From IMG/VR virus record IMGVR_UViG_3300017788_000014, positions 1 to 64,000 of that record: a stretch of DNA of 64,000 bases; one strand, written 5' to 3'. A model generated the notes under the pieces. The model saw only the letters and a program-made list of their open reading frames with translations, was not told where the DNA came from and did no database searches. Below are positions 1 to 64,000 of the stretch, piece after piece (the first letter of the stretch is position 1; each line of letters begins with the position of its first letter). A program made the translations under genes and the position numbers. Origin of the DNA: a virus.

Positions 1-1495
1 CAATATTACACGTAAAAATCCTGACCGACCGCTCGTTGAGGTCTTCTACGAAGACACCGACGAAAACAATGAAGGTTGTACACCCTGCCCCGAACCGATT
101 TTTACGATCACGCAAAAAGAGTCGACGGTTCAAGATGGCTGCAAAGAAATTCAAACCTGTGAGTGGGAAATCGATCTCTGCATTCCAGTACCTATTCCAC
201 GGCCACCGTGTGTGAACATCACACGCAAAAACTCAGACAGGCCATTGGTAGAGGTCTTTTACACCGGCGGTGACGACGAAAATTGCACGCCCTGTCCAGA
301 GCCGATTTTTACGATCACGCGAAAAGAATCGACGACAGAAGATGGCTGCAAAGAAATTCAAACCTGTGAGTGGGAAATCGACCTTTGCATTCCAGTGCCT
401 ATTCCACGGCCGCCGTGTGTGAACATCACACGCAAAAACTCAGACAGGCCATTGGTAGAGGTGTTTTACGAAAACACCGACGGAAACAATGAAAGTTGTA
501 CACCCTGTCCAGAACCTGTTTTTACGATCACGCAAAAAGAGTCGACGGTTCAAGATGGCTGCAAAGAGATTCAGACCTGTGAGTGGGAAATCGACCTCTG
601 CATTCCGGTACCCATTCCACGGCCTCCGTGCGTCAATATTACACGTAAAAATCCTGACCGACCGCTGGTTGAAGTCTTTTACGAAGACACCCTAGTGGAC
701 AACGAAACCGGGTTTTGCGCTCCCTGTCCGGAGCCGATCTTTACAATCACACAAAAAGAATCAATAACGCAGGACGGCTGCAAAGAGATTCAGACCTGCG
801 AATGGGAAATTGACCTCTGCATTCCGGTACCCATTCCACGGCCTCCGTGTGTGAACATCACACGCAAGAATCCTGACCGACCGCTAGTTGAGGTCTTCTA
901 CGAAGACACCGACGAAAACAATGAAGGTTGTACACCCTGCCCCGAGCCAATCTTTACGATTACCCGAAAAGAGTCGACCACGCAGGACGGCTGCAAAGAG
1001 ATTCAAACCTGCGAATGGGAAATCGACCTCTGTATTCCCGTACCCATTCCGCGGCCTCCATGCGTCAATATCACGCGCAAGAACTCAGACCGTCCGCTCG
1101 TCGAGGTCTTTTATGAAGACACCTTAGTGGACAACGAAACCGGGTCTTGCGCGCCTTGCCCCGAGCCAATCTTTACGATCACGCGAAAAGAATCGACGAC
1201 AGAAGATGGCTGCAAAGAAATTCAAACCTGTGAGTGGGAAATCGACCTTTGCATTCCAGTGCCTATTCCACGTCCGCCGTGCGTCAGCATCACACGCAAA
1301 AACCCAGATCGACCACTGGTGCAGGTGTTCTACGAAAATGCACCCGGCGGTGGTGACTCGCTTTGCACACCGTGTCCCGAACCAGTTTTTGAAATTACTC
1401 GTAAAGAGTCGACGAAACAAGACGGCTGCAAAGAGATTCAAACCTGTGAGTGGGAAATCGACCTCTGTATTCCGGTGCCCATTCCACGGCCGCCC
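1..1495 (+). repeat. Seven near-identical intragenic tandem repeats of 207-219 nt (CVNITRKN...[17 protein letters not shown])
   Basis: Units start at about 1, 209, 416, 629, 848, 1061 and 1280. More diverged copies continue to about 2650. Confidence 0.95.
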
Positions 1496-4400
1496 TGCGT
1501 CAACATCAAAAAGAAAACGACGACTGATCCGCTAATTACAGTCGGCTACGAGGGCTGTCCGACCGTTGCCGGTCGACGTTCCGCGTTTAATATACGCAAA
1601 GTGCCGAGCGAAAAATCCGGCGACTGCGAAGAACTCGAAACTTGCGAATGGGAAATTGATTTAACACTTGTCGTACCCATTCCGAAACCACCGTGCGTCA
1701 GCATCACGCGTAAAAGTTCACCGTTTAACTTTGTGCACGTGGCGTATGAAGGCGCGCCATCATTGTCGAACAAGACGTCCAAGTTTCTTATCACCCGAAA
1801 ACCAACAATTCCGGGTACGTGCACCAAACCCGACTCGTGTGAATGGGAATTCGATCTGACGCTGGTGGTGCCGGTGCCGCGACCGCCGTGCGTGACGATC
1901 AATCGACAGTCGCAGGGCCAGTTCGTCTACGTCGGTTACGAAAACTGCCCTGAAGTCATCAACAAGTCGTCGAAATTTGTCATTACGCAGACAAGCGGCG
2001 GCGGCGGAAGCAGCACGTCGTCAGAGGAATTAGAGCCGTGCGTATGGAACGTCGACCTCGAAATTGTCGTACCGATTCCGCGACCGCCATGTGTTGTGCT
2101 GGAGCAGAAAAATTTCAGCGTCAACGTCGGATACAGAAATTCGCCGTGCGTCGTCGGCAAACAAAACAAGTTTTTAATCTCCCGCGCACAATCCACGCCG
2201 TCAACCGAATGCAAGCGCATCAACGAAGAAGAGTGCAAATGGGAATTCGAACTGGAACTCGCCATTGAGATTCCAAAACCGCCGTGCCCTATATTGCAGC
2301 CGTTGGGGTCGAATAAGATTCAAAGCCGTTTCTCGGATTCCAGCACACCATTTGGCGGCAACAATCGTTTCGGCATCATACCGCGACCGATTCCACAATT
2401 CGGCTGCGAAACGGCCGACACGTGTCAGTTTGATTTCGATCTGCAAATCGATATTCCCATTCCGCGCATTCCGTGTACAAAAATTAATGTGCGCCAACAA
2501 CAATTGAGCGTCGGATACGAAGAGCCGCAAAACAAACTCGAACTAAAAATCGAACCTAACCATCAGGAGAACAAAGGCTCGAATCAACCGCCCAATTGCG
2601 AATTTAATGTCGACATCGATTTGGCGATCAAGATTCCAAAACCGCCCTGCACCAAAATCTATCAGGGCGAGATCACCATTGAAAAAGTCTCGCCGAATCA
2701 AGACCCAGTATTCGAAGTCACGCCGCGCATCGATTGCGTTGAAGGCGAGTACAGTTTCGTTTACCTTGACTTCTATATCGAGTGGCCGTATTGCGAGCCG
2801 AAGTTAACCTACTCAGAAGAGTCGGAATTTGAAGAATGCTATTACATTCCGGGTTATGGCGGCTACTGCGATAAGTATCCGGGACAAGGCAGTAAATTCG
2901 AATTCACGATTACCAAAAAGGAATGCGAAGGTACATATCAGCCGGGTATTGGAATTGTCGGCGGCGGCGACTGTAGTTGCGAGTACGAATTCAAGTCTGA
3001 CATCTACCTCTCACTGCCCGTCGCCGAACATAAAGCCGGCGAAGTAAAAATAACTGGGCCGGGAGAAGAGTTCTGCTCTTTCGGCGATTCGTACCAGCCG
3101 CTGAAATCGGGCACAATTAAAATCGAGCCGCAGGGCGCGCCCGGCGGCGCTCCGGGCAGACTTCCGCAACTGTATCACGATCTCGAATTAGAGTTCTGGT
3201 GTTTACGCGGCGGCGATGTCAACATTACACCAGAAGGCATCGGTACGGGTCGAATTGAGATCGTTAAAACATTCGCCGGCTCGAAAATCAACCTCAATCT
3301 AGACTTTAATACAGTCTCCTGTCCCGAAGGTGGTGGCGGCGGGAGCGGAGGCGGCGGCGGCAATTGCGTTACCGGACCGAGAGGCGAAACAGGGCCATCT
3401 GGGCCAGAAGGTCCATCTGGTCCGAGTGGTCCATCTGGTCCGAGTGGTCCATCTGGTCCGTCTGGGCCATCTGGCCCAAGTGGTCCATCCGGCCCCACAG
3501 GCGCGACAGGCGCAACCGGGCCGTTTCCAAACGTTACGATCGGCGCCGTAAACGCACTGTCAGCCTGCGAAAGTCCGACCGTAAAACTTGCCGGCACAAA
3601 ATCTGATCGCATTTTAAACTTCGGCATACCAAAAGCCTCGCGCGTATTTTTGCAGGGCACAGTGCCTTTGGCGCCCAGTATGTCGCCGCAGGTTATAGCG
3701 GGCTATCAGGATTGCGACTTATATCTGCAATTTGGTATTCCGCGTGCGCCGCAAGTTGCCGTAAGCAGCGTCATCACACTCAATCCGGATCAAAATCCGC
3801 GCGTCTTCGGTAATAACGTCGCCGGCGACCTACTGCTCGATTTTGAATTGCCGCGCGCGCCGAACGTGACGGTCGGCACCGTCACAGAAGTTACGCCGTG
3901 CGTGACACCGGCTGTAACGGCAACTAAAACCAACGGCGACGTAAGCCTCAATTTTAAATTGCCGCGCGCTACCAAATTCAGCCTCGGCCCTGTTACGACG
4001 CTTCCGCCAAACAATAATCCGGGAGTTCTTCTCGGCCTTACAAGCACGTGCGATAACGTGCTTTTGTTTGGACTTCCGCGCGCGTCCATGTTTAAAGCCG
4101 GCAGCGTAACTGCGGGCTGCCCCAACAGCAAAATGACCGTGTCGTTAGAGGACGACAACGGCGACTACATCATTAATCTCGACATGCCCAGAGTTCCGAC
4201 GTTATCGATCAACAACGTCGAAACGGTTCCGCCGATTCAAGAGCCGAACGTAGAAGTAGAAAACGACGAATGCGGCGATGTGCTGTTGAATTTCAAACTG
4301 CAACGCGCGCCCACAGTTTCGGTCGCCGGCGTCAATCCGCTCGATCCAGATCAGCCGCCACTCGTCACCAGCGATATCGACGGCAACGGCGACGCGCTGT

Positions 4401-5686
4401 TGACGTTTGATTTACCCCGCGCGCCGACATTCACTGTCGGTAATGTGTCGGTCAATACCAAATTCACCGCAGCCGTTACAAACAGCGGCGCCAACGGCGA
4501 CATTATTCTTGACTTTGATTTACCGGTCGGCCCAACAGGCCCATCTGGCCCGACCGGCCCGCGCGGATTAGTAGGCCCCACCGGTGTCGGCGCTAGCGGT
4601 CCGACCGGACCTTCGGGTCCTTCCGGGCCGTCGGGGCCAACGGGGCCGTCTGGCGCGACTGGTGTAATCGGAGCCACAGGACCTACCGGGCCAATTGGAC
4701 TTACCGGACTTCGCGGCGTCGAGGGCCCGACAGGACCAATTGGACAAACTGGCGCCACCGGAGTTATAGGATTATCTGGCCCGCGTGGAATTATAGGTCC
4801 AATCGGTCCGACTGGTGTTGCCGGTGCAACAGGATTAATAGGCCCGGCTGGTGCAACAGGCGCCGTCGGACCCACTGGTATTACCGGCGCTACAGGGCCA
4901 ATAGGGCCAAGAGGTATTACAGGTTTAACCGGCCCGACCGGTGTTGCTGGTGCAACAGGATTAATAGGCCCGTCTGGCGCAACAGGAATTATAGGCCCGC
5001 GAGGCGTCACCGGGGCTACTGGTTTACAGGGCGCCACAGGACCACGCGGCGTGGTCGGCCTGTCTGGCTCAACTGGGCCGATCGGCATTACAGGCGCCAC
5101 CGGTTTGACAGGCCCCGCAGGACCTTCCGGACTACGCGGTATCGAGGGCCCTCGGGGTCCAATTGGCCCGACTGGTGTTGCTGGCGCCACCGGCTCAACA
5201 GGCCCAATTGGCGCGACCGGCGCCACCGGCCCGGCAGGACAACGCGGAGAACGCGGTTTTACGGGCCCATCCGGCGTCGCCGGCCCGGTAGGCCCACGAG
5301 GGCTTACGGGCAATACGGGCGCCATAGGGCCACAGGGGCCGCAAGGATCGGTGGGTCCGGCTGGGCCAGCCGGACCAATTGGACCGATTGGAGAACCCGG
5401 CCCGCGTGGACAAACGGGACCCCAAGGCCCGGCCGGTCCAATTGGCCCGAGCGGTTTGCGCGGCGTTAGCGGACCTGCTGGCCCATCTGGGCCGACCGGT
5501 CCAGTTGGCCCGTGCGGGCCGCCGGGGTCGCCGGGGCCACAGGGCGCAACCGGACCCGCTGGCGCGACAGGGCCGATAGGGCCGCCGGGGCCGAGCGTAC
5601 TGACGCCCGAACTTATTCAAGAACTGATCGCCGCGATTAACACGAATGCCGCGTTACGCGCCGCAATTCAAGCGGCTATTAACTGA
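2..5686 (+). CDS. Giant repeat/collagen-like tail fibre or virion appendage protein, truncated at the 5' window edge
   Basis: The frame is open from nt 2. It carries at least 13 Cys-rich ~70-aa repeats, nine ~37-aa 'xxFxLPRA' repeats and two Gly-X-Y collagen tracts. Confidence 0.8.
4529..5593 (+). repeat. Collagen-like Gly-X-Y tract (~118 triplets); a shorter tract lies at ~3374-3523
   Basis: Nearly continuous GPT/GAT/GPS/GPI triplets in the translation. Confidence 0.95.
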
Positions 5687-5692
5687 TGTACA

Positions 5693-5721
5693 TTGACAAA
5701 TTCATCCAGCCGACACAAAAT
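5693..5721 (+). promoter_or_regulatory. Sigma70-like promoter
   Basis: TTGACA-N17-CAAAAT, followed by an AAGGAGG RBS and ATG at 5744. Confidence 0.6.
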
Positions 5722-5743
5722 TAACAGCAGCAAGGAGGCGACT

Positions 5744-6127
5744 ATGAGCGCGCACGTGCACACACGGCACATTTCATTCAGCCGAGATAATCTACTGCAA
5801 ACATTGTCGAAATCCGATGTATTTGAAAAAAACCCGACGTTAGAGCCGTGCAAGGAAGACGTCGACAGTTGCCTCAAAAAATATCGCGACGACGTGGCCG
5901 CCAAAGGCTGCGGCTGCCGCGCAAATCCGGCATTACTTTTTGAGTGCTTCGAAAAAACGCTCGCAAAACTGGAAGAACTCAAAGAAACCAACGTCGAAGC
6001 CTTGCGGGCTTTTATTTATTACGCGACGAATCAAACGCAGCGAGACAACGAGCGTATTGAACTCACGGTGTATTTTCGCAAAGGCGGCTCCGACGCTGAT
6101 CTCCACAAATACGTGTTTACGACATGA
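5744..6127 (+). CDS. Hypothetical protein (CGC motif)
   Basis: Strong RBS before ATG 5744; ATGA overlap with the next gene. Confidence 0.7.
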   Translation: MSAHVHTRHISFSRDNLLQTLSKSDVFEKNPTLEPCKEDVDSCLKKYRDDVAAKGCGCRANPALLFECFEKTLAKLEELKETNVEALRAFIYYATNQTQRDNERIELTVYFRKGGSDADLHKYVFTT

Positions 6128-6552
6128 GCGACAGCGAACGAAATATCCACCTGACGTGGACTGTGAGCCGATACAACTTTCACAGTACCGACGGTATTCG
6201 TGTGCGCGTCGAGGCTGACGCGGCGAACTTAATGACGACAAAAATCTTTGCGTATCAACTTTTGCCGCTCAAACCCGGCACGGATGAAAAAGTCGGCCAG
6301 TTTGACCACATTTGCTCGCCGGTCGACATTGAAGAATATCCTGAAGATACGCCCATTCCGGGAAGTCGTCCGGCGTGGTTTCGTTTAGATTACGTTGACG
6401 TCATGCTGCGTTCTCGCGAAGAGACACAGGCGTTTATTGACGAAATTATTGAGGACGTGCGCCGACTGAAATCAACGTTGGATTTAACCGACACGCTGCT
6501 GCCCGGCGGCGCAATTTGGATCGGTACGCCGCCTGAAGATGAAGACGAGTAA
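6124..6552 (+). CDS. Hypothetical protein
   Basis: 142-aa ORF translationally coupled to both neighbours. Confidence 0.7.
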   Translation: MSDSERNIHLTWTVSRYNFHSTDGIRVRVEADAANLMTTKIFAYQLLPLKPGTDEKVGQFDHICSPVDIEEYPEDTPIPGSRPAWFRLDYVDVMLRSREETQAFIDEIIEDVRRLKSTLDLTDTLLPGGAIWIGTPPEDEDE

Positions 6553-6854
6553 TGGCTAAACTTGTTGTACTTGAAGACAGTACGATTTTGTCTATGTTAA
6601 ACGACCCGACGTTTAGCGAAACGATTCCTTGTCTGTTCGGCAAAAAAGACATTTTCAAAACACCGGTTGGTTCGTGCGGCAGTTGCGCGCAAAAAAAGAA
6701 AGAACGCCGCCGCGCAGAAATGGCGCGAATTAAATCGTGTCTGGCGGCACTCAGCGCTGAAAAACGCGCACTGCTTAAAAAACTTTTTGACGCCGAACAG
6801 ATTCGCGTCGTCTACGCCAATGCTGGCGGTCAGGTCGTGCAACTGACCTTCTAG
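6552..6854 (+). CDS. Hypothetical protein (CxxC motif)
   Basis: TAATG coupling; CGSC motif. Confidence 0.7.
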   Translation: MAKLVVLEDSTILSMLNDPTFSETIPCLFGKKDIFKTPVGSCGSCAQKKKERRRAEMARIKSCLAALSAEKRALLKKLFDAEQIRVVYANAGGQVVQLTF

Positions 6855-6949
6855 AGTGCTAAATATTCCGCAAAATTGCGGCATATTAACTGCCTCGTCT
6901 GATACGGTATCAGCGCGGGGCGAACTCTAAGTCTAAGAAGGAGGCCGAA

Positions 6950-7333
6950 ATGGCCCTGTCTCTGCACGCCGAGTACACTCGGCGCAAAATTGTGGCGCGA
7001 GTAAATCGCGCCACGGCGTCATGCGTGGTGCCGGCGTCGGCGATCGCGCTGATCGAGCGCGTGATGGAAGACAAAGCCGCTAAGGCGGCTGAAAAGTTCC
7101 CAGATTCATACTGGGAACGAGTGGCTTTCCTCAAGGCCGCCGTATTGGCGGCAGTGCCTCCGGGGCTCCGCGGCACGTTCGCGGATAGATTCCACGAATA
7201 CGCGGCGGCCTGTCAGCGCGGCGACGACGCCGAGGCTGGCGACGACGAGTTCGGGTTCGCCAACCGCCCTGACTACGGCGGCGAACCGCGCGCCCAGCGC
7301 GACGCGTACTTCGCCTGCACAGCATCGCTGTAA
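6950..7333 (+). CDS. Hypothetical protein
   Basis: AAGGAGG RBS upstream of the ATG. Confidence 0.65.
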   Translation: MALSLHAEYTRRKIVARVNRATASCVVPASAIALIERVMEDKAAKAAEKFPDSYWERVAFLKAAVLAAVPPGLRGTFADRFHEYAAACQRGDDAEAGDDEFGFANRPDYGGEPRAQRDAYFACTASL

Positions 7334-7450
7334 CAGGCAACTTTTTAAGGACATGTGATCCGCGGCTATACAGCCGAAATACGCACCGCCCAAGGTGTTA
7401 TTTCTGGTTGTATAGTCGCGGATCGCGTTCCCCTTTTCCTTAGATATCCA

Positions 7451-7972
7451 ATGGCAAAACGCAAATCAAAAACAAAACTCGACGTAAAGACGCCGACGAA
7501 AAAGCCGCCGTACGTTATGCCCGAGCCGAATGACGACGCGGCCGCCTTCGGCTGGGAACTTAAAAAATTACGATATCCAGCGGCGGACTCGCCGAAAAAT
7601 GACGTCTGGCCGGGGCGCAGTATTTTTCAACCGCAGATATCGCTGGAAGAAATGCAAGCCTACGGTCACGACATGGCGTTTATCGAGCCGGGCTATTTAC
7701 AGCGCCAATTTGACCACTCCCCGGCGATTCGTAAAGCGGCCGAAAAAGCCAGCGCCGAAAAATACTCGCCCGAATCGCTCGCGCGCCTGCAGCGCGCAAT
7801 TCAGCGAGTCTTCACAGAGACTGTTCTGCCAGAAATCGAAGCGCAGTTTGATGCGATTTCCAAAATGGTCGCGCAGTTCTACGCTGCTCGTTTAGCGCAT
7901 ATCGAAACGTTCGGTTTCGAGGACGACTACGGCGATCAGATCGAGGCCAGCACGACAAAGTCGCGCCGATAA
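7451..7972 (+). CDS. Hypothetical protein
   Basis: ORF with a plausible MAKRKSK start; protein-like composition. Confidence 0.6.
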   Translation: MAKRKSKTKLDVKTPTKKPPYVMPEPNDDAAAFGWELKKLRYPAADSPKNDVWPGRSIFQPQISLEEMQAYGHDMAFIEPGYLQRQFDHSPAIRKAAEKASAEKYSPESLARLQRAIQRVFTETVLPEIEAQFDAISKMVAQFYAARLAHIETFGFEDDYGDQIEASTTKSRR

Positions 7973-8211
7973 CCGGAGATCGGTCCGCGCTTGCCGAGCA
8001 GCAGATCGTCGTCGGTTTTGCCCGCGTCGTCGACCGGATACGGCCCGCCGGCATTGGACACGCCGGGGCGATTGAGCCCAAATTCCGCAGCCTTCTGGAC
8101 AACCAAGTTCGCAGACGTAGAATCCATAAGTTCGGCGATCGTTTTCGCTTCGACCACAAATTCAGCCCGAGACGGCGACACGACAGAGAGATCATCAAGA
8201 ATGGACACCAT
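7936..8211 (-). CDS. Hypothetical protein
   Basis: GGAGG RBS upstream of ATG 8211 on the - strand. Confidence 0.6.
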   Translation of the reverse strand: MVSILDDLSVVSPSRAEFVVEAKTIAELMDSTSANLVVQKAAEFGLNRPGVSNAGGPYPVDDAGKTDDDLLLGKRGPISGYRRDFVVLASI

Positions 8212-8254
8212 AGTAATTACCTCCGCGCAAAATGAAGAAAATCCAACCCGCGAC

Positions 8255-8728
8255 ATGGTAATACAAATTCTGGGGCTTAGCAAGTTACAAATTCGCCGAA
8301 TCTTTACTGATGTGCTGCAAACCGACTATCCGGAAAATGTTGTATTACCCCGGCAAACTGTGTTTTATTTGTTCGTCGCCGATCTGCTGGAGAACCTGAC
8401 GTTTCTAAACGCTGACCAGCGCTTTTTCGTGATTCGCGAATTGCGAAAATCCTTGCCCGATCACGAGTTCTTGCAAGTCGTGTTTTTCGACAACGCCTAC
8501 GTCACATGGACCGGCCGCGATGACTTTATTTCGCTCGAAACCGGCGACATTGTCGATGTCCTGCCACGTCCGGCGATTGAAGCGATCGGGTATAATTTAT
8601 CAGAGTTGTACGAGCGCGGAATGATCAAGATTCGAAACAGGAGCGGCGCCAATGTCAAAAACACTAATGCGGGAAGCGTGGCAGAGTCGGGAGACATTTG
8701 CGACAGTCCTGCTGACACTATTTCTTGA
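8255..8728 (+). CDS. Hypothetical protein
   Basis: 3' part of ORF 7991-8728, divergent from the - strand gene; start uncertain. Confidence 0.55.
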   Translation: MVIQILGLSKLQIRRIFTDVLQTDYPENVVLPRQTVFYLFVADLLENLTFLNADQRFFVIRELRKSLPDHEFLQVVFFDNAYVTWTGRDDFISLETGDIVDVLPRPAIEAIGYNLSELYERGMIKIRNRSGANVKNTNAGSVAESGDICDSPADTIS

Positions 8729-9326
8729 TCGTTTCGGCCCTGAAGCGCTGGACTGGGACCCGAGCACAATCACGCTTGAAGTCGAAGAGGAATTCAAGTG
8801 CGATCTGCCGCAATTGTCGCTGGACCGCCTTATCGTGGCGGGGCAGATTTTGACGACCGATCGGTTTTTCAAAAGTCTGCCGGACTTCATTAACTTCTGC
8901 AACGTGCTTGGCGGCGACGAATACAATCCCGAAATGTGGGACCCGGCAGACGCCGAAGAAGTGGCGTGGGGTGTCACAGAAGCAATGTTGCTCTACCCGC
9001 CCGACGAAGACGATCCAGAGCCATTTACAGACGAAATACGCGCCTATATCGGGGCCGTGTTGGACCGCGAAGGGCTGATCAATCCGCCTGATATCCTGCG
9101 GATTGCGTTGCGCATGTCAAAAGTGCGGCCGTCGATTGAGGAATTTTCCGACGACCCAGAAATGTTCAGCGCAATTTACAAAGTGGAAGACGGCAAACGC
9201 GTAGACATCGAACAATCGATTCGACTTAAAACACGACTGTTGGCCGCGCAATTAAGCGCGCTGCGACTTGAAAACGGAAAAGTTGAAACAGTGATTCAAA
9301 CGCTAGAAAATGCCGCAAACACGTAG
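8652..9326 (+). CDS. Hypothetical protein (acidic, helical; possibly virion-associated)
   Basis: 224-aa ORF with an AGGAG RBS. Confidence 0.7.
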   Translation: MSKTLMREAWQSRETFATVLLTLFLDRFGPEALDWDPSTITLEVEEEFKCDLPQLSLDRLIVAGQILTTDRFFKSLPDFINFCNVLGGDEYNPEMWDPADAEEVAWGVTEAMLLYPPDEDDPEPFTDEIRAYIGAVLDREGLINPPDILRIALRMSKVRPSIEEFSDDPEMFSAIYKVEDGKRVDIEQSIRLKTRLLAAQLSALRLENGKVETVIQTLENAANT

Positions 9327-9334
9327 AGGAAAAA

Positions 9335-9613
9335 ATGGGGTGGAATGACCGCCTACCCGAAGACCCGTACTGGCCATCGTATTATGACGCCGAAGCCTAC
9401 GAAGAATGGCGCAAATATTTAGAGGCGTGCCAGAGCGAAGAACTCAACCCAACAGCGAATACCGCGGGTTTATCTTCGCAAAATATTGACCCCGTCGCGC
9501 TCGACGAACCGGCGCAGACAGAAACGACGACACGCGTGCTTATTGACGAAAATAAAAAACCCGCCGAAGTGAGCATCGTAGAGAGGCCCGGCGGGTGTGC
9601 TGCGCAGCAGTAA
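9335..9613 (+). CDS. Hypothetical protein
   Basis: GAGG RBS; 92 aa. Confidence 0.55.
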   Translation: MGWNDRLPEDPYWPSYYDAEAYEEWRKYLEACQSEELNPTANTAGLSSQNIDPVALDEPAQTETTTRVLIDENKKPAEVSIVERPGGCAAQQ

Positions 9614-9624
9614 CGACAGACGAC

Positions 9625-10014
9625 TTATTTTTTGTCTTTGTCGTTTTTCTGCGTGTAAATACTTTGCTCGGTTGTGTCTAGCGAGTTGACGTACTGCTGT
9701 ACAGCAACCCCGCGGTCGTATCCCGCATGCCAGATTTCGTTGTACCTGTCGCGCTCGTCCACTGCCGATATAACACCGCTTACAAAATTCTGAGTGGCTT
9801 CGGCAGATTGATCGATGCGCGACTGTTGCAACTGATAAGTCAAATCGGCTACCTGAGCGGCTTCAATGTTTAAAGCGCGCTCAGCAATACGCAATTCACG
9901 GCGCAGACTCTGCGATTCGATATACTGCGCCACGATAATCTGACAAAACAACGCAAATACAAAAACCATCACGCCAAAATTAAACACGCGCCACTGCTTT
10001 TTGGTGTCTGACAT
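9625..10014 (-). CDS. Membrane-anchored coiled-coil protein
   Basis: N-terminal hydrophobic segment followed by a heptad-rich helix. Confidence 0.6.
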   Translation of the reverse strand: MSDTKKQWRVFNFGVMVFVFALFCQIIVAQYIESQSLRRELRIAERALNIEAAQVADLTYQLQQSRIDQSAEATQNFVSGVISAVDERDRYNEIWHAGYDRGVAVQQYVNSLDTTEQSIYTQKNDKDKK

Positions 10015-10092
10015 GACATTTCTCGCGAGGATATCGCCGACACGGCGATTTTCGCGGATTGTATCAGAGAAAAAAGCGATTTCAAGTGGCCG

Positions 10093-11277
10093 TCACGATT
10101 TTTGTGCGGCTAACGAAAACAATGTTGTCAAAGGAAGCAGTGACTCAGCCTCTTTTGTCTGAACTACCGCGGCTACCTTTTTTTCCTGCATTAACCGATC
10201 GAACATTGCCGCCATTCCGCGATCTAACGTCGGAACGATTGCGGCCAACTTTTCTCGATCGAGCAGAAGTCCGCCGGCGGTTACCGCATCAGCGAAGTCG
10301 TCGCCCAGCCAGTTCCGCACGTCGTCGACAGCCAATTTTTCAACATCGGCCAGCGCGTACACGTTGCCAGTCGTTGTCTCGACATTCTCGGCCATGAAGT
10401 CCGCGGCTGTCTTTTCGGTAATTGCGAATAATACCTCTTCGGGCCGCTGCAGTCCGCCCGCTTCAGAATACAAGCGATTCAGATGATTGACGCGATCGAA
10501 TTCGTCGACAGCCGCGGCCAGTTTTACACGCGTCGTGTGCGCTTTCGCATTCTCGGGATTCTTGTCCATAGCGTCCGCTAAATTAAACAACTCAGTCGCA
10601 GCAGTTTTGTTTTTGCGCCACACCAGCGTCGCGCGTTTGCGAAGCATATCTGTCGCGACCTTTAATGCGCACAGACCGTGCGCCGCCGTCACGTTTAACA
10701 TGTCGACGTGGTCTGAAACATCGGCGCCGTACGCTGCCGATTTGACAAGGATTTTTTCGGCAATGCAGCGCCGATCGTCGTAGCAAAAATCGTCGCGATA
10801 TGTCGCAAAATGCTGCGCTGCAAACTTAACCTCCGTCGCATTGCGCAACGGCCACATCCGTTCTTTTTGCCCCAATTCGCTCTCCCAGACAATGGCGAAG
10901 TAGTCGTCGGACAATTTTTCCATGTCCGTCTGGCCGGCTGCGGCGACTTTTTCCTGCAAATCCACAATCGTGTCAAAGATGCCAAAATACTCAGCAGCGG
11001 CTAGAATACGGTCATGGATAGCGGCGGCTGTTTTTTCATCAAAATTCGCGCGTTTGTCCGTAAAAAATAATGCGGACAACCAAGTTGCAGCCGCTGAATG
11101 ACAGGGGTAAAGTTTATTGTGGGCGTCGGCATACACGTGCCGCGGTAACGTATCGTCGCCGTGCGTCCGTTCGCGCGAGGCTGACTTTACAAATTCTGGA
11201 CGAGGAAATAATGTCGTCAACCGGTGCGTTTCGCGGTCACTGACGTCTTGGGTGTGGTCAAGCGGAGTGTTGGTCAT
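10093..11277 (-). CDS. Hypothetical protein rich in K-x-A motifs (possible head-internal protein)
   Basis: AGGA RBS before ATG 11277; 15 of 24 Lys lie in a K-x-A context. Confidence 0.7.
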   Translation of the reverse strand: MTNTPLDHTQDVSDRETHRLTTLFPRPEFVKSASRERTHGDDTLPRHVYADAHNKLYPCHSAAATWLSALFFTDKRANFDEKTAAAIHDRILAAAEYFGIFDTIVDLQEKVAAAGQTDMEKLSDDYFAIVWESELGQKERMWPLRNATEVKFAAQHFATYRDDFCYDDRRCIAEKILVKSAAYGADVSDHVDMLNVTAAHGLCALKVATDMLRKRATLVWRKNKTAATELFNLADAMDKNPENAKAHTTRVKLAAAVDEFDRVNHLNRLYSEAGGLQRPEEVLFAITEKTAADFMAENVETTTGNVYALADVEKLAVDDVRNWLGDDFADAVTAGGLLLDREKLAAIVPTLDRGMAAMFDRLMQEKKVAAVVQTKEAESLLPLTTLFSLAAQKS

Positions 11278-11297
11278 GATTTTTCCTACCTGCGTAG

Positions 11298-13909
11298 TGC
11301 GCCGACACAACCATTTTCAGGCGTTGTCGACTTTGGGGTTACTGTCTGAAAATACAATATTTCCCGCCGTAATTCAGTGCCCGTTTTGTGAGCAAAACGC
11401 ACTGTATTTGTTTGACGACCTGCAGACCGAGAATATCTGGCTTTCGTGTCAAAACTGCAAACGGCACGGAGATATCATAACTTTCGGATCACAACTCTGG
11501 AACATTAGTGTACCAAATACGCTCGAAAAATTCAGCCAAGCAGACGTCATTTCTCCGGGCAATTTTGCGACAATTGCCGAAGATTACGCCAAAGTTGCGC
11601 CAAGAATTCGCGCTACAGAAGACTTTTTTGCGGAAGCACACGGCCGTTTGTGGACGCACGGCGATCCTGTACTGACAAAAAAATTACTGAAACTTGGCGT
11701 GCGTAACGAGATCGCCGACCAAATCGATTTTCTTGGCGTGAGCACCTACACCAAAGTCGCCGAGATGTATCGCCTGTTTGGCCGCATTCCGCCAACCCGC
11801 GCTAGACGAAACGGCGAATTCATCGTTTTTCCGTTCCACACTCTGCCGCACAAAATTGCCGGTTTTTTACTGCTGCAATACACCGAAGACGGCGCGAGTC
11901 AGTATACGTTTTTGTCGCCGGAAAATTCGCGCCGAAAGGCCGAGGCTGGCTACTTTTTACTGCCGCAGGTCGTTTTTTCACCGGCCGAGGCGTTTAAGAA
12001 AACACAGATCATCGTGCATGATTTACTCTGGGCGCTCAAAGTCCAGTGCGCACAACTCTTTCGTGGCCAGCGATTTTTGCCAATTATGGTCGCCTATAAC
12101 AGCACGGACGCCGAAAGTTACGGCGGTACGTGGCGTTCATTTCCACAGGCCGATCGTGTCTTTGTCGGCAACGCATTAACGCCTGCATTGATCAGTCGTG
12201 CCGCAAACGCCAAAGGCTACGTTACCGTGCTGCGCGTTGGCGAATCTCCCGGCGGCTATAATTACACACCGCCAGTCATCAATCAAATTAAGGCCGCACG
12301 TAAAAAAGCACAAACGTGGCAGTCGGCGCTGCGCGTAGCGCTGAGTAATATTGACGACATGACCGCGCAGTCGTTTATCAGCAGCCTGACAATTCCTGTC
12401 GAAAAACTGGCGTTGTTCTTCAAGAAAAATCCGCATCCATTTTCGCCCGAGACGGTCGAACGCGCGCTGCTCGAAGTAAGACTCGCGCCATTAATTCCCA
12501 CGCGCATCATCACAACGCGCCGGTGGGCAATTACCGAACGCGAGCAGAGTTGGTGGGCAAAGGGTGGCGCGCAGGTCTGTAACGCCCAGCCGATAATCTT
12601 GAAAATACTGCAAAAAGAAAACGGCGAACGGCTTTACGTCGGCAAGGTGTTCTTCAAAGGCGAGGAATACGATTTTACAGCACCCGTAAGTACCATTGAA
12701 AACATTGGACTGCTTACGCACATTGCGAACGAACTTGCGAAACGCGGACGCCTCGTCATATTTAACAAATCGTGGAATCACAGAGCCCACGTTATCGCGC
12801 AACAACTTCACACGCCCGAAATTGTGCACGTGTCTACGCAGCGCGGCTGGGACGCAACTGCCAACACGTTCAAATTTGGTGAGTACGAACTTACGGCGAA
12901 CGGCGTTGTGCAAGACTCAATTTTCTGGCCCAACCACAAAATCCAAAACACGCTGCCGCCACTGGCGGCAATTGCTCCGCCGGCTATCTACGACCTGCTG
13001 ACGCCATCTCCAGACCACGCATTTATGTGGGCGACATTTGCAGCCACGGCGGCAAATTTACTGGCGCCAATTTTCAACAAAGAGTTCAAGTCAATTGCCG
13101 TTGAAAACAACAGTTTCGACGCCGCCATGACAGTTGCCGAAACGTTGGCCTGTCGCGTCGAGCAAAATACCGACGTGTCGCGCCGATATCCGGCAAACTT
13201 TATTCGCAAGGTTACAGCCGAAGATGCGTGGCCTGTCGGTATTTTCAACGTTTTCAATAACGATTACTTTTGCAGTGTCGCCCCAAAATGCCACAACCTG
13301 CCAATTATGGTCAAAATGTCGCCGACCGGAGCAGCGTCCGCGCTAAGTTACGGCTGGACGTTGTTGCGCGGCGGGCAGTTTAAAACCAATCCTTGCGTGT
13401 TAAAATACGCGCTGCCGGCCTACATTCAACACGTGCTCGCCAGCCGGCACCGCGCGTTCGTCAACAAAAAAGATTTTGTATTGGCAGTACTTGAAAATAT
13501 ACACGAATGGGCTCACAATATTTATGGCAAGACATTTAACCTTGAACACGCAAAAACAAAACTCGTAAGCGCCGATCGTGCTCACGATGCAGTCATGCGC
13601 GTTATTGGCGCGGCTGTATTAAACGACGAAATTTCGCTTTTGCCGCAACCGCGTACGCGACGACAGACACAAAACTACCTACTGAAACAAAAAACCGAAT
13701 ATTGGATCAGCAAAAAAGTCGTCGATCAGTATTTTTTCAATCGCTGCTATTTACCGCCAAATTGGTTCAGCCTGCTGACATTACTGCAACACAATGGTGG
13801 ATATTTAGGCGAAAAAATCATCCACAACTCTCCGGGCATATTGCTTTCCGCCGCATGGGCCGAACCGTTTTTTACATCGGAAATCGATGCCGTAAAAGAA
13901 GTCGGATAA
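11298..13909 (+). CDS. Large protein with an N-terminal primase-type Zn finger; possibly a degenerate primase/helicase
   Basis: CPFC...CQNC Zn finger followed by 'GDII', and 'FIVFPF' as in primases. No clear Toprim or Walker motifs. Start uncertain. Confidence 0.55.
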
Positions 13910-14226
13910 TGAGCACACCATCTTCGTACATCAGCGCCGACAACTTTGACGACATCGACGATGACGATTTCGTCGAAGAAGAATGGCAATTTGTTGGCGA
14001 CGATGACGACGATGATTTTGATTTTGATAAACCACCGCGTATTAATTGGTACGTAGACGAAGACGACGACGATGACGAATTTGAACCGATTGACGACGAC
14101 GAAGACGAAGAATACGAATCGCGTTCTGGAACATGGGACGACGATGGCGACGATTTTGACGACGACGAAACAGACGAGCCGTCATACGACCACGATTTCG
14201 ACGGCGAGGCTGATTTAGAGGAATAA
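13909..14226 (+). CDS. Highly acidic low-complexity protein
   Basis: TAATG coupling; about 53 of 105 residues are D/E. Confidence 0.65.
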   Translation: MSTPSSYISADNFDDIDDDDFVEEEWQFVGDDDDDDFDFDKPPRINWYVDEDDDDDEFEPIDDDEDEEYESRSGTWDDDGDDFDDDETDEPSYDHDFDGEADLEE

Positions 14227-14242
14227 CCGTTCTTTAGCGCCG

Positions 14243-14707
14243 ATGCAGACTTTTTTACCGATTGCCAGTTTTCGCAAATCGGCGCGCTGTTTAGACAACA
14301 AACGACTCGGAAAACAACGCGTCGAGTGCAAACAAATTTTGCTGTGTCTCGGAATTCCAATCGGAAATCACGAGCCCAACAACTCGAATTGGCGTCACCA
14401 TCCGGCCGTTTTGATGTGGGCTGGACACGAAGTGGCGCTTCTGGTATACGCCATTGTGGTGTGCCGCGAATGGCGGCGACGAGGCTTTCGAGACAACCTC
14501 GAAACTGAGTTCTTCGCCGCGTATGACAAACTACGGCCGACAATAACGCACAACGCGTATCCGCCGTGGTTTCGACTGCGGTTACTCCACGCAAGTCACC
14601 GCAGCAATTTGTTGCGAAAAGACTTTCAGCATTACAGGCAATTCGGCTGGCAAGAGCCGGTTGATTTGCCGTATTTCTGGCCCACACAAGAAAGGAAATC
14701 TCCTTGA
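14243..14707 (+). CDS. Pyrimidine-dimer DNA glycosylase (DenV-like, MSMEG_6728 family)
   Basis: Motifs MQTFLP, LDNKRLGKQRVE, WRHHPAVLMW and HASHRSNLLRKD. Confidence 0.9.
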   Translation: MQTFLPIASFRKSARCLDNKRLGKQRVECKQILLCLGIPIGNHEPNNSNWRHHPAVLMWAGHEVALLVYAIVVCREWRRRGFRDNLETEFFAAYDKLRPTITHNAYPPWFRLRLLHASHRSNLLRKDFQHYRQFGWQEPVDLPYFWPTQERKSP

Positions 14708-16953
14708 ACCGCACGGTCAAAAATTACACTGTTGCCGTTTTAACCGCAATTATTCAGGCGACGCTCAATCAGACAAAAACGTCGCGCAAGTATTTGTGCA
14801 CACTGGGCGCAATTGAACAGACTGTTTTTCGTCTGTTTAACGCCAAGAAGGAAAAACAAAAGCGCAACAGCCGCGGATTCATTCGCGCTGCGTTGCAGGC
14901 TTTAACCGCCAATGACGTAATTGTTGGCGTGAGCGAATTCGACCCCGATAGCGATCAATTGCGCCGCTCCGACCGGCCAAGTCTTTTTCGCCTGACAACG
15001 CGCTGCGAACTCTGGTTTCGAGATAACTGTAGCGGGCCGAAAGACGCGGCAAAAAACGACAATGTTGTTCGCGCCCTGCAGGCTTTTAATTTGCTGCCGG
15101 AAGAAATCGACAAAGAATCGGACGACGTTCAACAGTTGCTATTTGACGACCAACGTGTCGCACAACGTGCCGAAATCTTCACGGACGAAACAGCGCTGAC
15201 AGAGATTCGAAACCGTGTTGAAACAAATGACGCGATTCCTTGGGAGCAAGACCAAATGTCTAACTCTAACGCAGAACCGCAGGCAACTGTGGTAGCGGCA
15301 GCGGGTACGGCAACAAACGACGAACTACCGGCGATGTCGTTGAACGAAATCACACCGGAGTGGTGGAAAGAGTTCGAAAAAGTTTCTCCCGAATATCGTG
15401 CGATATCAGAAACTATACCGGTAGGCGTCGCCGACAATATTCGCGACATCGTAATAGAGGAGTTTCAAACGGTAGCAAAAGTTATCGTGCGAACCGACTT
15501 ACACAAGTACACAGACAGGCGAATTTGTGGGCAGTTCGAAGCATACGGCCCATATGACGAACACGAGCAATACAACTTCGCCAAGATGGAGAAGGTAGAA
15601 AACGCGCGTATCTCGTGGAACAAGGAAATCCTCGACCCAGAAAGTATGGATTACCTGCGCGCGCAAGGAAAAACATGTGTGATGACAGAGTATATGCGCG
15701 AAATATGCGCGCGCGCGTTGTTTTACGCCGACACCATAGCGCAACAAACCGACCGGGGAGTTCTGATCTTGACAGAAATGCTCATGATCAAAGCCACGTC
15801 GCCAGAAACGGCTGTTTTTGCTACAGAAATACCCCACTTTTCTAGCAAGGGGCATCCTTCAAACGCCGTGTCCGCCGCGATCGGACAAATTGAGCGCGCG
15901 ATCGTGAGCGGCGACTTCGGATGGTATGCCAAAATCGGCCAGCCGCCTCTCGACGCTATGCTATTAATCGAGTCGGACTGCAATCAAATGTTTGCGTGGC
16001 GAAATGTCGGCACCCGGCAGGCGCGACACTCAAATCGCCAATTCACTAAACCGACGCGCCGACACATCTATTTGACTCTTTTTGGAAGAATAACGGCGCT
16101 AATTTTGCTCGCCAGAAGAACTGGACTTGCGCGGCAATCAGCACCCAAGAAAGAAAGGCATAAAATGCCCACAGAAAAAGAGGGCAGTTTGCTCAAGAAC
16201 GCCAAGCGACAACCGGAAGCGATTACTATTCCGGTGCGCACAAAAGACGGTATCACCGTCAGGCTTCCCGTTAGCACAAGCGACGGCCTATGCTCAGTCG
16301 ATTTGACAGCAGCCGAGTTGCTCGAACGTTTCGGGGGTAACGCATCGCAGGTCGGGATCGAGTCGCTCGACCGCCGTGAGGACCACAAAAACTTGCGGCA
16401 TCGCGTTGTCGACTTGGCGAAATCCTCGCGTCCAGAAGTTCGCAAACACCTTGCGCTGCGCGAGCACGAAAAGGTGATCGCAGCGGTGGTGCCTGACGTT
16501 GTGACGGTTTTGTGCGAACGTATCGCTGCGCTGCAAAACGTGACGCTGGGTTCGCCGCCAGATGAGCAGACGGCAGAAGAGGTCTGCAAGACGGCGCTGT
16601 ACCACGCTTTGACGATTTTATCGCGGGTTGTTCGCGGATTACAGAACAATGTCCGCAAGGCCGCCATCGAGGACATGACCCGAGGGGCCGACGAAGAAGA
16701 ACGACCGTTTACGGTCGATTTTCTGCCCGATTACGCTGCGCAGGTGTCGTTGGCTATCGAAACCCTCCTAAGCGGCGGAGAACGCATCATGCCGATTGTG
16801 ACGACAGAGGAGGAACTGGAGGCCGCAAAAACCGCCGCTGGATTGGAAGAAGCGCCAAGGTGGCGGTTGCACCACGAACGGAAGATCGAGGACGTGAACT
16901 GGTCACTCGTGGACGCCACAAAACCAGCCGCGGCGGGCGGCGCCGGGCGATAG
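14704..16953 (+). CDS. Large hypothetical protein
   Basis: 749-aa ORF, TTG start overlapping the upstream stop; no recognisable motif. Confidence 0.6.
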   Translation: MNRTVKNYTVAVLTAIIQATLNQTKTSRKYLCTLGAIEQTVFRLFNAKKEKQKRNSRGFIRAALQALTANDVIVGVSEFDPDSDQLRRSDRPSLFRLTTRCELWFRDNCSGPKDAAKNDNVVRALQAFNLLPEEIDKESDDVQQLLFDDQRVAQRAEIFTDETALTEIRNRVETNDAIPWEQDQMSNSNAEPQATVVAAAGTATNDELPAMSLNEITPEWWKEFEKVSPEYRAISETIPVGVADNIRDIVIEEFQTVAKVIVRTDLHKYTDRRICGQFEAYGPYDEHEQYNFAKMEKVENARISWNKEILDPESMDYLRAQGKTCVMTEYMREICARALFYADTIAQQTDRGVLILTEMLMIKATSPETAVFATEIPHFSSKGHPSNAVSAAIGQIERAIVSGDFGWYAKIGQPPLDAMLLIESDCNQMFAWRNVGTRQARHSNRQFTKPTRRHIYLTLFGRITALILLARRTGLARQSAPKKERHKMPTEKEGSLLKNAKRQPEAITIPVRTKDGITVRLPVSTSDGLCSVDLTAAELLERFGGNASQVGIESLDRREDHKNLRHRVVDLAKSSRPEVRKHLALREHEKVIAAVVPDVVTVLCERIAALQNVTLGSPPDEQTAEEVCKTALYHALTILSRVVRGLQNNVRKAAIEDMTRGADEEERPFTVDFLPDYAAQVSLAIETLLSGGERIMPIVTTEEELEAAKTAAGLEEAPRWRLHHERKIEDVNWSLVDATKPAAAGGAGR

Positions 16954-16980
16954 CGAGTACAATAAAACCTGTGCAGGTTT

Positions 16981-17053
16981 GCCGGTGTAACTCAGTTGGT
17001 AGAGTAGCAGTTTTGTAAACTGCCTGTCGTCGGTTCGACTCCGACCACCGGCT
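16981..17053 (+). tRNA. tRNA-Thr(UGU); CCA not encoded
   Basis: Acceptor stem GCCGGTG/CACCGGC, anticodon arm GCAGT-TTTGTAA-ACTGC, T-loop TTCGACT. Confidence 0.95.
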
Positions 17054-17054
17054 T

Positions 17055-17084
17055 CGGGCGATCAAATTCGTGATCGCCCGTTTC
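17055..17084 (+). terminator. Hairpin downstream of tRNA-Thr (terminator or processing signal)
   Basis: 10-bp stem CGGGCGATCA/TGATCGCCCG, 6-nt loop, short T run. Confidence 0.5.
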
Positions 17085-17120
17085 ACCCGTTCATCTCACA
17101 AGAGAAGAAAGACTACGTTC

Positions 17121-17870
17121 ATGACGATGTTGAAGAACAGCAAAAAGACCCGCGCGGCCAACGCGCATCTCGGACCAACCGACGACAAGAGTGACGCCGC
17201 GATTGCCGGCAGGCTCAATGTCACTATTACAGCGCCCAACTTTAGGGAAATGTCGGTCGAAGTCGTCGGCGCAACACCGATGGTGCAACTGGCGTTTGGC
17301 GAAAAGGCACGCAACGCCATGCGCGAAAAGCAGGCGGCGGGCTCGACCGCCAAAAGGGGTAAGCGAGAAGCCAAGGACTTCGAGGCTGCATTTGAGCAGG
17401 CCATCCACCGCAGCCGCGAAGGCTGGTGCGGTATTCCAGCCGGCGCTGTGCGAGCGGCAATGATTCGCGCCTGCTCGCTCGTCGGTTTTGAGATGGTCAA
17501 GGCCAAGATGTGTCTGTTTATCCGCGGCGATGGCTACGACGCGGTTGAGGGCACGCCGCTGATTAGGATGTTCCGCGTGGACGAGGACGGTAACGAAATT
17601 GCAGCAGAGCCGCATCACGTTGAACACATGGTGCACAACGCCAACGGTGTTGCCGATATTCGTGTTCGGGCCATATACGACGAGGGTTGGCGCGCCCGCA
17701 TTCGCGTGCGTTACGACGCGGATATCTTTACCGCAGACGAAATCACTAATCTGCTGCACCGCGCCGGCTTGCAGGTCGGCGTCGGAGAGGGCCGCCCGTT
17801 TTCTCCGAAGAGTTGCGGCATGGGTTGGGGTCAGTTCGACCTTGTTCTCGATAACAATAACAACGGCTGA
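17121..17870 (+). CDS. Stand-alone Cas7/RAMP-like protein (Vipr-like effector)
   Basis: RRM-like first strand 'MSVEVVGATPM', 'GIPAGAVRAAM', 'WRARIRVRY', and a C-terminal G-rich loop 'AGLQVGVGEGRP...GMGWGQF'. Adjacent to the GGY-NN array. Confidence 0.8.
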   Translation: MTMLKNSKKTRAANAHLGPTDDKSDAAIAGRLNVTITAPNFREMSVEVVGATPMVQLAFGEKARNAMREKQAAGSTAKRGKREAKDFEAAFEQAIHRSREGWCGIPAGAVRAAMIRACSLVGFEMVKAKMCLFIRGDGYDAVEGTPLIRMFRVDEDGNEIAAEPHHVEHMVHNANGVADIRVRAIYDEGWRARIRVRYDADIFTADEITNLLHRAGLQVGVGEGRPFSPKSCGMGWGQFDLVLDNNNNG

Positions 17871-17872
17871 GT

Positions 17873-18331
17873 ATGCCAAACAAGCAAGCAATTCGCGTAG
17901 AACTCGCGCAACTGCAAAAAGAACACGGCCTATTGCGAGCCGAAGACGTTGTAAATTTTGCGAGAAATGAAGATACCGCGCTTCATGGTGAATTTGAATG
18001 GGACGACTCTGAAGCCGCCCATCAATATCGACTCGCTCAGGCGCGAAAAATTATTCGGGTCAACGTGCAGATTTTGCCAACTGGGCATGATAACGTTGTT
18101 GTGCCCGTATACGTATCACTCGCACAAGATCGCGATCAACCCGGCGGTGGTTATCGCCGACTTGTAGATGTTATGAGCGACGAAGAGTTGCGTGCGCAAC
18201 TTTTACAACAAGCGCTGACCGATTTTGAGCGCGTTGGGCGTCGATACCGCACGCTGAAAGAACTAGCCCCGATTTTTGAGGCGCTAGAACAAATTTCGCA
18301 AGTTATTCGTGCAGAATTAACTCGTGTGTAA
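17873..18331 (+). CDS. Accessory protein of the RAMP/array module
   Basis: 'LHGEFEWDDSEAAHQYRLAQARKII' motif of a widespread phage family. Starts 2 nt after the RAMP-like gene and ends 14 nt before the array. Confidence 0.75.
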   Translation: MPNKQAIRVELAQLQKEHGLLRAEDVVNFARNEDTALHGEFEWDDSEAAHQYRLAQARKIIRVNVQILPTGHDNVVVPVYVSLAQDRDQPGGGYRRLVDVMSDEELRAQLLQQALTDFERVGRRYRTLKELAPIFEALEQISQVIRAELTRV

Positions 18332-18345
18332 CTGCTTTTAAACAC

Positions 18346-19008
18346 GGCAGGCACGGCAGGGTGCGGAGAGGCAAGGGAGGCGCGCCGCGGGGCGGCAGGC
18401 AAGGCTGGGCGAGGCGCGGCAGGTGTGGTCAGGCTGGTCAAGGCATGTTGAGGTTTGCTCCGGTCTGCTCTGGCAGGCATGGCAGGGCCGGGCGAGGACA
18501 GGAATGGCGCGGTTGGGTATGGCGCGGTCGGGCTGGGTACGGCAGGCAAGGACAGGAACGTCACGGCGGGGCAGGGACTGCACGGGCACGGCAGGCGAGG
18601 CGCGATATGGCGTGGTCAGGTCGGGACAGGCGAGGCAGGCATGGCGTGACAAGGTAGGGCTGGGTAGGGTCTGTCATGGCAGGGCAGGCACGGCACGGCG
18701 TGTCCCGGTAAGATCGGGCACGGCAGGCTTGGACGGGCAAGGCTCGGACGGTAAGGTAACGCTCGCAAGGGCATGGCATGGCAGGCTTGGTAGGGCACGG
18801 CCACGCTCGCCGCGGCACGACACGGCAGGCACGGCTAGTCATGGTCGGGTTTGTCCCGGAGAGGTCGGGCTGGGTACGGCAGGTTCGGCAAGGACGGCTG
18901 GTCACGGTGAGGCTCGTCGCGGCAGGCAGGGTACGGCGCGGTTTGGCGCGGCACGGTTTGGCTCGGCACGGCAGGAATGGCGCGGCGCGGCTCGGCAGGG
19001 ACTGGCAA
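18346..19008 (+). ncRNA. Array of 14 units, each GGCA + (GGY-NN)n; putative guide-RNA (vrRNA-like) precursor
   Basis: Delimiters at 18346, 18394, 18418, 18472, 18541, 18590, 18634, 18683, 18722, 18780, 18824, 18878, 18921 and 18970. Eleven of 14 units are exactly 4+5n nt long. Confidence 0.85.
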
Positions 19009-19024
19009 AGCGCCGCTATTAAAA

Positions 19025-19058
19025 CAAACACACGTTGTGCAGCGTGTGTTTGCCTTTA
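19025..19058 (+). terminator. Hairpin closing the array transcript
   Basis: Stem CAAACACACG/CGTGTGTTTG followed by CCTTTA. Confidence 0.6.
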
Positions 19059-19084
19059 AACTGCCGATTTGTTGTACTGGTGTT

Positions 19085-19342
19085 ATGAAACGATACCACG
19101 ACGAAAAACACATCATCGAAAATCGGGCCAAAAAATACCGGCATATTAATGGCGGGTGGTTAGGCTATTCCGTGCCCAATACCGGCGAACGACAACCTCA
19201 CGCGCCAGAACCGGGACGCTACAGAAAAACATTACGTTGCGGCGGTTGTACCCGTGCGCGATGTCAGGTCTGTCATTCAAACAAATATCCGAAACGTATT
19301 CCCACAAGGCGAGAACGCCAACAATGGCTCGAAAACGAGTAA
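19085..19342 (+). CDS. Small basic protein with Cys motifs
   Basis: CGGC...CQVC motif. Confidence 0.55.
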   Translation: MKRYHDEKHIIENRAKKYRHINGGWLGYSVPNTGERQPHAPEPGRYRKTLRCGGCTRARCQVCHSNKYPKRIPTRRERQQWLENE

Positions 19343-19740
19343 ACGATTTTGGCGGAAGAAACGCCGCCGGCAACGGTAAGTGCCGCGCGCTTCTGGTCGG
19401 GCACAATCTAATCAGCATGCGCTGCATCTCGTGCAACAAACTCAACTACGTTGGGTTTCTTGAAACGCAACGCGCGGCAAAACCGCGCTGTAATGCGTGC
19501 GGCGGCGGACTCTCTGAAATAGAAGAAAGTCACAAACGTCGAACTGGCTGCTCGTACAAAAGAATGGAGCGAGTAACCGCAGCCAATCTCGGCAAAAAAC
19601 CATTTACGTGCGCAACCTGTAAAAAACATTTTAGATCGGCTGTCGCGCTTGGTTTGCACGTCAAAGAACAACATCCAGAAGCGCCGCCAATCGACGCGCA
19701 CCAAATGGAACTTCGCGAGCGGTGGCGACGCACTCTTTAA
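19324..19740 (+). CDS. Zinc-finger protein (CxxC ribbon plus C2H2)
   Basis: CISC..CNAC and 'FTCATCKKHFRSAVALGLHVKEQH'. Confidence 0.7.
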   Translation: MARKRVNDFGGRNAAGNGKCRALLVGHNLISMRCISCNKLNYVGFLETQRAAKPRCNACGGGLSEIEESHKRRTGCSYKRMERVTAANLGKKPFTCATCKKHFRSAVALGLHVKEQHPEAPPIDAHQMELRERWRRTL

Positions 19741-19769
19741 CCTTCAAGCAAAGAAAGATTTACACAACA

Positions 19770-20084
19770 ATGTCGAAGTACGAAAAGCAAATTGAAACAG
19801 CAACCGCAAATCTTGCAGAAGCGGTATTTCACGAAACGCGCCTCGAAGACGGGCGTATCATGGAAAAGTTGGCCGCAATTGAACGCATCATGGCAGCCGG
19901 CGACAATCCACTAACTGGAAAAGCACATTCGTTTTCATCCGCTGAGGCGGTGGTCAATACCGATCCCGCATATCAGGATTATCTCGCCGAGCAGCGCGAA
20001 GCAGTTCGCGCGCGTATTCTTGCGCGAGGGGCTTACGAGGCGGCGTTAGTTACCGCGCATCTTGCAGCGAAGGAGATGGCGTGA
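19770..20084 (+). CDS. Hypothetical protein
   Basis: ORF coupled (GTGA) to the next gene. Confidence 0.6.
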   Translation: MSKYEKQIETATANLAEAVFHETRLEDGRIMEKLAAIERIMAAGDNPLTGKAHSFSSAEAVVNTDPAYQDYLAEQREAVRARILARGAYEAALVTAHLAAKEMA

Positions 20085-20515
20085 ACTTTTTCGAAGAAAA
20101 CGACCAGCCGCAACAGCGCGTCGGCACTATTGAGCGGTTGCGCGATTTTGCACTGATTTGTTTCGATAAATTCCTCGCCGAGCGAGACGGCCGGCCGCAA
20201 ATTTCAGATGTGGAAAAAATTTGCAGCGAATACTTGTCTGTCGGCGAAGTCGAAACAATTCTCAAAGAAAACTGCCAGTGCAATACTGACGGATTTTATG
20301 GTGTCGGCGGCGGCACAGTTGAAGAAGCCAACAAAAACATGGAAACGTTAATGACGGCGCTCATGCAGCGCATACTTTCAAATGTCATTAGTGGCGGTGT
20401 GCGCGACGGCTGGTTAGACTGCGCGTTCGACTCCGAAAAAAATGATTTCTGTTTCAAGATTACCGACAAGGGTAAAGAAATTGTCGAGCGAAGCGAATAC
20501 AACGCAGACTCTTGA
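20081..20515 (+). CDS. Hypothetical protein
   Basis: AAGGAG RBS, GTG start. Confidence 0.6.
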   Translation: MNFFEENDQPQQRVGTIERLRDFALICFDKFLAERDGRPQISDVEKICSEYLSVGEVETILKENCQCNTDGFYGVGGGTVEEANKNMETLMTALMQRILSNVISGGVRDGWLDCAFDSEKNDFCFKITDKGKEIVERSEYNADS

Positions 20516-20849
20516 CCATAATATTTACGCCGTACAGCAGATTTTCGAAGCCATCAAGGAATTCGAAAAAACGCAACGAGAATTACGCGCATATGGCGCA
20601 AACGACACCGAACCCGACGGCGTTTTTCAGAATTTACTTTGGCGCGCTGTTTGTGGTGAGCAGCCCGAAATTCCGCGCAGCGAATTAGCGTGGGATTTGT
20701 ATACGAACAGCATGGATTGCGAACAGGCGGCAAATAAATTGTACGACGCCGCCAAAGTTGTAGTAGACTTAATCGAAGCGTGCCCGGTTCGGCACCTGAA
20801 AGCGCTGCAGTATCGTTTAAAGTATTACTGCTGGAGGCTGAACATGTGA
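20442..20849 (+). CDS. Hypothetical protein
   Basis: ORF fills the gap between neighbours; start uncertain. Confidence 0.55.
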   Translation: MISVSRLPTRVKKLSSEANTTQTLDHNIYAVQQIFEAIKEFEKTQRELRAYGANDTEPDGVFQNLLWRAVCGEQPEIPRSELAWDLYTNSMDCEQAANKLYDAAKVVVDLIEACPVRHLKALQYRLKYYCWRLNM

Positions 20850-21064
20850 ACCGGTTTTCTGGTCTATTAGGCGCAACCGTGCAACTGTTATTCGTCCAAG
20901 AAAAATTTTCTGCGGCGTTCGGTACCGTTCACGAAATTAGCCGACGACCGTGGGGGCAAGACGTCAGGACTTTTCTAAAAGTACAATTGCCCGACGGGCA
21001 ATTCTGCGACTGCGTTTGTCCGCCCGATTATGTCGTTGTAGTAGACGAGAATAAACAGACGTAA
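20846..21064 (+). CDS. Hypothetical protein
   Basis: GGAGG RBS, GTGA overlap. Confidence 0.5.
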   Translation: MNRFSGLLGATVQLLFVQEKFSAAFGTVHEISRRPWGQDVRTFLKVQLPDGQFCDCVCPPDYVVVVDENKQT

Positions 21065-21073
21065 AGCAGCGCG

Positions 21074-22996
21074 TCAGTACGAAAAATACTGCCCGCTCAT
21101 TTCGTCGTCACTCCAGTCTTCAATCGGCGTTTCAGCCGCTGCGAAGCGTTCTGAAACCCGACCCAAACCGGCTAGCGCAGCAAAATTCGGCCACGCGTCG
21201 TTTACGTGCCACAACGCGGCGGCGCCAATGTTCACCGCCTGCGCAAAATCGTCTGTCAGTAGCGTGTTGCGCGTAATTGTGTAAATGTCGCCGCCAAGCC
21301 GTGATTCTGTTTTGTTTTCAACCAAAGCGAGAAAATCCGACACCAGCCCCGGCGAATCCTGCGACGTCCAGTCGTATTGAAAAAATTGCATTTGCCGCAG
21401 TTTAATCGCCTGACAGGTGTAAAGCAGTGATCGCGTTTTGTCGAGGCTGTAGTGCGCACGATGATTCAGCGCTGTGGGTGGTTTGTACACCAACAAGTCC
21501 TGAGTGGCTGACCGTACGAGCCGCATGGCCAACACGCGCTCCAAATTAAATCCCGCCTGAACCATGACTGTTTCGCGAACCGTGCCGGCGCCGGTATAGT
21601 CGTGCGCAACAAAATCGCAATTGAACATTCGCGACCATTTCATGCACTCGACGGCCTCGGATAAATGATCGCCAGCCATCAACAATCGTTTCGCCCAAAG
21701 AACGTCAATAAGGCCGTCGCTGCGAAAACCCATAACTGCCAGCACAGTAAAACTGATGCCTTCTTCTCCGCCGCCGCCCCAGTCAATCGCCAGCACACGA
21801 TGCTTGTACTGGTCAAGATTTTCAAAACACTGCGGTTCGGGTTCTTTTTTGTTTTCCCACGGCAATGTACAGGCTGCCTTTAAATCCGTCTCGCTGATGA
21901 GTTTCTGCCCGGTGTCCATACTCTCGCCCATCACCTCGTTGTAAAACTGGGCTTGCGTCATGTTGCCAAAACCTTCGCGTTTTAACAACAGCGTCGACCA
22001 CTTTTCGGGATCGGCGAAATGAAGCGGCAGAATGATCTGCGGTACGTGATAGCCGGCAAACTGCCAGCGCCGATCGGGATAGCGATGCACCCAGCGACCA
22101 AAACGCGGATTGATCGGTTTTTGACACTGCGCACAAACAGTGCCCGGCTGTTTCTCGCTGATATGCGGACTAAACGGCCCAATCATTTTATCGAGATGGT
22201 ATTCCACTGATGGAATGTTTTCAAAATTACACGACGTGCAGCGCACAAACCACTCCGCCTGCGACGAACGTTTAAACAATCCGTGAATCACGTTTTCGTG
22301 GGATTTTGGCGTCCCGGTAAAATATTGCACCGCGAACCGCGAATAACTCATCGTCTCTTGAATAATCGGAATATGATCCGGGTCCATATCCTGCACTTCG
22401 TCAATGCAGACACGATCTGCCGACACGCCGCGGATACGGTCGGCGTCCAATAGCGCAAACGAGAATAACATCATGGAGTTATTCTTAAACGACCGCTGCA
22501 GCACAGAGTTTTCTGTCGTCGTGCCAGACCACAAAGACTTGACCGGCGACTGGTCAATAAAAGGTCGCACATAATTGTTGGAAAATCGGCGAATCTGCTC
22601 GTACAGAGGCGTAATAAACAGTGTTTTGAAAAACGGAATCGAGTTCGCTACAACCACGCCATGCGCCGCGAGTGACGTCGATTTTGAAACCTGCCGGCCG
22701 GTGCACCAGACTTGATTTTTCGGCATCAGGCAGCGAAACAGGGGCGAAAACGGGTAGTGATTTTGCAATGTGTACGGCTTGCCGTTCAGATTCAACACAA
22801 GTGGTAAAATGGGTTCCAGCGACGGAAACGCCATTTTCTCCGCCAACAATTTCAAAATCACAGCCCGTTCTTGCACCGCTCGAAAATCATTAACGTCGAC
22901 GGACGTTAGTTCGTTAAGCAAAGCATGCACTCCGGCTGTCGGAATGTCCTGCTTTGCCGATAGATGCGAGGTTTCTCGCAAAGTATGAGGTGCCAT
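21074..22996 (-). CDS. terL: Terminase large subunit (GpA-like)
   Basis: ATPase motifs 'GRQVSKST', 'RIRGVSADRVCIDEVQD' and 'GTPK'; Zn ribbon CTSC..CAQC; 'FYNEVMGE'; nuclease motif 'LAIDWG'. Confidence 0.85.
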   Translation of the reverse strand: MAPHTLRETSHLSAKQDIPTAGVHALLNELTSVDVNDFRAVQERAVILKLLAEKMAFPSLEPILPLVLNLNGKPYTLQNHYPFSPLFRCLMPKNQVWCTGRQVSKSTSLAAHGVVVANSIPFFKTLFITPLYEQIRRFSNNYVRPFIDQSPVKSLWSGTTTENSVLQRSFKNNSMMLFSFALLDADRIRGVSADRVCIDEVQDMDPDHIPIIQETMSYSRFAVQYFTGTPKSHENVIHGLFKRSSQAEWFVRCTSCNFENIPSVEYHLDKMIGPFSPHISEKQPGTVCAQCQKPINPRFGRWVHRYPDRRWQFAGYHVPQIILPLHFADPEKWSTLLLKREGFGNMTQAQFYNEVMGESMDTGQKLISETDLKAACTLPWENKKEPEPQCFENLDQYKHRVLAIDWGGGGEEGISFTVLAVMGFRSDGLIDVLWAKRLLMAGDHLSEAVECMKWSRMFNCDFVAHDYTGAGTVRETVMVQAGFNLERVLAMRLVRSATQDLLVYKPPTALNHRAHYSLDKTRSLLYTCQAIKLRQMQFFQYDWTSQDSPGLVSDFLALVENKTESRLGGDIYTITRNTLLTDDFAQAVNIGAAALWHVNDAWPNFAALAGLGRVSERFAAAETPIEDWSDDEMSGQYFSY

Positions 22997-23287
22997 ATGT
23001 GCAACAATATCATTATTGTTCAATGCGGCTGTGGAAGTCACAAACCACGGCGGAGTCGAAAGCCGCGTAAACGGCAAAAACCGCAGTTGCACAGCAAACG
23101 AGAACCGGAATTACAGTGGGCAGAAGACGCCATGAATGACACGCTGAAAATAGCGGAAAAATCAATGGCCAATCTGTGCATGACGGTAAAAGCCTTGTTT
23201 GTTCAGCGTCGGCTCGAATCTGTAACGCAGTGAACTGGCGGCGTATACTACGCAGTATTCGCCTCAACCATTACAGGAGTAAACAGC

Positions 23288-23521
23288 ATGCCTCATAATA
23301 TCGGAAAAAGCGCAAAATTGTACCAAGAGCGGCGGCAGCCTGAATTTCAAGATACCCTACGCGGCCCGGGACCACAACTTTATTTGCACGATAATGCCGT
23401 CAATTACCTGCCGCTAGAACCGCCCTACAAACCGGCAACCGTACATCCGGACGTCGCGCGCAACAACGTCGACACCGGGAAAACTGAAACGTGGCCATTT
23501 GGCGACAAATACCCCTACTAA
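23288..23521 (+). CDS. Hypothetical protein
   Basis: AGGAG RBS; TATACT at 23244. Confidence 0.6.
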   Translation: MPHNIGKSAKLYQERRQPEFQDTLRGPGPQLYLHDNAVNYLPLEPPYKPATVHPDVARNNVDTGKTETWPFGDKYPY

Positions 23522-23524
23522 TCC

Positions 23525-23764
23525 ATGTTTGATATTTATGCGCACATCAACGTCATCTGTCTGAGAATCATAGCGGTTATCGTCGTGCTTTTTTTCTTAA
23601 TGCCGTCGTGGTACTTTTTTTTCCTCGGCGCAATATCGATTTATTTTTTGTTGGTCGCAACAAATGCCTTTCGCCGCACCGAGATCGAGCAGGAGGAAGC
23701 CGCGCGGCAACAACGTTTACAGTACGAAAACCAGAGATTTAAACGCAGGAGGCATACGCCATGA
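23525..23764 (+). CDS. Small membrane protein
   Basis: Long hydrophobic segment with a basic tail. Confidence 0.55.
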   Translation: MFDIYAHINVICLRIIAVIVVLFFLMPSWYFFFLGAISIYFLLVATNAFRRTEIEQEEAARQQRLQYENQRFKRRRHTP

Positions 23765-24132
23765 TGGCACCAATTTACTGGCTCGATTTTTTTGCGGTGA
23801 TTTTTGCTTCGGGCGCGCTGATTGAAGTCTGGAACAAAGGCAGCATATTCGCGAACCTGCGCGCGCGCGTCGGCGCGCTGCGCGACGTCACGCCGCCAGA
23901 AACAGCCAAGGGCCTTGTGCTCGAACTGCTCGACTGCCCTTTTTGCCAGAGTTATCACGTTCCCGTGTATTTTTTGCTGGTCCTCTTGGCAGCGGACCAA
24001 ATCGGCGGTATTCTGCCTGCTCTTGTTCGCGTGTTCGTCTACGGCTGGGCGGCAACACGACTGGGAAACTTGTTGAACGATTTTTTACCCAATCGAATGC
24101 GATACAAGCCTGACTTCTTTCACGGGGAATAA
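23761..24132 (+). CDS. DUF1360-like membrane protein
   Basis: Hydrophobic segments around 'LLDCPFCQSYH'; AGGAGG RBS. Confidence 0.6.
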   Translation: MMAPIYWLDFFAVIFASGALIEVWNKGSIFANLRARVGALRDVTPPETAKGLVLELLDCPFCQSYHVPVYFLLVLLAADQIGGILPALVRVFVYGWAATRLGNLLNDFLPNRMRYKPDFFHGE

Positions 24133-24135
24133 CAC

Positions 24136-24564
24136 ATGGACGGACAAAATGCGGTCGAAGAAATCGCCCCACCGGTCAATGTAGCCGCGGCGAACGAGGG
24201 GCGGCAGCCGTATAACGTCGAATTTATGCAAAACACGGACGAATTTTGCGAGGCTATTTTACGCAAAGTTCCGGAACTGGAGGCCGTTGCGGTTGTGCCT
24301 GTCTGGGCAAATCAGCCGGAAAATGTGCCGCCCGGACTTTTACGGCTAAGCAACCCCACCATGCCGTACGCCGGCACCCTTATTCAATTGTTGAACAGAA
24401 TGGCTGTGTTTAATATGGCCGTGCACAGCGATCTGGTTAAACAAATCAAGATACTCAACGGATATGTTGTCGAACTTTCCGACAATATCCGAGAAAAACT
24501 AGAGGAATTGAATGCGCTAAATGAAAACACCAACAACGATGACCACACCAACGCAGCAGAATAA
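24136..24564 (+). CDS. Hypothetical protein
   Basis: ORF within an operon; C-terminal coiled coil. Confidence 0.6.
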   Translation: MDGQNAVEEIAPPVNVAAANEGRQPYNVEFMQNTDEFCEAILRKVPELEAVAVVPVWANQPENVPPGLLRLSNPTMPYAGTLIQLLNRMAVFNMAVHSDLVKQIKILNGYVVELSDNIREKLEELNALNENTNNDDHTNAAE

Positions 24565-24847
24565 CATTCGAGACGTCTCGCTAAGCACAGACGTTGCGAC
24601 GCTCGTCAAAACGCTAGAAGCGCAGTACGCGCACATGTCGCAGGACGAGGCGCGTCAAATTCTCGAAAAAGCGCACGACACCGTGTGGGATAGCGAAGAA
24701 CTTTTGTCGGTGTTCGAAGTTTCGCACTTCGAGCCGCCGTTGGTTCACGTTATTCGCAAAACAGACGGACAACGAGGAACTGTTGCGTTTATTGATTCCC
24801 CGCGTTTTTACTTCTCTTTCCAAGAAACAGCGCGTTCATGTACATAA
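24539..24847 (+). CDS. Hypothetical protein
   Basis: 'VIRKTDGQRGTVAFIDSPRFYFSF' resembles a recurrent phage family. Confidence 0.6.
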   Translation: MTTPTQQNNIRDVSLSTDVATLVKTLEAQYAHMSQDEARQILEKAHDTVWDSEELLSVFEVSHFEPPLVHVIRKTDGQRGTVAFIDSPRFYFSFQETARSCT

Positions 24848-25212
24848 GTGACGAAGCGCCAAAAAAAGAATACACCACCGGCGCCGTCCGCAGTTCCGAC
24901 TGTGAAGACGCCCGTTACGACATGATTAGCCCGATTGGTCTGCGGGCGCTCGCACGAACGTACGCAGAAGGCGCAAAAAAGTTTGGCGCATTCAATTGGG
25001 AAAACGGCATGCCAGCGGCCGACATGCTCAATCACGCGCTAACGCATATCTATAACTTTCTGTCGGGAGATCGTGCAGAAGATCATCTCGGACATGCGGC
25101 GTGGAACGTGCTCGGAGCCATTCATTCGTTAGAAAAGTGGCCGCATTTGAACGAGCAAATGCTGCGCGGGCCGAATTGTGAGCCCCCGCCAGTTGCGCGC
25201 AAAGACGGCTAA
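24838..25212 (+). CDS. dATP/dGTP diphosphohydrolase-domain protein (DUF5664)
   Basis: Motifs TGAVR, RYDMISP, GAKKFGAFNWENG and EDHLGHAAWN. Confidence 0.8.
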   Translation: MYISDEAPKKEYTTGAVRSSDCEDARYDMISPIGLRALARTYAEGAKKFGAFNWENGMPAADMLNHALTHIYNFLSGDRAEDHLGHAAWNVLGAIHSLEKWPHLNEQMLRGPNCEPPPVARKDG

Positions 25213-25344
25213 AACAGCCGAATTCTGCAAAATTACGCCGCGCGAAAAAAAAATTTGCGCAGGCCCTTGATTTTCTTTTTGCCCAGTATATGGTGCACAT
25301 AACAGGCCGCAAACAATTGCGGCACATCCACAGCGGAGATTTTA

Positions 25345-26379
25345 ATGAGTGCTGACAGAAGTAGCGGCAGAGGTGTTGATCCTGCAAATTTGTGGGGAAA
25401 ACCTATTCCGCATGCAAGAACGAGTGCGAAGCCAGCCGTGCGCGAGCCGGCGCAGTACGAGTACGAGGAAACAGTCATGGATGACGAAGATCAAGTCGAC
25501 GTCGATGCAGAACTGGAAGACGCAGCGGAGCCTGACGAGTCTGAACTGCAAGAAGTCGAAGGTGAGTACGTATCTGTGGACAACCTTTACTACGACGGTG
25601 ATACAGTAAAGAAATCACGCGAAGCGCCGGAAACTGACGAAACCGAAGAACATTTGGTCGCGGAAGCAACCGACGACGAGCCTGATTACGACGCAGAAGA
25701 CGGCGACGACGAAGAAAACGAATCGGAAGAAACTGACGACGATGTCGAAGATTCTTACGATGGTGATGATGACGATGCGGTAGATACTCAACCTGCTACG
25801 CCGAAAACGCAGCAGAAAACTTCACTTTTGAGAGGTAATGCAATGCCAGAAGGCAAAAAGGTTACGTTGTCGGATCACGTTCGGCGCGAAATCAACAAGC
25901 GCAAGGAATCCGGCGCGTCAGTCCGTGGTTGTGATATCGTTGCGGCGCTGGACAAGCGCGGTATTACGGTCAGTCAGGCGCAGGTCAGCCAGTTGCTCAA
26001 AAAGGCCGGCCTGACTGTCGGTCGTCCGGGTCGTCCGAGTGCCGCGCCGAGCGCCGGTCCGGGTCGTCCGGGTCGTCCGGGTCGTCCGAGTCGACAGCCG
26101 GAACCGGAGGCAATGGCGGAAAGCGACGGCCCGACTCGCGCGGCCTCCGCAACGCGGAAGCCAAACGCGGGTGGCCTCGCGCAGGCGAAGCCACAACAGC
26201 GCGCGTCTTTGACGACAAAGGCGACGCCGAAGGTGGCCGGAAGCGTGCGCGGTTTCCAGATTCCGATGGCCCAGTTGAAGGCCGCGGAGGCGTTCGTTAC
26301 CGCCTGTGACGGATCGTTCGAAAAAGCGACGCAGATTTTGACCGTCGCGGAGCAACTGTCGCAGACGTTCGCTGGCTGA
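25345..26379 (+). CDS. Protein with an acidic N-half and a basic GRP-repeat C-half (putative nucleoid-type DNA-binding protein)
   Basis: D/E tract, then 'LDKRGITVSQAQVSQLLKK' and GRPGRP repeats (GGTCGTCCG x5). In-frame RBS and ATG at 25843. Confidence 0.65.
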   Translation: MSADRSSGRGVDPANLWGKPIPHARTSAKPAVREPAQYEYEETVMDDEDQVDVDAELEDAAEPDESELQEVEGEYVSVDNLYYDGDTVKKSREAPETDETEEHLVAEATDDEPDYDAEDGDDEENESEETDDDVEDSYDGDDDDAVDTQPATPKTQQKTSLLRGNAMPEGKKVTLSDHVRREINKRKESGASVRGCDIVAALDKRGITVSQAQVSQLLKKAGLTVGRPGRPSAAPSAGPGRPGRPGRPSRQPEPEAMAESDGPTRAASATRKPNAGGLAQAKPQQRASLTTKATPKVAGSVRGFQIPMAQLKAAEAFVTACDGSFEKATQILTVAEQLSQTFAG

Positions 26380-26408
26380 TTGACGTCGTAGAACTGCGCA
26401 ACGATACT
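26380..26408 (+). promoter_or_regulatory. Sigma70-like promoter followed by a long inverted repeat
   Basis: TTGACG-N17-GATACT; hairpin at 26408-26455. Confidence 0.55.
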
Positions 26409-26481
26409 GAGCCGTCCGCGTCGTGGGCTACACAGCCACGACGTGCGACGGCTCAATCGTTTAAACGAGAAAGGATGTGCC

Positions 26482-26721
26482 GTGACGTTTACTGCCGGTA
26501 CCATCAAACGCATTCACATAAATCAGCATCAAATTCGCAAAAACAACAACACGGGTTGTCGCGCGAATGTTATTACGGTGCAGTGGAAAAACAAATCGTA
26601 TCCCGTCAAAACAATCGCCATCAGGGGCGAATCTGCCGTGGTGTATTCTCCTGACAAACCATTAAAATGCGGTGCCCGCGTCTGGTTGGAAACAACTGCG
26701 GAAGTGCTCGCCACGTTGTGA
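26482..26721 (+). CDS. Conserved small phage protein
   Basis: 'IHINQHQIRKN...VVYSPDKPLKCGARVWLET'; AAGGA RBS. Confidence 0.7.
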   Translation: MTFTAGTIKRIHINQHQIRKNNNTGCRANVITVQWKNKSYPVKTIAIRGESAVVYSPDKPLKCGARVWLETTAEVLATL

Positions 26722-27017
26722 TGAAATACGCCGACGACGACTATTTAAAAAACAAAGAACGCATACTGACCGCACTCGATGAAATCAATCGCGTGCAGGC
26801 GCGGTATCACGACGTCGTCGCTATTTTAGACGTAGTCACGCTACACGATATCGCCGACTATCGCGTCGAAACAGACATCGGCATTAAAACTGTCGGCGCC
26901 GTGTGTGCGCAACAGGACATCAAGCATATTTTACAAGTCTTTGCCGACACCACATGCCTGACAAAAGAAAAGTTTGAGAGCATTGTCGTGTCGCATTTAC
27001 CAGAGGAAAACACTTAA
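26721..27017 (+). CDS. Hypothetical protein
   Basis: Coupled ORF. Confidence 0.6.
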   Translation: MKYADDDYLKNKERILTALDEINRVQARYHDVVAILDVVTLHDIADYRVETDIGIKTVGAVCAQQDIKHILQVFADTTCLTKEKFESIVVSHLPEENT

Positions 27018-27383
27018 ATGTCTCACATCGTTCAGATTAAAACAGAAGTCCGCGACATGCAGGCTATTTTTGCTGCGTGTCAGCGTCTCGGCCTCGAACA
27101 GCCGGTTTCCGGTCATCACAAGTTATTCGCCGGGCAGACCGCTGACGGTTGGGCGGTCAAGTTGCCGGGATGGCAGTTTCCCGCCGTATTTAATGTCGAA
27201 ACCGGTGCAGCCGCGTACGACAACTACAACGGCAGTTGGGGTCGGCAAGAAGAGTTGGACAAGTTTCTGCAGGCGTACGCCGTCGAAAAGGCGCGTTATG
27301 AAGCCCAGAAGGGCGGCTATTCTGTGTGGGAAGAGACGATGCCGGACGGTTCGATCAAACTCAACATCACGGTGGAGGGCTGA
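27018..27383 (+). CDS. DUF1257-family protein
   Basis: MSHIVQIKTEVRD...YDNYNGSWG...QAYAVEKA...DGSIKL. Confidence 0.8.
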   Translation: MSHIVQIKTEVRDMQAIFAACQRLGLEQPVSGHHKLFAGQTADGWAVKLPGWQFPAVFNVETGAAAYDNYNGSWGRQEELDKFLQAYAVEKARYEAQKGGYSVWEETMPDGSIKLNITVEG

Positions 27384-27388
27384 TATAC

Positions 27389-27580
27389 ATGTCAAAGACC
27401 ATTCAGATTACAGTTTCCCCGAAGGGCGAAACCAAGATTGAAACGTCCGGATTTTCCGGCAGTTCGTGTCAGGACGCGACCCGCGAACTGGAAAAGGCGC
27501 TGGGCGTCGTTGCCGACGAGCAATTGACCGGCGAGTTTTATGCGGAAACTCAGGAACAACACAACGAGGTTCAGAACTGA
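27389..27580 (+). CDS. DUF2997-family protein
   Basis: 'ITVSPKGETKIETSGFSGSSCQDATRELEKALG'. Confidence 0.8.
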   Translation: MSKTIQITVSPKGETKIETSGFSGSSCQDATRELEKALGVVADEQLTGEFYAETQEQHNEVQN

Positions 27581-27582
27581 CC

Positions 27583-29088
27583 ATGGATTTATTTACCCGA
27601 ATTCACGAACTGGTGCGTGCCGGTTTTTCTGGCATTTGGCTCGAAACCGTCGAATGTGACGACGCCATTCGCGAAATTCAACGCGGCGCTTCTACGCAGA
27701 CGCCGGCGTGGGGTTTCGACGTCTGGGATATCGACAAGCAACTGTATTCGCGCGTGACGCAGGCGCCCGGCCCGCTGCAGGCCATTCGCGCGCTGGATTT
27801 GCCGAAAGCCCACGAAACGCAGTTACTGGTGCTGAAAAACTTTCATCGGTTTCTCGGCAATCCCGAAGTTCTGCAGTCGTTGGCCAATCACGTGGCTGAG
27901 GGCAAGAGCAACGGACAGTTTATTATTATTGTTGCGCCGACCGTGGCGTTGCAGCCCGAAATCGAAAAACTGTTCACCGTCGTGCACCACGACCTGCCGA
28001 ACGAAACGCAACTGCGGACGATGTGCGTTGAGTTGTGCGAGAGTAACAGCGACTTCACGCCACCCACCGAAGAACAGTTGACCAACGCGGTTGACGCCGG
28101 CCGGGGACTTACGCGACAGGAAGCCGAGAACGCTTTTGCACTGTCGCTGGCGCGGAGCGGCACGCTTGTGCCAGATACGATCTGGGATATCAAGGCTCAG
28201 ACGCTCGAAAAGAGCGGAAACATGGCGCTGTATCGCGGCGATGCGAGTTTTGAAAATCTGGGCGGTTTGGACAATCTCAAGCAATTCTGTTTGCGTGCGA
28301 TGCGCAAGCAGGGCGAAAAGCACATCGACAAGCGGCCCAAGGGCGTGCTGCTGCTCTCCCCTCCCGGCTGCGGCAAGTCCCAATTTGCAAAGGCACTGGG
28401 TAACGAAGTTGGGCGTCCGACCGTGATGCTTGACTTCGGCAGTCTGTTGGGTAAGTTCGTCGGTGAGTCCGAGGGCAATATGCGCCGTGCACTCAAGCAG
28501 GTCGACGCAATGGCTCCGTGCGTGCTGTTCGTCGACGAGATCGAAAAGGCACTCGCCGGCGTGGGTAACTCCGGCCAGACCGACAGCGGTGTCTCTGCGC
28601 GCCTGTTCGGCACGCTCCTGACGTGGCTCAATGACCACGAAAGTGACGTATTTTTCATCGGTACCTGCAACGACGCCACGCAGTTGCCAGCGCCGTTCAC
28701 CCGTGCCGAGCGTTTCGACGGCATCTTTTTCGTCGATCTGCCCGGTGACGAACAGCGGCGGCACATCTGGGACATCTACATGCGGCATTTCGGCCTGAGC
28801 GCCGATCAGCCCAAACCAGACGACACCAACTGGACCGGTGCCGAGATCAAGTCGTGCTGCCGACTGGCGGCGCTGCTGGAAACGTCGCTGCTGGAGGCGG
28901 CGTTAAACGTCGTACCGGTGTCGGTAACATCGGCCGAGCAGATCGAGAACCTGCGCCAGTGGGCCGAAGGCCGTTGTCTGTCGGCCGATAGCGCCGGTAT
29001 CTACACCCGCGTCGGGCGGGGGGCTGTGCCGGTGAATGTCGGGGCGCGTCGAGGAAATCGAAAAGTTGCTGCGGGGGCGCCTAATTGA
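27583..29088 (+). CDS. AAA+ ATPase (Ycf46-like)
   Basis: Walker A PPGCGKS, Walker B VLFVDEIEK, SRH 'RAERFD'. Confidence 0.9.
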   Translation: MDLFTRIHELVRAGFSGIWLETVECDDAIREIQRGASTQTPAWGFDVWDIDKQLYSRVTQAPGPLQAIRALDLPKAHETQLLVLKNFHRFLGNPEVLQSLANHVAEGKSNGQFIIIVAPTVALQPEIEKLFTVVHHDLPNETQLRTMCVELCESNSDFTPPTEEQLTNAVDAGRGLTRQEAENAFALSLARSGTLVPDTIWDIKAQTLEKSGNMALYRGDASFENLGGLDNLKQFCLRAMRKQGEKHIDKRPKGVLLLSPPGCGKSQFAKALGNEVGRPTVMLDFGSLLGKFVGESEGNMRRALKQVDAMAPCVLFVDEIEKALAGVGNSGQTDSGVSARLFGTLLTWLNDHESDVFFIGTCNDATQLPAPFTRAERFDGIFFVDLPGDEQRRHIWDIYMRHFGLSADQPKPDDTNWTGAEIKSCCRLAALLETSLLEAALNVVPVSVTSAEQIENLRQWAEGRCLSADSAGIYTRVGRGAVPVNVGARRGNRKVAAGAPN

Positions 29089-29363
29089 GCAACAAAATCC
29101 AACAGGCGCTCGAAGACGGTTTCGCGGTGCTCATGTACACGAATGAACTCGGAACCACCACTGTCGCGCTAATCGACGGCGAAGATTGGGGTGCGGTTCA
29201 GACTGAAATCAACGAGTTGCCTGACGATCAAATCGTTGACGTAGTAAAACCGTGTGATGACGAAAGTCTCGGGGAAGGCGTAGCGCGGGCCCGGCGTAAA
29301 TTGAACCGGGAAGGCGAGTACGCAAACTGGGACGAACGTATGCGAGAACTGGGACTAGACTGA
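29085..29363 (+). CDS. Hypothetical protein
   Basis: TTGA-coupled ORF. Confidence 0.55.
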   Translation: MSNKIQQALEDGFAVLMYTNELGTTTVALIDGEDWGAVQTEINELPDDQIVDVVKPCDDESLGEGVARARRKLNREGEYANWDERMRELGLD

Positions 29364-29421
29364 GAAAAAAACAATTTCAACTGTGCAGTTGAATACTAAC
29401 AAACCCTACTAGGAGTCAAAA

Positions 29422-30366
29422 ATGAGCGCTGAAACTACAGATGCGCCAGAAACGCCCGCCGTTGTTCAAGAAACTGCGAATGACCTGCGGCAAACCATGG
29501 GCGCCGTAAAACTGTCGTTTTCATGGTTGGGCACGCAGCGCAAACTGAGCGATGCGCAGACGGCGGTTGCTGCCAGCACGTTTGAAGCCTCGACAGATTT
29601 GCTGACAGCGTCCAAACGGCTGATCGACACCAAGACGCCGGCATATCGCGAATTGACGGCAATTAAGAGTCAGGCGTCGGCGTACTGGCGCTCCATGACG
29701 TTGCCGTATCCGCAGGAAGGCGTGCGGCTTATTCGACAGTCCGACGTCGCGGCGTTCGAGGATAAGATGCGCGAATTCAAAGAGCGCCTGACGGCTGCAG
29801 CGGCGAATTTGCAATTGGAATACGAAACGCTCAAAAACTCTGCGCGTGAAAAACTTGGCTCACTCTACAATCCGGACGATTATCCCGCGTCGCTTGAAGG
29901 CGTGTTCAGTATTTCGTGGGAATATCCGGCTGTTGAGCCGCCAAATTATCTGATGTCGTTCAATCCCGAACTGTACGCACAGGAACAGTCGCGCGTTCAG
30001 CGACGATTTGAAGCGGCGGTTGTTATGGCCGAAGATGCTTTTGCTGCCAAACTCGAAGACCTCATCAGCCACTTGTTGGAACGGCTGACGGACGAACCGG
30101 ACGGCACGAAAAAGACGTTCAAGGCGTCCGCCATCGAAAATTTCCGCGAGTTTTACGACGAATTTCAACGGATGAATATTCGTTCTAACGCGCAACTGGA
30201 ACGGCTCGTCGAACGTGCGACGAACATTGTCGGCGGTGTTGATGCCGCCGAGTTACGCAAGAACAACGACGTACGTTCGACAATCGCGAATCAGATGAAC
30301 GAAGTTAAAACGGCGCTTAACAGTCTGGTGACCAACGCCCCGCGCCGGCGAATTCTCATGCACTGA
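29422..30366 (+). CDS. DUF3150-like helical protein
   Basis: AGGAG RBS; 'SKRLID', 'TLPYPQEGVRLI' and 'LYNPDDYP'; typical neighbour of the AAA cassette. Confidence 0.65.
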   Translation: MSAETTDAPETPAVVQETANDLRQTMGAVKLSFSWLGTQRKLSDAQTAVAASTFEASTDLLTASKRLIDTKTPAYRELTAIKSQASAYWRSMTLPYPQEGVRLIRQSDVAAFEDKMREFKERLTAAAANLQLEYETLKNSAREKLGSLYNPDDYPASLEGVFSISWEYPAVEPPNYLMSFNPELYAQEQSRVQRRFEAAVVMAEDAFAAKLEDLISHLLERLTDEPDGTKKTFKASAIENFREFYDEFQRMNIRSNAQLERLVERATNIVGGVDAAELRKNNDVRSTIANQMNEVKTALNSLVTNAPRRRILMH

Positions 30367-30368
30367 CG

Positions 30369-31466
30369 ATGATGACTACAGCAACTCTCGACATTCCGAC
30401 TCAACTCGTTTCCAATACTCCGACAGAATTTCCGACTACGCAGTCGGCTGTTGTTGAAAATACACCAATTCCGCCAAAACCGATCCGCAAAAAGCCCGCG
30501 CCAAAACATGATTTTCGAGACGGGCAGGGCCGCGTATTTGCGCACAAACACGCCCGCGGCGGCGGCTGGGTATCTGACCGAGCAAAAGTAGCCGAAAGCG
30601 TCTACATCGGCCCGAGATGCGGCGTCGGCGGAGAAGCGGTCGTCGAAGGTGATGTGCGCCTCGAAGGCCGCGCAAAAATTAGCGGCCGCGCCTGTGTGCG
30701 CGATTTTGTCGTACTCCGTAAAAACGCACAAATCTATGACCGCGCTGTTGTCGTGGGTAGCAGCATAGTAACCGACGACGCGGCTGTGTATGGCGAAGCC
30801 CGCATTGGCGGCAGATCAGAAATCAGTGGTGGCGCGCACGTACTCGGCAGCGCATTCGTTTGTGAATCGAATATCGGCGGACAGACCGCTGTTTGGGGCG
30901 AAACCCTAATTATCAAAAGCACGCTAAGCGGTCACGGCACGCCGTTATCAAATAGTACCGCCGCCACACGTTTAAGAATTTCGGCCAGAAACAATCCGTG
31001 TTTATGCTTATTTAACTTTGGCCACGTGCAAGACTCACAAATATTCGGCTCGGGTTTTATTTACAATCGAGCCAAAATCATAAACAGCCGAGTCAATTCC
31101 CCCAGCGGAGAATGGTTTGAAATTTTTGACAATGCGACTATTCTCCACGATTCGAGTATTACCACCAATTTCAGAATTGGCGGCAACACCGTGGCTATGC
31201 ACGTATTTTTTTACAGTCCAAGTATGACCGTGTCGCCAATGACGGCGCCGATTACGTTAAATCGGTCACAGGTTTTTATTCGGCTCAGCGTCACAAACAA
31301 CGACGAGTGTGCGCGGCTCACAGAAACGCCGACGACGGCAACGCAAAATCGCCCGCAGCAAGCAGCCGCGGTGCCGCCAATTGCGCAAATTGCACCCACA
31401 CCGAACAGTGCCGGGCCGGTGCAAATTCCCGGTTTTGGCGCTCGTCGCATCATTCGGGCAGACTGA
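30369..31466 (+). CDS. Left-handed beta-helix (hexapeptide repeat) protein
   Basis: 'HARGGGWVSDRAKVAESVYIG' followed by A-x-V-x-G hexapeptides. Confidence 0.7.
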   Translation: MMTTATLDIPTQLVSNTPTEFPTTQSAVVENTPIPPKPIRKKPAPKHDFRDGQGRVFAHKHARGGGWVSDRAKVAESVYIGPRCGVGGEAVVEGDVRLEGRAKISGRACVRDFVVLRKNAQIYDRAVVVGSSIVTDDAAVYGEARIGGRSEISGGAHVLGSAFVCESNIGGQTAVWGETLIIKSTLSGHGTPLSNSTAATRLRISARNNPCLCLFNFGHVQDSQIFGSGFIYNRAKIINSRVNSPSGEWFEIFDNATILHDSSITTNFRIGGNTVAMHVFFYSPSMTVSPMTAPITLNRSQVFIRLSVTNNDECARLTETPTTATQNRPQQAAAVPPIAQIAPTPNSAGPVQIPGFGARRIIRAD

Positions 31467-31473
31467 GGATTTC

Positions 31474-31743
31474 ATGCAAATATTCATTCGACCAAACGGC
31501 GCTGCGCAGTGCGTTTATGCGGATCAACTCCAACCAATTCTGACAACAATTGGCGCCACATCTGTACGCCGCGCCAGCCACGTGGAACCCGACCCTCACG
31601 ACAATGAAAAATGGTTCGTCAATCTCACTCCGGTCGGCGGACCTGTCGAACGCGGATTTGAAACACGCGCGGCGGCATTAGATTTTGAGGTGCAGTGGTT
31701 GCACCAAGCAATGAGCGCCCGGCACGTCCAACACCTATACTGA
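31474..31743 (+). CDS. Conserved small protein of the AAA cassette
   Basis: 'RRASHVEP...WFVNLTPVGGP...FETRAAALDFEVQWL'; GAGG RBS. Confidence 0.7.
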   Translation: MQIFIRPNGAAQCVYADQLQPILTTIGATSVRRASHVEPDPHDNEKWFVNLTPVGGPVERGFETRAAALDFEVQWLHQAMSARHVQHLY

Positions 31744-31750
31744 GAAAATT

Positions 31751-32275
31751 ATGGGAATTGACATTTACATTCTCGACAAAGAAAACGACGAACACGATTG
31801 GCGCGTGCACGATTGTCGCGCGTATTTGCGGGAGGCGTATCACGGCGGGCCGTACGCCACGAAGATTTTATGCCGCGAAGCGTTTGACGCAGACGACTGC
31901 GCCGCAGAAATTCCCGCGGCTATACTGCGCGAAAGACTGACACATGTGACGGAACCGGCCAACTGCTCGTTCGACCACATGGGTGCGTTGATCGCTACGA
32001 TTACAAAAATTATGACGTCGAAAAATCCGCCAGAAGGCAGTTTTGGATTCTCGCTCGACGAAGAGACAATTGCAGAACACAAAGGCAAAATGGCAGACGG
32101 CACGCATCCAATGTCCGTCGAAGAAGCCGTGCGAACGCGATATGAAACCATATATCCAGACTGCACAGAAAACGACATCCAAGAGGCGATTAACAATTTT
32201 CGCGAATTCGTCGCATTTGCAGAAGCGCGTGAGCGCGAAATCGGTAAACCCTGCAAAATTTACGCCAGTTATTGA
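31751..32275 (+). CDS. Hypothetical protein
   Basis: MGIDIY start; 'YLREAYHGGPYAT'. Confidence 0.65.
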   Translation: MGIDIYILDKENDEHDWRVHDCRAYLREAYHGGPYATKILCREAFDADDCAAEIPAAILRERLTHVTEPANCSFDHMGALIATITKIMTSKNPPEGSFGFSLDEETIAEHKGKMADGTHPMSVEEAVRTRYETIYPDCTENDIQEAINNFREFVAFAEAREREIGKPCKIYASY

Positions 32276-32287
32276 AAGGCAAGTTTT

Positions 32288-32653
32288 ATGTCAGAGCAAA
32301 CGTTAAAGTGGACCGATGTGCCGGCGCATATTGTGTTGGCCGCGGCTGATATCTGCGACGGCCACACCATATTTGCCCCCGAGGCGTTTCTTGAAGTTGG
32401 GGTGCCGGCAGAAATGGTGGCTCGCTACACAGTCAAACACGAAAGCGATCTGAGCAACCATAAAGAAACGATCTATGACTGCAATAGCGGCGCGCCGATG
32501 GATGAAACGCACGGAGTGTATGGACTCGCGCTACTCATCGATATGGTGCGCGATTTCGATCTCGGCAATACATACTCTATGGGTCGCGGATTTTTAGCCC
32601 GCGAATGTCAGAAAAAGTTGCACGACAGTCTCGGCGCTAGTTGCGAGAAATGA
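32288..32653 (+). CDS. Hypothetical protein
   Basis: ORF in the tandem gene array. Confidence 0.6.
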   Translation: MSEQTLKWTDVPAHIVLAAADICDGHTIFAPEAFLEVGVPAEMVARYTVKHESDLSNHKETIYDCNSGAPMDETHGVYGLALLIDMVRDFDLGNTYSMGRGFLARECQKKLHDSLGASCEK

Positions 32654-33057
32654 CAACCGGATTGACATGGCGTAGCGCAAAAAAACTGAAATTGTGGCGC
32701 CAATCACCGTGCAAAAATCCGATGTACACGGGGCATCTTGAACCCGGTGTTAATTTTTTTGTGCTCGCGTTAGAGCAGTACGGCGCAACGACCCACTATA
32801 GTTGCGAAGGTCATCCGGCCGGATTTTACGTGCTATTTGAGGCCGATTACGCGCTCGCTATGCGAATTCAAACCGCAGGCTATTTCAGTGTCGAAATTGA
32901 AGGCGAAAACCTGTGGAGTATACGCACAAACGCTGCGGACAAAAAGCGAAAAAATTATGTTTTGACTCACGCTGCCGAAGCGTGGGCAAAACATCTCGGC
33001 CCCGTACGTCGGCCCCGTACGTTGACCAAAAAACAAACACAAGGTCACACGCAATGA
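32650..33057 (+). CDS. Hypothetical protein with a 'T-x-x-SCEGH' motif
   Basis: ATGA coupling; THYSCEGH. Confidence 0.6.
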   Translation: MTTGLTWRSAKKLKLWRQSPCKNPMYTGHLEPGVNFFVLALEQYGATTHYSCEGHPAGFYVLFEADYALAMRIQTAGYFSVEIEGENLWSIRTNAADKKRKNYVLTHAAEAWAKHLGPVRRPRTLTKKQTQGHTQ

Positions 33058-33749
33058 CAACATGTCGAACATATCAAGAAGTAGGGACGGCACTTCGTAA
33101 CCAACAAAGTTTTCGGTACGGACCGTCACAAATAGCCATTCGTTTCAACGTCGGGCAAACGATAAAAAATCCAATATTTCACGAGCCTGAAGCGCCCACG
33201 CTGTCAACAGACTTGCCGCCGTTGCACTATCGATTAAAACTCGTCACAACTGCGCGAACGCAGATTTTGTATTCGCACTCGTACGATTGGCCGCTGTTTA
33301 TTGCAGTGTATCAGGGCAGTCTGCTTATGCCGATGCGCCGCCATTTCGCAAACGACGATTTTGGATTTAACGGCTATAACCGACTGTCGCAGCGCTGTTT
33401 GTTGTCGCACGTTATTGTCAACGAAGACAGCCATCCAATTACCAGTCTCAAAGCGATTGTGCGGCGGCAATTAAACTTTGCGTTGCATCATTATCTTGTG
33501 CTGCGACATGACACGTTTGAGGTCATAAAAACAACGCACAAACTCGCACACGGATTGGCGGCATACATTCGTGATGTCGCGCGTCTGCGTTCGGAAACAC
33601 AATCATTAAACGCCGGCGTCGCCATGTTTTGCGTGCAAAACGAACTGCGCAAAACAAACGCCGCAATTGAACGGCAAAAAACCAAAACTCGCCGGCAATT
33701 TCGTAAAGTGCGCTGCAGCACTATTCACCGCATGGGAGCCATGGTCTAA
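33054..33749 (+). CDS. Hypothetical protein
   Basis: ATGA coupling. Confidence 0.55.
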   Translation: MTTCRTYQEVGTALRNQQSFRYGPSQIAIRFNVGQTIKNPIFHEPEAPTLSTDLPPLHYRLKLVTTARTQILYSHSYDWPLFIAVYQGSLLMPMRRHFANDDFGFNGYNRLSQRCLLSHVIVNEDSHPITSLKAIVRRQLNFALHHYLVLRHDTFEVIKTTHKLAHGLAAYIRDVARLRSETQSLNAGVAMFCVQNELRKTNAAIERQKTKTRRQFRKVRCSTIHRMGAMV

Positions 33750-33751
33750 CA

Positions 33752-34228
33752 ATGCGAGACATCCAAACTGACAAATTGACGTACATGATGGGCCTGCTCG
33801 ACGAAACGCGGCAGGAAGTCACCATCTCCGACATCGACGAATTCATTTTCAAAATTATCGAAGCCGCGCAGAATTGCGAATACGGCTACGAAGCCAATTT
33901 AATTGCCGCGTTAGTTGACGCCAGAAACACACTGGCTGAACACGAATCCGAGGATGACGAAATCGAATCCGGAGTGTCGCGTTTAGCAGCCGAAAATCGT
34001 TACGTCGAAAAACAAATCGAGACGTATCTAGAAGCCGGCTACGCTGATGATTATGCGCAAGAATCAGCGTCGTGGCCGGACGTACTGCCGTTGGACGCTA
34101 ACTGGCCAGTCGACCTGCTAGACGAATTGGCGCGACAAGATGTCGTACGGCAGACAGTCGTACACGATCAAATCCTCCGAGAAATGCAAAAAAGCCAAGA
34201 ACTGAAACAGGCGCAAAATGACAATTGA
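33752..34228 (+). CDS. Hypothetical acidic protein
   Basis: ORF in the tandem gene array. Confidence 0.6.
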   Translation: MRDIQTDKLTYMMGLLDETRQEVTISDIDEFIFKIIEAAQNCEYGYEANLIAALVDARNTLAEHESEDDEIESGVSRLAAENRYVEKQIETYLEAGYADDYAQESASWPDVLPLDANWPVDLLDELARQDVVRQTVVHDQILREMQKSQELKQAQNDN

Positions 34229-34424
34229 CGACGCAATTGACAACCTACAACGCGCCAAGGCCCGCGGCGTAAAAAGCATTATTTTGGCGTACTGGACGGC
34301 TGAAACGTTTGACCGATCAGACGACGAAAACTGGCAAACAGACGCCGAAATTGTCGAAGACAAATTCGATTGGTCGGCTACGCACTCAGACTTGATGTCA
34401 TGTCGTGATTTGTACGGAGCATAA
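34218..34424 (+). CDS. Hypothetical protein
   Basis: Short ORF overlapping the upstream stop. Confidence 0.5.
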   Translation: MTIDDAIDNLQRAKARGVKSIILAYWTAETFDRSDDENWQTDAEIVEDKFDWSATHSDLMSCRDLYGA

Positions 34425-34425
34425 A

Positions 34426-34764
34426 ATGGACGAACAAAAAAACGACGACAACGATAATCTAATCTATATTGGCACGATGAACAGCCCAAACGGCGGTACG
34501 CGTCCTTGGTTTGTGACAAAAGACATCAAGGCAAAGATGGATGCGCACCCATTTGAATCAAAAACCGATTTTGAGCGTTGCGTGTCAGCGCTACTCATAA
34601 CGTTTATAGAAGAAATGCTCGAAGGTTTAACGCCAAACACACCAGAGTACGAAAAGCGGCGCAAACAAGTAATAGCGTGGGTGAAGGCAAAGTTAGACGA
34701 AGAAGAACAGCAAGAAAAATCAGCGCAGCAAGATAACGAGACAAATAAACGACAGCCAGATTAA
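34426..34764 (+). CDS. Hypothetical protein
   Basis: GGAG RBS. Confidence 0.55.
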   Translation: MDEQKNDDNDNLIYIGTMNSPNGGTRPWFVTKDIKAKMDAHPFESKTDFERCVSALLITFIEEMLEGLTPNTPEYEKRRKQVIAWVKAKLDEEEQQEKSAQQDNETNKRQPD

Positions 34765-34777
34765 GGAACCAAACAAA

Positions 34778-35368
34778 ATGAGTCTTGAAATGACGTTAAA
34801 GCGCGTTGCAGTTATGCAGCATAAACATCGCGCAGTAAAAATCAATCGACGAGCAAAACGGCAGGAATCAACAGGGCTAGAAAAAGCCGCGTTCGAGCAA
34901 TCGAAAATACCAGAAATGTGGGAAACCGTAGCGCATATTGAAATACCGAATCCGGCGCCAGAAGAGATTGCAGGCACAATGGTGCAGTTGAAAGATTTGA
35001 AAATACCTTGGTCACAAGTAAATCACACGGGCGCCGGATTGGAATTGTATGACAGAAATGACGCAATAGCGCTCTGGTCCGTCGGCGTGGAATCACACAA
35101 AACCAAAACCGGCGGCGCGCTGCTCACGTACCGCGCTAGCGGATATAAGTTCGGTTTTTGCGAGCAATACAACACCGCAGAAAACGGACCAAATAACGCC
35201 GAAATTCAATTTGTCGAAACATTCTTGAAGTGGCTGGCGCGAAGAATTCCGCAGACCACACTGATTGATTTAGGTATTGATTTTGACGAAATTGAGACGA
35301 TTGAAAAAGAACTCGACGACGCATTGACGGCAGCACAGAAACCGAAAAGAAAAATTTCACGAGTGTAA
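34778..35368 (+). CDS. Hypothetical protein
   Basis: AAGGA RBS; 196 aa. Confidence 0.6.
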   Translation: MSLEMTLKRVAVMQHKHRAVKINRRAKRQESTGLEKAAFEQSKIPEMWETVAHIEIPNPAPEEIAGTMVQLKDLKIPWSQVNHTGAGLELYDRNDAIALWSVGVESHKTKTGGALLTYRASGYKFGFCEQYNTAENGPNNAEIQFVETFLKWLARRIPQTTLIDLGIDFDEIETIEKELDDALTAAQKPKRKISRV

Positions 35369-35369
35369 C

Positions 35370-35630
35370 ATGTACGTAGCCCACCCAAATGAAGTACCGC
35401 CAAAACACGTATTGCAATGGTGTCAAAACTTAGTCGACCCAAGCCGACAAAACGGCATTTGGGGTATTCCAAGATCGCAAATTTTTTTCCGCATCGACAA
35501 AGACAACAAAACGTTGGTGCTGATAATTGGCGAAAAAACAGAGCCCGATTTTATTGCTACAAAACGGGTTTTTCAACATATCGGCTGGCGGGTTGTAACA
35601 GAACAAGAATTCGTAGCCGAAAATAACTAA
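35370..35630 (+). CDS. Hypothetical protein
   Basis: ORF in the tandem gene array. Confidence 0.6.
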   Translation: MYVAHPNEVPPKHVLQWCQNLVDPSRQNGIWGIPRSQIFFRIDKDNKTLVLIIGEKTEPDFIATKRVFQHIGWRVVTEQEFVAENN

Positions 35631-35640
35631 AGGTCACACA

Positions 35641-36033
35641 ATGTCAACAACAAGTTGTAACAAACGAATGCGCATAGCCAATAAACAGGTTTTACAAATA
35701 CTAACCACACAAGCACATCGGCGGCAGTACAATCGGCGCTTTTCAACAGAGTTCGTCGAATCGTTGCCAGAAAATGTGAACTTTATTATCGAGCCCATTC
35801 TGGTTCACGAACATTGCGGCGGTAAAAGTTGTGAACCCCACATGCGCTGTTTCGTGTATTTGCCGAATAAACTCGACGGTACTGTCGATGAAATGGCTGA
35901 TAGTGGTTTTCAAATTCGAATCATCGATGTCGACATGAACATGTTTTCGTGCCTGCCAAATGCCGTAGATTTCTCAGACAGCGCCGACGAATCTGTCGGC
36001 GAGTCTGATGCTTCGACAACCGCTGAACTTTGA
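35641..36033 (+). CDS. Hypothetical protein
   Basis: AAGG RBS; HEH..C..HMRC motif. Confidence 0.6.
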   Translation: MSTTSCNKRMRIANKQVLQILTTQAHRRQYNRRFSTEFVESLPENVNFIIEPILVHEHCGGKSCEPHMRCFVYLPNKLDGTVDEMADSGFQIRIIDVDMNMFSCLPNAVDFSDSADESVGESDASTTAEL

Positions 36034-36052
36034 TAGTCCTACGCCAGTTGTC

Positions 36053-36164
36053 TTCTTTCTCTAGAGAAAGAAAATCTTTTCATCTACGAAGTAGATGAGC
36101 ATAGTACGGGCAAATGTCGCACTTAGGGGTCTGTTTTGCATGTTTCGTCGAGGCAAAACACCCC
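36053..36164. other. Cluster of inverted repeats in an intergenic region (candidate replication origin)
   Basis: Perfect 20-bp palindrome at 36053-72, GAA-loop hairpin at 36080-98, and a hairpin at ~36127-64. Confidence 0.45.
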
Positions 36165-36242
36165 GTTGGTAAGATACGCAATTTGAGAGCGCAGCCTGAA
36201 AAAATTTTGGCGCGGCCGCGATATTCCCCAAGAAAACCGCTA

Positions 36243-36270
36243 TTGACGCGTGTTTTTTCGCGGCTATACT
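36243..36270 (+). promoter_or_regulatory. Sigma70-like promoter
   Basis: TTGACG-N16-TATACT upstream of the gene at 36308. Confidence 0.6.
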
Positions 36271-36307
36271 GCTTCACTTTGCCGCAGCACACCGACAGGG
36301 AAATGTC

Positions 36308-36649
36308 GTGTTAGCCCAAATCGCCAGCATTTCTCGTTTCGAGGCCGCGACGCCGAATCAGCCGTCCTCGTTTGAACTTGCGGCGGGTCCGCACAAAGTC
36401 ATTTTTCGTGACGCTGTCAGCAGTTCGACGGTCGTGCAGTGCGAGGGCATTTTCTTTTTCGGCGACACGATTGAAATTCTTGGGCCGGCCACAATAGTCT
36501 ATGCTGAACTTCCGCAGGTGTATGCGCGACCGACCGAACGCACTCGCGGCATGCAAACTTCGACTTGCGCCGCCATAATTTTACGTGACGATCCAAAAGT
36601 ACGTTCCGTCGACGCGAGCAAGGACGCTACGCATGCTCAAAAGAATTAA
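36308..36649 (+). CDS. Hypothetical protein
   Basis: GTG start downstream of the promoter. Confidence 0.5.
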   Translation: MLAQIASISRFEAATPNQPSSFELAAGPHKVIFRDAVSSSTVVQCEGIFFFGDTIEILGPATIVYAELPQVYARPTERTRGMQTSTCAAIILRDDPKVRSVDASKDATHAQKN

Positions 36650-37145
36650 GAACCCAAAACGTAATGATCGGTGTCCTTGCGGGAGCGGTAGAAAATACAA
36701 GTTTTGCTGCATCAATCACGCCCAATCGCTTTCGACGCCTGTGCTACCGCCAAAAATGCAGGCCCGCCAATTGGATTACATCGATACCGGCGAAGACCCC
36801 GTGCGCTATGTTATTGCCGATCGCATTGGCACCAGTTTTTTCTCGACAAAAGACAACAAAGTCATCGTATTTAAAAACCGCGCCGACGCGTTTGTTATTG
36901 CCACGTTGCCCGATTTTGAAGACCAAGAAGTCGGTGAAATCAACGTAGCGGGAGTCGGCGAAACCAAGTGGCGTAAATTACAGGAAAAACTTCCGTACGT
37001 CGAAGTCGAAGATGCCGAGACGGCCGTAGCACTTGTGCGCGAAAGAATTGAGTATGCCAAAGAGCAGATGGATTCGATGGAGTTGCCCGGAGAATCGGCG
37101 CACGACGCTTCTGCCGACGAGGATGAAAATTTAACCGCGGAGTAA
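36633..37145 (+). CDS. SEC-C motif protein
   Basis: RNDRCPCGSGRKYKFCC. Confidence 0.85.
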   Translation: MLKRIKNPKRNDRCPCGSGRKYKFCCINHAQSLSTPVLPPKMQARQLDYIDTGEDPVRYVIADRIGTSFFSTKDNKVIVFKNRADAFVIATLPDFEDQEVGEINVAGVGETKWRKLQEKLPYVEVEDAETAVALVRERIEYAKEQMDSMELPGESAHDASADEDENLTAE

Positions 37146-37148
37146 ATT

Positions 37149-38195
37149 GTGGCTCACTTTGTTCGCGACCTAAACGCGATCGCCGCCCGTTGTCTTCGGC
37201 GGCGTTTTTCTTTTATGCGCGTGATGACCCGAGCCAGTCATTGCGTCGCCCGGCTCTGTGTTTACGGCGAGCGGGCGTCAAGTAACAAGTACGTCGCCCG
37301 TGAAATTCGGCGCGTACATAGATTATGGGTGCAACGCGTGCACACACTGTGCGCGCACAATCTTTGGCTTCCGCTGCGGGACGCCGTGGTGGGCGAATTG
37401 GCCATCGAACCGGCGAGCATTATTTTTGCTTTTCGGCGCATGGTGTATTGCCGCCCGGCGTTTGCGCTCATGCGGGCGAAACGCAACAAACAGGGCGAAC
37501 TGATTCGCTACAAGCCCTGTAAAAAATTCAACTTTTGCCCGCATTGTTTTGCGGCTGTTGTGTCTTCGCAATATCGTGTTTTCAAAGGCGCGATTAATTC
37601 GTGGTGCAGAAAGAACTCTGAGCCCTTGTACGTCACGGCCCATATTGTCGAGCAGTATGTGCCAGCGACGGATTTTGAGTTGATCAAGTTCAACCCGCCA
37701 GAGCGCCTGCAGGGTTTTATCGAAGAATTATCGGGGTTGCTGGATGAATATCGCCGGCATCTTTCACGGCAGCGGCGATCGCGGCGTTGGCGCTGCGTCG
37801 GTTCGATGTGGCGGCTGGCCGTTCTGCCCGAGGTGTCCGGCTGGCGCGTGCAGTTGCGGCAGTTGGTGCTGGCGACCGAAAACCGCCCGCCGCGATTCAA
37901 GTACCCCCGCAATGCCCGCGTGGTGTATCACACGCGGATTGCCGTAGACGGCAGCCTGCCGTGGGCGGAACGCCGTGGCACGGACATCGAGACAGACGTC
38001 GCCGATATGTTCATGCGTGCGGCGATGTATCCGTACAATTTGCTGACGGCCGATCCAGAATTGGTCGCCGTGCAATTACATGCGACGATGGACCGGCGCA
38101 TGATGGACGGCACCGGCGTATTGCGCAAATCCGGCGATCGGAGAATTCGCGAGTTCGCCGCGGTGTCAAAAACAAAGAAAGAAAACAACGCCTGA
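37149..38195 (+). CDS. Basic protein resembling a degenerate rolling-circle Rep (HUH fold)
   Basis: C...CxxxxxCPxC; 'GWRVQLRQLVL' where Reps have wHxHxH; 'RRMMDGTGVLR'. Confidence 0.4.
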   Translation: MAHFVRDLNAIAARCLRRRFSFMRVMTRASHCVARLCVYGERASSNKYVAREIRRVHRLWVQRVHTLCAHNLWLPLRDAVVGELAIEPASIIFAFRRMVYCRPAFALMRAKRNKQGELIRYKPCKKFNFCPHCFAAVVSSQYRVFKGAINSWCRKNSEPLYVTAHIVEQYVPATDFELIKFNPPERLQGFIEELSGLLDEYRRHLSRQRRSRRWRCVGSMWRLAVLPEVSGWRVQLRQLVLATENRPPRFKYPRNARVVYHTRIAVDGSLPWAERRGTDIETDVADMFMRAAMYPYNLLTADPELVAVQLHATMDRRMMDGTGVLRKSGDRRIREFAAVSKTKKENNA

Positions 38196-38276
38196 TTCGG
38201 CGTGCCCTTGTCGAGGATTATGGCCGCGCATTGCCGCGCCTGTTCGACACCTACAAAAACTACGTTGGACAATCAC

Positions 38277-39320
38277 ATGAGTGCTTTTATTGACAAATTA
38301 GAGAAGGGGCTGGCGGCGTTGTTTGCGCTTTCCAGTCCGACGGAACTTGTCGAACTGCGGCAGCGGTTTATTGACGCCGGCTTGGCACCGGAAACTGCCG
38401 ACAAGACTGTTTGGGCTATTGTGGTGTCGTTTCTGGAGGCGTGGGCCGACGGCGACGAAGCGACACCGGCCTTGTTTGACAACATTGTAGAGGCGACGAT
38501 CTCCAGCCAATTTCCCGAGCCGCCAGCGCCAGAACCAGAAGCCGTCGCCCCGCCTGTGTCTGCTGCGCATGCGCCTGAACTTTTGCATCCGGCACATGTG
38601 CGCCGAGTGTTTCAGCCGGCGCCATTTTCAATCGAGGTAGCGACGCAGTTCGACATTGCGGTCGTTAAGTTTGTCGGGCAATTATCGGGTTTTCGCTATA
38701 GTCACGAAATGCCGGGTTTTTGTTTCGACAATGGTCTCGACACGCTCACCGTGTTGCTCGAAACGGGCGAACTGGTGTTTGTGCCCAAAACTGATTTTAT
38801 TTCGACGGCGATTTCGTTGGACCCGGAAGATTACGAAGACGTGTCGCCGCTGCTGATGTTGAATTTGCGCGTGTTGTGCCAGAGTTTGCTGCGCGCCGGA
38901 CTGATCAGCAAAGAGCAGTCCGATTTCATTTGCTCGGAAAGATTCGGCAAGTTTAAAGCACCCGTTTCGGCGCTGATTGTCTCGGGTACTCGCGTCGCCG
39001 ATATTGAGCGAGTTTTTAAAGACAGCGTGACCACGGGAGTTTCCAATTCTGCGGCGTCTGCTGCAGCGGGGCTGCGGTGCAAGGTTACCACGGCAGATTC
39101 GAAAAATTACTATGTTGCATTGCAAATTTATTCTGGTACAAAAGAGCCGTACCTGACTAGCCGCATAACGCAAATAGACGCCGACGGACGAGAAATAGTT
39201 GTGATGCGCGCCGATGCCCCGCGATTATTCACGGTATTTGGCGCGTATGTGTTTCCGCTTGAAAATTCGTTGGTTTCGTTGTCGATTTTGCCTGCGGCCG
39301 AACAACGGAGGGACTCGTGA
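38277..39320 (+). CDS. Hypothetical protein
   Basis: 347-aa ORF coupled to the next gene. Confidence 0.65.
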   Translation: MSAFIDKLEKGLAALFALSSPTELVELRQRFIDAGLAPETADKTVWAIVVSFLEAWADGDEATPALFDNIVEATISSQFPEPPAPEPEAVAPPVSAAHAPELLHPAHVRRVFQPAPFSIEVATQFDIAVVKFVGQLSGFRYSHEMPGFCFDNGLDTLTVLLETGELVFVPKTDFISTAISLDPEDYEDVSPLLMLNLRVLCQSLLRAGLISKEQSDFICSERFGKFKAPVSALIVSGTRVADIERVFKDSVTTGVSNSAASAAAGLRCKVTTADSKNYYVALQIYSGTKEPYLTSRITQIDADGREIVVMRADAPRLFTVFGAYVFPLENSLVSLSILPAAEQRRDS

Positions 39321-39685
39321 GTACTTTTGATTTCAACGAAGACATCGACGACGAGAACAGGCCCGGCCACGAATCTGCGGAGCAACTGTATTCGTTCGAA
39401 GATTACCTCACCGTGCGGGCGTTGCTGGGTATGCATTTTGGCGAGCGCGTTGGTGACGACATTTACAACTTGATGCAGCGCGTCAGTAAAAAAATTGCCG
39501 CAGAAATGGGCGGAATGCCCGGTATTATTTTCAACGACGACGGCGGCGAATTCGTCAGTTTTGACGAGTCGTTTTTTGCTGACGAGTCGGAAGACGACGA
39601 GGACGAATCAGACATCGGTTTGTCCGATGACGACGATGATCCGAGTTTTGGCGAATACGATTCCGGAGAAGATTGGAAATCCTGA
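39317..39685 (+). CDS. Acidic hypothetical protein
   Basis: GGAGG RBS, GTGA overlap. Confidence 0.6.
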   Translation: MSTFDFNEDIDDENRPGHESAEQLYSFEDYLTVRALLGMHFGERVGDDIYNLMQRVSKKIAAEMGGMPGIIFNDDGGEFVSFDESFFADESEDDEDESDIGLSDDDDDPSFGEYDSGEDWKS

Positions 39686-40281
39686 TGTACTTATTCATGG
39701 ATACGGAAACCGGCGGGCTGTCGCCAAAATACAGCCTGCTGACGGCGTCGTTTATCCTTGTTGACGAAAAATTCGAGGTCATAGCCAAACCGCTGTACCT
39801 CGAATTAAAACACGAAGAATACGTGGTGACTTCCGGCGCATTAAACGTCAATCACATCAATCTTGCTGAACACCACAAAACGGCAACCGCGCTAGACGAA
39901 GCGCGGGCCGTTTTCGTCGACTTTGTTCGGACGGCAATTAATGTCGCACAAAAGAAACGGCTTGTTCCCGCCGGGCACAACGTAGGTTTCGACGTGCAAT
40001 TTGTGCGCGCGTACCTGTGCCCGGCGGAACTATGGGATGATTTTTTTACGTATCCCATGTTTGACACCGCTGTTATTGCACGATTCATGCATGCGGCCGG
40101 TTTTATTGCGAACACATACTCGTTGCCAACGTTGCGGCAGAAATATCTGCCCGACATTTCCGGCGACGCCCATAACGCAGAAATTGACAACGTGACGACG
40201 ATTGAGTTGGCACGAAAGTTTCTGAGCATGACGGATTGTGCATCGCATACAGTGGGCGCGCCGACGCCCCGGGGTTTGTAA
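39685..40281 (+). CDS. DEDDh 3'-5' exonuclease (DnaQ-like)
   Basis: Motifs DTETGG, GHNVGFD and HNAEID. Confidence 0.9.
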   Translation: MYLFMDTETGGLSPKYSLLTASFILVDEKFEVIAKPLYLELKHEEYVVTSGALNVNHINLAEHHKTATALDEARAVFVDFVRTAINVAQKKRLVPAGHNVGFDVQFVRAYLCPAELWDDFFTYPMFDTAVIARFMHAAGFIANTYSLPTLRQKYLPDISGDAHNAEIDNVTTIELARKFLSMTDCASHTVGAPTPRGL

Positions 40282-40413
40282 GCCGGTTTTGTTCCAGCCG
40301 GTTCGGCGCCCTAGTCGTGAGTGGGCCATAACCGCGAAGCCGACAGCACAACGCCAAGACGTCTCCTTTCAGTGGATGTCGGAAGTCGTAAACGCAAGGA
40401 CGCACGCGCGGAT

Positions 40414-40484
40414 TGCCCGATGGTGTAACGGTAGCACAAGAGATTTTGGTTCTCTTTGTCTAGGTTCGAATCCTAGTCGGGCAT
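40414..40484 (+). tRNA. tRNA-Gln(UUG); CCA not encoded
   Basis: Acceptor stem TGCCCGA/TCGGGCA, anticodon arm AGAGA-TTTTGGT-TCTCT, GGTTCGAATCC. Confidence 0.95.
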
Positions 40485-40516
40485 TCGGAGGCTGACGATT
40501 GAGTTACGGAGAGACT

Positions 40517-41116
40517 ATGGTTCAACAAATGACATTGCCGCCAAAACCGCAAATGGTGCTGCCGGTTTCGGTGATTCTGCATCCATGGCAAGTTGAGTGG
40601 GCAGCATATGCCGGCAGCCAGAGGACAGAACGCAATACGGGTAAAGTTAAAAATCGGCCGGATTACGACGCCAAACCAGAAGCGTTGCAAACCGACATTG
40701 AAGCGAATATAGCGTCGTGCTTGTGCGAGTTGGCGACGAGTCTGTACACAAATCAAAAATGGAACGGCGCGTATTGGAGCCCGAAACATCACGCCGCGGC
40801 CACAAGTTTGCCGGATGTGGGCAAAAACATCGAAGTACGCCGCACGCGACATTTGAATTTTGGTGTTCCTGTTTTCGAGCAAGAAGCCGACGACAAAATT
40901 CAACTTGTGCAAGCCTATATTACCCCAATTGATTTAAAGGATGTATTGAACTGGGCGAACAAAACGCCAGATGATTTTGAATATGTCACTGTGCTGTTAA
41001 CCGGCACTGTAGCGGCAGATGTTGCGTGGGAAAACAGTTGGCGGCCAAAAAAATGGAAAGAAAAACGCGTGTGCCCGCAAGCGTTTTTTCAGTCTGTGAA
41101 AACATTACGGCGGTAA
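40517..41116 (+). CDS. Hypothetical protein, possibly a PD-(D/E)xK-like fold
   Basis: GGAG RBS; 'CELA...LPDVGKNIEVR'. Confidence 0.5.
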   Translation: MVQQMTLPPKPQMVLPVSVILHPWQVEWAAYAGSQRTERNTGKVKNRPDYDAKPEALQTDIEANIASCLCELATSLYTNQKWNGAYWSPKHHAAATSLPDVGKNIEVRRTRHLNFGVPVFEQEADDKIQLVQAYITPIDLKDVLNWANKTPDDFEYVTVLLTGTVAADVAWENSWRPKKWKEKRVCPQAFFQSVKTLRR

Positions 41117-41314
41117 CTGAGCAAGGATGCAAGCATGCGCGTCTCAGTTGTGTTTTCTGCCGTGTTAAAAGTTATTGCGCGGATATTTGCACTGCCTGCG
41201 CTACTGTTAGTTTTTATCGCCGAACAAATTGAAGACGTAGCCGACTCGTTGTCGAAATAGTTGCGCTAGACGTTGCTTTTCGTGCGGGCTGGCAAACTTA
41301 AAAAAGAACAAACT

Positions 41315-41536
41315 ATGCAACCTTACTCGCGGTGGCAGTTTTATCACCCGTTTGTATTTGTGGGAATTAAGCGGCCGGAAACTGACACCGAGTTTGATCC
41401 GTCCGACGATTTACACTGCTACGGATTTGAATTTGATTTGACGACGGAATGCTATTTTTACACGTATGACTGGGGTTACGGTTTTAATCTGCGGTTACTT
41501 GGTTTTGGCTTTGAAGTATCGCGTCTTAGTATGTAG
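41315..41536 (+). CDS. Small aromatic-rich protein
   Basis: ORF only. Confidence 0.45.
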   Translation: MQPYSRWQFYHPFVFVGIKRPETDTEFDPSDDLHCYGFEFDLTTECYFYTYDWGYGFNLRLLGFGFEVSRLSM

Positions 41537-41608
41537 GGGTGTATTTTGTCCGCAATTTTAATTTACGTATTTGCTTGCGAAACGTTGATTCGCGGAACAG
41601 AGTGGCTG

Positions 41609-41987
41609 ATTAGTCAAAACGATACAGCAAAAGAAAGATAAAGTGGTGGGACATGGTTAAAAAATTCAAGCACTATTTGTTTGAGGTGACAGGCGGGTTC
41701 TACATCGACGCGGCTTTGGAGCCGCTGTTTAGCGCGTCCGGCGAAATTTACGGATTCAAACTGCCCGATGGCCGTGAAGTTGACATTGCTATTTGTCTGC
41801 GGGTTGAGGGGCCGCCGCGGGCTCTGCGCGGCCGATCGGAGTTGTGGTACACGGACGAGACGTTGATGGAGCAAATTGGTTTTGAAAGCCTCGGTTATGA
41901 CAAGGCAAATTTCATAGAGGGTGACGGCGGTGATGACGATGATGCGTGACTGTAAGTCATTAATTAGCCAAAACGACATAGCAAAAG
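41609..41987 (+). repeat. Two 25-nt imperfect direct repeats (41609-41633 and 41963-41987) flanking one gene
   Basis: ATTAGTCAAAACGATACAGCAAAAG vs ATTAGCCAAAACGACATAGCAAAAG, 22/25 identical. Confidence 0.75.
41653..41949 (+). CDS. Hypothetical protein
   Basis: ORF between the two direct repeats. Confidence 0.6.
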   Translation: MVKKFKHYLFEVTGGFYIDAALEPLFSASGEIYGFKLPDGREVDIAICLRVEGPPRALRGRSELWYTDETLMEQIGFESLGYDKANFIEGDGGDDDDA

Positions 41988-41997
41988 GTAGTAACGC

Positions 41998-42420
41998 ATG
42001 TCGGACATAACAACAAAACTACGCGAGTGGGCGGATCATTTTGACCACTCACACGCGACGACCAACAAACGTACCGCAATGTCGAGCACAATGATTGAAG
42101 CCGCAGACGAAATCGAGCGACTGCGGCAAAAAGAGGCTGACATGCTAACGGCAGGAGCGACTGAAATGCGCGGCAAGCCTATCGCATGGATCGGTGTCTT
42201 CGACGGCGAGCCCGACCCGGAGTTCATCTGGTGGGACGAAGCAAAAGCCCGACGCTGGATAAACACGCGGCCGGGTGTGAAACTGGCTCCGCTGTTTCTC
42301 GCCCCCCCGCTCACCGACGCGGAGCGGGAGGCGGTGGAGACTGCCGCAATGGAGGCGGAAGCGCATCAGCACGCCGAGCGCGCCGCTACGTTGCGTAATT
42401 TGCTACTTCGACAAACATAA
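41998..42420 (+). CDS. Modular hypothetical protein (EAADEIERLR ... LTDAEREA)
   Basis: Shares a C-terminal motif with the gene at 42721. Confidence 0.65.
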   Translation: MSDITTKLREWADHFDHSHATTNKRTAMSSTMIEAADEIERLRQKEADMLTAGATEMRGKPIAWIGVFDGEPDPEFIWWDEAKARRWINTRPGVKLAPLFLAPPLTDAEREAVETAAMEAEAHQHAERAATLRNLLLRQT

Positions 42421-42448
42421 CAAACATCTAACATTTGACGAGGCTAAG

Positions 42449-42703
42449 ATGCTGTGTTCAATCTGTTTTACTGAAATCAAGCCGGTCGGAAATTGGACCG
42501 ATGGTAACAACGCTGAACCCATAAACACGGGAAGGTGTTGCAACGAGTGCGATAACAAAGTCGTAATTCCAGCGAGATTAACGATGATGATGACAAACGT
42601 GTCATCCGACGTGTATCGAGATATGCTGCAACAACAGTTGGAAAATTTACAGCAGCAGTTGGCACGATTTGAAAACGTGGTGGCGCGAGCGGATGTTTCT
42701 TAA
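42449..42703 (+). CDS. Small Zn-binding phage protein
   Basis: CSIC...GNNAEP...GRCCNECD...VIPAR. Confidence 0.7.
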   Translation: MLCSICFTEIKPVGNWTDGNNAEPINTGRCCNECDNKVVIPARLTMMMTNVSSDVYRDMLQQQLENLQQQLARFENVVARADVS

Positions 42704-42720
42704 TTCTAGCGAGGTCTTTA

Positions 42721-43296
42721 ATGCAATCTAGTGTTGCGCTTATAAAGCGGCTGACGTTACTTGGCGCAAAAGAACCAAAAACAGCGCTGGGGCAAGCAGC
42801 CCTCGACGCGGCCGAGCATATTCAAAATTCGTGCGTTGGCGATCGCATGTATATTGTGTTGGCGTTTCGTTATGGCACGTTTGACAACGTGTTTCCGATT
42901 GGTGTTTTTACGACACGGCAGCAGGCTGTTACGGCCGCGCTGGAACATCGGCAAAGTCGCGGCGGCAAATACGATCACCGTATCTATGTGTTTCCCGAGC
43001 CGAACTACTTGGATGCGGAAGTTGGCCGTCGCGTAAATGACGCGCGCTGTATAGAGTGGGTGCCCGGTTCCGAGCCGCATGTGAAGTCTGCCAACGATTC
43101 CCACGATCTGCTAAAGACATTAATCGCGCGCCAATCAGATGAAATTTTGCGGCTTCGGTTGTCGCAGGCCGAGCGCGACGCGATTGAGTATGTGTGTGAG
43201 CGCGGACTTGCCGCAGGTCCTGAAGACATCAAATGTTTGCGAAATCTCTTGGATCGTTTACAGTCTGGAGAAAACAATGTCGAACACAAAAAATAG
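42721..43296 (+). CDS. Modular hypothetical protein
   Basis: GAGG RBS; LSQAERDAIE...LRNLLDRL. Confidence 0.6.
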   Translation: MQSSVALIKRLTLLGAKEPKTALGQAALDAAEHIQNSCVGDRMYIVLAFRYGTFDNVFPIGVFTTRQQAVTAALEHRQSRGGKYDHRIYVFPEPNYLDAEVGRRVNDARCIEWVPGSEPHVKSANDSHDLLKTLIARQSDEILRLRLSQAERDAIEYVCERGLAAGPEDIKCLRNLLDRLQSGENNVEHKK

Positions 43297-43555
43297 CAAT
43301 GACTCGAACAACGCTACTAATGCATTGTGGCTTGTTGGCGGCGTCGTATTTATTTTAGTCGTCGCAATCGGCTCGTGTTCAGATGATGCGCAGCCGGTGT
43401 CGCGCGTTCCGGCACCCGTGAGTGATTATCAGGACATGCGCAATCGTGGCCACAGCGAAGAGGACGCGGTTATTTTCGGCATTCTAAAACAGCAAGGCTA
43501 CAGCGACTATGACGCCGTTCGTGCAATGCAGTCGTCAAAAGAAAAGGCGCGCTGA
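43277..43555 (+). CDS. Putative membrane protein or lipoprotein
   Basis: Hydrophobic segment ending in IGSC. Confidence 0.55.
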   Translation: MSNTKNSNDSNNATNALWLVGGVVFILVVAIGSCSDDAQPVSRVPAPVSDYQDMRNRGHSEEDAVIFGILKQQGYSDYDAVRAMQSSKEKAR

Positions 43556-43830
43556 TGTACTGTGTCATTACAAGAGAAATTGACGCGGACAAAAAGAATT
43601 TGGGCGTTATAATCCCTTACGGACCATTTGTGTCCGAGTTGCTGGCCACGACATTCGCGCAACGCATATTAAAAGTTTCAGAGCGGCCTGAAATTGAGTG
43701 GCGGGTTGCGCCACTTTTCGCCGACGCACAAATACGGCGCAATTTTGCCGAGATTGAATTTGAAGTTTGCGGTACAACGCCGTTTTCGATGCCCGGCCGG
43801 TTCGTTAAAGTGTCTTTTCCTGAGAAATAG
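43555..43830 (+). CDS. Hypothetical protein
   Basis: TGATG coupling. Confidence 0.55.
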   Translation: MYCVITREIDADKKNLGVIIPYGPFVSELLATTFAQRILKVSERPEIEWRVAPLFADAQIRRNFAEIEFEVCGTTPFSMPGRFVKVSFPEK

Positions 43831-43883
43831 ACTAAAATGACAGATTGTGGCATGGTTCTGCACATACAGCGGCGGAGGTTTCC

Positions 43884-44543
43884 ATGTTCAATCTGTCAGA
43901 CATGTCGGAAATCGAACTGGGGTTTGTCCGTGTTTACGTGCGCGCATTGCGCCGCGATTGCGATCAATTAGCCACGGTATTTGCCGTTTCTCATCCTGAC
44001 AGTCTGGCAATTCAAGACATTGTGCGTGCGACAAAAGTCGCGCGCGGCGTGCACGAATTACAGCAAAATTTTGAGCGCCGTTTAGCGGAACTTCCGTTTG
44101 CAAAAAATAAACTGCGACGATCGGCGCCCACTGATCCGTTTTGGATCGCGCTTGCAAAGTTTTTTTCGCTGTCGTTCTTCAAATTGCTGAAGTTGCAAAA
44201 AGAAAACGATGTCACGAAAAACACGTCGGATTACGGTTGGTACAGTGGGCAGCCGGAGGATTGGCAGGCATCTATCGCTGTATTGAAAACGTTGTTAGAC
44301 GAACAGCCGGCTGCGGCGGCGATATTAAACGCAAAACCGACGCAGAATAGTTCTTTAACGAAGTTGTTCGCAACGCTACAGCAGTTTTTTAGCGGCGTTA
44401 ATTTCACCGCACACGTCGTAAACGGCGACGCTCCAAATGCTCCGCAAAAAGTTTGGCCAGTCGCCGAAGCCGCGACTGACTGGGACGACTACGACGAGGA
44501 CGACGAAGATGTTGACGACATGTTTGGAAATTGGTTTCTTTAA
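43884..44543 (+). CDS. Hypothetical protein
   Basis: GGAGG RBS. Confidence 0.6.
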   Translation: MFNLSDMSEIELGFVRVYVRALRRDCDQLATVFAVSHPDSLAIQDIVRATKVARGVHELQQNFERRLAELPFAKNKLRRSAPTDPFWIALAKFFSLSFFKLLKLQKENDVTKNTSDYGWYSGQPEDWQASIAVLKTLLDEQPAAAAILNAKPTQNSSLTKLFATLQQFFSGVNFTAHVVNGDAPNAPQKVWPVAEAATDWDDYDEDDEDVDDMFGNWFL

Positions 44544-44558
44544 TCTGGGTGTGAATAC

Positions 44559-45743
44559 ATGACACCGCTGTTTGTGTTCTGCGCCGATCTTCATCTCGAA
44601 GACGGCGCGTGGTCTTCTCGGCCGGCAATTTACGGTGACGCATATTACAGTTTCGATCAAATTGTCGCGTACTGCATCGAACATAAATTGCCGCTTATTA
44701 TGGGCGGCGACATTCTGGAAAAAAAACAGAACCTCGCACGCCCGATCGCTAAATTGTGCGAGGGGCTGACGCGGTTACAGGCTGCCTGCGTGCCCGTTTA
44801 CTACATTCAGGGCAATCACGAGTATGACCGAAATGCGCCGTGGCTAACTGTGCATCCGTGGCCGGTGCATCTACACGAATACGGTTTGCCTTTTGGTGAC
44901 GTCGCCGGCCCGCGAGTGTACGGACTTGACTGGCTACCGCGCGGCGACATTCAAGAAGCGTTCAAATCCGTGCCGGCCGACACGGATATTCTGGTGACGC
45001 ATCAAGTCTGGAAAGATTTCATGGGCACTGTCGGGCGCACCGAGTGCGAACTAACCGACGTGCATCATGTGCGCACCGTGCTCGCCGGTGATTTTCACAT
45101 CACCAAAACGGTCGAGGGTGTAAACGCACAAGGTCAGTCGATTCGGATGCTGTCGCCGGGGTCTACGGCGATGCAGGACATCGGCGAAACACCCGAAAAG
45201 TTTTTCTTCGTTGTCGCCAGAGATGCCGACAACAAATTTGTATTTCAGCCGCAACAATTGAAAACTCGGCCGTTTTTAAAGTACACGGTCGAGACGCAAG
45301 AAGAACTCGACGAGTTGTGCTCCGGCAATCTTGTCCGCGCGATTACGGACGCCACTGCAGTCGCGACGTCTGCCGGTATTCCGGCGCATATTCAAAAACC
45401 GCTGGTGCGGATCAAGTTCAGTAAACAACTGCCCGACGCGTGGTTGCGGTTGACGACGGCCGTCGCTGATGCCGCACATGTATTCTGCGACCCAATTGCC
45501 GGCAATTCATCAGTTAAGACGGCGCGAGCCGTGGATACGACTAAAAACGACGTGCTTTCTGCGTTAGAGACATTGCTGGGCGCCAATTCAGCCGCGTATA
45601 AAGTAGCCGCGGCTGTGTACAACGCGGAAGAGCCGGCAAAAGAGATTGACGTATTGTTTCAGCGGTATATGGAGGAATCCGAACATGCAACTGTTGCGGC
45701 TGGAAGTTCAGAACTGGGTGCACCATCGGCATCAGATTTGTGA
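44559..45743 (+). CDS. sbcD: SbcD/Mre11-like metallophosphoesterase nuclease
   Basis: Motifs ADLH, GGD, GNHE and GDFH; adjacent to an SMC ATPase. Confidence 0.88.
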   Translation: MTPLFVFCADLHLEDGAWSSRPAIYGDAYYSFDQIVAYCIEHKLPLIMGGDILEKKQNLARPIAKLCEGLTRLQAACVPVYYIQGNHEYDRNAPWLTVHPWPVHLHEYGLPFGDVAGPRVYGLDWLPRGDIQEAFKSVPADTDILVTHQVWKDFMGTVGRTECELTDVHHVRTVLAGDFHITKTVEGVNAQGQSIRMLSPGSTAMQDIGETPEKFFFVVARDADNKFVFQPQQLKTRPFLKYTVETQEELDELCSGNLVRAITDATAVATSAGIPAHIQKPLVRIKFSKQLPDAWLRLTTAVADAAHVFCDPIAGNSSVKTARAVDTTKNDVLSALETLLGANSAAYKVAAAVYNAEEPAKEIDVLFQRYMEESEHATVAAGSSELGAPSASDL

Positions 45744-47841
45744 ATTTACTCGCGGCCTTGTTGCGATTCTCGGTGAAAACGGCTCCGGTAAGAGCAGTTT
45801 ATTCGGCGCTATTAAATGGCTGCTGACCGGCGAGAATCCGAATTACGGCGTCAAAGCCGACAATATTTCGCAATACGCCAAAGAAGGCGAGCCGTCTTTT
45901 GCCCGACTGGAGTTCGAGCATAACGGCCACATCGCGGTTGTTACACGGCATTTATTGCCGGACAAAGAACCGTCGACGCTGACACTCGACGATAAAGAAG
46001 TCGCCCGCGGCGATAAGGCTGTTACAGCCGGCATCGAAAAAATTCTGTGCGTGGATGCCAAGTTTATCTCGCGGTTTATTATCGTCGGTCAGATGGATAT
46101 TTTTTCGTTTATTGACGACAACCAGACCGACACCGATAAGTTTTTTCAACGCCTGTTCAATACGGTAAAAGCCGATAAGTGTCAGGATGCGATTGGAAAA
46201 TTTACGACAAAATTGGTAGTCCCCGAAATTGTCGAGACGGCCGATCAGATTGAAACGCAGCGCTTGGGCGTGCTGCAACAAATTGAAATACTGCGCGAGC
46301 AGATTGCAGAGTTGCCCAGTTTTGAAACGTTTTTGACGGCGCAGAAAACGCAGCAAAAAACGCTTGCCGATTGGGAGGCTCGGTCAGAGGCCGCGAACGC
46401 ACTCGCCGCGTTAGATCGCAAAGAAATTGAGCATAACCGCCAACTCGCTACCGTAGAAGAGACGGTTAAACGATATGCGGCAGATTTAGACGCACTGGAT
46501 GGCGCCGTCAATGGACAGGATTCAGCGTATGCTGATGCGCGCAGCGCTTTGGCGCATTGGGACAGTTACAAAAAGGTGGCGGCGGCACGCGCGGCCTTGC
46601 AAAAAGACTCGGCTGAAATCTCGTCGCAACGCGAGACCGATATTGAACCGCGCGCAGTCGTGGAAACTGAACTTGAAGATGCCGCGGCGCTTGTGCTAGG
46701 TTTACGCGCCGACGTCGAGCGGGCGGAAAATCTGCTGGCCGTGTTCGATAAGGCCGGCGTGGTCGCCTGTCCGACGTGTCATACGCCGACACAGAATCTA
46801 CACGAGCATCTTGCGGAGACGCGAAATCAATTACCCAAATTGCGCGCTGATTTGGCCGCTGCAAAAACAGTCCAGCAACAGATACTGTCGACGCAACAGG
46901 CACATACGGCGTGGGTGCGGCGGGAACAGGCTCGGCAAACAAAATTGCAGCAGATTGAAGCCTCAGTTGTAAATCTGACGACGATTGCGCCGCCAAAAGA
47001 TGCCGAAGAAACGTTACAACAGGCGGTCAATGAGTATGAGGATTTCAAGAAATTACGGCAGGAATTAACGCCGCTGGCGCAGGAAGCACGGGAAGAGCGC
47101 GCGTCGTTGGCCGGGCAAATCGAAGCAATTCGGGCGCAGCGTGAAACGTTAGCCGACACCATTGCGCAAATTACGGTCACACAGGCGGACGAATTTCTTG
47201 CGCGGACAATGCTTGAAAAGTTAAAGTCCGAATTCGCTACGCGGCAAGAAACCGAGCGGCAAATTACAGAATTGGAGTTCACCGCACGACAACTGGCCGA
47301 CAAACAAGCACAGGCGCGCACCGACGAACAGCGCGCCGTTAAACTTCGTGAGTGGATAGAAATTGCGAACCAGTCCCGCGAGGCGTTGAAAAACGCACCG
47401 CGGCTGGTCGCGCAAAGAAATCTTCAGCGTTTGGAATCCGCGGTAAACGACATCCTGCAAATCTTCGCTGTGAATTTTTCGGTGCGTGTCGCTACGGATG
47501 GCAGTTTGACCTTTTTGGCGGAGTTTTTCGATGGCAGAAAACAAGTTGCCCAGCGATTGTCAGTCGGACAAAAAACAGTCTTGGCTCTTGCGTTTCGAGT
47601 CGCCTGCAACGCAATGTTCGCAGAAGAAATCGGACTGCTCGCGCTGGACGAACCGACTGCGTCACTTGATGCGCCGCGTATTCGCGCACTCGCTCCGGTT
47701 TTGGAAAAACTGAGAGACCTTTCGACCGCAAAGGGTTTACAGTGTTTGTTGGTGACTCATGCGACAGGACTATCGCACTTATTCGAGTCATCGATTACAC
47801 TGGAACCTCCGGAGGTACGAAATGTCAGCACGCGCAGATGA
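45685..47841 (+). CDS. sbcC: SbcC/Rad50-like SMC ATPase
   Basis: GENGSGKS, CPTC Zn hook within the coiled coil, LSVGQ signature, LDEPT, LVTH. Confidence 0.92.
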   Translation: MQLLRLEVQNWVHHRHQICEFTRGLVAILGENGSGKSSLFGAIKWLLTGENPNYGVKADNISQYAKEGEPSFARLEFEHNGHIAVVTRHLLPDKEPSTLTLDDKEVARGDKAVTAGIEKILCVDAKFISRFIIVGQMDIFSFIDDNQTDTDKFFQRLFNTVKADKCQDAIGKFTTKLVVPEIVETADQIETQRLGVLQQIEILREQIAELPSFETFLTAQKTQQKTLADWEARSEAANALAALDRKEIEHNRQLATVEETVKRYAADLDALDGAVNGQDSAYADARSALAHWDSYKKVAAARAALQKDSAEISSQRETDIEPRAVVETELEDAAALVLGLRADVERAENLLAVFDKAGVVACPTCHTPTQNLHEHLAETRNQLPKLRADLAAAKTVQQQILSTQQAHTAWVRREQARQTKLQQIEASVVNLTTIAPPKDAEETLQQAVNEYEDFKKLRQELTPLAQEAREERASLAGQIEAIRAQRETLADTIAQITVTQADEFLARTMLEKLKSEFATRQETERQITELEFTARQLADKQAQARTDEQRAVKLREWIEIANQSREALKNAPRLVAQRNLQRLESAVNDILQIFAVNFSVRVATDGSLTFLAEFFDGRKQVAQRLSVGQKTVLALAFRVACNAMFAEEIGLLALDEPTASLDAPRIRALAPVLEKLRDLSTAKGLQCLLVTHATGLSHLFESSITLEPPEVRNVSTRR

Positions 47842-48772
47842 ACGTGTAATTAAACTCTACACGGCAAAAAACGGACACGTCTGGTATTCTGTCGGCATTG
47901 GCCAGCCGACGGACTCCGGGCGCATTGTCGACAGTTTTTTGCTGTCATCTGTCGTGTCCGGCATGGGTTTATGTTTTCGAATACTTGGTTTGCCGCAAAA
48001 TGCTGAGTTGATTTGCGCCCTGTATTTTCGCAAAAGCAAAGGCGAGGTGCGCTATATCGATATTGCCGGGCCGAACATTTTAAACAACATCGACGAATTG
48101 AACGATCCCGCGCTAGTGTTGCAGCGCATGCGCAGTTCAAATTTGTCGTCGGCTAGTGGCGGCTGGCATCCGCTGTCGATGCAGGATTATCCTGTGTACG
48201 CCGCACTGGCGAAGAATTTACGGGCCGGATTCGTTTTTGACGAGTCTGCGCGCACTTATTTGCGATTGCACCCCGCCTATCGCGCGCTGAGTTTTATTCC
48301 CACCGTTTGCGAAAAAATGGCGGCGCAATTGATTACGACAATTGTCGATCCGCGCTGGTACGTCAATCGTTATCGACCGGACTCGCCTCGAAAGTTGGAA
48401 TTGTTTCTTGGACTCACGCCAAGTTCGCAGCAGCGGGTGTCCGATCCGAAAAAAATTATCACCAAAACGCGCGATTTACGGTGCGGCGCTGTTTTGTCGA
48501 CATGGAAAACGGCGCGCCCCGACACCGTAAATATGTCGCTGCCGGCTAACTTTTTATATCGTATCTGGCGTAACTTCGGTGGCGGATGGCGGGGTGATCT
48601 GCGGGCTTCACAAGCGTTTGTTCGTTACTTTTGCGATAACTGGCTCGCGGCGTTAGATTCGCGCGTCGGCACGCATGACGGCTTGTTTTTACCCGGCGTA
48701 TACTTTAAAACACCGGCCGAGCGCGAATCGTTTGTTGACCATATGCAACGCGACAATAAAAAGAGTTCCTGA
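47822..48772 (+). CDS. Protein with an IS110-Tnp/Nop-like C-terminal domain
   Basis: 'LSFIPTVCEKMAAQLITTIVDPRWY...KLELFLGLTP' follows the Transposase_20 pattern; no RuvC DEDD domain is visible. Confidence 0.5.
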   Translation: MSARADERVIKLYTAKNGHVWYSVGIGQPTDSGRIVDSFLLSSVVSGMGLCFRILGLPQNAELICALYFRKSKGEVRYIDIAGPNILNNIDELNDPALVLQRMRSSNLSSASGGWHPLSMQDYPVYAALAKNLRAGFVFDESARTYLRLHPAYRALSFIPTVCEKMAAQLITTIVDPRWYVNRYRPDSPRKLELFLGLTPSSQQRVSDPKKIITKTRDLRCGAVLSTWKTARPDTVNMSLPANFLYRIWRNFGGGWRGDLRASQAFVRYFCDNWLAALDSRVGTHDGLFLPGVYFKTPAERESFVDHMQRDNKKSS

Positions 48773-49266
48773 TGCTTGAAGTTGCGCTTACACTGCGTTT
48801 CAATCGTGTGTGTTTGGGTGCCGCCAAAAAACGACGGCACGGGCAGACTATATTTTGCTTTGATCGCGATCCGGGCCATCGCGTCATGTTTATGCCGGCC
48901 GCGTGGTTGGCCTGCATGCGGTACGCGGCAAAACTCGCCAATCGCCATCATACCGAAGTAAAAAAAATCGATTGGTGTCCGGTGATTGTCGGCGAGCCGC
49001 GCCCCGATTGGCGGCGCGGAATTGTAAGCGCGCCAACCGGTGGCGTACCCAAGAGTCATTACGCACTGCACGAGGCGTTTCGCCCCGGAGATACGATTAT
49101 TGTGTACGTCGTGATACCGGAAACGATACCATTGCCGGATTTCACGCGGCTGGTCGAAATTATAGGAAAATACAAAGGTTTTTCGCCCTTCAACAATTCG
49201 CAAGAAAAATATGGCACCTTCGAGATCATCTCAATCGAACCGGTCAACGACTCCGGACGGGAATGA
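48772..49266 (+). CDS. Small RAMP/Cas7-like protein
   Basis: 'LTLRFNRVCLG', 'HEAFRPGDTIIVYV' and 'IGKYKGFSPF...YGTFEI'. Confidence 0.5.
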   Translation: MLEVALTLRFNRVCLGAAKKRRHGQTIFCFDRDPGHRVMFMPAAWLACMRYAAKLANRHHTEVKKIDWCPVIVGEPRPDWRRGIVSAPTGGVPKSHYALHEAFRPGDTIIVYVVIPETIPLPDFTRLVEIIGKYKGFSPFNNSQEKYGTFEIISIEPVNDSGRE

Positions 49267-50797
49267 CCCGCGATTTCAAAATTATCCGGTGCTCATTCAA
49301 AAAGTCGGCAATGTCATCAAATTGACGGGAGAGGGCGATACGGCGTTAAATCCGGAGTTGATTCGCGCGTTGACTCACGATTTAAAGTATTCCCATGTCG
49401 AGCAATTGCACGGACAGTCTCGCCGTAATCCTGTAACCGGGCAGCGCGTATTTTTCAACACGACCGAGTACAAGTTATTTCGTGTTGAAAACGGGCATAT
49501 TATGTTGCTCGGTGGTTACTTAGCCCGCATGAGTCGCCGGCTGAAGAAACTCGGGTGCCGCGCGGCGATTGTCGATCAAACTCCGCCGCGTAAGCGACCC
49601 AATTGTTACGTGCCGCAATGGTCGCGCATTCCCGACTCATTTCAATTTCGGCCCCGGCAGCGCGAGTGTCTTGAAATTATTGCTCGTGTGCCATGCGGCG
49701 TCATTAAAGCCGTCGCGGGCTTCGGAAAAACTACGCTGATCGGTGCCGCGGCGCAGATATTTCCAGACGCCCGTATCGATGTAGTGACAAAGTCGGTCGA
49801 CGTCGCCGAGCGGATTGTGCGCAGTTTACGTCGGTTCGTTCCGAAAGTTGGCATGATTGGCGACGGCTATCGCCAACGCGAGCGCGTCACTGTGATCACA
49901 GCCGGCAGTTTGGCGCACGCAGATGGTGAGGCAGATTTTCTGTTTGCGGACGAAGTGCACCAGTTAGCGACGATCAATTTTTCGACGGCGCTGGCTGCGC
50001 GGTATAGGAACTCTCGGAACTTTGGTCTGAGCGCCACACCGTACGCGCGTATGGACAACGCGCACGCTGTTCTGGAGCCCTTGTTCGGCCCGATGGTGTT
50101 TGACCTGCCGTATCCGCAAGCGGTCGAACTGGGGCTCGTGGTGCCCGTACGCGTGCGGTGGCTGCCGATGCGGTTGGTGCACAATCCCGCTGAGCGGTAC
50201 AAACACCGAGTCGCGAAAAAGCGGTACGGCATCTGGACAAACCGTGAGCGAAATGGCATGATCGCCGCAGCCGTGCGGGACTACGCGCCAGACCAGCAGA
50301 TTTTAATTCTGGTAGAGACGATTGAGCATGCCGTGCATCTCGGTTCGCTGCTGCCGGATTTCACGCTGGTGTACGCCAATATGGCGCCGTACGACTGCGC
50401 GGCATACAAAAAGATGAAGTTGTTGCCCGAAGATTACGCGCCCTTGACCGGCATCCAGCGTCACGATCTGCGCGACGCTTTCGAGTCTGGTGAATTAAAA
50501 CGCGTAATTGCTACCGATGTGTGGTCAACCGGCGTCGATTTCGAGCAATTAAATGTGTTGGTCCGCGCAGATGATCGCGACAGCGACATTGTCGACGTTC
50601 AGGGCCCCGGCCGTGTGAGCCGTATTTATACGGCACCAGACGGTACGGTAAAAGAATTCGGCGAAGTCGTGGATTGCATGGATACGTTCGATCCGACGTT
50701 CTACCGCAAAAGCATCGGCCGCCGCGACAGTTATCGTTTACTTGGATGGGAGCAAAACTGGAATGAGGCTCAAAGAAGTTGGCGCACTGGCGGGTGA
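49211..50797 (+). CDS. Superfamily 2 DNA helicase (UvsW/Rad25-like)
   Basis: Motifs AGFGKT, DEVH, SAT, TGVDF and QGPGRVSR; start uncertain. Confidence 0.88.
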   Translation: MAPSRSSQSNRSTTPDGNDPRFQNYPVLIQKVGNVIKLTGEGDTALNPELIRALTHDLKYSHVEQLHGQSRRNPVTGQRVFFNTTEYKLFRVENGHIMLLGGYLARMSRRLKKLGCRAAIVDQTPPRKRPNCYVPQWSRIPDSFQFRPRQRECLEIIARVPCGVIKAVAGFGKTTLIGAAAQIFPDARIDVVTKSVDVAERIVRSLRRFVPKVGMIGDGYRQRERVTVITAGSLAHADGEADFLFADEVHQLATINFSTALAARYRNSRNFGLSATPYARMDNAHAVLEPLFGPMVFDLPYPQAVELGLVVPVRVRWLPMRLVHNPAERYKHRVAKKRYGIWTNRERNGMIAAAVRDYAPDQQILILVETIEHAVHLGSLLPDFTLVYANMAPYDCAAYKKMKLLPEDYAPLTGIQRHDLRDAFESGELKRVIATDVWSTGVDFEQLNVLVRADDRDSDIVDVQGPGRVSRIYTAPDGTVKEFGEVVDCMDTFDPTFYRKSIGRRDSYRLLGWEQNWNEAQRSWRTGG

Positions 50798-51518
50798 AGA
50801 ATTACTTTCGCACGACTGGTATCGCCGCCTTGATCGTGATCAGTTATTGGCCTACGTGCGTTATCAGTTTTTGTCGACGTATTTTCGTCAATACGATTTT
50901 GACGCCCGCGCGCACGTCACACGCTACAAACGCTGGGACGGCGGCCGGAGTGCCGATGGCGTACGACATAAGTCTATTTGGTCTGACATTGTCGACGAAA
51001 TTCTAAAACATGACGTTGTACCCGGATTGTGGGTGCACGCACATTTCTCGCCGTCGTTTTCATCGCTGCTGTGTGAATCCCGTAAGGGTTTCACTAGCGT
51101 ACAGCCGGCAATGCTGCGCGGTCCGTCGTCGCACGCGGCATACCGCGATTATTTATCCGCGTGCCCGCTCAGTATTCGGCAGGCGTATCATGTCGCGCAC
51201 AATTCGATTATGGCGCGTTATTCGGCTACGACGGTTTATCAGTTGCCGCCGGACGATCATTACTTTTACGTGTTGTGCGATACGGCATACGTGAACGCAA
51301 GTCCGTTTTTTCGGCACGCTTTCGGCGCGCTAGCAAATTGTCATCGCGTTGAGTCCCGCTACATCTTCGAAGCCGCGATCGAATACGAGGCCAAGCAATC
51401 TATGTACGACCGCGTAATCGACGACGGTATAGTTGAAAACGTCGCGTGGTGGCGTACAAACGATTTATTGCAGGAAGTCATCAATATTCGACAAAAATGG
51501 AGTGCGTATTGTGGCTAA
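50763..51518 (+). CDS. Hypothetical protein (positioned like a helicase loader)
   Basis: ORF between the two helicases. Confidence 0.6.
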   Translation: MRLKEVGALAGEELLSHDWYRRLDRDQLLAYVRYQFLSTYFRQYDFDARAHVTRYKRWDGGRSADGVRHKSIWSDIVDEILKHDVVPGLWVHAHFSPSFSSLLCESRKGFTSVQPAMLRGPSSHAAYRDYLSACPLSIRQAYHVAHNSIMARYSATTVYQLPPDDHYFYVLCDTAYVNASPFFRHAFGALANCHRVESRYIFEAAIEYEAKQSMYDRVIDDGIVENVAWWRTNDLLQEVINIRQKWSAYCG

Positions 51519-53190
51519 TTTTGAGGGGCAAACGCAGCCGGAAACAGAAGTTCCAGTTTCGTTTGTCGAGATTTGTGAACTCGCACGCGGCTTGATTCGA
51601 CACCGCAGTTTATTGCAGTCGGCGTTGCGCGTCGGTTTGACGGCGTCGCATTTCAATGGTGAACGAGAGTTTCCGCTGCATGTATTATTGAACGTCTATA
51701 CGCGACTAATAGAGCGCTACGATGTTGTGACACAAAATATGGTCATGACAGAATTGTCGTCGTGGGACGAAATCGGCGCGCAGCCGCTGAGTCCGGCGCA
51801 TAAAGAATTTCTGTTTGGCAGCAATGATGACGGATTCATTTCTGCCGTTTTTGAGATTAACAACAACGAAACGGCGGAACAAAACGCCGCCGAACGGCAG
51901 TTTGTCGAGGGCATTTTACGGCGATTTTTAAACGCGCGATTGGTGCGGAGCCAACTGCATCAAATCATCGCGGTCTCGACGAACGATGCCGCGCCTGCAA
52001 ATTTTAAAGATATGCTGGCGCGGTTTAAGTTGCAGGCCGAAGCCGTGCAGCAGGTCGGTATTGACACAACGAATGCGGCAGAAATGCCCGCGTTCGGCGG
52101 CCATGTTGTTTTGCCACCGTTGCCTGAGCCGACAACCGTGCCGTGGGTCGACAATTTTATTGGCGGTTTTCGCCGCGGCGACATTCTCGGTTTGATAGGG
52201 CCGTACAGCGGCGGTAAGACGACAATGTTGTCTGTATTAGCGGTACGAATGGCGCAGCAATATGCTGCGACCGACCGCCGCCGTCTTTCTGTCTACATCT
52301 GTTACGAAGACGGCGCGGCCAAGATGAATCATCTGTTTTGGTCAGCCGCGGCACACATTTCTCGAAGTGTTTTCAACGCAGCAGACCCAGAAACGTTTTG
52401 GGCCAATTTTTCCACACGTGACAACCTTAAAGATTACGACCGTTTGTTGCCCGAGAACAGAAACGGCGAGATCATCATGGGCGAACGCGAGCGGTGGTTG
52501 GCCGTGCAGTCGTGGTTTAATTCTCACTTTGTCTTTTTCGATTTTTCGTCAAATTCAAACACGGGCAACCGCGGCAGCGGCGGTGTGCATGAAATTGTGG
52601 CGTCACTGACCGAATTGTCTGAACGCCGGCAAATGGACATTGGTTTTGTCGGAGTGGACTATTCAATGCCGCTGTTAAACCGGTTTCTCGCGCGTGACGC
52701 CCGTACGCGTAACATGGAACAGGTTTGGCGGCCGTTACAGATGCTGCCGGACGAACTCAAAACAATGGTCGCAATACCGTTTAGTTCGACAGTTATGTTG
52801 GCGCATCAGTTGGCCGGTTCGGATATCAAGCATATTCCGTCGTGGCGGTATGTCGGACATCTGGACGCGATGGGTTCTAAAGCATTTGCCGAAAATCTGC
52901 ACGCGTGCGCCTGTATAAATACGCCCGATCCGGAAACCAAAGTGTCGACGCTAAATTGGTCCAAAATTCGCGCCGGCCGTCCGGATACTCGTACTGGTTT
53001 GATTCGCATTGACGACAATATTGTCGACGTGCCGTTGGTTGACGATCAGTACATGATCAACGAGTTCGCCAAACGAATTCAACGGCGCAATGAAATTGAG
53101 CCGGTGCAGCACAGCACATTGATGCAACCGGCGCAGCGGCGCGTGCGACCGCCGCTGCCTGTTCGAGATACGTTCAGCGACGATATGTGA
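51511..53190 (+). CDS. DnaB-like replicative helicase
   Basis: Walker A GPYSGGKT, YED, GVDY and AHQL; upstream of the primase. Confidence 0.8.
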   Translation: MANFEGQTQPETEVPVSFVEICELARGLIRHRSLLQSALRVGLTASHFNGEREFPLHVLLNVYTRLIERYDVVTQNMVMTELSSWDEIGAQPLSPAHKEFLFGSNDDGFISAVFEINNNETAEQNAAERQFVEGILRRFLNARLVRSQLHQIIAVSTNDAAPANFKDMLARFKLQAEAVQQVGIDTTNAAEMPAFGGHVVLPPLPEPTTVPWVDNFIGGFRRGDILGLIGPYSGGKTTMLSVLAVRMAQQYAATDRRRLSVYICYEDGAAKMNHLFWSAAAHISRSVFNAADPETFWANFSTRDNLKDYDRLLPENRNGEIIMGERERWLAVQSWFNSHFVFFDFSSNSNTGNRGSGGVHEIVASLTELSERRQMDIGFVGVDYSMPLLNRFLARDARTRNMEQVWRPLQMLPDELKTMVAIPFSSTVMLAHQLAGSDIKHIPSWRYVGHLDAMGSKAFAENLHACACINTPDPETKVSTLNWSKIRAGRPDTRTGLIRIDDNIVDVPLVDDQYMINEFAKRIQRRNEIEPVQHSTLMQPAQRRVRPPLPVRDTFSDDM

Positions 53191-53197
53191 GGAGATT

Positions 53198-54277
53198 ATG
53201 GCGCTTATGTCGCCAGTCGATGAGAAACCACTGAGTCCCGCGCTGTTCGAGCGTTTAAAGCACAAATTTCGGGAAGTTCGGATTGCCAATCCGGGTGTTT
53301 CTGCCATTGTGCACACGTTTCCCAATCCCGCCCGTCCCGGCACGCGCTTACGTCATGCGCAGTGCTGGGGCGAGTACTATCGAGTATGCTGCCCCTTTTG
53401 TAACGATATCGATTTTAAACTCTGGATCAATCATCTGTATGGCGCCGAATATGATACTGCGTTTGGTCGTCGGTCCGGCACGTATCTGGCGTGCTGTTAC
53501 AAAAATAACTGCCTTGCGGTTGCTGGAAGATCGCAGCAGTTAGAAAATTTGATTTTTGGACCCGGCCGCCCGCTCGCGACCAAGTTACCGATTCGCGAGG
53601 GCTTTGTGGATGCCGCGCGCACAACGGTCAGCGTCCCCGGCAAAATTTGTCAATTAACTGAATTGCCGGAGGAGCATGCGGCTGTGCAATATCTGCAGTC
53701 GCGAAATTTCGATCCGCGAGAATTGGAAACGTTTTTTGACGTCGGCTTTTGTGTAGAGCCTTCGCGCGAGCACCCGAGCATGCGCGAGCGTATTTATATG
53801 CCGGTCTATCACGACCGAGAGTTGGTGATGTTTCAAGGGCGGCGCCCAACGGCGGGCAATCAGCCTATGAAATACTACACCGCCGGCAAAAAAAGTATGG
53901 CGCTCTATAACTACGACCGCGCTGCGACGCAATTATTTGTCGTCATTGTCGAAGGCGTACCGTCGGCGTGGCGGCTGAATCCGTTCGGTGTGGCAATCTT
54001 TGGCAAAACGTTGTCGTCGTGGCAGCAGACTATGTTGGTGCAAACGTGGGCTGGAAAACCCGTGTTCGTGATGCTCGATTCCGACGCTGCTGACGAAACA
54101 GAAAAAATTCTCTTGCAACTTGCCGGTTCTGGACTACAACTGGTGCCAGTCCATTTGCCAGATGCCCGCGATCCGGCCGATTATTCTCGGGACGAATTGC
54201 GGTATTTATTGACTGCCGCGGCTGAGACGGCGCGCGTTGTTGTGGACTTATCACGTTTCGGGTCTGACGTATTATGA
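53198..54277 (+). CDS. DNA primase (Zn finger plus Toprim)
   Basis: CPFC, YLQSR, FQGR, IVEG, MLDSDA, DPAD. Confidence 0.88.
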   Translation: MALMSPVDEKPLSPALFERLKHKFREVRIANPGVSAIVHTFPNPARPGTRLRHAQCWGEYYRVCCPFCNDIDFKLWINHLYGAEYDTAFGRRSGTYLACCYKNNCLAVAGRSQQLENLIFGPGRPLATKLPIREGFVDAARTTVSVPGKICQLTELPEEHAAVQYLQSRNFDPRELETFFDVGFCVEPSREHPSMRERIYMPVYHDRELVMFQGRRPTAGNQPMKYYTAGKKSMALYNYDRAATQLFVVIVEGVPSAWRLNPFGVAIFGKTLSSWQQTMLVQTWAGKPVFVMLDSDAADETEKILLQLAGSGLQLVPVHLPDARDPADYSRDELRYLLTAAAETARVVVDLSRFGSDVL

Positions 54278-57200
54278 GCCGTACAACGTTTTTGTCGCAC
54301 CGGCACGTGCGCGCATTGCGTGATCCGGACAGCGCAAAGTTGACCGCGGAATTATTTCCAATGATTCCGCTGGACGCGCCCGGTATGCCGGCTCCGGGCC
54401 CCGACTTTTTAATTCACGCGGAATTGCTCGGAGATGCGGCGCAGGGTTCTTCGCGCAAGAAAAATCCGCCACCGCCGGGCGAGAATTTACAGGCGTTGTA
54501 TCGCAACGCGTTGTATTCGCCGGATTTTATTCTGCCTGTGCTGTCCAAAAACGGCACGGCGTCTGTGCACTTTTTGCCGGGGCACTTGATCGGGAACTAT
54601 CTGCTGCCGCCCGATGCGCAAGTGTTTGGGCCTTCGCCCGCCCGCGTCATGGTCGTCAGCAAAATTCCCGGGCCGATTGAACTGAGCGCCCGTAGCGCCA
54701 TATCTGAATCCAACATCATGCAGCCATTTCTGGCGGCGCTTCACGAATGCGGTTTTCAGGAAGACGCGTACGCGCAGTGGTACATTACGTTCGCGTGCAA
54801 ATTTCTCACGCCGACGCCCGATACCGCCGTTGTGCCGGCCGCGTGGATTAAAAATTGCGCTATTTTGCTGGAGCAGGAAATTCGTTTCGTGCAGCCGGAT
54901 TACATTTTGTGCCTCGGGCAGGAGGCGGCGAAGGCGGTTTTGCGGACATCCGGCAGCGTATCTGATCTGGTGGGGCGTGTTGTCCCGCTCAAAACGTACG
55001 ACGCGCACGGCCAGCCACGCACGGTGTCGGTAATGCCTGTGATGCATCCCGGTTACATCGTCAAAAAGCCAGAAGCATTTGAAGATTTTTGCGGGCAGAT
55101 GCAGCGGTTTAAGTCGCTCCTTGACGACGACATGCCGACTGTAGAATCTGTCGACCACGCCGATATTTACACGCTCAAAGCGTTGCGCGAAATGGTCGAC
55201 GAAATGATCGCCGATCCCGATCCGAACGCCAATATTATCGCCATTGACTGCGAATGGCACGGCGATCATCCGACAGAACCCGACGCGTATTTGCGAACAA
55301 TTCAGGTTTCTAACAAAAACAAATGGGCGCGGACGATTGTTTTGCGGTATCAGGGCGGCGCGGTTGCTTTTAAGCCGGGCCTCGATGCGGCACGAAAAGA
55401 ATTGCGCCGTCTTTTGAAGAGTACGGAGACGCGGCATGTACGCGTTGGCGGGCACTTTCTGCGTGCCGACCTTCCGTGGCTCATAGATTTCGGTCTTGAT
55501 TTACGCCCAGAGTACGCGCCCGATCCAAATCCGCAGGTGCGCCATCGCGGAGGCTGGGACACCAGTCTGATGTATCACGCCGTCAACGAAACTGCCAAAT
55601 ATGGTTTGGACGCGTGCTCTATGCGTTTTACGTCGGCGCCAGTTTATTGGGAAAAACTGGATCGCTGGCGTAAAAAGTACTGCGCGCAGCACAAACTCAA
55701 AACGAGCAATCTTGGCGGCTACGGCAACTGTCCGGCGCACATACTGCATCCGTACGCCGCGTATGACGCCGATGTGACGCGGCGGATTATGCTGCATTTT
55801 TACGGCACAAATGGCGCTGACGGCTTTTTGGCGTGCGACACCCACGGCAACGATTGCTGGTTGCCATACTGGACAGCGCACGGCGCGTCGCTAGCATTTT
55901 TGGAAATGGAGTTGACCGGCTTGCTGGTCGACCGCGATCGTGCCGACGAACTAACGAATTTATTTATGACCACGCAGGAAAACCTGCTGGCAGAAATTCG
56001 TGAAGAACTCAATTGGCCGACATTTAATCCCAAGTCGCAGCCGCAATTGGCTGTGGCGTTGTTCGGGCGGTCGTTTTTGGGCCGCTATAAAAACGCGCCA
56101 GAAATTCCCGAGGACGCGCGCCTGCTTGGTTTACGACCAGTCAAAACAACAGGCAAGCGTCCGGTGCTGTGGGCGGATATGAGTTGGCGCGGCGTTAATG
56201 CGGATACCGCCGTGCCGAGTACAGACAAAGAGAGTCTGGGAATTTTAGGTCATCGAAATAACACGGCAGCCAAAATTCGCGACTACAAGTTTATTAGTCA
56301 GGCGTTGCAATCGGTATTGCGAAAACCCAGTCTCACGGAGGACGGCGATGTCGAAAAAGACGAAAACGGCAACTACGAATACGACAAGGGAATCGTTGGC
56401 TGCGTCCATGCCGACGGCAAGGTTCGCACGCATTTTTTCCAGACCAAGGAAACCGGCCGCGCCTCGTCGTCCCGCCCCCCGCTCCAAAACCTGAGCAAAA
56501 AGCGCGAAGACGATTACGAGCGCATCATCGGTCGCGATCAGTATCGTCATCCGGTGCGTTCTATTTTGCGTGTGCCGGACGGTTATGTCGGAATCGAAAC
56601 TGACTTAACGGGCGCTGAACTGGCGGTGTTGGCGTGGCTCAGTCAGGATCAGTCCATGATCGAACATGTGCGCCGCAACAATCTGCCGTCAAGCCATCCG
56701 GATCATTACGATATCCACAGTCAACAGGCGGTGAAAACGTTTAACATCACCGGTATTCCGCCGACGAAAAAAGGTCTGGAAAGTATCGATAAAGCCGGTT
56801 TGCGCGTCGCCGCAAAAAACGTGAATTTCGGTATTCCATATGGTCGCGGCGCCGAAGCGATTGCTCGGCAGTGTAAAGAAGAGGGCGTAACAGTGACGTC
56901 AGACGAGTGCGCGCAAATGATTGACGCGTACTTTTCGACCTATCCACGCACGAAAGAATTTCTTGCCGAATGTCGCGCGCGGTCGCAAAATCCCGGCTGG
57001 ATCGTCGGACCGTATGGCCGCTATCGACGTTTTGTTGCCAGCGATGATCGCGCCGTTCGCGGCGAGCAGGAACGGCAGGCGCAGAATTTTCCTATTCAGG
57101 GCGGTGTCGCCGACGCTGTTTCTTTGGCGCTTAAAAACTTCTACTGCTACCGCGAAGCGCACGCAGATATCGATTACAAAATTGTGTTGCAGATTCATGA

Positions 57201-57435
57201 CGCCATTGTGTTGATGGTGCCGATCGAGCACGCTCAGCGCGTATATGAGGAGGTCATTCCAAAATGCATGATTGACGATGTGCCGTTCTGGCCGAGAAAA
57301 CTTGACGGTACGCCGATCAAGGTGTCTGAGCCCTACCACTTTGGCGCATCTCGCGAAGTCTTCGTCCACTGGGGCGAAGACCTCTCGCCGGAGGCGGCAA
57401 AAAATCTCGGATTAGGCTGGTTTTCCGGGGAATAG
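54274..57435 (+). CDS. polA: Family A DNA polymerase with N-terminal UDG-like and 3'-5' exonuclease domains
   Basis: UDG-like 'LEQEIRFVQPDYILCLG...MHPGY'; exonuclease DCE and YAAYD; polymerase motifs TGRASS, DLTGAEL, KNVNFGIPYG, NFPIQG and IHD. Confidence 0.93.
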   Translation: MSRTTFLSHRHVRALRDPDSAKLTAELFPMIPLDAPGMPAPGPDFLIHAELLGDAAQGSSRKKNPPPPGENLQALYRNALYSPDFILPVLSKNGTASVHFLPGHLIGNYLLPPDAQVFGPSPARVMVVSKIPGPIELSARSAISESNIMQPFLAALHECGFQEDAYAQWYITFACKFLTPTPDTAVVPAAWIKNCAILLEQEIRFVQPDYILCLGQEAAKAVLRTSGSVSDLVGRVVPLKTYDAHGQPRTVSVMPVMHPGYIVKKPEAFEDFCGQMQRFKSLLDDDMPTVESVDHADIYTLKALREMVDEMIADPDPNANIIAIDCEWHGDHPTEPDAYLRTIQVSNKNKWARTIVLRYQGGAVAFKPGLDAARKELRRLLKSTETRHVRVGGHFLRADLPWLIDFGLDLRPEYAPDPNPQVRHRGGWDTSLMYHAVNETAKYGLDACSMRFTSAPVYWEKLDRWRKKYCAQHKLKTSNLGGYGNCPAHILHPYAAYDADVTRRIMLHFYGTNGADGFLACDTHGNDCWLPYWTAHGASLAFLEMELTGLLVDRDRADELTNLFMTTQENLLAEIREELNWPTFNPKSQPQLAVALFGRSFLGRYKNAPEIPEDARLLGLRPVKTTGKRPVLWADMSWRGVNADTAVPSTDKESLGILGHRNNTAAKIRDYKFISQALQSVLRKPSLTEDGDVEKDENGNYEYDKGIVGCVHADGKVRTHFFQTKETGRASSSRPPLQNLSKKREDDYERIIGRDQYRHPVRSILRVPDGYVGIETDLTGAELAVLAWLSQDQSMIEHVRRNNLPSSHPDHYDIHSQQAVKTFNITGIPPTKKGLESIDKAGLRVAAKNVNFGIPYGRGAEAIARQCKEEGVTVTSDECAQMIDAYFSTYPRTKEFLAECRARSQNPGWIVGPYGRYRRFVASDDRAVRGEQERQAQNFPIQGGVADAVSLALKNFYCYREAHADIDYKIVLQIHDAIVLMVPIEHAQRVYEEVIPKCMIDDVPFWPRKLDGTPIKVSEPYHFGASREVFVHWGEDLSPEAAKNLGLGWFSGE

Positions 57436-57441
57436 TGGGGC

Positions 57442-57469
57442 TGGACTTTTGGTTTTCGTGTGTTAGACT
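57442..57469 (+). promoter_or_regulatory. Possible promoter (extended -10)
   Basis: TGGACT-N16-TAGACT with TG one base upstream of the -10. Confidence 0.4.
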
Positions 57470-57523
57470 CGGGCTATCCGTGTCGAACACTGGAGTTCGA
57501 CTGCTACTTTAAACAGGTGATTT

Positions 57524-58897
57524 ATGCCACGTTATAATTCTCAAAATCTGGCCGCTTTAAGTCCTGAATTTCGCAAAGCGCACAACATCTCAGCCGGCGG
57601 AACGACGAAAGCCAGTCGTTACGCGTACGGCAAGCGCAACAATGTCTTGGTCGCCGCGGGCGAGGCGATCAAAAACGGTCTGTGTCTTCGGCTGATGCCG
57701 CTCTACGACACCGACGACCGTGATTCGCGCCAACTGGTCGACACGTTCCGCGAAGGCTCGGAAACGTACGGCGACTGGTGCCGACTGGTGACTTGCGCCC
57801 ACTGGGTGGGAAATCCCGGTGTGTGCTTTATTGTGCACGACGGCAATCCCAATCTGAATTTGTACGATAGCCCGCTGCATGTTCTGCGCAAAGTAGCGTG
57901 GAACAATCGCGAGACTCCGGGCATCGGCCGTCTGTTTTCCGAACTGCTGTCGAACACGTTTACGCGTGATTCGCACATCGGCTCGCTGAAGAAGCCGGAA
58001 GAGACGTTGTTTATTTCGGCAAGTTCGGTGTTCGTTAACGACGGCAATGAAATTACGCTGGGCGCCTTTACCGACGACCGCGACCGGAATGCTCGTATCA
58101 TTGGCCTCAAAAAGACGGCGGCGCAATCGTTCTTGTCGGCGCTGAGCGTCAAGAATGAAGACGGCGGTTTTGCCGTTGCCGACATGCTCGCCAACAACGG
58201 CGCGCCGATCGTGACGTTCCTGCCGCTGAGTTACATGAGTGGCGGACAGAATCTCGTTGGGCACAGCGTCTCCGGCCCTGCGACGTTCCAGTGTCCGAAG
58301 TTTGTCCGCGGCGAGCGTAGCGCGCAGTATGTCGTGGGTTATCCGCAGTCGCGTACGGATAATTCGCACTTTGCGATTATTCATGACACGTTTATGGGTC
58401 AGGAAGTTTCGCTTGATCCGTATGCGCGTGAAATTGCAAACGAGTCGCTGTCGTGGGACGAGTATCTCAACGTACCCGCGTACGAAGAGCAGGCCGAGAT
58501 GTTGGCGAAAGTTTTTCCGCGTGAGGCGCTGGAGTATGCGTGGCAGGAATTTCCTGAGTATGCGCGCACCATTCCTCGCGGTACGGTAACGGCGTCAATG
58601 CTGCCGGACGACGATTTCGACGAGCCTGCTTCGCCGCCGGCATCGTCGCGGCCGGTTGCGTCGGCTGGTGCGGTTCGTTCGACCGGCGTCTCTGAGGCGT
58701 TTAACACCGCAGGCGACATTTCGAGCGAGGCTGCCAGTAGCGTCGCCGACATGTTTAACGCGGCTGAAATTCCGGCTGCGATGACGTCAACGCCGGCCGC
58801 GCAGTCGCCTGCGCCTGTACGGGCAGCACGCGGCGATGCGGTGCCAAACCGTGCGGATATTCTCGCCGCTGCCCGCGCCAAAACTCGGCGCGGTTGA
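57524..58897 (+). CDS. Putative ssDNA-binding protein
   Basis: Lies between pol and recA; 'LRLMP' motif; flexible Ala/Pro tail. Largely a positional inference. Confidence 0.45.
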   Translation: MPRYNSQNLAALSPEFRKAHNISAGGTTKASRYAYGKRNNVLVAAGEAIKNGLCLRLMPLYDTDDRDSRQLVDTFREGSETYGDWCRLVTCAHWVGNPGVCFIVHDGNPNLNLYDSPLHVLRKVAWNNRETPGIGRLFSELLSNTFTRDSHIGSLKKPEETLFISASSVFVNDGNEITLGAFTDDRDRNARIIGLKKTAAQSFLSALSVKNEDGGFAVADMLANNGAPIVTFLPLSYMSGGQNLVGHSVSGPATFQCPKFVRGERSAQYVVGYPQSRTDNSHFAIIHDTFMGQEVSLDPYAREIANESLSWDEYLNVPAYEEQAEMLAKVFPREALEYAWQEFPEYARTIPRGTVTASMLPDDDFDEPASPPASSRPVASAGAVRSTGVSEAFNTAGDISSEAASSVADMFNAAEIPAAMTSTPAAQSPAPVRAARGDAVPNRADILAAARAKTRRG

Positions 58898-58907
58898 TCG
58901 TTTGTGA

Positions 58908-58980
58908 GGGAACAATTTATGTTCCCGTTTTGCCGCCTTGAGGCCGTGGGCTCGCGCGAAACGCCCCGGCCTTGAGGCGG
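58908..58980 (+). terminator. Two hairpins between the putative SSB and recA
   Basis: GGGAACA/TGTTCCC followed by GTTTT, then a 14-bp stem at 58933-58980. Confidence 0.5.
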
Positions 58981-58999
58981 TTAACCAAGGACATCATCC

Positions 59000-60370
59000 A
59001 TGGGTCGAAAAAAGAAAATGTCGGGCGTCGAGGCCGTTCGGTCGCTCGGCGTAAACGGCGAGCATCCAGTAATTACTGAGGTTTTAAAGGCCAACGCTGC
59101 CGATCACGATCCACTGATCGGCTTGCCGTTGCCAACATTGGCGGCGCGGTATTTGCTGCAGGCGAATATTTTTCCGCTGTCACGTTTTACGCAATTACGG
59201 GGAGAATTCAGCGCCGGCAAATCCGCGTTATTGTTGGAAATTATGCGGTGGTTTCATGTCTACGGCGGCGGCGCTATTTTAATCGACACGGAGAACAAAG
59301 GCTCCGAGACGATGTTGCGCGGTATGTTCGGTCACAATCCGCAGTATGTCGGCCGCACGCGCGTCGAGACGGCCGCCAGTGTGGAAGAGTGGCAGGGCAA
59401 ATATATGGGATTTTGCAAAGCCATTCACGCGCAAATCGACGCCGCCAACGCGCCGGAACGTGTCATTCCAGTATGCATCGGCATCGACTCGATCTCTGCT
59501 GTTGAGGTTGACCGGCGTGTCGAAAAAGTGGCCGACGAGGGACACGCAGCCGCAGGCCATCCGTATCTGGCCCGTAATTTGTCGGACTTCATGCGGACTG
59601 CGTTAGTGCCCACGCTGCGGCACTATCCGATCGCTTTGATTGCTACAAATCATCTCAAAGAAGAGATTAACAGCATGGGTTTCGGCCCGCCGAAAAAGTA
59701 TGCTCCCGGCGGCGCTTCGCTTGACTACTATCCGACGCTAATTATTGACATGCAAAAAGCGTCGAGTAAAAATATTGCCGCCGGTCGCGCAGAGGGTCAA
59801 CCGGTACGCCTCATTGCCACCAAAAACAATCTCGGCGCTCCCGGTCGCCGTCTTGTCGTTAATTTGATGTGGTACAACGACATTGTGGCGGTGACCGACT
59901 CTGACGGCAATGAAACCTATCGTAATCAACAGTATCATTACTGGGATTGGCATACGGCGACCACGCGGTTGTTAATAGAGTTGCAGTCGTCAGACAAAAA
60001 ACTGGCGCCCGGCGTTGATCCTAAACTTCCGGGCCTTGTCAAACAGGTCTGCGATCTGGAATACAAGCACGGCACGAAAAATGCCGACACGCCGTTGGTT
60101 TATTCGTCCGCGCTCGGTATTTCAAAACAGGAGGCGGTGTCTGAGGTCGAACTGTCCATCGCGTTGGAAGAGAACAAGCGCGTACTAGGCGTGTTACACG
60201 GCTTGCTCGGCGTCAACGAGTACACGATTTGCGATCCAGCCAAGAGATATCGTCAGCAGGTCATGGATCAATTGCGCGAGCAGCAAATGACTGATGTGCC
60301 AGAACTTATGGCCGCCGCTGGCGCGGCAGTAATTCCCGAGGATTTTGATCCGCTCGGACAGGTGGATTGA
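59000..60370 (+). CDS. recA: RecA/UvsX-like recombinase
   Basis: GEFSAGKS, IDTE, IDS, TNH, PGG, KN. Confidence 0.85.
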   Translation: MGRKKKMSGVEAVRSLGVNGEHPVITEVLKANAADHDPLIGLPLPTLAARYLLQANIFPLSRFTQLRGEFSAGKSALLLEIMRWFHVYGGGAILIDTENKGSETMLRGMFGHNPQYVGRTRVETAASVEEWQGKYMGFCKAIHAQIDAANAPERVIPVCIGIDSISAVEVDRRVEKVADEGHAAAGHPYLARNLSDFMRTALVPTLRHYPIALIATNHLKEEINSMGFGPPKKYAPGGASLDYYPTLIIDMQKASSKNIAAGRAEGQPVRLIATKNNLGAPGRRLVVNLMWYNDIVAVTDSDGNETYRNQQYHYWDWHTATTRLLIELQSSDKKLAPGVDPKLPGLVKQVCDLEYKHGTKNADTPLVYSSALGISKQEAVSEVELSIALEENKRVLGVLHGLLGVNEYTICDPAKRYRQQVMDQLREQQMTDVPELMAAAGAAVIPEDFDPLGQVD

Positions 60371-60960
60371 TGGACCCGCGCGACGAGTTTTTTCAGAACG
60401 TTTTCGACCAAAATGGCCGCGGCGCTGCTGAAACCAAGTTTCAGCGCCAATTGTCATTTGAAGATCGCTGTGTGCGGCGCATTTTTCGTGAGTGCGGCAT
60501 CGCCGCGCCGCTCGGACAATTCGTACGGTTATGTCGGGATCAAACCGGTTATCCTGAGTTGAGTTTTAACTGGTTTCAGCGGCAGTTTGATTTTCCAGCG
60601 CATCTCGGCGGTAAACGCATCACGTATGTCGGCAAACGCAACAATGAGTCGCTTTATTTGTATCAATTGTCAATAGTCGACTTGTTCAACACGCGCGCCG
60701 CCACGTCGAATTTGCTGGTCCGCGCCATATCGAAAGCCATGTGGGCGAGCGACATGGACAGTGAGCGGCCGTTTATTTTTATGTTTCCGATTGTGCGTAA
60801 AATGTTTTGCGCGCACAATCTTGACTTGGTGAAACCAGATGCCGCACATAGCGACAAGCCTTGTATGCGCGCACAATTTACGCTTGAAAAATTTCGGATG
60901 ACGATCGAGCCATCTGAAAGTCTTTTTGCGGGTTGGAACAACTGGTATCCGTTTTGTTGA
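60370..60960 (+). CDS. Hypothetical protein
   Basis: TGATG coupling to recA. Confidence 0.6.
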   Translation: MDPRDEFFQNVFDQNGRGAAETKFQRQLSFEDRCVRRIFRECGIAAPLGQFVRLCRDQTGYPELSFNWFQRQFDFPAHLGGKRITYVGKRNNESLYLYQLSIVDLFNTRAATSNLLVRAISKAMWASDMDSERPFIFMFPIVRKMFCAHNLDLVKPDAAHSDKPCMRAQFTLEKFRMTIEPSESLFAGWNNWYPFC

Positions 60961-60995
60961 GAGCCGTCATGGGCCGACCGACATTACAACGCACT

Positions 60996-62114
60996 ATGAG
61001 CAGTGTGTTTGCACCTGTCGCCGTAGTCTCGTTCTCCAGTGCGCAGGTCGACGCGTGCGAACAGTTTTTGTCGGCGCGGGTGGCCGATACGGAATGTATT
61101 CCCATCGTGGATGAGCGGCAGTTGCTCATGGGCGCCGACGGCCGCGTGCTAGAAAATGGCTATCGATTCAACGCTATTGGTTTTTCGGCCGTGTGCGGCG
61201 CGTTAATCGGCGGATTGAGCAGCGTTTTTAACGAACTCTGCGGCGAGTCGCGAAATCGGTACGCCGAGAGCATCACGAATGGCGATCTGGCGGCGGCCGT
61301 TGCGATTTACAACACGGCACTGCGGGCACGTTTTGAGTTATTGCAGGAGCGCACGCTGTTGGTTAATCACGCTGATAAAACCATCGATGGTTTTCTCGGT
61401 ATTGAACATCGCATGCTTGACAATTTTGTCTTTTTTAATCTCATCACCGACGAATTGCGCACGCAACAGCCGGACAGCGCTTTTTATCGCGCGGAAATAA
61501 GTGGTCGCGAATTGCGCTTGTACTTCGTGCACAATGGCACCAAACGCAACGATTTGTACTTTGACGCGAAACATACGTTTGCGGCGGGTTGGTTTTTTTC
61601 AAATCGTGAAGACGCTGGTCTGGCCATTCGGGCCGCGCAAGCGGTATTGACGAAATTTGGCGCCGCCGTGCCCACACGTAAAAAAAGCAGTACATTACGG
61701 CACGTCGGCGCCGATCTGTTGGGCCGTACGGTGGAGTTGATTCAAAAAGCCGCCCGCGATACCGTGTCGTCTGAGCAATTGGCGCGCGGCGTGTCGCGGC
61801 TGCAGTCGATGTCGTTGAATTTTGCGGAATCCAAAAATGCATTCGACGCGGCTTTCGAACACTGGCTCGCGTATTTGACACGATTCAAAATTCCGCTCGA
61901 CGTGGCAAAAAACGTATGTCGAACAGCGGCATTTTCTGGCGCGGACTTGCAGTCGCAATCCGCAGTTGATATCTATTCGAAACAATCGGCGTCGGCGCGC
62001 ACTATGTACGATTTGTTTTGCGCGTTGTTGAAAATTTCTCGCACGCAGTATGCGAGCGTTAAAGATGTTATGCAGAACGCTGCTTTTGAGATGTTGTTTT
62101 TAGACGAGAAATAG
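60996..62114 (+). CDS. Hypothetical protein (DUF932-like)
   Basis: 'HRMLDN' and 'GWFFSNREDAG' loosely resemble DUF932. Confidence 0.5.
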   Translation: MSSVFAPVAVVSFSSAQVDACEQFLSARVADTECIPIVDERQLLMGADGRVLENGYRFNAIGFSAVCGALIGGLSSVFNELCGESRNRYAESITNGDLAAAVAIYNTALRARFELLQERTLLVNHADKTIDGFLGIEHRMLDNFVFFNLITDELRTQQPDSAFYRAEISGRELRLYFVHNGTKRNDLYFDAKHTFAAGWFFSNREDAGLAIRAAQAVLTKFGAAVPTRKKSSTLRHVGADLLGRTVELIQKAARDTVSSEQLARGVSRLQSMSLNFAESKNAFDAAFEHWLAYLTRFKIPLDVAKNVCRTAAFSGADLQSQSAVDIYSKQSASARTMYDLFCALLKISRTQYASVKDVMQNAAFEMLFLDEK

Positions 62115-62128
62115 AAAGCGAGGTTTTT

Positions 62129-63034
62129 GTGGCACGGAAAAAAGCCGAGTCAACAGCAATAAGCCAAGATACAGTTTTGGAGTCGAATCTGATTCCAAAT
62201 GATCAGATTGAGAATTTTACGCCACGCCTGCGCGACGTCATCGATGAAATTGACCAGATATTTGGCGACGTACAAGTTGCCGGTTTGACGTCGTTTTGGC
62301 GCATCGGCAAAATTATTTACGACGTACGTGTGAATCCAGAAGAGTACTTAACAGAGGAACAGCAGGCCGGCCAGATCGACGGCGCCAGTTTGATCGTAGC
62401 GATTTTCGCGCCGATCTATTCCGCCGATCAGTTGCGTAATGCTGTCAATTTTTACGAAAAGTATCCCAGCATGGCTGATGTCAATGAACTTTTGTCGTTG
62501 CGTTGTCCCGATCGTCCACGTTGGCGTATGACCATCTCGCACGCCCAGATGTTGGCGCAGGTGCCCGATGACGACCAGCGCGCTATTCTGGCTGAGAAAT
62601 GCGCCGAAGAGGCGTACACGGCCCGAAATCTGGCGTCTGAGTTGCAGGAAATTCGCGGCAATTTGCGCCCCGGAGCCGGCCGGCACCACAGCGCACCGAA
62701 GGGCCTGAAACAGCAGATGCAGGATTTGTTGCAAAATCAGCGGCGTTTTATTACGCGTTCGGAAAAATTGTGGTTGGCGGAAGATTCTGAAAACTTTTAC
62801 GACGTTGTGGCCAATACGCCGCCGGAAAAAATTGATCTGAATATGCGTAATTTGCTGGCAGAAATCGCCGAAAATTTTACGCGTATGTCTGATCTTGTAG
62901 CGGATCACAATGTCATGTGCACACGTGTGCGCGAACAATTGTCGGCACAGGAGAACGCCGCAGAAGATGCAGCGGATTCCGAAGCGGACGAAAACACACA
63001 GCCGACAAGGCGGTCACGTAACTTTACACGATAG
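62129..63034 (+). CDS. YhcG N-terminal (DUF1016_N)-like DNA-binding protein
   Basis: FWRIGK, LRNAVNFYEKYP, MTISHAQML, YTARNL. Confidence 0.6.
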   Translation: MARKKAESTAISQDTVLESNLIPNDQIENFTPRLRDVIDEIDQIFGDVQVAGLTSFWRIGKIIYDVRVNPEEYLTEEQQAGQIDGASLIVAIFAPIYSADQLRNAVNFYEKYPSMADVNELLSLRCPDRPRWRMTISHAQMLAQVPDDDQRAILAEKCAEEAYTARNLASELQEIRGNLRPGAGRHHSAPKGLKQQMQDLLQNQRRFITRSEKLWLAEDSENFYDVVANTPPEKIDLNMRNLLAEIAENFTRMSDLVADHNVMCTRVREQLSAQENAAEDAADSEADENTQPTRRSRNFTR

Positions 63035-63041
63035 GCGGCAC

Positions 63042-63578
63042 ATGATCTCGATTAAAAACATCCCCATTGTCATCGAGCCCGGAGTTAATGTTCTAGAGGC
63101 TGAGTTTTTCGTTCGGCGCAATAATCGGCCGTGCACGTTTCCTGTGCAGTTGTTCCGTATTTCGGCAGACAAAAAGACTTACAAAAATCTGCCGTTCGTT
63201 CCGTCGGTAAAAGTACCGCACGTGTTCGGGTTATCCGACAAGCCAAGCGAAGCGCTGATTCTGGTTGTTTACGACAATTTGGGTCGCATTCATTCGTTGT
63301 ATACGCGGCAGCATTTGAAAGACGCGTGGGAAAAAGAACACGTAGCGGACGAATATGCCGGCCGCGCTATTACCAAATTCTCTGTGCGCTACATATTTAA
63401 CTCGCACAAAAATCGAGCGGAATTTATGTCCTTGATCGATCGTCTGGTGACACAAATCAATAACGATCAAATGGTTGATCCGCGAGATGTCGTGGCGGCG
63501 TTTACGTTGCTGTCGCGCTCTCGCGCAGAGCCTGTGCCCGCGGCTGTCGCGACGTTGAGAGAAACGTCACCCGGTTGA
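63042..63578 (+). CDS. Hypothetical protein
   Basis: ORF within the operon. Confidence 0.6.
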   Translation: MISIKNIPIVIEPGVNVLEAEFFVRRNNRPCTFPVQLFRISADKKTYKNLPFVPSVKVPHVFGLSDKPSEALILVVYDNLGRIHSLYTRQHLKDAWEKEHVADEYAGRAITKFSVRYIFNSHKNRAEFMSLIDRLVTQINNDQMVDPRDVVAAFTLLSRSRAEPVPAAVATLRETSPG

Positions 63579-63599
63579 AGGTAGATTTATGGAGACTGT

Positions 63600-64000
63600 A
63601 TGGCGGATGGAGCCGCTGCCTGTGTGTGCGTTTTGTTTTACGGCGCTGACGACTATTGTTATCGGCTTGCGCGCCGTGTGTTAAACGATGAAATGTGTCA
63701 GTTTGCACAAACGCATCCCGACATTGACTTTCGTTTTGGTTTAAACGCATCTAGTGACGCCATCCGTTATTTTGTACGGCATCGAAGTCTCCAGTATTTT
63801 CCTGACGCCGTCATCGTCGATTGTCAGGAAAACATTTACAAGTATCCGATGATGCGTCGATTATTTCAGTCGCGTAAAATTTCAGCCGATATTGTGATGT
63901 GGTTCGATGACGACTCGTGTATTGAACCCGGCACCGATGTCAAAACATGGTTTGCGCGTCTTCAACGGCAAATCTCCGGTTGTGACGTCATCGGTTCGCG
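63600..64000 (+). CDS. GT-A-fold glycosyltransferase-like protein, truncated at the 3' window edge
   Basis: GGAG RBS; manual translation MADGAAACVCVLFYG...NIYKYPMMR...VMWFDDDS (DxD motif); the frame stays open to the end of the window. Confidence 0.6.
   Translation, partial: MADGAAACVCVLFYGADDYCYRLARRVLNDEMCQFAQTHPDIDFRFGLNASSDAIRYFVRHRSLQYFPDAVIVDCQENIYKYPMMRRLFQSRKISADIVMWFDDDSCIEPGTDVKTWFARLQRQISGCDVIGS

What the first reader, a model, noticed from the sequence alone, without database searches (positions are those of the whole stretch)
17121..19058. Non-CRISPR RNA-guided system candidate: stand-alone Cas7/RAMP-like gene, accessory gene and GGY-NN guide array (VIPR-like)
Seen in the sequence: a tightly packed unit of a 249-aa gene, a 152-aa gene 2 nt later, a 663-nt G-rich periodic array 14 nt later, and a closing hairpin. 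The first protein has RAMP hallmarks, including a C-terminal G-rich loop. No cas1/cas2/cas3/cas5/cas6 and no CRISPR array occur in the window. Established: Cas7-type RAMPs polymerise along guide RNA with a fixed nucleotide period. Inference: each subunit grips one constant GGY and displays the variable NN, so each unit encodes a non-contiguous target, probably in competing phages or host genes. No nuclease is evident, so the output may be binding or silencing. This matches my recollection of recently reported phage VIPR systems, which I cannot verify here.
Basis: partly seen in the sequence, partly recalled or inferred. Interest (0 to 1): 0.97.

Follow-up and report, generated by a model that had tools for sequence, protein, structure and literature searches.

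The report
Phage VIPR system, staggered guide array
An uncultured freshwater phage carries a genuine VIPR system, a CRISPR-like, RNA-guided DNA-silencing weapon first published in 2026: a small Cas7-like protein, a partner gene and about 17 guide RNAs written in five-letter units. It is a new example of a known kind, and one guide spells the catalytic motif of the RusA resolvase gene of other phages.

Summary
Window 17121-19058 is a VIPR locus, a class published in bioRxiv 10.64898/2026.04.26.720920.

- **Protein:** the 249-aa protein folds as a single-domain RAMP. Every top structural match is Csm3/Cmr4/Cas7 (Z up to 10.2). Its family profile aligns to the experimentally characterised SUSP1 Vipr (hhalign 83%, E 9e-6), and the guanine-binding Arg, acidic and Arg residues are kept.
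- **Partner gene:** the 152-aa gene is a conserved neighbour (74 of 82 related loci). It is unrelated to SUSP1 vap1.
- **Array:** the array (18343-19015) consists of YNNGG units: G98%/G83%, 90% pyrimidine, about 1.9 bits at each N. It is cut into about 17 guides by a 4-nt CAGG unit, which is the 1-nt-overlap "staggered" architecture. The same grammar recurs in 119 related loci.
- **Context:** the 79.7-kb virus record has no Cas1, Cas2 or CRISPR array.
- **Target:** under the published 1-nt-skip rule, the guide at 18927-18971 has 68 exact hits in IMG/VR. Of these, 62 lie in RusA genes at D-V-D-N-V-A-K-A-V-L-D, with skip bases at wobble positions. Five other guides gave 0-1 independent hits.

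Expression, processing, the host and the VIPR type are untested. This scan has already noted about 299 VIPR-like findings on other DNA. Verdict: a new member of a known kind.

The parts
17121..17870 (+). vipr: 249-aa single-RRM RAMP (Cas7/Csm3-like) protein. The G-loop G220-V-G-E223-G-R225-P is followed by C232-G-M-G-W236-G.
   Evidence: No Pfam, NCBIfam or PDB sequence hit; matches phrog_4652. AF2 model: pLDDT 79, pTM 0.73. Foldseek top hits are all Csm3/Cas7, E 1e-5. VIA-align gives Z 10.2 and 10.1 to Cmr and Csm3 chains, and the top 48 rows are all CRISPR RAMPs. hhalign to SUSP1 Vipr: probability 83%, E 9e-6. 732 homologues were found.
17873..18331 (+). vap-like accessory gene, 152 aa. N-terminal helices plus a beta-hairpin (possibly winged-helix-like) and a C-terminal helical hairpin.
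   Evidence: A homologue lies next to vipr in 74 of 82 other loci; matches phrog_15946. AF2 pLDDT 90. Only weak winged-helix hits in the PDB, E about 1. Only uncharacterised viral relatives. No similarity to SUSP1 vap1.
18343..19015 (+). Staggered vrRNA array: about 17 guides of 2-13 YNNGG units, each closed by a 4-nt CAGG unit (GGCAG|G, a 1-nt overlap of registers).
   Evidence: The same grammar occurs in 119 related loci: 672 CAGG junctions and a median of 9 units per guide.
18478..18542 (+). Longest guide: 13 units, NN = AT AG CG GA CA AT GC TG AT GC CG TG AC.
   Evidence: No natural target was found.
18927..18971 (+). Guide of 9 units, NN = AG AC GC TT GC AC TT TC AC. Read with a 1-nt skip, it is the antisense of the codons V-D-N-V-A-K-A-V-L of RusA.
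   Evidence: 68 exact IMG/VR hits, 62 of them in RusA genes (PF05866).
18786..18825 (+). Guide of 8 units with an ambiguous match to T4 gp19-like tail-tube genes of 33%-GC myophages.
   Evidence: The hits have low diversity, and about 30 chance hits are expected for 16 specified bases, so this is probably chance.
19025..19052 (+). Closing hairpin: 12-bp stem, 4-nt loop, then a weak U tract. Likely the end of the transcription unit.
   Evidence: 66-nt fold, -17.4 kcal/mol, z -1.3. flags it as terminator-like only on the minus strand.

Best explanation
This is a phage-encoded VIPR (Viral Interference Programmable Repeat) system with a staggered guide array.

Shown here by sequence, fold and comparative evidence:
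- a Vipr-family RAMP gene;
- a conserved accessory gene;
- an array of GGY/NN pentamer guides punctuated by 1-nt phase slips;
- a viral genome context without cas genes.

Inferred from the published SUSP1 work and from the anatomy:
- vipr, vap and the array are transcribed as one unit that ends at the hairpin.
- The precursor is cut at or near each GGCAG|G junction into about 17 vrRNAs.
- One Vipr protomer binds each GGY, and the protomers form a helical filament that displays the NN dinucleotides.
- The filament reads double-stranded DNA with one skipped base per unit (NNx), forms a triplex R-loop and blocks transcription.
- No nuclease is encoded in the unit, so the output should be silencing rather than cleavage.

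Probable natural target: at least one guide (18927-18971) is aimed at the catalytic-motif codons of RusA Holliday-junction resolvase genes of other phages. The skipped bases fall on wobble positions, so synonymous change cannot break the match.
For: 1. Fold. The AF2 model (pLDDT 79) matches only CRISPR RAMPs: Foldseek gives 90 hits at E<=1e-3, the best being Csm3/Cas7. VIA-align gives Z 10.2 (rmsd 3.7, 155 aligned) to 6s6b_I and Z 10.1 to Csm3 9g9a_D.
2. Homology to a characterised Vipr. SUSP1 agp039 was identified as Vipr because its residues H17, E71, M72, R138, C173, D177, W178 and R179 match the numbering in the cryo-EM paper. The window family's profile aligns to it over 173 columns, probability 83%, E 9e-6. 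SUSP1 R138, D177 and R179 align to R183, E223 and R225, all invariant in 35 homologues.
3. Array. The YNNGG code has conserved GG and Y and near-random NN.
4. Linkage. 70 of 80 IMG/VR loci and 47 of 56 genome-contig loci that encode a homologue have a same-strand period-5 array beside the gene. The vap-like gene is adjacent in 74 of 82 loci.
5. Junctions. CAGG is the junction in 672 cases across relatives. This matches the legend of fig. S18 on 1-nt overlapping vrRNAs.
6. Context. The record is a virus record with a terminase gene. It has no Cas1, Cas2 or CRISPR array.
7. Target. 68 exact 18/18 matches under the 1-nt-skip rule, 62 of them in RusA (Pfam E 1e-16 to 1e-22). The RusA hits span 25 clusters at 90% identity and 4 at 50%. 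All 8 skip positions vary. Five other guides of 18-20 specified bases gave 0, 0, 0, 1 and 1 independent hits.
8. No self-target above chance in the phage's own record.
Against: - There is no RNA evidence of any kind, so transcription, processing sites and RNP formation are inferred.
- The hhalign probability to SUSP1 Vipr is 83%, not above 95%. SUSP1 H17 and W178 are not conserved at the aligned positions (L57, G224).
- The accessory protein has no detectable similarity to SUSP1 vap1, and its DNA-binding nature is only weakly suggested.
- This array is more degenerate than those of relatives. 17% of units lack the second G, and several runs have only 2-5 units, whereas published vrRNAs have 9-16. 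Part of it may be decaying.
- Only one of about ten testable guides has a convincing target.
- The RusA cluster counts statistically as one event. A 16-base guide also hit a cluster (gp19) that I judge to be chance. I estimate the per-guide chance of such a cluster at a few percent to 10%, and seven guides were scanned.
- RusA-bearing contigs have a median GC of 62%, against 53% for this phage. No shared host is shown.
Confidence: 0.9

Rival explanations
1. It is a decaying or partly inactive VIPR locus. The genes are intact, but much of the array is eroded (degenerate units, very short runs), so only a few guides, or none, still work.
For: The second G is present in only 83% of units here against 92% in relatives. 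Runs have a median of 7.5 units with several of 2-5, against a median of 9 in relatives. Three junctions are ACGG or GAGG rather than CAGG. Most guides have no detectable target.
Against: Both ORFs are intact and keep every residue that is invariant in the family. One guide matches RusA 18 of 18. The discovery paper notes that internal degeneracy of vrRNAs is frequent. Missing targets are expected when the competitors have not been sequenced.
Confidence: 0.12
2. The G-rich tract is protein-coding. ORFs of 199 aa (18423-19022, +) and 156 aa (18561-19031, -) lie in it, and the two upstream genes would have an unrelated function.
For: Long ORFs are open on both strands across the tract. In Mycobacterium phage Donkeykong the equivalent tract is annotated as a CDS, gp48.
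Against: The periodicity is 5, not 3: G autocorrelation is -0.25 at lag 3 and +0.51 at lag 5. Frames are open on both strands simply because A and T are scarce. The register slips by 1 nt every 14-69 nt, which would scramble any reading frame. The NN positions are near-random.
Confidence: 0.01
3. It is an orphan CRISPR-Cas remnant: a Cas7 gene left behind with a degenerate CRISPR array.
For: The closest solved structures are Cas7-family subunits of type III, IV and VII effector complexes.
Against: There is no repeat-spacer organisation. The record has no Cas1, Cas2 or Pfam-RAMP match. The protein has a single small RRM. The same two-gene plus pentamer-array module recurs in hundreds of viral contigs.
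Confidence: 0.01
4. It is a functional VIPR system, but the RusA match is a coincidence and the real targets lie in unsequenced elements or in the host.
For: Conservation of a protein motif turns many hits into a single statistical event. The 8-unit guide at 18786-18825 also hit a 41-member cluster (gp19 tail tube) that is probably chance. Exact RusA sites were not found in 201 genomes of the phylum of Bradyrhizobium lablabi, one of the genomes that encodes a Vipr homologue. In 151 genomes of a planctomycete-like phylum, sites with at most one mismatch were at control level, 3 against 3. GC content differs: 62% against 53%.
Against: It is an 18 of 18 match across at least 4 RusA lineages below 50% identity, with skips on wobble positions, exactly as published for natural VIPR targets. 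Five control guides gave no cluster. An unchecked note from this scan reports RusA as a VIPR target in another phage.
Confidence: 0.3

Closest known systems
VIPR systems with staggered vrRNA arrays (bioRxiv 10.64898/2026.04.26.720920, Results and fig. S18 legend)
   Same: A Vipr RAMP, an adjacent accessory gene and YNNGG (GGY/NN) guides in one continuous array, where the end of one guide overlaps the start of the next by 1 nt (GGCAG|G here). The genome is viral and has no cas genes.
   Different: The paper gives no sequence detail for staggered arrays in the text available to me. It states that only the ribozyme and single-vrRNA architectures were confirmed by sRNA-seq. I could not assign this locus to one of types I-VII because data S4 is not held.
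Type II VIPR of Escherichia phage SUSP1 (NC_028808: vipr agp039, vap1 agp038)
   Same: Homologous Vipr at profile level, with conserved equivalents of R138, D177 and R179. The order is vipr, then accessory gene, then downstream guides. The pentamer code is GGY/NN, and the 1-nt-skip reading yields a coding-sequence target with skips on wobble positions.
   Different: SUSP1 vrRNAs are separate units of about 100 nt, each with a structured invariant 3' tail. Here there are no tails, only 4-nt junctions. The accessory proteins are unrelated. This Vipr is 249 aa against 195 aa, with an N-terminal extension and an insert after the G-loop (CGMGWG). SUSP1 targets a satellite's recombinase; the target found here is RusA of other phages.
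Class 1 CRISPR-Cas backbone subunits (Cas7/Csm3/Cmr4)
   Same: RRM core, glycine-rich loop and thumb. The expected mode is polymerisation along a guide RNA with a fixed nucleotide period.
   Different: No CRISPR repeats, no adaptation genes and no other effector subunits. The period is 5 nt with 3 sequestered bases, rather than 6 nt with 1 flipped base. The guide is non-contiguous.

Membership tests
VIPR system | The Vipr protein is a minimal single-RRM RAMP with a G-loop and thumb | tested here: met
   AF2 model pLDDT 79. Foldseek best hits are Csm3/Cas7, E 1e-5. VIA-align Z 10.2 and 10.1; the top 48 rows are all CRISPR RAMPs. The invariant G-loop G-V-G-E-G-R-P is present.
VIPR system | Sequence homology to an experimentally characterised Vipr (SUSP1) | tested here: met
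   hhalign of a 35-sequence profile against SUSP1 agp039: probability 83%, E 9.1e-6, 173 columns. R138, D177 and R179 align to the invariant R183, E223 and R225; H17 and W178 are not conserved. The support is moderate, not overwhelming.
VIPR system | vrRNA: at least 4 tandem YNNGG units with conserved GGY and hypervariable NN | tested here: met
   About 120 units. Position 1 is pyrimidine in 90%; positions 4 and 5 are G in 98% and 83%; the NN positions have entropy 1.91 and 1.97 bits.
VIPR system | Homologues are consistently linked to such arrays | tested here: met
   70 of 80 IMG/VR loci and 47 of 56 genome-contig loci have a same-strand period-5 array beside the gene.
VIPR system | Adjacent accessory (vap) gene | tested here: met
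   A homologue of the 152-aa gene lies next to vipr in 74 of 82 loci. It is not homologous to SUSP1 vap1. I could not test which of vap1-6 it corresponds to.
VIPR system | Non-CRISPR, mostly viral context | tested here: met
   IMG/VR virus record with a terminase gene. No CRISPR array. No Cas1, Cas2 or Pfam-RAMP match.
VIPR system | Natural targets readable by the 1-nt-skip rule, with none in the phage's own genome | tested here: inconclusive
   One guide matches RusA 18 of 18 in 62 viral contigs. There is no self-target above chance. The other guides have no convincing target, and the statistics rest on a single cluster.
VIPR system | vrRNAs are expressed, processed and bound by Vipr, and the complex silences DNA targets | not testable with these tools
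   No RNA run holds the locus.
VIPR type I-VII | Placement in the Vipr phylogeny, together with vap family and array architecture | not testable with these tools
   The classification data (data S4, fig. S16) are not held. Type II is unlikely, because this locus has a different vap and no vrRNA tails.
Staggered vrRNA array | Adjacent guides overlap by 1 nt, so the end of one marks the start of the next | tested here: met
   14 of 17 junctions read ...GG-CAG|G-YNN.... There are 672 CAGG junctions in relatives. The processing itself is untested.
CRISPR-Cas class 1 | Repeat-spacer array and cas1/cas2 adaptation genes | tested here: not met
TIGR-Tas | Nop-domain Tas protein | tested here: not met
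   The protein's fold matches are all RAMPs, none Nop.

The most novel reading that the evidence does not exclude
In this large clade, guide boundaries are encoded purely by a 1-nt phase slip (the 4-nt CAGG unit), with no structured tail, ribozyme or repeat handle. Vipr filament register itself would then define where each guide ends and where host RNases trim. Such arrays would also carry broad-spectrum guides that spell catalytic motifs, here RusA D-x-D-N...K, shared by many rival phages. That would make VIPR a motif-level weapon rather than a strain-level one.
Probability: 0.35. Interest if true: 0.6.

Novelty: new member of a known kind. Interest (0 to 1): 0.4.

Why it matters
The locus adds a clean, well-delimited example of the staggered-array form of VIPR. 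By the discovery paper's own account, this architecture was described but not confirmed by RNA sequencing. The locus also shows that the CAGG phase-slip grammar is shared by more than a hundred related loci in viral contigs and in bacterial genome assemblies (mostly MAGs) labelled with many different phyla.

The predicted RusA target gives a concrete, testable guide-target pair for a clade whose targeting rule has not been tested. It also suggests that phages use VIPR against conserved recombination enzymes of rivals.

Homologues in cultured phages (Mycobacterium cluster F Cheoctovirus, Gordonia phages, Cyanophage Cy-LDV1) offer tractable systems for such tests. It does not reveal a new kind of system.

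Tried and rejected
I used the search for related loci instead.
- **Family and structure libraries for the Vipr-like protein:** Pfam, NCBIfam and PDB sequence searches returned nothing. Rfam found only the tRNA.
- **Target search, own record and held loci:** no match above the level of the skip-0, -2 and -3 controls in the phage's own record or in 82 related loci.
- **Target search, 13-unit guide:** no exact seed hit in IMG/VR. One metagenome hit matched only 21 of 26 bases in non-coding DNA and is judged chance. No hit with up to 3 mismatches in 5 genomes that encode Vipr homologues, nor in 401 genomes of the phylum of the closest MAG hit.
- **Target search, other guides:** guide 18424 hit one AT-rich phage seen three times, and the flanking unit did not match. 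Guides 18830 and 18640 gave 0 hits. Guide 18547 gave 1 hit.
- **Guide 18786:** 59 hits, 41 of them in T4 gp19-like tail-tube genes of 33%-GC myophages. I judge this probably chance because only 16 bases are specified, the hits have low diversity and the GC content does not match.
- **Convergence of guides:** no other guide of this array hits the 68 RusA-bearing loci. Guides from related arrays do not share the RusA guide and show no skip-1 excess on those loci.
- **RusA sites in bacterial genomes:** at control level in 151 genomes and absent from 201 genomes of another phylum. No host could be inferred.
- **Expression:** no RNA holder is listed for the locus. Laying DNA contigs of four freshwater runs showed only that assemblies break inside the array.
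- **vap fold searches:** the PDB gave only weak winged-helix-like rows at E about 1. VIA-align was dominated by the C-terminal helical hairpin. BFVD and the Atlas returned only uncharacterised viral proteins.
Full report
**What is there**

The stretch contains the following, all on the + strand:
- a 249-aa ORF at 17121-17870;
- a 152-aa ORF 2 nt later, at 17873-18331;
- a G-rich tract that starts 14 nt after that stop codon and runs to about 19015;
- a 12-bp hairpin at 19025-19052.

A tRNA-Thr gene lies just upstream, at 16981-17053. The window is part of a 79,681-bp IMG/VR virus record that CheckV rates about 39% complete. The record has a gpA-type large terminase gene at 21074-23092. The DNA is held almost completely (0.96 of sampled words) by one freshwater metagenome run.

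**The array is real and pentameric**

- G autocorrelation is +0.51, +0.44 and +0.39 at lags 5, 10 and 15, and -0.25 at lag 3.
- A scan for in-phase GG every 5 nt finds this tract and nothing else in the 64 kb.
- A dynamic-programming tiling into YNNGG units, with penalised 4- and 6-nt units, gives 17 runs of 2-13 units.
- The runs are separated by a single 4-nt unit: CAGG 14 times, ACGG twice, GAGG once.
- Within units, position 1 is C or T in 90%. Positions 2 and 3 carry 1.91 and 1.97 bits. Position 4 is G in 98% and position 5 is G in 83%.
- Read in the GGYNN register, each junction is ...GG-CAG|G-YNN.... The last G of one register is the first G of the next.
- The period of 5 and the recurrent 1-nt slips exclude a coding function for the ORFs that happen to be open across the tract.

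**The protein is a RAMP of the Vipr family**

- It has no Pfam, NCBIfam or PDB sequence match. It does belong to a large family: 732 proteins at E<=1e-3, all unnamed, and it matches phrog_4652.
- An AF2 model built from 35 homologues has pLDDT 79.4 and pTM 0.73.
- Foldseek against the PDB returns 90 matches at E<=1e-3, led by Csm3/Cas7 subunits of type III and VII complexes.
- The Foldseek-independent VIA-align search of 48,161 chains gives Z 10.2 (rmsd 3.7 A, 155 residues) to a Cmr-beta complex chain and Z 10.1 to Csm3. Its first 48 rows are all CRISPR RAMPs: Cas7, Cas5 and Cas6 families.

To test membership directly I fetched Escherichia phage SUSP1, NC_028808. Gene agp039 (195 aa) lies between two long intergenic regions that hold tailed YNNGG repeats. 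Its residues H17, E71, M72, R138, C173, D177, W178 and R179 match the residue numbers given for Vipr in the cryo-EM preprint. It is therefore the characterised Vipr.

The profile of the window's family aligns to it over 173 columns with probability 83% and E 9.1e-6.
- SUSP1 R138 (thumb, salt bridge to G2) aligns with R183.
- D177 (G-loop, hydrogen bond to G1) aligns with E223.
- R179 aligns with R225.
- All three window residues are invariant in the 35-sequence alignment.
- H17 and W178 are not conserved at the aligned positions (L57 and G224).
- The family has an extra invariant C-G-M-G-W-G segment after the G-loop.

**Comparative linkage**

- Degenerate-pattern scans found 435 IMG/VR contigs that encode a relative.
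- Of the 80 loci fetched, 70 have a same-strand period-5 GG array directly beside the gene or beside the next gene.
- Of 56 loci from bacterial genome assemblies, mostly MAGs labelled Planctomycetota, Phycisphaerae, Verrucomicrobiota and many other groups, 47 have such an array.
- The 152-aa gene has a homologue next to vipr in 74 of 82 other loci.
- Across 195 arrays in 119 loci, the junction unit is CAGG 672 times; the next most frequent unit occurs 24 times.
- Runs between junctions have a median of 9 units, with a mode of 9-10.
- Position entropies in those arrays are 1.06 (Y), 1.90 and 1.98 (NN), and 0.43 and 0.53 (GG).

This is the published vrRNA code: YNNGG, 9-16 repeats, conserved GGY and hypervariable NN. 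[quoted passage not shown]

**The accessory gene**

- The AF2 model has pLDDT 90. It shows an N-terminal helical domain with a beta-hairpin and a C-terminal helical hairpin.
- PDB Foldseek rows are weak (E about 1) but dominated by winged-helix repressors such as ArsR, MecI/BlaI, MarR and forkhead.
- VIA-align only picks up the helical hairpin.
- BFVD and the ESM Atlas return uncharacterised viral proteins.
- There is no similarity to SUSP1 vap1.
- A DNA-binding role, as the paper predicts for several vap classes, is plausible but not shown.

**Context**

There is no repeat-spacer array in the window. The record has no Cas1, Cas2 or Pfam-RAMP match. Rfam finds only the tRNA, with no hammerhead.

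**Targets**

I applied the published 1-nt-skip rule, NNxNNx.
- No guide matches the phage's own record better than under the skip-0, -2 or -3 controls. This agrees with the absence of self-targeting reported in the paper.
- Exact-pattern scans of IMG/VR with five guides of 18-20 specified bases gave 0, 0, 0, 1 and 1 independent hits.
- The 9-unit guide at 18927-18971 (NN = AG AC GC TT GC AC TT TC AC) gave 68 exact hits.
- Sixty-two of those hits lie, antisense, in small genes that match Pfam RusA (PF05866, E 1e-16 to 1e-22).
- They sit at the motif D-V-D-N-V-A-K-A-V-L-D. The guide's nine dinucleotides are codon positions 1-2 of V-D-N-V-A-K-A-V-L, and the skipped bases are the wobble positions.
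- From my own knowledge, this D-x-D-N block holds catalytic aspartates of RusA.
- The hits comprise 33 distinct 26-mers, 25 protein clusters at 90% identity and 4 at 50%. All eight skip positions vary.
- The match stops exactly at the guide's junctions.
- The record itself has no RusA.

Caveats on the RusA result:
- Conservation makes the cluster one statistical event.
- An 8-unit guide (16 bases) also hit a 41-member, low-diversity cluster in T4 gp19-like tail-tube genes of 33%-GC myophages. I regard that as chance amplified by abundance.
- Exact or near-exact RusA sites were not enriched in 151 and 201 bacterial genomes of two phyla.
- The RusA contigs have a median GC of 62%, against 53% for this phage.

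I put the RusA target at roughly 70%.

**Mechanism**

The steps shown and the steps inferred are marked in the best explanation. In short: one transcription unit is made, the precursor is cut at the phase-slip junctions, one Vipr protomer binds per GGY, NN is displayed, and gapped pairing with dsDNA silences transcription (and the abstract). None of these steps could be tested, because no RNA run holds the locus.

**Novelty**

VIPR was published in April-October 2026. This scan has already logged about 299 VIPR-like findings in at least 168 genomes, several with staggered arrays and motif-spelling guides. This locus is therefore a new member of a known kind.

Its modest added value is threefold:
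- the explicit junction grammar across relatives;
- a specific predicted RusA target;
- pointers to cultured phages with homologous loci.

Noticed in passing
L082 (Mycobacterium phage Donkeykong NC_051648) 2506-2850; record about 36896-37240: A strong period-5 GG array lies under the annotated CDS gp48. It sits directly upstream of gp49 (34% identical to this Vipr) and gp50 (vap-like). The annotated gp48 'hypothetical protein' is probably a vrRNA array. Cluster F mycobacteriophages would be a tractable model.
   Followed up: partly
L081 (Cyanophage Cy-LDV1 BK059895) 3671-3885 and 4466-4630: A Vipr homologue (46% identity) has CAGG-punctuated pentamer arrays on both sides of the vap-like gene. 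The locus sits next to the cI-like repressor and excisionase region.
   Followed up: partly
L167 4326-4485, 5306-5460, 5501-5630 (same phage type in L210): Two RusA-bearing contigs hit by the guide carry their own long, uninterrupted YNNGG runs of 26-32 units. These runs have no CAGG junctions, and the contigs have no detectable homologue of this Vipr or vap. This looks like a different array style, possibly another VIPR type, in a putative target phage. Their guides do not match this phage.
   Followed up: partly
window 212-5686 (+): An 1824-aa ORF with many collagen-like G-X-Y repeats (Pfam Collagen, E 3e-51) and 111-114-nt internal repeats. It is probably a fibre or decoration protein.
   Followed up: partly
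window 13702-14226 (+): An ORF with an extremely acidic D/E-rich repetitive C-terminus (DDDDDFDFD...). Its function is unknown.
   Followed up: no
window 16981-17053 and 40414-40484: Phage-encoded tRNA-Thr(TGT) and tRNA-Gln(TTG). The tRNA-Thr sits 67 nt upstream of vipr and may mark the start of the transcription unit.
   Followed up: no
The 164-aa protein shows no similarity to the Vipr profile (hhalign probability 1.2%), and neither ORF has a Pfam match.
   Followed up: partly
window 19336-19740 (+): A small Cys-rich protein just downstream of the locus has a weak C2H2 zinc-finger match (E 0.0025, below the Pfam cut-off).
   Followed up: no
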